Assembly (NCBI GenBank): GCA_035221665.1
Contig: CM069164.1
Coordinates: forward strand, 18,290,001-18,354,000
Origin: Okamejei kenojei
Taxonomy: Eukaryota
Length of the DNA stretch: 64,000 bases
Reading direction: 5' to 3'
Below are positions 1 through 64,000 of this stretch, piece after piece. The position numbers were made by a program, and so were the translations under genes. Numbering within the stretch: the stretch's first letter is position 1; every line of letters starts with the position of its first letter. Below the pieces are notes generated by a model, which saw only the letters and a program-made list of their open reading frames with translations, was not told the origin of the DNA and did not search any database.

Positions 1-950
1 AACATTGGTTGTCCCGCACTTAAGGGTATTGTGTACAGTTCTGGTTGTCACGCTACAAGAAGACAATATCAGTAATAGAGATCGTCAAAAACATTCCCTT
101 GAATGAAAGACTGTAGTCATAAGGATAGATTGGATAGGCTAGATATACGAGAGGCATAGATAAGTATTTTTCCCTGGGCTGGTGTATCTCGAGCTAGAAG
201 GTGAGAGGGAAAAAAAATGTAAAAGACATTGGAAGAGTGTTTTACATAAGAAGCTGCAAAGGGAAGGTAGTGGAGGCAGATACTACTGCAACATTTACAA
301 GGCATATGTTAATGATGTCATTAGAGGTCAATGATTCTGGGACTTTGTTTTAAAATACGGATTTTGTTAACGCGAGCCTATTCTTAAATTTGTGGAAAAT
401 GAAGTTAAAATAATCCTGGTTAAAACTGTTTAGTTTGTATATTTGAATAATTTACATTTTAGTAAAGAAATCTTTGAATTAATAATAGATGATACCGCAA
501 AAGCAGGATGTTTTTGTTCCGGCAACCATGTGACCCATCTTTCCTCGCTGCCTCTTATCTAGAAGGCAAGGACCCTGTTCACAACAGCTGCACACACACA
601 AAGTCAGCTTAAAATCAAAGCGGAGCTTTCAGCACAATCTTTCTTGCTGGTAAACAATTAATCTAGGCCAATCACAAGCTAATACAACAGTCCAGCAATA
701 ACCATTACCAATTCTGAATTTGAAGCTTTAAGACAATCAATTGCTTTGTTTTAAATGTAATGTATTCCATTCCCAATTCATTTTTTTTATTGTTCTCGTC
801 CAAATATCTTTGGTCAGATAAAATATGTTCTGATTATTTTTATTTCAATGTCCTTATCTATGAAAAATGTAAACCATATAGGAAGGTTACAATGCCACTT
901 CTAAAACAGGAGAAATGCAAGTAAGCCTGCCTATTGAGTTTTCATTATAT

Positions 951-2287
951 GGGTGTTTCCGTAAATACAGCACTCAGTCGCGAAAATGAAGTTCCCCAAA
1001 CCTCCAGGTTATTTTCCTGTTTTTTTTTAATGTCATAATCCCATTGTTTCACATCCTGTATAAGTACTATAGATAATGGTATATAGCCAAAATAATGAGT
1101 TGAAGCAAAAATAAATAAATCTGTTTCTACAAAGAAAAATAGCAGATAAGCCCTGTGCTTGCCTTATTTTGAGAATTTTTTCAAGCAGGATTTCATCAAA
1201 CCCTTAGGCTAATTTATACCAAAAAAAATCACATTAATTGTGCAATTAAATAACTCTATACAAGCCAAATTCTGATTATATTTATGATTTTTATCATTCA
1301 TCACCTGATTTTATGGTTTTCTGATGCTCAAAGATTTTGCAGCAAAACACGAGTAGCAATGCCCATTTGGCCACGTGTGAAAAGTGTGATTTAAAGGCAG
1401 TGTAACTGTTTTTATATTTAAGTTTCTTTTTAATTGTTTATATTCAGTGTTTAAGCTTTCCATTGAAATACTTAATAATGAATTTTTAAAAAATCATGAA
1501 ATAAAAATCTAGTTTGCTCACCTATTTTATCGAAATAATTCTGTTGCCCCTCCTGTTTTCTGACCTCGTCGATGATACAAAGATTTTTTTGCACTCGTTG
1601 CGATTAAAAAAGAAATTCAAACAACGCTTTTGTAATGACCCTGACCTGAAGTACGTGCCGACATTTTGCAAGGGAGCTTAGAAATCAGTATAAGAGACAG
1701 TATCCAAATGGTCACGTTGTGGGCACTCTGAGCTCTGAAGAACGTTGTGTTCACTTTTTTTTTGCTTGGCATCATTGGTTAGTAAAAACCTTTTTGCACT
1801 TTTTCGTTCTTTTCCTGCAAGTGCTGCTTCTAGTTTACTCTAGTTTACTATAGAAATGTTTAAATTATGTTAAACTTTCAGTGCTTGTTGTTATGGTGTT
1901 GTAAAGTGTGTGCACTATAATTAAGGGAATCGGGTTCCAGATAACGCCATGTATCGTTGAAAGTATGTTCCTGTCCACTCAGATGCTTTTGGTTCGGGGC
2001 AAAATTCTAGTAAATTAACATCAAAAACAATGAAAGCTTTCTATATATTTTTCTCATTTATGTGTATTTTTTAAAAATAATAAATTTGTAAATCCATTTC
2101 TCTTTTTTTTTCAAATTTTGAAAGTTATAAATTTTAGGGCAAATTTTGATCGATTTTGATCACAAATTAGCTCAAAAGGATCATTGGTAGGCCCATTTTT
2201 AATGCTGTGGTATTTCATTATAAATTAATATCTTTCAAAATTGGCCACCCATGTCACAGGTTGGTACCCTAATTTACAGAAACACCC
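951..2287. mobile_element. Non-autonomous DNA transposon with terminal inverted repeats, family uncertain
   Basis: GGGTGTTTCCGTAAAT (951-966) and ATTTACAGAAACACCC (2272-2287) are 15/16 inverted matches. ATAT flanks both sides (947-950, 2288-2291). No long ORF inside. Confidence 0.75.
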
Positions 2288-2566
2288 ATATACAAAGTCA
2301 TACCACTTACCATGCAATACAAAGCTTTAAGCTTTATGCACTTAAAGATTTAAAAATATTCCAATACTTAACATTGATGTTTAGAAAACATTAAGCTTTC
2401 TATTATCTCATGCCATTAATAACAAAATGATACCATGCTGCTGCCAATTTAAATCTGTTCAAGGTATTTATAAAATTGCATGTTACTGCCTTATGAAAGT
2501 AAATTGGGAGCAAAAACTTTGATGTCACCTATGTTTTGCTTTATCCCCAGCAACCAGCCAAGATTA

Positions 2567-2885
2567 GTGGTGGCACAGCTGGTAGAGCTGCTGCATCACA
2601 GTGCCAGAGACCTGGGTTCAATCCTGACCTTGAGTAATGTATGTGTTCTCCCTGTCCACGTTTTCAATTTGCACGTGTTCTCCCTGTGACCACGTTTCCT
2701 CTGGGTGCTCCGGTTCCTTCCACATCCCAAAGATATGCGGGTTTCTAGGGTAATTAGTCGCTATAAATTGCCCCTAGTGCGTGGGGAGTGGATGAGAAAG
2801 TGGGATAACAGAACTAGTGTGAACAATGGGTGGTGTAAGCTTGCTTTTTGGGCCAAAGGGCCTGTTTCCATGCAGTATCGGTAAA
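2567..2885 (+). mobile_element. tRNA-derived SINE (V-SINE/HE1-like)
   Basis: A-box-like GTGGCACAGCTGG and B-box-like GGTTCAATCC, followed by a body (ctccggttccttccacatcccaaaga...taaattgcccctagtg...gggcctgtttccatgc) that recurs many times in the window. Confidence 0.75.
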
Positions 2886-3224
2886 CTGTTCTATATTATA
2901 CAACATAAATACATTCACATTATCATGTCAGAAGGAAGATATGGATTACAGATTTACAAATTGCCTGAAGCAATGAAAACAACAGTGTTCTAAGTATTCA
3001 TGCAGTGAATTTTCAGGAATATCGTACCAAAGTCAATAACATCAGGAAAATTTTGAATTCCACTTCATGGCTGTCAGTGGAACATTAACCAAGCTGTATA
3101 CAAAAAGGCTCTCTAATGAATAATTTCCTGCATATATTTCATATAATTGTTATTAATTCAAGATGTGCTCACTCAACTGAGATGAAAGTTTAAAAGAATA
3201 ACTGCCAATAAAATGTTAAAATGA

Positions 3225-4430
3225 ATGAATTAATACGTTTATTGGCCAAGTATGTACACATACAAGGAATTTGCCTTGGTGCTCCACTCGCAAGTAACAA
3301 CACGGCATAGAGTAACAATTAAGAATGACTCATAAACATTAAATATTAATAAAACATTACAGTTTAAACATGTGAATGAAATAAAATACCAGGACTTTTG
3401 GTTATTGAGTAGAGCTACTACTTATGGAGGGGTCAAGGAAAGAGCGTTCACGTCGCGGCCCTGTTTCCACCAATCTTTCCACCACTACGCAGAAGAAGCA
3501 GGAGAAGCGACAAGACAGACACCATTGTATGCAGATGCCGAGAAGTGTGTTCAGCTCTGGCTGAGCAACTTCTAATCTTGTGTGTGGACCCGACAAGAAG
3601 AAGAACTACTACTTATGGAAAAAAAGCTGTTTTTATATCTAGCTGTGGCGGCTTTGACAGTCCGGAGTTGCCTTCCAGAGGGAAGTGCTTCAAAGAGTTT
3701 GTGGCCAGGGTGAGAGAGGTCAGAGACGATCTTACCCGCTCACTTCCTGGACCTTGCAGTGTACAGTTCGTCAATGGAGGGAAGGTTGCAGCCAACAACC
3801 TTCTCAGCTGATCGGACGATTCGCTGCAGCCTCCGGATGTCCTGCTTGGTGGCTGAACCAAACCAGATCAGGAGGGAGAAGGTGAGGACAGACTCTACGA
3901 TCGCAGTGTAGAATTAGACCATCATTGCCTGTGGCAGATTGTGTTTCCTCAGCTGCCGCAGGAAATACACCCTCTGTTGGGCCTTTTTGACTGTGGAGTT
4001 GATGATGGCCCCCCACTTCAGGTCCTTGGAGATGAATGGTTCCCAGGAACTTAAAAGACTCCGCAGATGTGATTGTGGTGTTGTTGATGGTGAGGGGGGG
4101 GGGGAGGGGAGGGGGGAAGCTCTCCTAAAGTCTACTATCAAATTCTACTGTCTTCGGAGCATTAAGCTCCAGGTTGTTACAAAGGCACCAGGATGCCAGC
4201 TGTGTCACTTCCTGTCTGTAGACAGATTCCTCCCCATCCTGGATCAGTCCAATTAGGGTTGTGTCATCCGCAAACTTGAGAAGCTTGACAGAGGAGTCTG
4301 TGGAGGTGTAGAGAGAGTGAAGGAGAGGGGAGAGTACGCTGCCTTGCGGTGCTCCTAAGCTGAGGATCTGCGGGTCCGAGAAGTGCTTTCCCAGCCTCAC
4401 ATGCTGCTTCCTGTCTGTCAGGATTATGAA
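3225..4430 (-). mobile_element. Rex1/Babar-type LINE, 5'-truncated and decayed
   Basis: RT motifs in ORFs 4125..4439 (GAPQGSVLSPLL, KFADDTTLIGLI, LELNAPKTVE) and 3914..4141 (KKAQQRVYFLRQLRK). Frameshifted. Confidence 0.85.
3429..3605 (+). mobile_element. Short retroposon 3' fragment with (AAG)n tail, nested in the Rex1 LINE
   Basis: 14-bp target-site duplication CTACTACTTATGGA at 3415-3428 and 3606-3619. Insert ends ACAAGAAGAAGAA. Confidence 0.75.
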
Positions 4431-6874
4431 ATTATACATGAGATTGAATTGTTTTTAATAGCTTGGTAAATCAGTTATGTCAGGACTGTCGTCAGTAGAC
4501 GATCGGGGCATAACGAAAGAGTTTTTCTTCCCATACAAACAACTATTAGTAAATGGAATCTTTAACCACTATAGATTACCAAAGTTTATACTTTTTGTTT
4601 TATCTAAAAGGGAATTTGAATTTATAAATGTGAACAAATTCCACGGAGAAAGACTGCACTCAACACATCCAATTAAGGATTTACTACCAACACAGTGGGT
4701 TGAATTGCTTCCATCTGTGCTATGAATTATTAGGAAAATGGCGAAACAGTGTTCTATGTATGTAGTAATAACAGCCAAATGAGAAGGCCTTTTATATGGA
4801 ATATCAAAGATGCTGTATCTGTTCAAGGAAACATTGCAAATTACATGTACATGCAACTGCTATGCTTCTCCCAAAATGATCTTTCCAGTCACATATTCAA
4901 ACCAAAGGTTTAAAAAGGTTTTGTTTTCAAAAAGCCATCACTATTTTCTTTGCAATTCATCTACTTTGAACCACCGCTAGCAAAACATGTTTCAGTATAA
5001 CTATATGAAAAATGTTTTTAAATCAATTTATATGACCCGAGTGCAACATCAAATGCTCATAATTTATACAATTTATGGCTTTCAATAGAATACTTATTTT
5101 GCATTGCAATGATGTTTTGCTAAGTTATAATGTTTTTCCGATTACAGTAAAATTGCCATGTACGTTACTGAAGATATTTTAATTATATGTTGAGACAGTT
5201 GTCATAGAACCAGAGCACAGAAACAGGCCAATCTCACCAAGTTGCCCCATCCATGCTAATGTTGTTTGCTCGCATTTGGCCATTATCCTCTTAACCTTTC
5301 CTATCAATCTTCTATCTTGGAATAGTTTCAATAGATTAAAAAAGCTCTTAAAATTTTTGCTCTGCCTTATAAATTTTCAATGAAAGGAATAGTTCTGGAT
5401 TTAACGTTTGCAATGTCTCAAAGCACAGTGGAAATGTTATTTTAAAATTTGACTTTAGAAGTCAATCTTGCCAATCAGATTAGAAATACACGAAATTGTC
5501 ATATTTCATAAATTATTGCATTACCACACAAAAATGGAAAGGTTTTTTTTCAATTAAAAATATATACATTTGAATAGCATTATACTTAGCTTTTCAACTT
5601 AGAGATACAAAAAACCTTAATTTACTCCAAAAAATTATAGCTCACCGAAATCTAAATCTAACAATATCAACACAATCAACATCTTCAATGTTCTTTGGAG
5701 TTTTTATTTGTTTAAAAATTACAATGATGTGCAACTAAAATCTTTAATTGATTGCATCACATGACCAAAGGTTCCGTTATTCTAAAAGTTGTTCTCAACC
5801 ACTAAGTGAATCGAAGGGTTAAGCAGAAAAAAAACACAAAATAGGGTGAAGGAAACACAAAAAAGTGAAAATGAGAATAGAAAATAGAATAAAAACTAAA
5901 AATGGGCATTAAAGTACAAAACATCAATGTGTCAATAGGTTTCATTCAAAATTAAGACTGCATTTTAAATTCTAGTTTCATTTTCTGTCTTGTATGGTCT
6001 TCATTTTTCACATCCGCATTTTTCTAACTTTTCACTAGTGTGCCTGTTTTTAAAGCTGGTTTCCTCCAATGATCACCCTTGCTTTTTAAAGTCCTTCCCC
6101 GAGTCCCACATTTTCTTTTTACCCACCCACTTTCACTCCTCTTCCCCATCCCATCCATATCCCTCTCTTCAGATTTTTCATCACCCCCTCGTTATCTGAT
6201 ATCCTTTTGTCTCCTTTTCACATCTACCCATTGTCCAATCATCTGCCCATCACTCTCCTCACCTGTATCCACCTGTCACTTCTCAGGCTTTGCCCCTCCC
6301 CACCTCACTTTTCCAGCGTTCTTCCTCCTTACTAAGAAGGGGCCCGACCCAAATCATTTTCCATTCCTTCCACAGATGCTGTCTGGCCCAGAATTCGTCA
6401 AGAAGGTTGTTTTTTGGCTAAGTATGTGTCCTCTAATTTGACCTACCTCTAATATGGAGGAACGTTTCTTGCATTAGCTTATATTATGGTAGCTCTATTG
6501 TTATATGCAAATTACAATCTCTATAAATCCCAACCAAAACAAAAGGATAGGGATTAAGATTCTAAAATGATAAAGGAAGGAAGGTATGAGCAAGGTAAAC
6601 TAAGAAAACTGTTTACTGTTAAAACAACAATATTACAAATCAAAACAATAGGCCACAGGTTTTGAAAGCCTCTGCCATTCTTCAAAATGATGTTCTAACT
6701 CATCCAAGTTCTTGCCTTATCACCCAAACACCCTTAAATCTCCATCTTAGCCCTGAATATATATACTCAAGAACTCAGCAGTTAATTTATACCTATTTTG
6801 CAGCGCCAATGCAGGAAATTTGAGCAACACAGTGAAGTTGGTAAATTGTTTTAACCAGGGAAATAAGTCCTCTA

Positions 6875-7014
6875 GGGTATACAAAGTCTGAAGAAGGGTC
6901 TCGACCCGAAACGTCGCCTATCTCCTTCGCTCCTTAGATGCTGCTGCACCCGCTGAGTTTCTGCAGCCTTTTGTGTACCCTCGATTCTCCAGCATCTGCA
7001 GTTCCTTCTTTAAC
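6875..7014 (+). mobile_element. Young Penelope-like element terminal fragment with hammerhead-like core
   Basis: 14-bp TSD AAATAAGTCCTCTA at 6861-6874 and 7015-7028. Core CTGAAGA-A-GGGT-CTCG-ACCC-GAAACGTC at 6888-6915. Two mismatches versus the copy at 12604-12729. Confidence 0.8.
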
Positions 7015-7904
7015 AAATAAGTCCTCTAATTGTGTAAAAGAAAACCAAATATGGATTTGTTGTTGGCAGGACTGAAGACCATGAAAAAGAAAATGCCAAC
7101 CAGACTTTTCTCAGTCTGGGCAAAAAATCAAAATAGCGAGATAAAATCTCGCCTCCACCAGTCCATGGAGCTAATTCACAATCTTTGACTCAATTTATCA
7201 ATTTCAATTGTGCCATTGCAGAAAATATAAATATTGCTAAACTGCAGGTGGAAAATTGTTAATGAATAAGTTTCGTTGGTGAGCTGCGGATTGCAGAAAT
7301 AAATAGTGCAACAGCTTATTTCCAATAACGCTGGCGTAAAAAATGATGAAATGCGGAAATCGTCCTTTCTATGTACTGTACTTAACATTTGAAACAAAGA
7401 TATACTATAAGATAAATGCCTATTATTGCCACATCGTTTGACCTTATCGCAAAGGATTACGCTCAGAGCAACATTCCTGATAATGTACACTATTAATATG
7501 CTTGATTTCCTAATTTTTGACAATATCCTGATCCATCAATAGTTGCTCTATTAGAACCTGCGCAACCCACAGCGCTATCGACGGCGAGTGCGTCAGGAGA
7601 TCGGAAGTCCTCAAATAACACCGGCTGACAAATGTGACCGGTGTCGACAGCCGAGGGTCGCACTGTGGTGAGGTTGGGGAAACACCCTGCCTGCCCCCGG
7701 GTTGAGAGGGTGGAAAGGACAAGAGTATAGGCTGGGCATGAAGACGAGACGAGACAGGCCCTGCCCTGCCCTGCCCGGCAGCGATTCACATCCAGTGGCA
7801 GCGCCGGCGATCGGCCCCGGGACATCGCTGGACAGACTGTCCGCCCCGATGGACAGCGACGCGTTTGCGCGCGGGCCCGGGACGCCCGGAGGCGGTGGCC
7901 TTAC

Positions 7905-8010
7905 CTGCCTCCCCTCAGCCGGAGGTGCCTCACGCTGTGTGCCGGTTAAAACCACCATCCACACCCGGCCCTTGTGATGTTTTGACTGACGAGCAGTGAC
8001 GACGCCGCCG
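7905..8010 (-). other. CCPG1: Probable non-coding first exon of CCPG1 (5' boundary approximate)
   Basis: Consensus donor CAG|GTAAGG on the minus strand, exon end 7905, inside the CpG island. Identity rests only on synteny (CCPG1 is head-to-head with PIERCE2 in human). No CCPG1 coding exon was recognised in 1-7900. Confidence 0.5.
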
Positions 8011-8046
8011 AGCGAAGCGTCAAAACAAGCGCCACGAGGCCGCGCC

Positions 8047-8065
8047 GCATTGTGGGACTTGTAGT
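8047..8065 (-). promoter_or_regulatory. ZNF143/THAP11 (SBS) motif
   Basis: Minus strand ACTACAAGTCCCACAATGC matches the ACTACAnnTCCCAnAATGC consensus. Confidence 0.8.
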
Positions 8066-8106
8066 CCCGCGTCTCGAAGCCAGCGCCGGGGCCGCCGCGT
8101 CACCGG

Positions 8107-8125
8107 ACTACGCCGCCCAGAATGC
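8107..8125 (+). promoter_or_regulatory. Second ZNF143/THAP11 (SBS)-like motif
   Basis: ACTACGCCGCCCAGAATGC fits ACTAYRnnnCCCAnAATGC and points away from the first motif. Confidence 0.65.
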
Positions 8126-8203
8126 AGCGCGGGCCGGGCCGGGCCGGGCCGGCAGCGTCCGCCCGCCGAACACGTCGCCCTCGGACAACCCCGATCAGGC
8201 GCG

Positions 8204-8217
8204 GTTACCAAGGCAGC
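8204..8217. promoter_or_regulatory. RFX X-box upstream of PIERCE2
   Basis: GTTACCAAGGCAGC is close to GTYRCC-NN-RGYAAC and lies about 140 bp before the ATG of a ciliary gene. Confidence 0.7.
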
Positions 8218-8354
8218 GCTGCCACAACAACGACGCTGGCGGGGAGCGAGTGGGGGCGATTAGGGAGTGAGGAGCCGCTACTCGGCGCCTGTGGCCGACT
8301 GGGCGCCGGAGAAAGCCCTCGGGAAGAGAAGAGGCTCGCACCGCCACCGCCACC

Positions 8355-9314
8355 ATGGCTGACTGTCACGTCCCATCGCCCGCTCGAAGGGTCCAGTTCA
8401 AAGAACCAGAATGTGACGACTTCAACTTCCAGCAGCCCTTCGTTCCAAAGCCGGAATCTGATGAGCCGCCGAGGGATCTCAACTCATCTCCGACCCGCCA
8501 GGTCCCGCTTAAGGACAGCGAGTTCGACTGCCTCAACCAATCCATCGCTTCAAAGCCTGATTCTGGTGCTGTAAGTGTAACCTGTGACGATCAAACCCCA
8601 AATAATGAATCTGAAGAGTGCGAAGCGAACTATCGGCCCGTTGCTCCAAAGGCGGACTTCGAAGACCCCGTGTATGATGATCCCTGTGCGCCAAACACTG
8701 GAATTGATGGATTTAGATACTCAGTCTGCGACGACCTCAGCACACCCATCGCTCCAGCAGTTGGCATTAAGGACTCCATCTGTGACAAGTACTGTTTCAC
8801 TCCAGGGGATCCTTTGGAAGATCCGTTGCGTGATGATTTCAACCCTTCCACTTCTTTAATAGTTCCCTTGGATTCAGTATGTCACGACCTAAAATCAGGC
8901 CTTGATTGCAAAGACGCAAGTGGTGATCTCGCGCAATCCTATGCTCCACAAGTTGAGGACAGAAAGGAAACGAGAAGCGACGATACTATTCCCGTCCGCC
9001 CTCCAACGACAAAGGATACGAAGAAGCTGTGGTTTCCCTGTGCGAACCCTGGAAACCCTGTCTTTTCCTGCATGGAAAGGGTCCCAATGTCGCCACAATC
9101 CTCGGCACCATTCGTGAAACCCCAGAATCCGCTGTTCAGAACAACCTCTGCCGATTATGGATCCAATGAACCGACTTGTGACATTGCACCCTCTGTCTAC
9201 AAACCGCTATCGCAGTCGTTCTCAGAGGCGCTCAACACCGGTGGGATGTATCGGAATCGCTCCCTGAACACTTCGTCGGATAAGAAGAGAATTCACGATT
9301 TACTCCCGCTTTGA
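8355..9314 (+). CDS. PIERCE2: Piercer of microtubule wall 2 (C15orf65, DUF4490 family), single-exon ORF with long N-terminal extension
   Basis: 319-aa ORF with a perfect Kozak context (GCCACCATGG). The C-terminal ~92 aa (NPGNPVFSCM...KPQNPLFRTTSADYG...SQSFSEALNTGGMYRNRSLNT) resemble PIERCE2. Position and orientation relative to DNAAF4 match human. Confidence 0.88.
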   Translation: MADCHVPSPARRVQFKEPECDDFNFQQPFVPKPESDEPPRDLNSSPTRQVPLKDSEFDCLNQSIASKPDSGAVSVTCDDQTPNNESEECEANYRPVAPKADFEDPVYDDPCAPNTGIDGFRYSVCDDLSTPIAPAVGIKDSICDKYCFTPGDPLEDPLRDDFNPSTSLIVPLDSVCHDLKSGLDCKDASGDLAQSYAPQVEDRKETRSDDTIPVRPPTTKDTKKLWFPCANPGNPVFSCMERVPMSPQSSAPFVKPQNPLFRTTSADYGSNEPTCDIAPSVYKPLSQSFSEALNTGGMYRNRSLNTSSDKKRIHDLLPL

Positions 9315-12300
9315 TTTTCTGCCCCCGTACAGTTCTGTATTAGTTACTATAGTAAGACAGTGAAGACAAATGTTCCCGTTTTCTTTCGATGGCAGATTTT
9401 GGAAGAGAATGGTATATAACCGGATGGAATTCGAGACTCTTGATATGTGTGTGTATAAAACAAAAACAATTTGATCGTTTGTATATTTAAAAATAATTTT
9501 CTGTGGTAATATGCCCGTCTATAATATAGGGTTTTTTTCAGACCTTTACCGTGACATTTTTTGCTATTTGCATTCATTTAGCATTTTACATTTGCTGATA
9601 AAGGAATCGAATCATGGAAAATTAAAAACCCGAGGCTATTCAGCGCGTCTTTTTCATCAGTCTAATCCTTCAGTACATCCTTTAGTCTCTTACCTTGAGA
9701 TCAGGTTCTTCCGGCACATGTCCAAGGACATTTAAATACGATAAAAGTTACTATCCTTTTTGGTAGTGAGTTCCAGATCAGGGTCAAAATGTAATGCCTT
9801 TATCACTCTCCTCTTGTCCTAGAAGAATCAATGCTTCATGGCATTTGTGGGTTTTTTTTTTTTGCCCTTCCACGTGGCTGCAGTTGGACATCTTTCTTGC
9901 AGACAGTCGTCAGGGGGACATGGCTACAAATCGGGTCTCTTACATCTCTGACAGGAGGAGCAGAGTTGTGCCGACTGTCATTTATTGCTCTTCTGCCTTT
10001 TCCAGCCATTTGATTAGTTTGATTTCTAATTCCATCTATCATTCACACTGCAAAATTGCAAAAAAGTTATAACTATAGCAGTTCCCAATTCTCTTGGTGT
10101 GGATTCCAGTGATTTCAAAGTTAGACATAAATCGCTATAGTAATTTTGAGTGAATTTAAATGATTTAGGCAGCTGCACATTTGGCCAGGCATTCTCCAAA
10201 GATTTGAAACTTTTAATCCTGAAGAAGAGCATCTGCAGTTGTATGCTGAACCTTCTTTGAGGTAAAAACAAGTGAAAATGTCCAGTTTGGTTTAAGGAAC
10301 ATGGCAGCCTCTGGCTTCAGAATGGTACCAATCGCGTGAGTGCAATGCAACTCGACCTACTGAGAAATAAAGAACGTTGCCTTGCCAACAAAAGGAGCTT
10401 CACCACCGAGTCCAAGCACTGACTCTTATAACTCTTGTATTCTTTTGTCTATGAGGTCACTCTCTAATTATTCTCATTCACTAATTGACCAGATAACCGT
10501 GTTTACAGTTTATCCCCACAGTCACTCCAGTTTTATGCTATCAGATATGTCTCCCTGCCCCCCCCCCCCCCCCAACTTAACAAACTTATTTTGTCTCCTT
10601 ACCAGTTCTGATGAAGTGTCTCTGACATGAAACAGCTCTTGTTTCTTTTCACACAGATGCAATCTAAGCTGCCAAGTATTTACAGCATTTTATGGTTTAA
10701 CAACCTACTCTTTGATGTTATTATAAGGGCTCCAAGAATTTTTTTGGAGCAATGTGTTTTTTCTTGCCATATTTCTCAGTTTAAAAGGAGATTAACTGAA
10801 ACAATATATTCTAAAATGTCTGCTGCAAAGGAAAGGTTGGCTCCCATTAACATTGTCTGACAGGAGGTACTGAAAGTGCAATTCTTATAAACAGTCATGT
10901 GCTCCTGAAATAAACAATCACCACGCACCCTAACCTTCAGAGACAACATGTATCGTTTGGTTATTAATCACTCATGATGATCAGAAAGAACATAGCATTA
11001 CTTACATTTATGATTCATTATAGACAAACAATTATAATTTGAATAAAACCAAAAAGGGTTAATGGATTTAACCAGGGCATCTAGTTAACATCAGGTAAGC
11101 CGTTTAGCAACAAGTTGAAAAACACATTCTCACAGACTGAAATCTTTCTGGACTTTCCAACTCTGAATCAGATCTATGCCAATATCAGGAGAGACTAAAT
11201 GGTGGCGAAGAAGTAGTATACATCAGACAAAGTCAGAGTGGTCAGCGAGTGCTCAAAAATGCTTGAGTCAATGAAGTTTCATGCCATCAGATTAAACATG
11301 GGCAAGGAACCGTAGATTACTGACTGTAGATTAATTGTAGATTACTGACTGCCTCTCCTTTCCCTAGTTGGTTTATCTGTACTACACACTGAACGCCACT
11401 TTAAAGAGTCAGTGGGGATAGGACATGTGCATAACTTAACAACAAGTGTAAGTCGGCATCACCATTATTAACTTTGATGGTCACATTCTGAAAGGCATAT
11501 GTCATATTGGTCTTGTAGGAGGTGGTGAGAAAATCCATGCAAGGGGAAAAAGCTAGTGATCTAACAAAATTAAACTTCATGCATTCACTTTCCAGCAGCC
11601 TGCATGATCATCTGTAGTATCCATTCCCACCACCATCAGCACACCAAGTCTGCAATGTTCACCATTTTTAGGATATACTTATATATAGGGTGGCACAGGC
11701 TCGGTAGAGCTGTTGCCTTACAGCACAAATAAATGAATTAGGAACAGGTCACTTAGGCCTTGAGCAATTGAACACCTGAAAGGATTGTGATATGATTTAG
11801 AGCCAGAGATGAAGGAATGGCAATATAATTCCAGGTGAGTTTGATGTGCTGTTTTGTAGGAAAACCTGCAGCTGATGGGGACAAGAGACTGCAGGTGCTG
11901 GAATCTTGGCAATAACATTTTTGAACCTGCAGGTGATGGTATTATCACATATTCATTGACCATGTCTTTATGGATGACAAAAGTCACATTTTGGGAAGTG
12001 TTAAAGCAGCCCAATCAAACATAATTTTAAATCTTTCCAAATATTTACACATTTGTTCTTCTTTTGCCTTCTCTAAATAACAAATCTATGACTGGGTTCT
12101 CAAAACACACACCTATGTATAGAGAGGACACTGGAAAAATAAATCTGCTTGCTGGCCTTCAAAACTTTCCGCACAATACTGCTCCAACAGAATTGCAAGC
12201 ATTCATATTTGCAGACCTCCCAACATTTGATTGTCAAAATTCATAATATTTCCCCTCAAAATTCATATTTTTAAATGAAAATTCATAATATGTCGCGGCG

Positions 12301-12603
12301 CCCTATTCGGGGTCCCATGTCACAAATTCTAAATTGTGAAGAAGTATTTTAAATGCCAAAATGTGAAAAAGGTACATGTATGCTGAAACATTTATAATTC
12401 TTTGTTAAACTTTGATAAACTTGGCACTAGACTCACCTTAATTTCTCTCACTTGGGGTTGTTGCCGGCGGCTATGCGCCTGCGCACTGGTGCAGACCGGC
12501 GGGCGGGTGCGGCACATGCGCACTTGGCCAGGTTGCCGGCGGGTCTGCGCCTGCGCGGGGGGGGGGGGGGGGGGGGGGGGGGGGGAGGCCCGGTGATGGG
12601 GCT

Positions 12604-12822
12604 TTAAAGAAGGAACTGCAGATGCTGGAGAATCGAGGGTACACAAAAAGCTGGAGAAACTCAGCGGGTGCAGCAGCATCTAAGGAGCGAAGGAGATAGG
12701 CGACGTTTCGGGTCGAGACCCTTCTTCAGCTAGAAGAAGGGTCTCGACCCGAAACGTCGCCTATCTCCTTCGCTCCTTAGATGCTGCTGCACCCGCTGAG
12801 TTTCTCCAGCTTTTTGTGTACC
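12604..12822. mobile_element. Penelope-like insertion with inverted terminal segments, nested in the DNA transposon
   Basis: 15-bp TSD CCCGGTGATGGGGCT at 12589-12603 and 12823-12837. Arms 12637-12727 and 12733-12823 are perfect reverse complements. Confidence 0.85.
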
Positions 12823-12937
12823 CCCGGTGATGGGGCTGCCGCGAGCGGCCGGCTGCCGGCAAGAAAGTGCCGCTGATCGCGCGGGCCGGCGCCGCCCGGG
12901 CTCTGGGCCGAGCGTGGCGTGGCTCGAAATGGCGCCA

Positions 12938-13070
12938 GGCCCGGCAACCCTCCCCCACTGCGCACGCGCGGCCACTGGGGCCCGGCAACCCTCCCCCACT
13001 GCGCACGCGCGGCCACTAGGGCCCGGCAACCCTCCCCCACTGCGCACGCGCGGCCACTAGGGCCCGGCAA
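12938..13070. repeat. 41-bp GC-rich minisatellite, about 3.2 copies
   Basis: Unit GGCCCGGCAACCCTCCCCCACTGCGCACGCGCGGCCACTRG starts at 12938, 12979, 13020 and partially at 13061. Confidence 0.92.
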
Positions 13071-16000
13071 AGTGCCGCTGATCGCGCGGGCCGGCAAACC
13101 GGGGACACATGGCGCCGGCGTTCACCACGGGAGGAAGAATTTAGCGGGATAATTAGGGTTCAAATCGGGATGGCGGGAAGGGAACCTAAAAAGCGGGAAT
13201 ATCCCGCCAAAAGCGGGATAGTTGGGAGGTCTGTATTTGTCTCATCTTGATGGGTCCAAGTTAAGTTGTTTTCTTTTCAATTTCCTTCTTTATAACGTTA
13301 ACTTTTAACCAGTTACAACACACTGGTACTCGACACAAGTTTCTGTTTTTATGCATGTAACCTCCACATGAGCTTCAGGCTGTGAAACGGAGGCCAGTGA
13401 CAATACTTGCTGGTCAATTTGATTGCTAATCATGTCCATCTTGTGACCATAAAACCACAAAAAGTGCAAACAGGACAAAGTCCAAATTATCAAATCATCT
13501 TTTTTCCCCATTTGTATTCTAGAAACAGGCTAACAATGGATGCGCCAGAGCGGAAAAAAATCAGAACTGTGTCTTTTTCAAAAGATTTCAGTTGTGTCTG
13601 TATTGTACGATATTTTTCAATTTAATAATTGTAATTCTAAGCAAATGATAGATTCCATTGTCCAAATTTATTTGGACATATCATAGAAGTAGAGTAAGAG
13701 TCATACAGTATGGAAAGAAGACCTTTGGCCCAACTCATCCACGTTGAACAAGGTGCCTTCCTGATCTCAAAACCAAATACTGGCCGGTCAAGCAACAAGC
13801 ATGGAAGCAAATGGACAGACGACATTTCGAGTTGGGGTCCTTTTTCAATCTGGATTTCCCTCCACAGATGCTGCCTGATCCACCGAGTTTTTCTTCAACA
13901 TTGCACACTAGCATTCTTTTGTGTTACCTTCCTGATGTATTCACTTGTTTGTATTTGGACAATAACCCTCCAAGCATTTCCTATCTATGAACCTGACCAA
14001 GTCTTTTAAACGGCATAATCGTATCACTTCCTCTGGTGGCTCATTCAATATATTCACCGCCCTCTGTGTGAAAAGATATCCTTTTAAATCCTTACCATTT
14101 CACCGTAAATCTATGCCTTAGATTTCTAGACTCCCTGACCCATGCAAAAAGATTGTTACTGTGCTCCTTATCTATGCCCCTCATGATTTTACAAACCTCG
14201 ATAACGTCACATGTGAACCACAATTTCACAGGTGCAATGATACATTTAACTAGACTAAGACATCATTAACCAATGTAATAATTGCAACATAATAGTTTAT
14301 TGTAATATTATCAAATCATGATTTTTCTTGGTCCAGTTCAATATAAAATTATATTTATCAATAAAATACTTCAGGTTATATCTTGGAAATACTTTTGAAA
14401 AATGCAGGGCTATTATGGCATTATGACTATTAATAGATCATTTTGAAATAAAACCTGAACACCTTAATCCACCAAGAGTTTAATGTTAAAGTTATATTGT
14501 CTGCATTGGTGTTGGTCTAACCTTTAATTTACATCAACTATTTGTCCTCAATGCTTTTATTGCTTATCATGTCGAAAACATAGCTGACAGTTGAGTTAAT
14601 TCCAGTCTTCTATCCTTGTCTTTTAACACTTTTACTATTTATATTCATTCATATATTACAGGATTCTCCTTTCAAACAAAATAAATATTTAATTGATTTA
14701 ACATTTTGTGTTTAAAAAGATTCCTAAATGAACACGACAATATAGACAGTATCTTTCCCGTTTACCCATTCCAAAGTATACTGTGTGGTGTTTTCAGAAA
14801 GACTTTGCAACATCTTTCAAGACTTTATAACATTTATTTATTTTAAAATAATAATATGAATTAAAAGTAGTTTGTATTTAGTTGAATTATTCAAATTTAC
14901 TAAATGCGCCATTGTTGCATTATTAATCTATTTCAATTCCTTGGGTGGTAAAATATCAAATTATAGGGTATTCCAAAACTTTATGAACATTTATTGTTGT
15001 TTGGCAAATATCAGAAGCATCGAAGTCCATCTCAGACTGCTTACAAAAATTAACAGGAAACATTAAAGATTTGACTCTTTGGGTAAAATAGCCACAGCAC
15101 AGAAACAGGCCCTTTGACCCATCGGGTCTGTGCCAACCAACCAATTCTACTAATCCTAGTGTATTTAATTCTCTACTAAATCCAATCAGCCCTCTCTACC
15201 CTCAGATTCTACTCAACAGAATTCTACTTCTTACACCTATTACACACAATAGGTGCAAGAAGAACTGCAGATGCTGGTTTACACTGAAGACAGACACAAA
15301 ATGCTGGAGTTACTCCGCAGGTCGCAGAGCATCTCTGGAGAAAAGGAATAGGTGGCGTTTCGGGTCAAGACCCTTCATCAGGATCTGAGTTACTCCTGCA
15401 TTTTCTGTCTATCTACACAATATTGATAATTTACAGCAACCAATTAACCTACCAACTTGTAAATTTTTGAGAGATGGAAGGAAAATGGAACACCGGGAGA
15501 AACCAGGAAGTCAAAGGGGGAACGTGCAAACTCCTCATAGACAGGTCATGCTTGAACCCAGGTCTTATTTGGTCCCAAAAAGTGCTGAACTAGTTTCTAT
15601 AGTAAGTTTCTGTGCAACATATTGACCGAGAAAACAAATAATTCCACCACTGTGCATTGGAAGAGTGACATACAAGGTCCCCGGTGCATGAATATCTGTG
15701 ATCTGGAACGTGTAACAAAAAGTGTGATTATTCTTAAAAACTTGTTTTTTGGTAGCAACATGGTAACCGGCAATCTTATTTAGATAAAGGAATAGAAATA
15801 CATCTCTACCTAGACAATGCTCAGCTCGTAAATGAATGTTCATGAATCCAAAATAGCATTCAACTTTGCTTCATGCAAGTAGAATAGCACCAATATTTAA
15901 TGCTGGCCATCTTATTTAAACATTATTGTCACCTTACGACAAATTCAGAATCCCCTGAGAAAGTAAAAAGATGCCTGGTTTTGATGCTGTCATGAATTAC

Positions 16001-16087
16001 AAATCTTTGTAAGTCTTAACAAAAATGAAAAATATAGATATAAGGTAGTTAACTATCTATTAATCCGAGACATTTTTCATATTGCTT

Positions 16088-16197
16088 TCACGGTTCAGGA
16101 GGATTTCCTTGAATCACTCGACGTATCTTCTCTGCATCTGCTCGTATTGTAGTGTTGCTTGGGTTAATCTTGAGAGCTGCTTCATAATCTTGAAGAC
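16088..16197 (-). CDS. DNAAF4: DNAAF4 coding exon 9 (last)
   Basis: cag|GT CTT CAA: (G)[35 protein letters not shown], 110 nt. Confidence 0.93.
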
Positions 16198-19100
16198 CTG
16201 TCAAAGTACAAATTAAAGCATCTGCTGACAAATAAAAATAATGTAAATACCAAGACTTCAGGAACCGTCCACCTTGAATCACTAGAGTAGACTGGCTTAC
16301 AAAAACAATTATTGATAATGAGGGAGCTTCAGTCATCTTGGGCAAGGAAAAGGAAAAAATAATCTGGGTTACATTTCCAGTTCAACAAGCAGCCCCAGAT
16401 AGATGTGTTCCATTGTCACTCAGCAATGACATTAAAGCTTGGTTATACCACATCTATCATCCTCACAAACATTTGTCCTTACAAGTTACAACACTACTTT
16501 CATAAAAGGAAACGTAAAGAGCAAAAAATACTGAAAAAGTGATCACTAATGCAAGTAAATGTCTACGGTAGTATCCAATATTTCTAACTATATATGTCAA
16601 CACAAATATGATACACGTAAATTTTAAAAGATTCTCTTACCCTCCACATACAATTCCAACTCACAAAATGCTGTCCCTCTTCTAACATGGGCCTTCAGTC
16701 TGCTATCAGCATTGTCTGGAACTGCAGGAGTTAATAAATCAAGTGCCTATGAGAAAGAAAAAACTATTCAAAATTCAAACTGGAGCTAAGAAATAGATGG
16801 CTTTTAAAGTTTCAAAAATTTATTTTCTAATTTTTTTAATTCTTGAGAGAAGAATGGTAGGGTTTAAACAATTGCTTTCTCCAAGACTTCAAGAAATTGC
16901 AGTGGAGTGAATGCAGCCCAGTCCATCATGCAAACCAGCCTGCCCCAATTGACTCGATCGCCACTTCACATGCTGCCTCGGGAACGTAGCCAACATAATC
17001 AAGGACCACTCATACTCTGGTTATTCCATCTTCTCCCCTCACCCATCAGGCACTGCATACAAAAGCTTGAAAGCACATATTACCAGATTCAAGAACAGCG
17101 TCTTCCCCATTATTATTAGACGCTTAAACGGACTTCTTATCTGCTAGGGATGAATTCCCAATTTTCCACACTATCACACTGTGGCCCCTGCACTTAAAAA
17201 AAAAATCTGCACTTTCTTTGTATATTCTGCACTGTTTATTTTCTCTTTTACACTTCCTCATGTACTCATGCCTCGATAGCATGCAAAATAAAGTTATTCA
17301 ATATATATCACGCGTGTGACAATAATAGTAATGAACCAATAAATGCATTTATGATTTTATCACATTTAAGATATACAACAACGACCAGCATTATCTTTTG
17401 GAGGCTATTTCTGTACAGAATAACTGACACATAGCAGTTGATTTTACTTACAGCAATGTAGCATTGTAAATAATCTAGTTGTCACACCATGTGTAGGAGC
17501 AGAGAGTATTGCATCACTTCAAAGATAAATCTCATTAACATGTAGTACTCAATATTACCAGCCTCAGCTTTTGCCCCATTTGGTCAGCAAGAAAGCACAG
17601 TAAAATATGTTTTTAAATTTACTTTCCCAGGCCTCTTATGAGCAGCAACTCTTCCTCTCTGCAAATATTTTGTTACTGTTCCCACACTCAGGCTACGGGT
17701 TAAAATAGCAAATCTGGTCCCGTTGACATAATTGGAACTTAATCTGCAAATTTTAAAGAGGACCTAACCACTTTTGCCTGGAAGCCATTATTGCTTACAA
17801 TGTAGTGAGCTGCATAATGAAAAGTAAAGGAATGAATAGGTTATCTACAGGCTATCCTCTGAGAAAGAAATATAATTCACAAAAACATAAAAGGGAAAAT
17901 GAGCAAAAAAGCATAACAAATTTACTGTCTTATTTTGTCGAATAATGCAAGAGACCTAGGGTTGTTGTGACCAATCCAAAATCGAAAACTCAGTTGACAG
18001 AGCAGGATTCTAAATTTAAATAGAAACTATATGATTAATCTTTGCTATTTTTGTGAATCTGATTTGCAAGAACTAACCTTGGAACAGTCTTCAAGGGCTT
18101 TGTGTAAATTTCTTAGCTTAAGGTGGGTTGCAGCCCGATTTAGATACAAAGCTGGAAGTTTGTTGTTCAATCTTATTCCCAAATTATAAGCATTAATAGC
18201 TGCAAGATAATCCCCTGAAGCAAACAGCTTGCTGAAAAAGGAAGACAATGTTTGAGCAACCATGATAAAGCTGAACTATAGCTCATTGCAGAACAGTTAA
18301 TCAGATCTTCATAGATCAGAAAAAGGAAAGCAACCATAAATTGTGATATTTCACTCCAGTTAATAGCAAACTACAATCTCCGTGTCCCCAAATGTCTTTT
18401 TGACTGTACACATATAATAGCCAGATCATCATTCTTGTAAAGGATTGGCACCATCATAGAACATAGAATAGTACAATGCAGGAACGGGCTCTTCAGCCCA
18501 CCATGCCTGTGCCAACCAGATGCTAATCTAAACTAATCACATCTGTCCGCACATGCTCTGCATCCCTCTATTCTCTGACTGCAGTTTCCAGGCACCATCA
18601 CTCTTTGTGTAAAGAATTTGCCCAGTAAATTGCATTTAAACTTTCCTCCTCTCAGTTTATACATGTGCCCAAGTATTTGTCATTGCTACTCTATCTATGT
18701 CTCAACTTTTCTGTAGATCACAAAAAAACTGGAAATGATAGAATTTAATCATGAGTGATTTTAATCAAGCGGACAGAAAAAATAACAGTGGAAAATCTGG
18801 AAAGTGGTGTATATTTATATTTTAATATACTCTATCAGTGGCACTGTTGCCTGAGGAGGAAGGTTATGGACCCAGCATATCTTCATATAATCTTCAGGCA
18901 GTCAGTTTGGGCAAGATTTGCTGCATAGTGATTAAAAGAAGAAACTGGATAATTTTCCCTTTTGCAATCCAAAGTTATAATAACTCATTTTTGACTCCCC
19001 ACAAGTCAGCTTGGGTAAGGGCAGTTAGCTTTATCAGGCTGGGATTTTTTCTGAGACATCCAAGATTTATTTGACTCACTTTGATACACCTGGCCAGGTA

Positions 19101-22100
19101 TTGTAGGAATGAGAACATAAATACAAATGCTTTCATAACTTACTTCCCTTTGTCCTTCAGCCATTCTGGATTTTTTTCTTCCTCTTTTAAATCTTTAAGG
19201 TCAGGGGCATCTGCATTATTGGCTCGCCTAGCCTCTGCTTGTTTTCTTAGCCACTGTAAATAGAAAAATAAAAATAGTTAATGACCAATGGATCTTAACT
19301 GCCATGGATCATGCAGATTATTAATTAAATATAATCATGAATCCACAGCACACAATCAGGCCCTTCAGCACACCATGTCCATGTTGTCCATCAAGTTCTC
19401 ATCTATGCTCGTCCCATGTATCAGCATTTGGTCTGTAGCCTTTCATGCTCTGGCAACTAGGACATCCGGTGGCGCTGTTGATGGCTGTCTCTGCCTGCAG
19501 TCTGTTTGTCTCTTTAGTGTGTTTAAATTGTGTTTTAAATTATTTTTTAGTGTTTTATGTGGGGGAGGGGGGTAGGGTAAGGGGGAAACCGCCTTCAGTC
19601 ACTTCCTGGCGAGGATGCGACTATTATCAGAATCGCGCCCTCGTCCCCCTATGCGCGGCCTACCACTGGATTGGCTCGGCCGGGACCGGACCAGAGCTTC
19701 AGCAGCGTCGGCGCAACGCTGGATGCTTCCCGGAGCGGGCAATATCTCACCTGGGATCGTCATTTGAGGCTCCGGAGTGCTGGGCCTGCTGCACCGACAT
19801 CGCCGAACTGTGGTTCGCAGACCTCCCAGCGCGGGCGGCGCTGACCAACATCGCGGAGCCTTGGGACCCTTTGCCGGGGTCGCCAGCATTGAATCTCTGC
19901 CCAGCTCGGCCTGTGGACTTCGGGAGCCACGGACTCCAGTGGGAGGTTGCCGATTCAGAGGTCTAGGCCGCTGAGGATGTTCTTCCGCCCGACTTCGGGG
20001 TTCCATCGTTCCCGGCGAGAGGGCCTGAACATCGGGCTGCCTGTAGCGGTGACTGCGGTGGGCTCAGGAGGCCGCGACCATGGGTGAACATCGGGGAACA
20101 TCAGCGAGGAGGTTGACTGGATTTTGGTTCCTTCCCTCACAGTGGGGAACTTTGGTGCCGCTGTGGGGATGTTTGCGTTGTGGACTATTCTGTTCTGTGT
20201 TTTTGTTTTTTTTATTCATACGACTGTATGGGAAATAGCATTTTGTTGTCTCTTACTTGAAGACAATGACAATAAAATTGAATCAAATCAATCAAATCAA
20301 ATTAAACTGCTCATTCAAATATATCTTAAATGTTCTGAGAGTACCTGTCTCCACTGTCCTCACTGGCAGTGCATTCCAGATTATTATCACCCACTGGATG
20401 AAAGAAGTTCCTTCTCCAATCTCCTCAAATCACTGCTTTGTGGAAAGGTTTCCTTGTTTCCTACCTATACTTTCATAACTTTCATGCATACATTTACATG
20501 GTTTCCCATCACACTCTGCTCCAGCAAAATAAACCCAGCCCGCACAATCTTGGCTCATTGCTAAAATGCTTCACCCTAGGCAACATTCTTGTTAAGTAAA
20601 GAACTCTGCGTGCCGGTTTATACCGAAAATAGACACAAATGCTGGAGTAACTACAGCATTTTGTGACTAACATTCATGTGAATCTCCTCTGCACTTACCA
20701 CATTGCAGTCAAGTCCTTCCTACCATATGACAACAAGAACTGCACTTAGTACTCGAGCTGTAGCCTAACCATTGTTTTCTAAAATTATACCATAACCTAC
20801 CTGCCCTTAAATTATATGCTACACCCAATGAAAGCAAATATCCTAAGCAACTTCTTCACCACTTTATCTACTTATGCTGCTGCCTTCAGAGATCCTTGAA
20901 CTTGCCTTCGAAAGCCCCCCACTCCCGTTCGTTATTCCACCCCAAGCGCCTGCTATGCTTTGAAGAGGCACCTTATTAGTCCTTGCAAGCTGCAGACACC
21001 TCTTGTTATCAAGATTACATTTAATCTTCCGTTGCACTGGCCATTCTACCAAATGATCAATTACATCCTGTAGCCTATGACTAATTGCCTCATTGTCAAT
21101 GACACTGCCAATTTTTATATAATCTGTAAACTTAATAATCAGAACACTAACATTCAAAACCAAATTATTGAGAAGATTATTTGCAACGGTGAGATGTGAA
21201 ATAGATGAAAGAAACATTTGTGTGCAAGTTTAATTATAGCACCTGCAGATCTTCCCTGGGCCACAACATACCAGCACAAGCAAAGGCCCAGAACAGTCTC
21301 TCTTCTTGTGCTGTGGATGGGAAATTGCATGTGGATTGAAAAAGAGGGAGAAAAAGGTAACCAAACTGTAAAAGAATCAGTTACACACATCGTTCAATCT
21401 CAATTCATACTCTGAAATGCTACATTTTCTTTTACTTCCCTTTTTTCCAAAATGACAGATTTTTATAGAAATTAACAGAAAATAGTAAGCTCCATTGTTT
21501 CCATTTTATTTGAACAGTCATCTGAAAATCAATACCTTAATCAAATATATCAGTTTCCAAATGGACATGATTAACTATGTACAAACAAATGTTTCAAAAC
21601 TTGTGGATTAATAAAACAAGTTTTCCTGTAATCAACTTCCAAATGGTTTTGAAACATTTTCACAGAATCCTTACCTCCTCTTCCTCAGCAATGAGGGATT
21701 CTCGCAGCGCAGTAGGAAAAACCCGCGGTGTGAATTGTATTTGTATAGTGCCCGCTGAACGCGGACATGGTATGATTTTTTCCTTCGAGTTTTCAGAAAA
21801 TATATCGCCAGCATTGCCTGCAATGAAATCCTGATTAGAAGTTTATCATCAAATACCATCCTGTAAATTTGACATTAAAAAAAAAAAAAACAGGTGCATG
21901 ATCAATAAAATTAACAAAAGGCAACATATTTCTATTTGGTATAGATATTTCAAGAAATAATCTCTTTCTTGTGCTTAAGATATAAAACAAGGAATTTGAT
22001 CAAGCAATAGGATCTGCTTATACTATGCATAAAACTAGATCTACTTTTACAGCCCTATTTAATCTTCGCTGATAATGTGGTCTTGACATTCAAACTCAGT

Positions 22101-33780: not shown

Positions 33781-36190
33781 CTGACGCATGCAGAGGAGAA
33801 TCACAAAAAGTGTTGTCTCTGATGGAATGTTTCAGTTACGAGGCGAGACTGAATACGTTTCATTTGCTGTGGCGGACTTCTGCTCTAATTCCATTTACGT
33901 TTTCAAATGACACCAGTGCAGTGGGTAGGAAGGAACTGCAGATGCTGGTTTAAACCAAAGATAGACACAAAATGCTGGAGTAACTTACCTTGTTACAGGC
34001 AGCATCTCCGGAGAGAAGGAATACGTGACGTTTCTGGTCGAGACACTTCAGACTAGTCAGGGGAAAGAGAAACAATAGATATAGACAGTGGGCCAGTCTC
34101 GAACAATGAAGAGAAGTAGTACAAAGAGGAGAAAGAGAGCTTAGTAACATGGTATCAAGACAACAACCTGTTCCTTAATGTCAGCAAAATGAATGAACTA
34201 GCCATGGATATTGGAAGCCGAGTGGAGTACTCACCCTCGTCTGCATCAATGGTGCTGAAATGGAAATGTTCGAGAGCTTCAAGTTCCGAGACATAAATTA
34301 CACCAGCAAGATGTCCTGATTTAAACAAAGATAGAAGAAGGAATGACTGGGGTGTAAGTGATGTGTCAAGTTCTGTACTGTGTGCCTGTATGACTGTGAC
34401 TGTAATTTATTTTGGGCCTTGATGTGTTTGTAATTGTTTCACATTTTGAGTATTTTAGTAAGCATACAGAGTACCATGTTCAAGTATGTTATTTTCTTGT
34501 GATAAGCATGTACATTAATATAACTATCGAGTATTATTGTGGACTGTTGATGGTCCATAGATGTTGATGTAATGCTCTTCTCGCGTAATCTTAATGCCTT
34601 AAAGTTACCAGCTTCACACACAAACTGCGACTGTGATTCACAAGCCATCCGCCTATTAAGCACTGCCCATCTATTCTCCCTCACTCTTAAATGTGCTCCT
34701 GATGATCAGGGGTCTAACAAGGAGCACACTGTGGGTTAGAACACATTGAGTTTCATACAGTTAGAACTAGGGACAATGACTAATCAATGAAAGGTCTCTC
34801 CCAATTAATGAACAGATTAACTGAGCAAATCATCACTAAAATACCAGGCTTTGTATAATTAATCACTGATCAAAGTTTTTGTTTTGTTCAGTTGGAGACT
34901 AATTTTTCAAATACTGGTCCATGAAACCAGTGAAATATAACATGGTATGGGTTTATTATTGTCACGTGCACCAAAATACAGTGAAAAACGTTGTCTTAAC
35001 ATCTCCTTGGTTAGGTAAATGGGAAACAATCTATGAAATAAGCAAGCCATTTAAAATGGAATTAAATTGTCTGGAGCATATGTGCTCCTCCATCTGCCGA
35101 AAATAGCCCCTGGTTGAATGACTTGTACAACAAGGATTGTATTTTTCACTTGTTAAATCCAGCATCATTTGCTTCTGATTTACCTTTCCTTATTGGCAAG
35201 GTAATGATGAAATTCTGACATTTTCTTTACATGGCAACTTTTCATGGTAACTGGTATCCTCCATGTAAATTACATGTTTACAATATCTTCTGTTGATGCC
35301 ATTTTTTGCAAACCAAGGTTTTTTTTGAAGAACCAAACCTCTTTGTTAATCAGGAGAAACATGCATGACCATTCATAGTTTTTGCCCGTGGGCAGATAAC
35401 TATTTGGGCCACCCCCATTCTTCATTATGCACATCTGAAACAGAAGCCCTGCCTCCCCCAAACCACTTTATCGTAATGACTCAATGTACCATGTTCCCTC
35501 ACTCCATGTGTTTTGTGACTATGCTTCACAGCCACTGCACATATTATTCACAGCTAATCCATCTATTTCTTTCACCCTTATCTGTGGTCTTGGACCACAG
35601 AAGTTCAAATACAGTTAATGTTTTTATGTTGACTGACACAGAGAATCATGTTAGGACTGAACTGCTGACCCTTCTGATTCAGATTGGACTGTTGAATGTC
35701 TTACACTGATCAAGTATTCTGTCATGCTTCATTATTAGATTACTTGCAGTTTATTACATATGTAAAGTACATATGTCAGATGGAAATTCTTAGTTAGTGT
35801 TTCGAATACAAATTATAGTGGAGACAAAGAGAATTGAAGACTGGTACTTATAGTCAGTGTGTATCTGTTGCCTCCCATACTTAGTCATATTTATGCATAT
35901 TTCATTTTCAACAAATTAACATTGAGCTTTTTTTAAATGTAGCATTTTCAGCGAAGCACCTAATTCGTAATAAAAGTACAAAATGTTGGATATACCCAGC
36001 AGGTTCAGCCACATCTATCAAAAGAAATACAAGAGTCCACTTTTCAGATCAAAAACCCTTTGTCAAAATCTAATTAGTAATCTAAACTGCTGATGTTTAG
36101 CCCTCTGCTCTCTCCATGTACTGAGAAAGAAGTAACTTGCAGATCTCAGGACTTTCCAAAGCACTTTAAGGCCAATCATGTGCTTTGGAA

Positions 36191-36324
36191 GGGTTGAAGA
36201 TTGCAACCTTCACGTGGTCCGCCCTGTTTCGACTAATGCAATCAACTCGATGTGCACAAACGGAAGATCAAATAGAACAAGTTATCCTACAACTTTAGGC
36301 TGTGCACGCCACACGAAAGAAGAA
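36191..36324 (+). mobile_element. Short retroposon 3' fragment with GAA tail
   Basis: TSD GTGCTTTGGAA at 36180-36190 and 36325-36335. Ends GAAAGAAGAA. Absent from copy A. Confidence 0.8.
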
Positions 36325-36441
36325 GTGCTTTGGAAATAAACCAGAAAAAAATGCAGGAAACAATAGATCTGCCAGTCCATGGAGAGAGAAAATGAATTAT
36401 CATTTTGGACCATCACTCCTCTCATTGGTGCATTATAAATC

Positions 36442-36819
36442 CTTCTTAGGCCCCCCTCGGTCATGGCTGACCATGGGCGTCTCCAGGGTTGGAGGTCGCC
36501 TGTGCGTGACTTTGTTTAACGTGGGGAGACTGGTGCACAGACAGCCACCACACGGTCCTTGACATATCTGGCTCAAGATCCAGTGGCATGGAATCCAGGA
36601 TGACCAGAGACCCTTTTCTGCTGCAGCCTTCATCCGCCTTCCCAGCCGTTGTGACGCTCCACTAAGGTCAGCCATCATCCTTCCGCCTGTTCCACCATTG
36701 AGGGCTTGGTTTGACTTGGGTGGCCCTACCAGGAGCATAGCTCCAGACGGCATCGCTCTCAGGATCTCAGGGCCACACAAGCTTCTCCACCACGACATGA
36801 TGACAATCCACGGAGAAGT
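36442..36819 (-). mobile_element. Non-autonomous RTE-derived retroposon
   Basis: TSD ATTATAAATC at 36432-36441 and 36820-36829. The minus strand begins with RTE-5'UTR-like GTCGTGGTGGAGAAGCTTG...TATGCTCCTGGTAGGG and ends CCTAAGAAG. Confidence 0.7.
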
Positions 36820-36881
36820 ATTATAAATCAGATAACAGCTAAATTTACAGACAACAAGGTTCCACAAACAATAATGTTATA

Positions 36882-37013
36882 TCTAAAGAAGAGTCGATCC
36901 GAAACATCACCCATTGGTTCTCTGCAGAGATGCTGCCTGTCCCGCTGAGTTACTCCAGCATTTTGTGTCTACCTTTGATTTAAACCAGCATCTGCAGTTC
37001 TTTCCTACACATC
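36882..37013 (+). mobile_element. Penelope-like terminal fragment
   Basis: TSD AATGTTATA at 36873-36881 and 37014-37022. Same family as 6875-7014, with a degenerate core. Confidence 0.8.
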
Positions 37014-40000
37014 AATGTTATACTGAATGGTACGGTAGATCAGATAGCCAGGGAAAAAGTAGGGGCATTAGGAACAGGGGCAATCTGTGTGTGAAGCAAG
37101 AAGGTGTAGGTAAGATCTGAAACAAATAAATTTCACAAAGGAAAATAACTTTGTAGCTGTAGATTTCAGTGAAAGGGTCAGTTCAATTGTAGCTCGTCTC
37201 CATAAATAAAGATGATTCACTCAAATCTTTAATGCGCTATATGGAGGATAAATCTCTAGGGCCAGATGGGATATATCCCTGGCTGCAATGGGAGCCAAGT
37301 AAAGAGAGCTGTGTGGTAGAGGTTAAAAGTAGATATGATTGAGGTATAGGAAGTTATGAGTGATATAGATAGGGTGCACTGCAGGAAACTTCTCCCATTA
37401 TCAAAGACAAATAATGCTACAGGCAAATAAGGACACAGATTAAGGGTAATTTGATGAGATCTGAGGGGGATCCTTCTTCATCCAGAGAGTGGTGACTAAA
37501 TGGAACAAACTCCCAGTGAGAGTGATGGAAGCAGTGGCATCAACAGGCCTAGATTTTCGCTTAGACATAGGACACTTTGTTCTTTTTTCCTGTTTGAATT
37601 TCTGTTAGAAAATGGGGTTAATCTGCATGGGTGTCCATTGGTTGGTGTGGAATTGGTGGGGCAAATGGCCTGTTTCCTGCTGTTGACTCAGTGACTCCAT
37701 CAATATATTATATGATCGATGTATCTGAATGAAATCACGATAGCAAACAGCATTCTAGCCCAAAAATAACTGTGGCATTTCACTTGAAAAATCCATCAGC
37801 GCATTTCAGCCAAAAGCCAAAGTCAATCTAATGTTTGATGTATGATTTATTTTCATTGTCTAATATGATTTTGTTTACTTGACAGGTTCATTTCCCCCTA
37901 AATTTTGTCATTCATCTGTCATATTAGCTGGAATAGTTGAAGATAGAGATGGGTTAAGGTGACGGGAGACAGCTTTGAGCGCAAGAAACTTGGGCAAATA
38001 TGTTCCTTCAGATGACGAGAAGTCTGGAGGAACAGCATTGTTTGACTCAATTCCCGGTCAGTCAGGCTGACTTCTCTGTCAGGCAGCTAAGGCCCAGACA
38101 TAGTTGGGGAGCCACAGGGACATAGAAATGGAGAGAGAGAGACCGGTAACCATGATTGGAGATGGGGATGGAGGTTGTGGATGTCGGGTGCGGAAGGTTT
38201 GGAAGAGTAGTGAACATCTGGAGAAAGGGAACGGAGGAGTCATAGGAGACATCAGAAGATTCATAACTAGCTTGTCAAAATATCCCATTCCATCTAGTTG
38301 CTGAAATTGCTGCCCCAAACCTTTAATCTTTTAATAGGTATTTTCAGAGCAATTACTTTCTTGCATAGCTGAGATAATTGTACATCCAGCAGGTCGGTCC
38401 CTGGTGAGTTCTGTGCATTCAGTTGGCCATAGTTTTCTTAATCTCCTTCATGTTGAGAGGCTTATCTTACTGTTTCTACTGCTCTGTTTCTAATTGGGAA
38501 AGCTTATTGTGTTAAGGCATGCACTGCTCGATGGGCACTGGGGAACATTCCATGAATTGTGTTTTATTTTTTTAGAATACCATGAATGTCGGGTTAATCT
38601 CCTCTTTCCTGGTCAGAATTCCCTTCCCCCCTTTAATTATGTATTTGTGACAATGCTGCATGTCTTGAACAGTTATTTCCCTTCTATTTAACAATGAATG
38701 TAAGTATGATTAGTGAATGCTAATTTTAATTTAATGAATTAAATCCTCGGTATAAAAACACAACCCACTTAACACAATGGAATAATCTGCCTCAATGGTA
38801 CTATGCATGGGAGATGCAGAATTATGCTTTTCAGCATAAACAGTGAATCAAAAGTATCTAGAAAATGTATTGTTATTACGTATGTAGATGTGACTTTATA
38901 CCTACAACAATAAAGGAATTTAAGAAGGTACTATGGGCCTTTATATTAATAGAAGTGTTAAGAATTTAAGGGAAAATTCCTTCGGGTTCCAAGAATTCCA
39001 AAGAGGTGAAAGTTTGTAGGTTTATTGGCTTCTGTAAATTGTCCCGAGTGTGTAGAACAGGATGCGTTGGTGATCAATGGTTAGCATGGACTTGGTGGGC
39101 CGAAGGGTCACCTTCGTACAGCAAGGGTCTTCCATGCTGTATCTCTAAGCTAAACTAAGCTGGTACTTCAATCCAAGTCTGTTAAATTTAAATATTATAT
39201 TTTGTACATCCGGTGACTCTTGATTACCAGAGAAAATGCTTAGTTTGAAAGAAAATTATCTACATTTCTAGTCCAACAGTATTGGTATTGACAAAACCAA
39301 TTCTCTGGCTCAGTAAAAAATATTTAATCACACCAGGCTCACTTCTAAGATTTCACTCAAATGTTTGTGAGTGAATGTGTATCTAACCATCACCCTCATC
39401 TGAAACTATAATAAAGTAATGAAGCAGCTACTGGGACAATCTGTGTGGCTTTGATTTGGTGTTCATACTTGGCAGCTACAGGTGCAGAAGTTGAGGTAGT
39501 TAAAGTGGAGTACTGGTCTAAAGAAGGTCAGAAGATGAGAAGGCACGCAGCTGTAAAGGTTATGTCCCCCTTTGTGCGTTTACTGTTTTTGTTATGAAGA
39601 TTGGCATTATGATCGGATTACTGTTCAGGATGCATGAACGGAGAGATGCTATAGGGCCATGTCGATACCACAGTGGGGTGCTCTGCAGAGAGTCTGCTAA
39701 CTCAATTACAAGTCCCTGAATTAGCTTCACTGCTGACAGATAAAGGAAGGAAAAGTCAGCTTGAGGTTCCAGATCTTACTGCTATTCACTGCCCTAGTTT
39801 GCAGTGCCGAACTCAAGAGTTAAGAGTGTTTTATTGTCATATATCCCAATGAAATTCTTATTTGCAGTAGCACAACAGAATATGTAAACATAGTACTCTG
39901 TAAACTATATAATAAACAGTCAAAAAAGTTGTGTGCGTGTGTGTGCGTGCGACAACCCAGGGGCCTCACCATAGCTTTCCCCCCCAAGAAGTGAACCTTT

Positions 40001-40567
40001 TTATGTATGACATCATTGCTCAATTAGATCTACCAAGGTGAAACATGGATTGGATCATTAAGCTGTTTATTCCCAGTGAGTTTAATAGAAAATGTAGGTT
40101 CATTCAGATATACATTTGCATGATGATGTAACTGCAGGGATATTTCCAGAATTGAAGAGTCATGTTTCTCAGTTAAAGAGATCTTCCAATCATCTCCAAT
40201 ATTTTTAATCTCTGTATCAGCAATTGCCTTTATAATTTTTCCTGCATTTGTAGCTGTACGTTGGGTGACAAAGACCTCAGCCTTATTCATTTACCATCTC
40301 CTAGCAAGAAACCAATTGCCGGGTTATCCAACACAATGTCGCAGTGATGTTTGCTGTTCACACAGATGAAAAAATTGCTTTGTTCAGTCTCTCGATGGAA
40401 GACGTTCCTTCATTTTTGAAACATGTAAAGGTAATCACTGCTTTTAAATACCCAAGACTGGTGGAAATGCAAAACCAATTCCCAATAATTACTTTATTCA
40501 TCTGATTTGCATAGTGGGGACCAAATTTAGTGGCAGCACCAGGTACTGAAAGTCATCTCAGATGAGT

Positions 40568-40583
40568 CCACTAGATGGTGCCA
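40568..40583 (+). promoter_or_regulatory. Candidate CTCF site
   Basis: CCACTAGATGGTGCCA closely matches the CCASYAGRKGGCRC core and lies in non-repetitive sequence. Confidence 0.6.
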
Positions 40584-40747
40584 TGATCTGCCACATCTAT
40601 CCTTAACGCTCACACACATTACACACAATGATAATGGCCCAGACTGGAGGCTTTAAAATAGAGAAACTACCAGCATTATTTTGTGGAATTAACAGGAACT
40701 CAGGCATTCATTTATGTTCATATAAATATAGAAATCCCAAAACTTAT

Positions 40748-41048
40748 CGGTGACACGGCTGTTAGAGCTGCTGCCTCATAGCACCAGAGATTTTGACCTC
40801 ATGTGCTGTCTGTGTGGAGTTTGCACGTTCTCTCTATCACTGCGTGAGTTTCCTCTTGGTGCTCTGGCTTCCTCCCACATCACAAAGACTTGCAGGTTTG
40901 TTAGTTAATCGGCCTCTGTAAATTGCCCCCAGCATGTCAGGAGAGGATGCGAAAATGGGATTACATAGAACTGGTGTGAACGGGTTGCCATGGACTCAAT
41001 GGGACGAAGGACCTATTTCCATGCTGTGTCACTAAACTAAACTGAACT
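40748..41048 (+). mobile_element. V-SINE-like element
   Basis: Same head, body and (CTAAA)n tail as the other copies. Confidence 0.75.
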
Positions 41049-41091
41049 GATATTTAAAGCCGTGTTTGCAAAGGGAAGTAGTGCAGAATTA

Positions 41092-41402
41092 AAGCCCTGT
41101 CCCAGTGTACGAGTTTATTCAAAGAGTTCTCCCGAGTTTGCCCTGATTCGAACTCGGAGATTTACGGTAATGGCCACTCGTCGGAACTCGGGGCTCTCGT
41201 GAAAAATCTACACGAGTCTTCCTGAGCTTACCTGCCGTTAGCGGGTCTTCTCGAGTACCTGCCGTTAGCGTTACGAGCCGCTAAGAGACGTCCCCAAGCT
41301 CCGACGTACCCGCTACTTTCATTCTCCATGCTTACCACGAGTTTGATTCTTTTTTAAGCTCGGGAGAGCTGTTGAATGAACACGTCCAGTGGGACAGGGC
41401 CA
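41092..41402. mobile_element. MITE, PIF/Harbinger-like
   Basis: TIR core GCCCTGTCCCA (41094-41104) and TGGGACAGGGC (41390-41400) with further imperfect subterminal pairing. TTA flanks both ends. Internal direct repeat ACCTGCCGTTAGCG. Confidence 0.8.
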
Positions 41403-41621
41403 TTAGTAAAACAAGTTGGACTTCAACACTTATATTCTGACAGCAAAGTTCCACTGAAATGGTAATGCATAAGAATTTATCTCAAGTCAGTAGTGCTAAA
41501 TGTAGCAAATATTACACCGTGGTGACAGCCCATAGAACTTTGCTCTCATCAGTCATGATTTTTATGTACGCTATTGACAGGCAATGGTTTTCAATGGAAC
41601 TGAAATGTAAATACAAGAAAC

Positions 41622-41791
41622 TGAGATGCTGGTTTACAAAAAAAGACACAAAGTGCTGGAGTAACTCAGCGGGTCGGGCAGCATCTATATACGTGGATGG
41701 GTGACGTTTTGGGTCAGGACCAGAAATGTTCCCTATCCATGTTCACCAGAGATGCTGCCTGACACGCTGAGTTACTCCAGCACTTTGTGTC
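41622..41791. mobile_element. Penelope-like inverted terminal pair (older)
   Basis: GACACAAAGTGCTGGAGTAACTCAGCG at the left pairs with CGCTGAGTTACTCCAGCACTTTGTGTC at the right. Confidence 0.75.
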
Positions 41792-43784
41792 TGAAATTAA
41801 TGTAAAGTAGAATAAATTATTGTAAAGAATCAGGATGAATTTCATGGCTTATGCCTTATAAATGAGGTATAAGAAAGTATTTAAACTTATATGCTGTCAT
41901 ACAACTGCATGCCGTCATAATAATTACTGAACTATAAAGGAATGTTTTAACGTGTGAAGACTTAACTTCCTCAGATTTATTATTTTAAACTGTTGTAAGT
42001 GTTAATATAGTCAGGATTTTACATATATTTTGCCTTCTACCTTTATACACATATACATGATCCAATCGTTATTTCCCTCTCTATAAAATATTTTAAATGT
42101 ACTAAAAATTGAAGCTTACACAATTGAAACAATACAGATGTGCAAGCATGTTGCTTAATCAATTACAACGCAGAAGAGATAATCATCCAAATGAAGTCAC
42201 AACTAGACTCTTAAAGCACTTTATCTTGATCGTATCAATATGCTATCCAAATACCATGATGTTTCTACATTATTTTTCACGCAGAAGTTTCTCCAAATCC
42301 AGCCCTCAATATTCAGCTTGTTTTATTACTAGGTCCTGCAGATCTGCTGTAGATGTAGATCAGTGTCACAGAGCCTAGTTTCATGAAATTATTCAAGATT
42401 AGTGGCACGTGTTATCACTGTGTAACTGATCGGGGAATGTACAGCACTGAAACAGGACATTAAATCTGCAGCATTGAAATAGGGCAAATGACCCAACTGG
42501 TCCAGGCCAATATTTCCAAATCTTCCCCTTCAAATTCCTGTGTAATACAAATCAAAAATGACTAAAATGTTCATACATACAGCAAAGCTGCAGGAATCAG
42601 TCTTCTGGCTATAAAATATAATGATAGGTAATCAGACAACTTTGCCCATTGTTTCCAAAGCTCAAGTATTTTTCATAAACTTTGATTAATTTGCTTGTGG
42701 AATGTAATAGTTTGACTGTAATATTACAAGAATTTCCCTTTCATTCCCCATCTTTCCCCTGTTCCCTTCCACCTTTATCCTCTCTCTGACTTTACATTTC
42801 ACTCCTCTTCCTCCCATATGTGGTGCCTTTCTCTCCATTTCTCCTCTAACATTTGTCACTATCTCCACCTATCTGCCCATCAACCTTCCTTGCCTGTGTC
42901 CACCTGTCACTTGGCAAACTTGCCCCACAGCTCAACTCTCTCCAACCAAATATCTCCCCTCATACTCCATTAGTCCGAAGAAGGGTACTGACCCAAAGTG
43001 TCATCTGTCATTTCCCTCTCTAGATGCTGCCTGCCTCGCTAGGTTCTTCCAGCCTTTCGTTTTTTGCTCAAGGTTCCAGCATCTACAAATCCTAGTTTCA
43101 CCAATTTCCTTTTCCAGTCCTTGAGGCGGCTGCAGAAACAACTTAGGTGGTGGAAGAGGGTCTGTGGATGTTCCTACCCCAGGTCCTTTGGGAAAGTACT
43201 CCTTTTTTGTTACGTGCCCTGTTTTTGGTTCAAATTACATGGTGTATACACACCAGCTGTGGGACTGTATTCATGAATATGTCTATTATTTTGTGACACA
43301 GCTCTGCTTAATATTGCTCCATTCAGGTGATAGAAATCAAGACATTTTGTGTTGTATTTTACCATTGGTATCTACAAATTGGAAGGCCTTGCTGGAAGCT
43401 GCCTCCATTTTCCTTCTGCAGTCTTCATATGTCATATATAGACCAAAGATAGACAGATAAAACTGGACTAACTTAATGGGTCAGACAGCATCTCTGGAGA
43501 AAAGGAATAGGTCGGATTGAGATCTTTCTCCAGACTGAGTCGGGGGAAAGGGAAACAAGAGAGATAAACGGTAATATTGAGAGATATAGAACGAAAGATA
43601 TGCAAAAATGTAACAATGATAAAGGAAACAGGCCATTATTAGTTGTGGGCTAGGTGAAAATGAGTTACAGACAATGAAACTCACCAGGATGACCACACCA
43701 TCTCCACGCTGCAACTTGGCAGCCATTGGCCCGTACGTCACTGCAGCAGCATCAGACAATTCCCTGTGAAAACACATAAGGTAA

Positions 43785-44305
43785 TTAGTGATAGGATAGA
43801 ATTAGGCCATTCGGCCCATCAAGTCTACTCCGCCATTCAATCATGGCTGATCTATCTCTCCCTCCTCTCCTGCCTTCTCCCCATAACCCCTGACACCCGT
43901 ATTAATCAAGAATCTATCCAAGGTGGGCTTTATAATAAAGGCAGCAACATAGTAATTAGATTTCCCTTAAGGACATTAGTGAAACAATTGTTTTTCCTCT
44001 TATCTGGCCATTTCTACCTAAAAAATATCCATTATCGGCCTCCACAGCCTTATGCGGAAAAGATTTCCACCGATACACCACCCACTGACGAAAGACATTC
44101 CTCCTCATCTCCTTCCTAAAGGAACATCCTTTATTTCTGGGGCCATGACCTCTAGTCCTAGACTCTCACACTAGTAGAAACATCCTCTCCACTTCCACTC
44201 TATCCAAGCTTTTCACTATTCGGTAAGTTTAAATGAGGTCCCCCCTCATTCTTCTAAACTCCAGCGAGTACAGGCCCAGTGGCGTCAAACGCTCATCATA
44301 TGCTA
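43785..44305 (-). mobile_element. CR1 LINE 3' fragment
   Basis: gattaggcc-like tail region, and gaccctctagtcctagactct-like and cttctaaactccagcgagtacaggccc blocks (reverse of GLYSLEFRR). Confidence 0.7.
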
Positions 44306-46954
44306 TCATAGCACATCTGAAAGTGGTCCTTCATTTCATATAGTGCAAACTGGTCACCACGTTTTATAACTTAAACTTTCAAAAAAAGACTTTCATTTCT
44401 ATGGCACTGAACAATGTCTCAACAACACCACAAAATTATTTGTGATGACCTCCTTTGGAATACTACAGAGTAAAATCTTTTGGGTGGAATGAAGCATTGA
44501 ACAGTAATTAATGTTGATGCATGAATCATCTGGTTGGTTGAATGTTTAACTATTCTGCAGATGGATAAGAACTTCGTAAAACAGGGGCACCATTAGGCAT
44601 TCCAGAGGATCATAGGTTCAACACTAGTTATCAGGGTTAGTAAGCTGATACAAGACCGAGTCCTAGTGAACTGATAACAGGGATATTCAAAGCATCATCA
44701 TCAATGCCATTGATACACAGAAAGGAAGCATTGCTTTTAAGAGATTAGCAGCCTGATTGTCTCCTGTGATCTTTCACAGAGGTCATAATTGAGGTGAAGT
44801 GAAAGGCCACTGAAGAGGAGTTATATTTAACACAGAAAATAAACCTACAGCTGGCTTCAAAACCGCTCTAGCACAGGTCACCTCTAGTGCTGTTGCCAGG
44901 TCAGCTGCATCACTTTAATCACTGGGACTTATTGGGGAGCTCAGACATGGAGCAATTTAAAGAGGCTGGTGGTGGTGGGATGATAGCTGATAAATGCACT
45001 GGCATCCCTGCTTATCTGGAGAGAAAACGCACAGCAAAGGCAGATGTCAGTATCCAAATAAACCTCCTTTTGTGCGAGGTGTCACACTGCTTTGAAGTTC
45101 ACAAATTTGAGACTCTGTGTGGTTGTGACAACGTTGAATTCTGTTTCATTCAGTTTTGTTTAGAAATACGAGGCAATAGGCCAACAAATCTGCATTTCTT
45201 CAGAATGTGGGAATGAAACCAGAGCGCCGTGAGAAAACCCACCCGGTCACAGGGAGAATGTGCAAACTCCACACAGACAGCACCCGCACTGAGGATTGAA
45301 CACAGGTCTCTGGTGCTGTAAGCTAGCAACTCTACCGCTGTGCCACCCTGTAAGTGACAGGACTGCGGGATATAATGAAAATAAAGTTTGATTTTAATAT
45401 GACTGTCTTTGTAACTAACAGTTCCTGATTCATGTGTAGGAAGGAACTGCTGATGCTGGTTTACACTGAAGAGAGAGGCAAAATGCCAGAGTAACTCAAC
45501 GGGTCAGACAGCATCTCTGGAGAAAGGGATTAGGGTGACATTTTGGGTCGAGACCCTAGGATTCATGCCACTTTGCCAACCAGACCCTTTGGAGCGATAG
45601 GTTGCTCTGTCTACTTGTCCCCAGTTATGGCACTGGGAAGTATCTGCTCCATCGGCATCTGGGAGGGGTTTTTCCTCATTTGCTTCATGGCACAGATTAC
45701 TATCATTTGCATAATGGTTGCTTACTCGTGCACTCTCTACATGCAGAGTTACATAAATTACAATGCAGAATCTTCACATTTAGTGTCAGCGTAAATCAGC
45801 ACGTGTTCTACAAATTGCAAAGACCAAAAGCCGCCGGTGGGATTAAAGTTGGCAATGAGACAAACACTTAAATTGGCCGCCGTTCCTGGTTGTCCATGAC
45901 ACATTGAAAGTATTCTCCCACTTGGGTGGGTTGGCTGGAGGGAAGCATGTCCCATATCAAGAGGAAGTTACTGTGGCTGCACATTCCCATCACCCCCTCC
46001 CCCAGTCTGCAATCAATGGGCAAAATTTCCATCCTCTATTGTGTGTCTCGTCCCACACTATCATCACACAGCAAGCAGGCCTCAGACTGTCTGAGCGCAG
46101 AGGTCAGCCTGACCAGCAGGGTCAAAAGCCTGGTCGAAACTACAGCTGTACAATCAGATTTGCTCCAACTTTTCAGCTGCTTACAATCAAAATCCCCCCC
46201 TTGTAAATTGTAGAAATTAACTTGTGATGTGATCTAAGGGTAAAACTTTCCAACTCTTGTTGGTAACTTTTAAAAGCTCCAACTCACTGTTCTCCTTTCA
46301 CTGTTATTTGTGGAAAAAAGAGAGAGAGAGTGTGTGTGTGAGAGAGTGATCATTGTGGTAATGTGACACCATCTCAGGGGGAAGACAGGGCTAACAAAAC
46401 AGTACCCAGGGCTGCTCCACCAAATGACTCTGGGGCTACAGTCAGTGTAAAGCCCACGTCAAATCTGCATATTCCTTGTTCAAAGAGTCATGAGGAAATA
46501 AAAACAGAAAAACAACGCTCATCAGAGGCCAGGACTAAAATATTCTCAGCTCCTAACCTGGGTTGCTATTTGTCACATGAACTATTTAGAAGCAGTTCTC
46601 TCTTATTTATTACTCAATTTGAAGTTTTTTTTTTAAAGTTAGCAACAAGACTTGGACATTTTCACAAGAAGACCAGATCTTTGAAAAATGTTCAACATAA
46701 ATCTTGGATCAATGTTTCGTTCTGGGACTCGCTAAGTAAGGCTGGAATTGTTTGCTAAAATCATTTCTTTTCTATTAACCTCCTTACATTGATTCAGGCT
46801 GTTCTCTAATATGTATCTTAAAACCTATAGTACTTACAGATCTCTGAAAGCTTAGTACCACAGTTATTTTAACATTTAAAGCACTGGTTTTCTTAACAAA
46901 TGAAGAAATTAAATTAAATTAAATGCCAATTCTTCCATTGTCATATTCTTGTGT

Positions 46955-47400
46955 CTCCAGCCACCCCAGAGTTATCCGGGATCTCCCTATTCCTCCAGTT
47001 CTAGTCTCCAGTGGTCAGGATGAACTTCACAGCAAATTGGAGGAACAGGATCTCACATTTCGCTTGGGCAGCTTACAGACCGGTGGTATGAATATTGATT
47101 TATCTAACTTCAGGTAGCCTTGGCATTCCCTCTCTCTCCATCCCTCCCCCACCCAAGTTGCACTAGCCTCTCATTTTCTCCCAACAAACATCTACCAATG
47201 GCCTGTTTCCTTTATCATCGTTACTTTTTTGCATATCTTTCATTCTTTGTTCTTTATCTCTATACATCATTGTAGAAATCTCATTTCCCTTATCCCCCTA
47301 ACCAGTCTGAAGAAGGGCCTCAACCTGAAACATCACCCATTCCTCTCCAGAGATGCTGCCTATCCCGCTGAGTTACTCCAACTTTTTGTGTCTATCTTCG
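46955..47400 (+). mobile_element. Penelope-like element 3' portion with GIY-YIG endonuclease C-terminus and terminal repeat
   Basis: ORF 46923..47117 ends KLEEQDLTFRLGSLQTGGMNIDLSNFR (EQxxIFxLGTLxPxGxN motif). It is followed by CTGAAGAAGGGCCTCAACCTGAAACATC and the family terminus. Confidence 0.8.
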
Positions 47401-48189
47401 TGTTACCAAACAACATGTGCTGCATGAAAGGTAGCATGGAGCTGTTGGAACACCTCATGTATAGCGTAGGTTCAGTGGGATTTAGAATGCTGTGTAAGCT
47501 TACAATGTTTCACATTCTTGGTGATCTGGTGGAAATGGTAGAAAGTTGGGATTTGGTAATGGTGGAGATGTCCAGGCACAGTTATTCCTTCTTTGATACG
47601 AGACATTCTTCATTCCAGCCAACCCACCCAGTTTCTTATTATACAGAAGTGTGAAATCTCTTACCTTTAGCTCTCAGGACCGTTTCTTCAGAGAATAGAT
47701 GTAATCCAGGGTGGAAAATTAGAACCCTGAGCAATTCACATTCATCTTATTCGAGATACCACTATGCATTCATGTTAAAGTTATTGTCTGCGTAGCAGAG
47801 TGGCTCTAATAGTCCTTGTCATGGAATCAAAACCCGCTGAGTACAACAGCAGCAACAGCAGCAACAACATGCTGTCTTTAGTTTTGTAGGAGTCATGCGC
47901 ATCATAATATTTTAAGAAACTTTACACACGTTAAGTCTGGGCTTGCCTGTAATTGCTCTCTGCCTAGACTTTAGAGGCTTTACTAAAAGAGCACAGACCC
48001 GATATGTTATGATACAGGGTCAGCAGCATTTAAAAAAGTTATTCAACCCGTGTTAAAACAAATTAAATTTCTTACCAGTAAACCTCTGCTCACTCCCACA
48101 CCTTGTTTTGGTTTATTGCTATTGTCATGTGCATCAAAATACAGAGAAAAAACTTTGTTTTGTTGACCACCCAGGCAAAAAAGGATTAG

Positions 48190-48580
48190 AGAATGGCAAT
48201 AGATGTAATCGATATGAACTTTGGCAAGGCCTTTCACAAGCTCTCCCATGGTAGGCGAGATGGAAGGTTAGATCACATGGAATCCATGATGAGCCAGCCA
48301 GTTGGATTCAAAATTGAAGAGGTCAAAGAATAATTGTGGAGAGTCGTTTTTTCGATTGGAGACCTGAGCCCAGTGGAGTTTCGAAGGGGTTGGTGCTGGG
48401 TCCACTGTTGTTTGTCATCTACATCATCAATTCAGTTGGCAGTGCAGTGAAAAATGGTAATAAATTGACAGATTACATCAAAATTAGTGATACAGTGGAC
48501 AGTGAGGAAGGATATCAATGTTTACAACTGGACACCAGCAGGGAAGGAAGGAATGACAAATGGAATTTAATTCCGAATGC
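48190..48580 (+). mobile_element. CR1 LINE RT fragment
   Basis: ORF 48336..48602 has WRPEPSGVSKGLVLGPLLFVIYIIN. Confidence 0.8.
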
Positions 48581-49449
48581 ACGGCCTCCAGGGGCAGTGT
48601 GATTACATTTGGAGGCATCAAGGAAGCATGATTGGAGGAATACAGAGACCTCAGATGTCACTAGGCTGAGCCAGTTTACAGAGAGGAGAAGTTAAGATCA
48701 AGGAGGGATTTATCCAAATCCAAATTTATTCAAATGTCGTCACAGAAAGTGTGGATGAGAATCTTATTATTGTGAATTTGCTTAACCAAGACCAAGCAGG
48801 GCTTCAAGCTCAAGGTTAGTGGGCAGATGGGACATAATGGAAATTCTGTCTTGGGTAGTAAAATTATGAATGACTTGAACTTTACAAAGGTTAGAATCAG
48901 AGCATTCAACCAGGATTACATTGTCTAGAGGTAACAAGATGGAGATGAGTATTTTAGCAATAGCTGAGTTAAGTCAAGTAATATCTCAGATTGCACAGAT
49001 AGTGGTCAAAACGTCATACATAGACCCAAGCAGCATGTAAACAGGCCCTTGGGCACATTGAGTACACACCAACCACCTGTCTACGCGAATCCTACAATGA
49101 TCTAATTTTTCAACTACTCCACATTTCCATCAACTCCACCTAGAAGCCACCACTCAACTACAAATTCAGGGCAATTCAGTGTCCATTTAACCTACCAACC
49201 CGCACGTCTTTGGAATGTGCGAGGAAACTGAAATACCTGGAGAAAACCTACATGTTCTTGGTTCTTGCTCCTCTAAAATATCCAAAATGGAATTGAAATT
49301 GGAAGTGGCGGAGGGTGGACTTTAGCAAAAAAAGGATTCTTGGAGAAGAATCCTTTCACTCACTGTCTGACACTGACTGACTAACACACCCCCTCACTCA
49401 CCTCCTTCCCACACAGGCCGTGCGAGGCCGCCTGCCGGTTGTTCACCCA

Positions 49450-49740
49450 TTAGTGAGGCACAGCTGGTAGAACTGTTGCCCCACTGCACTGGAGACCCGG
49501 GTTCTATCCTGACCTCAACTGCTAACTGTATGGAGTTTGCAAATTCTCCCTGTGATATCCTATGGGTGCTCTGGTTTCATCCCACACACCAAAGACATAC
49601 AGGTTTGTTGGTTAATTGGCCTCTGTATATGTAGGGAGTGGCTGAGAAAGTCTGCATAGAATTAGTGTGTATGAGTGATCAATGCTCAGCGTGGACTCAG
49701 TGGACCGTGGGGCTGGTTTCCATGCTGTATCTAAACTAAA
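49450..49740 (+). mobile_element. V-SINE-like element inserted among opposite-strand SINE pieces
   Basis: Head gtgaggcacagctggtagaac...ggttctatcctgacc, tail ctaaactaaa. Minus-strand pieces at about 49180-49255 and 49741-49822. Confidence 0.7.
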
Positions 49741-49925
49741 CATGCAAACTCTGCATGGATAGCACCCAAGATCAGGAGTGTTCCTGGTTCACCTGGCACT
49801 GCACGCTGTACCACTGTCCCACCCTTGATCAATGACAAAAATCTGGTTTACTTTCAGACAAACATCATGGAGCAAGGAGGAGACAGTGGCAAGGGAATGG
49901 AAAAAGTATCAGAGAACAAAGCTGT

Positions 49926-50243
49926 TTAAGAAGGAACTGCAGAAGCTGGAAAATCAAAGGTAGACAAAAATACTGGAGAAACTCAGCGGGTGCGGCAGCA
50001 TCTATGGAGTGAAGGAAATGGGCAATGTTTCAGGCCGAAACCCTTCTTCAGACTGATGTAAGGGTGGTGGGGGGGGGGGGGGGGGGGGAAGGGGGGGGGG
50101 TGGGAAGAAGAAAGGAAGAGGAGGAGCCAGTGGGCTGAGAGAGAGCTGAGAAAGGGAGGAGACAGTAAGGACTAAAGGACTACCTGAAATTAGAGAAGTC
50201 AATGTACTTACCGCTGGAGTGCAAACTGCCCAAGCGAAATATG
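49926..50243 (-). mobile_element. Penelope-like element 3' portion
   Basis: Minus strand atatttcgcttgggcagtttgcactccagcgg...ttctctaatttcaggtag (IFRLG motif), then CAGTCTGAAGAAGGGTTTCGGCCTGAAACATTG. Confidence 0.8.
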
Positions 50244-52249
50244 AGAACAAAGCTAATGGCTTCAATCTTCCCAGCATTTAATGAAAGAAAATTACGGAGT
50301 TTTTCCTGATAGTCTAGAGATGGAGGGGGCTCAGCAGAACTGGTGAGTTAGCAGATACAGAAAGAAACTGATGAAGGTGTTGTTTCAGGTGGTGTTGCTG
50401 AGGGATGGGTCCGTTTTACATTGTAGCTCTTCCAAGGCAGCAACTGGTTGAACCCAGGCTGACGTCCAGCTGCTGCACAGGGTGTAGGCCTTATGCTTAA
50501 TGAAATGAAGCAAGAGGCATCAAGATTGCTTAATGTGTCACAATGTGGACAGTTTCAACAACATTCCCTCATGGTTGCAACAAGTCTCAGACATTTTACT
50601 ACTGTATGAGATTGTTCTGTCGTTACATAAATCATTTTGTTTTTAATTGAAGCTAAATACAGTTGGTAACTCACTTAAATGGAATAAATCCCCCATAAAG
50701 AGGAGCTGAATAAGATGCTGGTGACTACACGTGTGCCTTCATTCATGCGTTTCCTAATTGGCTTCCATGGCAATGACCTATCACAGCAGGACCTCGGCTT
50801 ATTGTTATGGAAATCATTATTAGCCAATCAGAAAATTATTATCCTAGCTCAATGAGTTACCATGTCCCCCTGCCCTCTCACACAATGCCGACTTATAAAG
50901 CAAATGTGTGAGGATGGAATTATTGTTCAGCTGGCTCCAAACAGAAACATCAGAAACACACAAATGGCAACAAGCTGGGCCAGTGCAGCAACTGAAAACA
51001 TTCAGATGAAAAACCCAATAGCTACTGGAATTATCACAGCAACACAAAGCAAACTTCTAACTACAAGAGCGGACTTATCTTCCACAGGGAGGGAATTTCC
51101 AGTGCTTGGCTGAAAGAAGTCACAGCCTTGTCCCCATTCAAACTCTCCCCCACATTAAATTACTGACCCAGCATGACAGGCACATATGTGGAGCAACGCT
51201 CCTGCTCTCACCCTTGTTTTGTTTGATGGAATCTGCACTGCACAATGAGCAGCCGTCTCCATGCCTGACCTGTCAACACTAATTATCTGCTTAGTTTACT
51301 TTGACTTTTATTCACCCTCATCTAACTCTGCCGACCTGTTTGTTCCTTCCTTCCCCCACCGACTTTTATTAATTTCTTCCATTTGAGTTCTAATTCAAAC
51401 AACGGTGGTTTTTACTGGAACCACTTACAGCATTCTGCAGGGGCTATTGTATAGCATTTGGTAAGAAGGATTGACCTGGATGTTCCATCAAGTAACATGC
51501 TTATGACGTTAAAGAGGAAAGGGACTGACTGCATTCATGATAAAGTCTGTGCTCTTCCTGCCAGCTCATCTGACCTGTTAATTACCCCCCGAACAGATCA
51601 CAAGCCGTAGAGTCTGGAACTGGGGACTTGCCCTGGGGATGTTCTCCCAATTAAATTTATGCCTTGTGACGGCTCTCCCTCCAGCCACACCCCCCCCCCC
51701 CCTCTCGTAGTGTTAACCGCCACATTTTCAATCTGATCAGGGCCTCCCACCACCCATCCTTCAACTGCTTGACCTGCTAACGTCTGCTAACCTTTGCTAA
51801 AATTCTATAGTATACGAGGTCAAAGTGGTGCTCTGTAATTTCCATTGTGAGTCTGGGTTGGGGGTGGGAGATGAGTTAAGGAATGGGGTAGCAATTGTAC
51901 ATATGATAATGTTATGGAAGGCAAAGTATAAAATTATACGTTTCTACTTCATGCTTCTAGTTAATGTGGAGAACGTAATGTTGGAGGTGGAGTACTGTTC
52001 AGCAAAAATGTTTGTGAATCTCTCCTCTGTAAAATAGGCTTTGCTCATGAAAATGCAATTGCAAAGTCCTCGAGGGGAAGTTAGGTCACAGCTCGCAGGT
52101 GAAGGGTCAGGGGTTAGGGGCCCAAAATGGGTGAGTTAGGTCAGTGATAGATGGAGGGAGTAGGGTTCAGAACTGCAGGATCATGCAGCAAAATTGGGAG
52201 GGGTCCTGTTCTCATTTGGGTATCGGAAAGCTTGGAGGTGGAACACAGT

Positions 52250-52710
52250 TAATTACATGCGATTCAAGGTGAGCTAGCTAATTGGATCCAAAATGTGCTT
52301 GGTAACAGGAAACAGGTAGTGTTAGAAGGATTGGAAATATGTGACTTGTGATGGACTACAGTGATTAGCGTTGGGATCTTTGTTGTTTTGTGACAACATG
52401 GATAAGATGACGAAGATGACATATGGCATGCTTGCCTTCATAGATCGAGGCATAGAACATAAGAGTTGGAACATCAAAGTGCAACTTTACAAAACACTTG
52501 TTAGACTATATGGAGTACTGCATGCAGTTCTGATCACCACTTAATGGGAATGATGTGATAGCGCTGGAGAGTCCATTGGGGATTCATCAGGATGATGACT
52601 GGATTGGAAGATTTTAGTCATGGGAGAGATTGGATGAGCTGGGCTTTTTTTTGGACTGAAAGAGGCGGAGGGGTAACCTGTTAGTGGAACATAGATATTT
52701 ACGAGAGGCA
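52250..52710 (+). mobile_element. Decayed CR1 LINE
   Basis: atggcatgcttgccttcat...tggagtactgcatgcagttctg (LEYCxQFW motif)...gaggcggaggggtaacctg. Confidence 0.7.
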
Positions 52711-53423
52711 CTCCTCTCCCAACTATGAATCAAAAGGGTGGAAATGCAAATATAGAACTGGCAGTGGTGGGTTAGCAGGAAGAGAAATAGGGCATCACAT
52801 ATTGGAAGGTCTCATACCTTTGCCCATGGTGTTATCCCCAGTTATATACGTGGAGGTGTTCCTGGTCAAGCTATTAAAACAGTAAATTATTACTAAATTT
52901 AAAAGCAAGAAGCAACCTGCAGATGCTGGAGATCAGGCCGTATCTGCAAAGTAGGAAACAGCATTAATGCTGATAACCTGAAACATTAATTGTGACCTTT
53001 CAAAACTTATGGAAGATCATCTTGTTGACGCATTAACTGTTTGCACCTCCTCAAGTGCTGCCTGACATGATTAGTATCCCCAGCATTTCCAGTTATTTGA
53101 TGACAAGTATAAGGTTTCACTCTCCACAGCCAGCAAAAATAGTGTAAGTGTGCCCGAGGCAGAAGATTAAAAATGAATGAAGGCAATTTGCCAAAAAGAT
53201 TGGTTCGGCTTTTGTGAATGCATTAGTGTTCAAGCCATAGAAACAGGGCACACCAGAAAGATTTTGTGCATATGTGATTGCAAGAAGTAGTGACGGCCAC
53301 TAATATTTTCATTTCTTTATATCTTGCGTAAAAGTCCAGGTCCAAAACGGAACTGATGTTGTTGTTGCTCATTTCAAGTACCTGTTCAGGTCCTTTCACA
53401 GACTCAACCCTTCAACGAGTACT

Positions 53424-53439
53424 GTGTGTGTGTGTGTGT

Positions 53440-53509
<70 letters not shown>
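53424..53509. repeat. (TG)n microsatellite
   Basis: About 43 TG units with one interruption. Confidence 0.97.
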
Positions 53510-53511
<2 letters not shown>

Positions 53512-55599
53512 CATGCATATGGTTTCATTCAAGTGATGCCCAGACTAAGTGCATCCAGGAACCAAAGCCAATCTAGTCCTAGAAATACTTGGTGCCTTTT
53601 GTGAGATTCATTCACTTTAACCACAGTCAAAAACCTCAGGCTCCATTTCTGAGCATCTTCTGGAAAGGATTTTGCACTTTGGTACTCCAGCTTTACAGAA
53701 CTTCATTTCAGATATCTCTACAGTTACCACAACTGTTTCACAACTATCTGATCACTGTCTAGACGAGAACAACATAATCCTTATATCGAGAGGAACAGTT
53801 TCTTCTGTCTTCAGCTGTCCACTTGCACAGTGTGAAAGACCTTGATGAATAGGTAAACGAGCACCTTAGTTACTCACACATACATTGTCTCAAAGCAGGT
53901 TTTAAGTAGCTTCATGATGCTACTATATCAGCCTACATTTTGCAACCCCATTTTCAGTGCTCGCCATTACCAATAGAGAATAGACCAGTCTGGCATCACG
54001 TGCGCTGGGAAACTATAGATAGCCTACTACACAGGAATAAAGACTCTGATATCACTCCTTGGGCACCTATACTGGGAAACAATGGATGGATACCTTGCTC
54101 TTCCCAGCCAATACTGCACTCACCTAGAGAACCAAAGCGTGCAAAATTGGACATTTGCACAATAGAACCTTAATAAAGATGAAAGAAAACAGCCCACTCA
54201 AATGCAAATGAATTTAAAATGATGTGATGTCTCATTTATGGTCAAACCAGTCTCAAGTGTGGTATCTGTTATTGGAGATTATTCTGCCTTAACTTATCAT
54301 TCGTTCTATCATTTTGTGTTCTGTATGTGATTGAGGTCGATGTTGAGATGTTTAACCAAGGCTCTTCTTCAAAACAAGTGGTTAAAGAGATGGGCTGTTG
54401 CTTGGACTGACCAGGAAGTCAATAGATCCTCCTTCCAACATGATGATGAAAAAGATTTATAATAAATGAAAGTCTGTCAATAAGTGTAATGAACTCCAAG
54501 TACAATTCATTTGCTGCTAAATGCATTAATTCATTTATAGAGTAATATCCATTAAACCAATGCGGTGTGATTTTAGCTTAGAGTGGAATTATATTAGGAA
54601 ATTTGGTTGTCTTTAAAAAAAAAGATTAGAATGCACTCAGATGGGAGAAAGAATTGTTGAATGATGTGGAACACAGCAAGAAGCCCTGTGTCAGGGGAGG
54701 TCAGAAGTACAGATTCTGAGCTTCTTAGACCACCCAGTGAAATTGCTAAGTATGTTAATGGAACATAATAAACCGCAACTTAATGTGAAAGTTAAGTCCA
54801 AGCTGATAAGAACCCATAGGTTTACATTTAACTGAAATGGACAATTAAAAAAAATCACTTAGGCAGACCTTCCAACTTATTGAAAGGGACTCCCAATCAT
54901 AGGTTGATGTAATGGACAATGCAAACCCTCATCCTCTACTGTCCATTCCTTGACATCACTGAGCTAAAGGGACCCACATCACTCCAGACTACAACCTTCT
55001 TTCTAATACAATGATTCAGGTTGTTTTTATTTTGATACGTCTTATATGAGTGCTTATACAAACCTTTATGGTACTTCCTACTTTCCATTTTGCATCTGCC
55101 AAGTCATATTTTTCATGTTGAATTTATGCTTTCAGTTCATTAATTTTGACCATCAAAGTCCATGCGTTTATAGTAAGATTACTTATTTGGGTCACACAAA
55201 TTAACCTGCCCTGATTCTGAAACGTTTCATTCACACATCTTATTTATATTTTCTGGTCTAATCATTTCTCGTTGTTCAATTTTCCCTTTACCTGCGGCAC
55301 ATTCTATTTTCTCTCTCCCTGTGTTTATTTTGGAACTATTATTATTCCACCTTATTGGCTTTGTGAGTTTAAAGTTCATCCATTTTGCCAGGTGGAGCCT
55401 GTCCTGAGAACAAAATCCTGACTGCTCCAGAACTTCAACTGGGAAAAACAGGCAGTAGTATGTTTTAAAATATATATTTTTTTTAAACACTCATCTGGAG
55501 ATATAGACACAAGCAGAATGAATCACATCCAAAAGGAGTTTAAATATCTTTAAGGAATTATCATGAAGATGTTTCCCCCATCCATTAAATGTGCCACGA

Positions 55600-58500
55600 T
55601 AATGCATTTTATGGAAAACTTTATTTAAACTGTGCAATCATTCAAAATGCAGACTATTTTACAACAGTTTTAAAACATTTTGGCTTTTAGACTAGTTATA
55701 TTTTTGGCATGAGTCAGCAAAATTACAGATCAGGCACCTGAGCTCTCAGCAGCATTCACTGTAATGCTATTATAAAATAGGAACACACAGTTTCTCAGTA
55801 AAAGTAGTTAAAGACATAAATGAGGTACATTCACAAATCAAGGCAAACGTTTATTCTCCTGCAGCACTGGACAGAAAGTGAAGCTGATCCCCTGAGACAA
55901 ATAAAATTTGATATAATGCAGATTCACTGTCCAGAGCCGGGATCACAAACACTGCCTTTACAAGATCATTGGCAATTGAAGATAGAAGGCTCAGAACACC
56001 TGAGATATATTGGACTGCACCCTCCACTTCTTCCCTTTAGTTCACATCTTATCAATATGCTCCAAATCAAAAAAAACTAACACATTAGTCATTCTCATCA
56101 CAAATGAATAAAACACAGTAACCAAAAAAAAGCAGTTTACAATGACTTTTCTCCCACCCTTCCTAACTGTTATAACGAGTGGTCACGTGACATACTTCAG
56201 TACCCTCCAAGGTGCAAGCAGCAAATGTCACGTAGATACCCGTTACACCAGCCACACAAACGTTAAACATAATTAAAATGAAAATACAATTTCAGACAGT
56301 TTAACACATAATTCCAGATTAATGTGCATCAACAAATACTTAACTTAAAAACGAGGCAGTAGTTTTAGTTATATTTTAATTAACATCTCCAATCTCAAAA
56401 CCGGCAGCAAAATCTCATCAATTGGCCAGCATATTTTCCAGACTTTGCCTTTACTGGTCTTAAAAGGCAGACTACCACCCAAAACTGTGCTTACATTTCC
56501 AAATGCATTGAAGTTATCAGGCACCAATAATAGGCCCTCGTAATAAATTTAAAATGTAGACACTTTAATTACTGTAATTACAAAATTTGATTTGCTAGAA
56601 ATCAATGACAAGTTTCCTTAGCACCAGCAAGTGAGGTCCTTCATAAATATCTTGTTGTACTCTCGAATGAGGTAGTGTAAACACCAGTTTCAACCTATCT
56701 GAGGCAGAATTGAAAAGTGTGGAAAAAATGCTGGTGAATCTACAACAATTCCCATGCTTGAAGTACTGTACATTACATGCCAGAAGGTATTTTATAAAGA
56801 CATTTCCACTGTTTTTTGTTGCAGGGTAATAGAATCAAACAGATTTTAAATATCTGGATTTCCATTATTCACCTGATTCATGTCCTGGACGGGGAATGTG
56901 TCTTAGCCAGCTATTACACAAAGCTGGACAGTTACAAGGTGAACAGGGGATGGGGTGGTGTTCATTATTTTACAGTTGCCTTTGTCAAAGGAAAATTTAA
57001 ATGATTACTGATACTCCCCTCAGCACAAGGTGGAACATGTGCTCTAAGTGGGTGCAACTCCGTAAAATACGGCTTTATGAACACACTTTTCAAACTTTTC
57101 AATGGCTCAAATTGAACACCAGACTGCCCAGAGTAGGAAGATGCACAGCAGGAGGGTAACAGTTACACAAGTGTCACCATAATTGAACCTCAGCAACTGC
57201 TACCTCAATACTGTGGGAATGAGGAGATAGGACAATGAACAGTGTTTTTAACAAACATTAAGAAAAGTCCATAAAGATTATTATTCTATGACATGGTGTA
57301 CAGTATTTCAAAATGACTGCAGTCTAGCAGTAAGATGCCAATTTTGATTTGGAATGTTAACCATCATCATCTGTTGCTGCATCAAAATAAGCAAGTCATT
57401 AAAACAACATTTAAAAGACACATTCCAGGAGCAAAGAACTAAACTCCTATTGTTGATACACAAAGGTGAACAAAAAATAAATCTTTGGTTTTCACGGACG
57501 GCTGATCTAGCTGTATTTGAAAACAAAATATTAATACTGAATTTATTGTTTTTTAAAAATCTTTAGTTGTGCTCCTCTGCTCCCTGAAATTTGTCAAGGC
57601 ATGAGACCGAACACGTTTATTGCTCAATATTGATTATATTATCTAAAGCTATTACAAGTCCCTTTTTCCCCCACATACTCCAGAGCTGTTGTGGCGTTTT
57701 ATTTAATAGTTAGGGAAGTAATGCAAACCATGTAACTGTGAACCACAAAAATATGCAGTTTTCTTTGGAGAAGGGCTCAGGCAATCACATGATAGCAATT
57801 CAACTGGATTCTTAAAGAGAACGCACAGGCAACTGGAGTATTTTACTTATGTTTGTGTAGAAAAATCTGATATTTCAAAAATATTAGAATTTATGTTCAT
57901 CACGAAAACATGTCATTTGCCCATTTAAAAATAGCAAATAACGAATGGAGTTTTATAATTTGTTGGATGAAAAGAATCCTCTTATAATCAATAATATGAA
58001 ACAATTATTGCAATTTGGAGAAGAATGTACTTTTACAAAATTACATCTTGTTGTACAAGAGAATTCTCTACATTTCATTCATCGACACTACTGCAGGTTT
58101 TATGAAAAGTGACACAGTTCAGACCTGGAATTCAGATACTACATAGAAACAGTGCCACATCAACATTAAATCTTTGGATATAGTTGCTTATCATTTACCT
58201 TTGTATACCGCCTTTACCAACAACACAATGGGATGACACTAATCTGAAAGACAAGTGCTAAACTGACTATAAAACTGATCTACACTATAAAGAGCAGAGT
58301 GCAGCTAACCAGAAGTCGTACTCAGTAGTTAGTATTAAGGATCTTTCGTTGAGCCGATATTAGAACATCATTCAAACATTAAAATCTTTGGGATTTGGAT
58401 AAGACAAAGAATTGGCTTAAGTATTTTTGGACAATAAATCATTGTATATCTATTTACTATAATTCAATTTGTTTCCAGTTAGAGATTGGGTTTTAATAGC

Positions 58501-60969
58501 ATTTGGGCGTTATCACATCAATATAGCTCATTCCCTAAATTAGGTTTCCAATTATTCTAGTGTAATATGGTATTAGAAAATCAATTCCAATTCGAGACAC
58601 ATACACGTCACTACTTCTGATTGATTAGAAACTATTATAAAATTAAGAAATTCAACAGTTAAATGGCCCAAAAAAAATCCTAGAAAAAAAGTTATGTACA
58701 TTTTCTTTGGTAAGCTTATTTTAAAGTAGTTTTGATATATCGGCATCGCAGAGGTGTGAACATTTACTGGCACACAATTCTAGTGATCTGTTCTAACTCT
58801 TAAAAGCTACACAGTAACTATTGTAAAAGCAATAATTCAAACAAGATACCCTGTCAGTACACCACACACGTGTGTGCGGCAGTTCAAATGTAACAAATAT
58901 TTGATCCCTGAGGTTAGATAAAGAATAACACTAAAATAGGTTTTATAAAGAGGTAGTATCAAACAGGAGGTGCAAGGCGAGAGCACATGAGAGCAGCAGC
59001 TTCTATTCCCTCAACATTTTTGGTATCATGAAGCTCCATTTTGTAATGCAAGCAATTCTAAAAACAAATACAAATGAGGCACCTAATGGTGCTCTTTGGA
59101 TTGGAACTCTGAAGGAGTTATTTCATTTAATACCATTAAGCTGAAGTTGTTTTATAATCAGAAGGTTTATAGAATTGTGCTGGAGATACAGTTATTCAAT
59201 ATCCAAACACAAAGTTATATTATTTTAAAATAACTCTACATCCCTTTCAACTTGATAAAAAATATATATTCCTATTATTTTGAACATGAATTCCTTGAAT
59301 AGTTTAATCAGACTTAAAACTCCTATAATTAAATGTATTTAGTCTACCGTGATAGGTGTGGATTTTTAGTGGAGGTTTTTTGGTTATGGCTAGCCAATAC
59401 CACACACTTCAAAGCTGCAGAAAAAATTATAGGAGTCCACTTACTAATTTGAACATGTCACCAAGTGGTACTTGAAAATGCTGGAGTAACTCAGCAGGAC
59501 AGGCAGCATCTCTGGAGAGAAGGAATGTGTGTCGTTTTGGGTCGAGAACCCGACTCTGAAGAAGGGTCTCCACCCGAAACATCACCCATTCCTTCTCTCC
59601 AAAGATGCTGCCTGTCCTGCTGAGTTACTCCAGCATCTTGTGTCTACCGTTGAGTTAAACCAGCATCTGCAGCTCCTTCCTACAAAGTTTATTTCATCTT
59701 CAGTTTGAACATTCTCATCAAGTTGAACTTTCTCGGAGTCCCACACTTAGAGAAGATAAACTCACTATACACTCCACAAGATTTTCCTTTGAAAAAAGAA
59801 AGTGAATGCAGCAAACCAGAATGCTCAAGCACCATCCCACTGGATGCAATTCTTATTTGAAATGGACCAGTCACATAGTTGCCGAAGCATCTGTTAGAAT
59901 GCATGAAATCAGAACTCAACAGGCGCAGCACAAGGCTGTGATAGGGGTCAACGCAGGAGGCATGTTTTCCCTAATTTCTGCATCTGCATTGTATTTTCCA
60001 GTTTCTAGAACAGGAAGCATCTAGGTAATCATTTCAGTTAACCCTGGCCTGCTTCAATTAGTCTGCTGTGCCTCCCAACAGATAGTCAATGTAACTGGAT
60101 GTACTCATAGCTCTTCAGCTTCAGATTCAATGGGAATACATTCACTCTGCCTATAGAGCAGAGTTCAGATATCTTTCAAAATTAACATTATGGACAAGCT
60201 CAATAAGAACATCAATGAAGCACAAAACTTCAACAGGCGCAAGGCTTCAAACTCATTCAATCCAAAGCATTGCTTCTTTTCTCTAATCAAACCAGCTCTA
60301 CAATTTTCCCTCGACAGCTTAATGTAAATGCACAGTATAAATGTAGCAGCTGTGCAAAGTAATTTAACATTTCATGGATTGAGATTATGAATTCAAAACC
60401 TTCCAATAACTTGACTGGATATCTGACTTTATATTAACAATATAATCAAGACAACTTCAGCTCAAAGGCACTGTGTATATGGCCCCATTTCAGAATCTCA
60501 CTTGCTCATGTAAACAGATCTTTCGTCAAACACTCTCATGGCAACGTCCTTGCAACCCCTACATCACAGCAGAACACCAACAAACATTTTTTTAAAATCA
60601 TAACAACACATCTCTGTAAGGAAGTATCATCTATTAGGTAATGGAGTCAAATCCTGTTAAATACTGGAGTTTATCATTAGGTAAAACTGAGGTAGATTTT
60701 TTTCAGCAGAAAACCTGAAACAATATTTCTGCTCCAATGATATACCTTTCAAATTAAAATCAAAAGAAATGTAATGGTCCTTTTCACATTTTTTTGACAT
60801 AGACATTCATGGTGGGTAAAATAAAAAAAATGGAACATTCATAAACCAAGTGTGTAAGAACCTGGAGTGACTAAAAAAAAGACCCAGACTTTCTTTCCAG
60901 AGTGTTCTTTGGCTTACTGCACATTTGTCCATTGTACAGATAAATTATTGTGAAACTGGATCTGGTTGC
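55600..60969 (-). other. PRTG: Putative long 3'UTR of PRTG (distal end approximate)
   Basis: Follows the stop at 60970. Almost free of repeats for over 5 kb and rich in miRNA seed matches. Candidate AATAAA on the minus strand at 55620-55625, with others near 55324 and 55850. Confidence 0.6.
59476..59684. mobile_element. Penelope-like inverted terminal pair inside the PRTG 3'UTR
   Basis: ATGCTGGAGTAACTCAGCAGGACAGGCAGCATCT pairs with AGATGCTGCCTGTCCTGCTGAGTTACTCCAGCAT. Core CTGAAGAAGGGTCTCCACCCGAAAC on the plus strand. Confidence 0.8.
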
Positions 60970-61386
60970 TTAAATTGGAAATTGGTTGTAGGTGTTTTCA
61001 CTCGTTGGTTTTGAAGACATGTGGCTTGGTCGAGGCAGCGCCAGTAGGTCAGAGGTAGTGGAATGAGAAACATCTTCCTCGGAGGTAGGCTGGACAGGAA
61101 TGCTGGTGGTTTCCCCCTGGACAGACGATCCCACAAAGGCAGGTGGATCACACGTGACAGAAGAAAGGTGCAGCATTTCCATCTCCTCCCTGGAATCATG
61201 CGAATACCTGCCCGAATCTCCAGTTTCGTGGCTTCCATCACTGTTGTGAGAATATTCTGTATCTCCCATGGCGGTAAACACAGCCGGCAATGATGTGGGG
61301 GGAATCAGTGCCGAGCCTCCTGATTCCTCACGGCTCAGTCCAGTCAGCTGGTAGGGGCACACGCCAAACCCGTTTCTTCTCACTGG
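60970..61386 (-). CDS. PRTG: Protogenin, last coding exon (cytoplasmic tail)
   Basis: PVRRNGFGVCPYQ...DTEYSHNSDGSHETGDSGRYSHDSREEMEMLHLSSV resembles the PRTG motif GSHETGDSGRFSHES...HLSSV. Acceptor TAGCAG. Confidence 0.9.
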   Translation of the reverse strand, partial: PVRRNGFGVCPYQLTGLSREESGGSALIPPTSLPAVFTAMGDTEYSHNSDGSHETGDSGRYSHDSREEMEMLHLSSVTCDPPAFVGSSVQGETTSIPVQPTSEEDVSHSTTSDLLALPRPSHMSSKPTSENTYNQFPI

Positions 61387-62043
61387 CTGCTAGCAAAAGA
61401 ATGGTGATTTAGAAACAGTTTCAAATCCCAGACAATGCCCTTGGTTGGAATTAACATTTAACCTTTCCCCCCCCCCCCCCCCATAGAGAACTCAACATAT
61501 TCAAACTATTGCACAATAAACCAAAATACCTCCATTGGAAAACTAGGACCACACTGTTAGGCTTTATCCATAATTATTTAAAAAAAGACATCAGGCAGGC
61601 GGCCAATTGAATACATTTTGGCAAGTATGGGTTTAAATGAGGGAAAATAAATGAATAAATGGGGAGTAATTAAAGGTATTGGTGCCGTCAGTTGTGACTT
61701 GCTGCCTAAAACTGCAATTGCAGGATTCATTCATCATGTTGAGTTAATCAGGTCAAGCACTTAAAGTAACCAAAAATAAAACTGATTGTAACTGACAAAT
61801 CAAGCCCAACAAATTCCAATTCTATTTCTGGCAGGAATTGCTCTCATTATAGATACTGCAGCACGCATCAGCTGATGCAAGAAATTGTCAAACAAGCCCA
61901 AATCGCAGTCTATAGAGCCCAACGACTAAAACCAGAGTCTGAGACTACTTCCATCCTATTCAATCTCACCCCATCAACAAATCTTGCATTATCCTTCAAT
62001 GCAAATGTATGATCATTACTTTAGCACTTGTTCCCAATCATAC

Positions 62044-62154
62044 CTGCTCCTCCTTGAATGTATTTGTTGATCTCTTTTTTCTTCCAAACAAAAAGCATTT
62101 TTTGGACTTTTCTTTTCTGTGACCAGAGTTGCTAATGATCAGGTCAGATCCACC
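62044..62154 (-). CDS. PRTG: Protogenin, penultimate coding exon
   Basis: caacag|GGSDLIISNSGHRKEKSKKCFLFGRKKRSTNTFKEEQ|gtatga, 111 nt, phase 0/0. Resembles human GGTDLIINSYG...KKKWFFF...EQ. Confidence 0.88.
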
Positions 62155-62599
62155 CTGTTGTAAAGAGTACATTCACCAAGGTTACTTTATGCTCACTTGC
62201 AGCCTGTTGCGCAGAATGTGCTCAAGTTGCACTTTGTGCTGTTGGCTTGGGTCACGACCAGAAATGTCTGCCCATTCCCTCAGCAGATGCTGCCTGACCT
62301 GCTGGGCTCCTCCAGTACTTTGTGTTTTCCTCCTTTCAGCTTGCTCTTAAACCATTTACTTAATTTGTTTTCCACTGTTTAGGGACTGAAACTATTTTAG
62401 GATTTAACAAGATTACTCATCAGGAGTCAGGATGTAATTCAGCATGGAAACAGGTCCTTTGCCCCAATTTGTCCACCCCGACCAATGTGCCCCATCTACA
62501 CTAGACCGACCTGCCTGCATTTGTCCCATATCCCTCGACCTTCTGAATTTCATAGTCGGCAGGGCAGTACTCTGCATATCGCCAACTTGGACAATTTTA

Positions 62600-62803
62600 C
62601 ATTTTTATCAAGCCAGTTAACCAACAAACCTGTACGTCTTTGGAGTGTGGGAGGAAACCGAAGATCTCAGAGAAAACCCACACAGATCACGGGGAGAACG
62701 TACAAACTCCATACAGACAGCACCCGTAGTCGGGATCGAACCCGGGTCTCTGGCGCTGCATTTTGCTGCAGGGCAGCAACTCTACCGCTGTGCCACCGTG
62801 ACT
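62600..62803 (-). mobile_element. Young V-SINE-like element in a PRTG intron
   Basis: Minus strand GGCAGTCACGGTGGCACAGCGGTAGAGTTGCTGCC...GAGACCCGGGTTCGATCCCGAC, with intact A and B boxes. Confidence 0.8.
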
Positions 62804-63269
62804 GCCCTCTGCTATCCCATGTTAAATGTTTCTTAAATGTTGTGGTAGTACCTGCCTCATTAGGATTAATGCCTACTTTTACATCACTAGTCCCCTTTTT
62901 AAATATAACAAGTTTAACAAAAGTACTCCTAAAATGCTTTTTGTGTTTTCTCCTGCTCAAAATAAGTTTCTATTTGGAAGTTCGAATTTCAGATTGGTAT
63001 GTAAATTACTCGTCTTCAATTTTCTCTGTTCCTGGTTTCTCTCCTTTTACTTCTCAGCCCCTGAACTATTTACACACATGTCCCCAAGTCATCTGAACTG
63101 ACCTAATAATAAGTGGCACTCTTCATCTCCACCCCTGGAATGCAAAGGGTGAGCAGACTTTCATTAGACAACACCAAATGAGTTCGCTGCAAAGTACTTT
63201 GGAATGTCCTCAGATTGTGCAGACAAGATATAAATGCAAATCATTTTCCATTATTAAGGCCAAAGATGC

Positions 63270-63850
63270 CTGAAGATGGGAGCACAGATGGATAACGCAA
63301 TAAAGGAGGCATGTGGGATGCTTGCCTTCATTAGCCGAGATATAAGGCACAAAGAGGTCTTGATTAGGACGCAGCTGAAATGCTGGGAGCAGTTCTGTTC
63401 ATCAACAATGAGGATATGGATATGGATTGCACTGGAGTGGGCAGAGGAGACTCACCAGGATATCATCTGGGGTGGAACATTTCAGTTAGGAAGAGAGATT
63501 GGAGAGGATTAGTTTGGACTGGATAAAACTTAGGGGCTACTTGGTAGAGTTACACAGAAATATGTGAGGCATGGATAGAAACTTTACCTGATGATAGAGA
63601 TATCTATGACCATAGGAAATAGGTTGAGGTGATTTAGAGGAAACCAGAAGAATGGTTTGCGACTCAGAGGGTGCCTGGAATCTGGAATGTACATCTGGAT
63701 GTGGTGGTGAAGTCAGAGACTGTCACAGAAACATCTGGATGAGCACTTAAATCATCAAGGAATAGCAGGGTATGATTCAAGTGTTGGTAAATGCAATTAG
63801 TCTGGTTAGGTACTCGTTGGCTGATATGATGAGCTGAAGGGCCAGCTTCT
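63270..63850 (+). mobile_element. Decayed CR1 LINE 3' part in a PRTG intron
   Basis: ORF 63276..63512 has KEACGMLAFISRDIRHKEVLIRTQLKCWEQFCS. Confidence 0.7.
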
Positions 63851-63962
63851 TTTCTAAGATAGTACAAACTATTTACTGTCATAAAGAAGTAGTGCCTTGT
63901 TTTGGAAGGAGAAGAGGCAAGCAACATAATAACAATATGAATAAAAACAAAAATAAAATTAC

Positions 63963-64000
63963 CTTGGTGTCCAAGAAGGCATTTTCAGGCATCATTGGCA
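63963..64000 (-). CDS. PRTG: Protogenin, third-last coding exon (partial, runs off the window)
   Basis: ..PMMPENAFLDTK|gtaatt, phase 0. Resembles human PMIMPNSFIDAK. Confidence 0.8.

Follow-up and report, generated by a model that had tools for sequence, protein, structure and literature searches.

An elasmobranch PIERCE2 with a long N-terminal repeat arm and a conserved, putative PP1-docking motif

We identified a single-exon PIERCE2 gene with a long N-terminal repeat extension in a 64,000-nucleotide stretch of the skate Okamejei kenojei, here called the window. The main features of the gene and its promoter are as follows.

8355..9314, + strand: PIERCE2 coding sequence, one exon, 319 aa (open reading frame, Pfam and PDB matches, unspliced RNA contigs)
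8349..8358, + strand: Kozak context gccaccATGg, whose ATG encodes the only Met before aa 241
9036..9077, + strand: PIERCE2-specific segment PCANPGNPVFSCM(E), the start of the conserved core, aligning to 7UNG_G and 7RRO_G
9117..9284, + strand: match to PF14892 (PIRC1_2), aa 255-310, containing TSADYG
8160..9723, + strand: full extent of the unspliced RNA contigs, the 5' edge being set by a masked repeat at 8120-8159
7600..8400, no strand: GC- and CpG-rich shared promoter region (GC 0.60-0.74)
7905..7963, - strand: first exon of a divergent neighbor, from RNA contigs, joined by splicing to an exon immediately before the window

By its PF14892 domain and its PIERCE2-specific segment, the gene belongs to PIERCE2. 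PF14892 is the sole Pfam family in the 319-aa frame, scoring 50.6 bits over aa 255-310 against a curated cut-off of 27; within this match, TSADYG (aa 264-269) is SNYG-like under a relaxed match. The core resembles PIERCE2/C15orf65 (PF14892; 7UNG_G, 7RRO_G, 8I7R_N) with E-values of 1e-15 to 2e-13, far better than PIERCE1, and shares with it the NPGNPVFSCM segment, a divergent upstream neighbor, and a downstream gene with CS and TPR domains. The best PDB matches were PIERCE2 chains of 120-122 aa (7UNG_G, E 1.2e-15 over query aa 211-315), while PIERCE1 chains gave weaker matches starting only at query aa 255-260. Compared with these known proteins, the skate protein has some 200-210 extra repeat residues, together with the RVxF motif described below, and its whole coding sequence lies in one exon, in contrast to the two-exon layout of mammalian PIERCE2. 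An earlier note on this DNA, made from the letters alone, had recognized PIERCE2 with an N-terminal repeat extension; the extension is real, but its net length is about 200-210 aa rather than about 225, because similarity to human PIERCE2 starts at aa 211. The note had begun its DUF4490-like domain at about aa 228, whereas the Pfam match spans aa 255-310. The note's start at 8373 has to be moved to 8355, and its perfect Kozak ATG was correctly read. The genome holds two PF14892 loci, the PIERCE2 locus and a spliced PIERCE1-like gene on C33. We found no second copy of the arm in the genome, the other match having an E-value of 6.6 and two stops.

The RNA contigs of runs X1, X2, and X3 cover the gene from 8160 to 9634-9723 in one piece with zero joints, and that of X5 covers 8289-9529, also with zero joints; run X6 was left out (one 152-base piece, 0.09 share). 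An ATTAAA lies at 9621, within the contig extent. A contig of X3 and X5 stops following the genome at the splice donor at 7905 and resumes in an exon some 8 kb distant, which lies just outside the window on its upstream side. Since this neighbor contig crosses the donor, both runs contain spliced RNA. No indels between the coding sequence and the RNA contigs were found in one comparison or among the 12 rows listed, out of 26, in the other. A simple pattern search found no splice acceptor able to skip the arm, and the RNA contigs have no joint. As there is no further Met before aa 241, no short form can start inside the arm. Because the arm has neither an internal Met nor an acceptor-like site, PIERCE2 is made with the arm or not at all.

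Several smaller features of the transcript are worth recording. An upstream, out-of-frame ATG opens a 150-aa reading frame at 8122-8574 (+) that overlaps the arm's beginning. It coincides with the masked 5' limit of the RNA contigs and may or may not belong to the transcript. In the 5' leader, X1-X3 carry 12-16 bases more than the window in a GAGC tetranucleotide run at 8243. Within 9028-9102, L225, R242, M245, and S250 differ from X1-X3, and R242, M245, and S250 are also unlike nearly all other elasmobranchs. Eight of the 11 coding differences from X1-X3 are nonsynonymous, a hint of recent fast change in this lineage or allele.

We take the divergent neighbor to be CCPG1, which agrees with the mouse gene name Ccpg1os; no real sequence match named the spliced neighbor as CCPG1. 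Among 104 of the window's reading frames scanned, TPR and CS-domain exons were found downstream at 18048-18275 (-) and 27768-28019 (-), presumably those of DNAAF4. By eye, the shared promoter or 5' leader also holds a near match, with one mismatch, to the RFX X-box consensus (8204-8217), which fits a ciliary gene.

The N-terminal part of the protein is an array of degenerate units, listed here with its most conserved sites.

8355..8993, + strand: acidic, Pro/Cys-rich repeat arm, aa 1-213, predicted disordered (profile, composition)
8379..8432, + strand: unit 1, aa 9-26 (unit profile)
8385..8399, + strand: RRVQF, a putative PP1-docking motif of the RVxF type, aa 11-15 in unit 1, strict consensus
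8439..8489, + strand: unit 2, aa 29-45 (unit profile)
8490..8543, + strand: unit 3, aa 46-63, site of a second RVxF in sharks, decayed in the window
8544..8603, + strand: unit 4, aa 64-83 (unit profile)
8640..8693, + strand: extra unit, aa 96-113, in the skate group, an alignment gap in sharks and myliobatiform rays
8694..8795, + strand: units 5 and 6, aa 114-147 (unit profile)
8796..8846, + strand: unit 7, aa 148-164, holding LRDDFNP (aa 158-164), the most conserved patch of the arm
8847..8993, + strand: units 8, 9 (degenerate), and 10, aa 165-213 (unit profile)

The arm comprises 10-11 degenerate units of 18 aa, and residues 1-226 have a net charge of -22 and a pI of 4.3. The earlier note had counted 11-12 units; the array is real, though with the lower number. 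Its seven quoted units were all found where it placed them, within nt 8373-8894, and of its three consecutive exact 18-mers at aa 94-147, the abutting and the length of 18 aa each hold, but the sequences are not identical. Self-similarity of the window arm at lag 18 has a z of 3.7, a value reached by 8 of 300 shuffles, and the DNA at lag 54 has a z of 3.4. The lag-18 z is 3.6-8.8 in all five sharks, while lag 18 alone is not significant in the four other batoid proteins. A profile built from 36 shark units only recovers 10 units in the window arm (p<0.01; the shuffles average 1.9, with a maximum of 6), and aa 181-195 align as an 11th, degenerate one; an earlier, stricter unit profile had found only four units. 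Orthologous shark units score 54 against each other, versus 17 for non-orthologous ones, and for 6 of the 10 shared skate units, the best match is the positional shark counterpart. On these comparisons, the units are old and not homogenized. An origin of the unit by duplication of the core C.NPGNPVF segment was rejected (profile-profile probability 0.1%, and no unit-HMM match there).

The mean pLDDT of the arm is 38 in an AlphaFold2 model, which gave no fold for it, and 8 of 11 arms fall on the disordered side in charge-hydropathy space. The disorder is a prediction, because the model is built on a shallow alignment of 10 sequences and the core scores low too. None of the nine arms compared with Pfam had a match below E 0.05, searches of the PDB and ESM Atlas returned no match to the arm, and it matches none of the known luminal repeats. 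By these comparisons, no described family includes the repeat.

All 10 named shark and ray orthologues found carry the arm, and none of the 15 bony-vertebrate PIERCE2 proteins retrieved has it. A search for proteins of 175-559 aa gave 11 matches, nine of elasmobranch type with the full arm (eight of them from named sharks and rays) and two core-only; the cluster of the ninth elasmobranch-type protein adds Amblyraja radiata and Leucoraja erinacea. A core search limited to 65-209 aa, a range too short to include long forms, retrieved 14 proteins in which 9-42 residues precede the core; those with a species name come from bony vertebrates. Against 1.84 billion representatives, the arm profile had eight matches, three of them elasmobranch PIERCE2. 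The other five are long low-complexity proteins (two named as prokaryotic, three others that are alike), which we set aside as carriers of the repeat, the unit HMM reaching at best 0.7 bits where tested. No chimaera orthologue appeared in protein searches with the whole protein, the core, or the arm profile. As sharks and rays both carry the arm and these searches held no chimaera sequence, the arm is at least as old as the ancestor that they share. The lineage specificity proposed in the earlier note is supported at the level of sharks and rays. NCBI has already predicted the long proteins, mostly as uncharacterized. Judged from listings, literature searches on PIERCE2/C15orf65 in sharks or cartilaginous fish, or with PP1, turned up no description of the arm, although alignments in supplements could show long forms.

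Column identity is 51% in the arm, with many indels, compared with 86% in the core, and the 18 arm columns that are invariant across sharks and rays cluster in units 1 and 7. Relative to X5, the dN/dS of the arm is 0.35 (12.5 synonymous and 15.5 nonsynonymous changes, Fisher p 0.019) and that of the core is 0.41 (p 0.24); these values use 37 coding differences among the 40 of 45 contig differences listed. In the closest RNA comparison, with X1-X3, the arm value is 0.74 on only seven changes, not different from 1. The arm is under purifying selection. The orthologues, the unspliced RNA contigs, and the dN/dS of 0.35 bear out the earlier claim of old, maintained coding sequence. None of the observations that the note had named as telling against it was made, be it transcripts that splice out the arm or start downstream of it, stops or frameshifts in the orthologues, or a repeat signal short of significance.

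The motif in unit 1, which the earlier note does not mention, fits the strict RVxF consensus [KR][KR][VI]{FIMYDP}[FW] quoted in PMC9600092. R11, Q14, and F15 of RRVQF are invariant in 11 of 11 species, and the motif and unit 7 are the most conserved stretches of the arm. At least one strict RVxF is found in all 11 elasmobranch arms, in unit 1 or unit 3, compared with 0.5-1.5% per shuffled arm, though the 11 species are not 11 independent trials because they are related. The loose form was found in none of 15 proteins of the bony-vertebrate type and in 7-18% of shuffled arms. The unit template itself supplies Lys-Val. A null that pools columns over 10 units gives at least one strict motif in 23% and a loose one in 68%, and it is partly circular because units 1 and 3 are in the pool. 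Unit 1 holds a strict motif in 8 of 11 species, and the other three all have RKVHF in unit 3; conversely, the seven species without a strict motif in unit 3 all retain the one in unit 1. Unit 3 reads RKVHF in four of five sharks and KIHF in the fifth (Chiloscyllium), and it has decayed in all six batoids. In unit 1 of Scyliorhinus, Phe replaces Val. None of 38 other shark units has Phe at the RVxF position. The putative docking motif is conserved and lies in a predicted disordered region; according to PMC11536154, such regions are the usual setting of PP1 motifs, and KIHF is the motif of spinophilin. No second PP1 motif was identified.

Parallels can be drawn with several other inner proteins. 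IIIG9/PPP1R32 (SAXO4), which is of an unrelated family (PF15691), recurs every 48 nm inside the A-tubule of mammalian sperm and binds PP1 through RKVHF, the same word as in shark unit 3. A PPP1R32-like skate exon (L011:1501-1540, on G000:C18) has KEVHI at the profile position of the mammalian PP1 motif, with no Phe, and since KEVHI has no aromatic residue, skate PPP1R32 probably does not dock PP1 by that site. This profile position in one species suggests that two lineages carry a PP1 site on different inner proteins. The Chlamydomonas protein FAP182 (6U42, 471 aa) likewise joins a PIERCE-type C-terminus to a large N-terminal luminal addition, but there the addition is a folded nucleotidyltransferase domain, and the arm profile has no match to FAP182. 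The inner proteins with Mn, PYG, and GFG repeats (SAXO1/2, FAM166, and CFAP77; PMC10973386) also consist of short tandem units in luminal, largely unfolded proteins, but with another period and no signature in common with the acidic arm. Membership of the arm in the Mn, PYG, GFG, or SNYG families was rejected, with PYG, GFG, and SNYG motifs in 0 of 11 arms and a Mn-like pattern in 2 of 11.

The usual view of PIERCE1 and PIERCE2 is of small, passive connectors between the 48-nm inner pattern and the 24-nm dynein docks. We tentatively favor a more active role, at a probability somewhat short of even: the likely disordered arm may lie in the A-tubule lumen and tether PP1 through its RVxF motif beside the outer-dynein-arm docking link. 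The N-terminal part of mammalian (bovine) PIERCE2 binds CFAP53 inside the A-tubule, and the protein passes through the wall to reach the docking complex at its CCDC114/151 coiled coil (PMC8595878). If the skate core sits as mammalian PIERCE2 does, the arm would hang on the luminal side. Units 1 and 3 would then dock PP1, and the other acidic units might serve as a flexible leash that makes contact at a few particular positions, chiefly in unit 7. The substrates of the tethered PP1 could be neighboring inner proteins or the docking link, either during assembly or in the mature axoneme. In favor of this tether is the identity of the shark unit 3 word RKVHF with the PP1 motif of IIIG9/PPP1R32. 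Enzymes can fit in the doublet, since the phosphatase DUSP21 is anchored in that of mouse sperm, where its loss shifts axonemal phosphorylation and leaves fertility unharmed (PMC13066092). Against it, unit 7 (LRDDFNP) is as conserved as the RVxF motif and finds no explanation in PP1 docking, and one or two motifs leave the retention of ten units unexplained. A complex prediction of aa 1-45 with PP1 scored 0.19 against a mark of 0.34; made with a PP1 chain from another organism that lacks about 54 N-terminal residues, and with alignments unused, it is evidence neither way.

It is also possible, if on the unlikely side, that the arm is a structural luminal filament whose units bind successive sites on CFAP53, MNS1, or tubulin and stiffen the doublet, the RVxF likeness being incidental or secondary. 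Contact with successive tubulins had already been raised in the earlier note. Its spacing would be about 18 aa per 4-nm monomer, 36 aa per 8-nm dimer, and 11-12 units per 48 nm. The positional identity of the units (54 versus 17 in sharks, 6 of 10 in the skate) is consistent with this, as is a slight difference between odd and even units, a contrast reached by 10 of 252 labelings in a test chosen after seeing the data. Two published parallels exist: a single GFG repeat, about 31 aa long, covers one tubulin pair (PMC10973386), and elasmobranch sperm have reinforced flagella that operate in a viscous medium (PMC11856307). However, a ruler is hard to reconcile with the variable number and length of the units, with an extra one in skates and deletions in Carcharodon and Hypanus. 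The net charge of the arms also ranges from +1 to -22, and the acidic arm has no known tubulin-binding motifs, the luminal signatures being as rare across the 11 arms as given above. A PP1 tether and a structural luminal filament could both hold.

A further reading is that the arm arose by an ancient tandem expansion of 54 bp at the 5' end of a gene that is partly redundant, and has simply been tolerated, with only the frame and the disordered composition selected. The low column identity and many indels of the arm fit this, and losing pierce2 alone leaves zebrafish without an obvious phenotype and affects mice mildly (PMC8595878). With no internal Met, moreover, the frame must stay open whether or not the arm has a function. 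We nevertheless consider mere tolerance improbable, given the dN/dS of 0.35 (p 0.019), the clustering of the 18 invariant columns in units 1 and 7, and the keeping of about ten units in all lineages. More doubtful again is a role of the Cys/Asp units in metal binding (Zn or Ca), or in disulfide cross-linking that would toughen the axoneme in sperm maturation. Each arm does have 7-12 Cys and 13-21% Asp plus Glu, and C125, C176, and C185 are invariant, but the Cys residues are mostly single and 14-39 residues apart, CD[DEN] words number only 1-6 per arm, and no arm of the nine has a Pfam match below E 0.05. The metal binding through CDD motifs suggested in the earlier note therefore finds no backing: there is about one Cys per unit, CxxC and HxxC are absent from the window arm and 8 of 11 species (and sporadic in three), and the best-conserved unit has Arg in place of Cys.

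Returning to the PP1 tether, a bolder version would be that sharks and rays made PIERCE2 a PP1-targeting subunit that places a phosphatase in the A-tubule every 48 nm by the docking link, and that mammals use PPP1R32 instead, with luminal PP1 control of dynein-driven beating reached independently in the two groups. We regard this as a speculative and rather unlikely extension. If the tether is real, a lineage-wide arm with a PP1 site would turn the PIERCE2 link into a signaling post, and the cilia and sperm tails of sharks, skates, and rays would gain an extra control point. It would also open a direct route to studying how beating is tuned by phosphorylation within the doublet. Elasmobranch sperm have an unusual helical, reversible beat (PMC11856307), for which the arm is a molecular candidate, though a candidate only.

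Elsewhere in the window, no long PHD-type exon lies at 28000-61400, the interval that separates the DNAAF4-like gene from a PRTG-like last exon at 60973-61389 (-). PYGO1, presumably the human neighbor, thus seems to be missing there. A 221-codon frame at 28450-29115 (-) has a weak PF09004 match and, as we take it, resembles the decayed end of a LINE reverse transcriptase. Closer to PIERCE2, a GC-rich 41-bp tandem repeat occupies 12938-13070 in 3.2 copies that are 98% alike.
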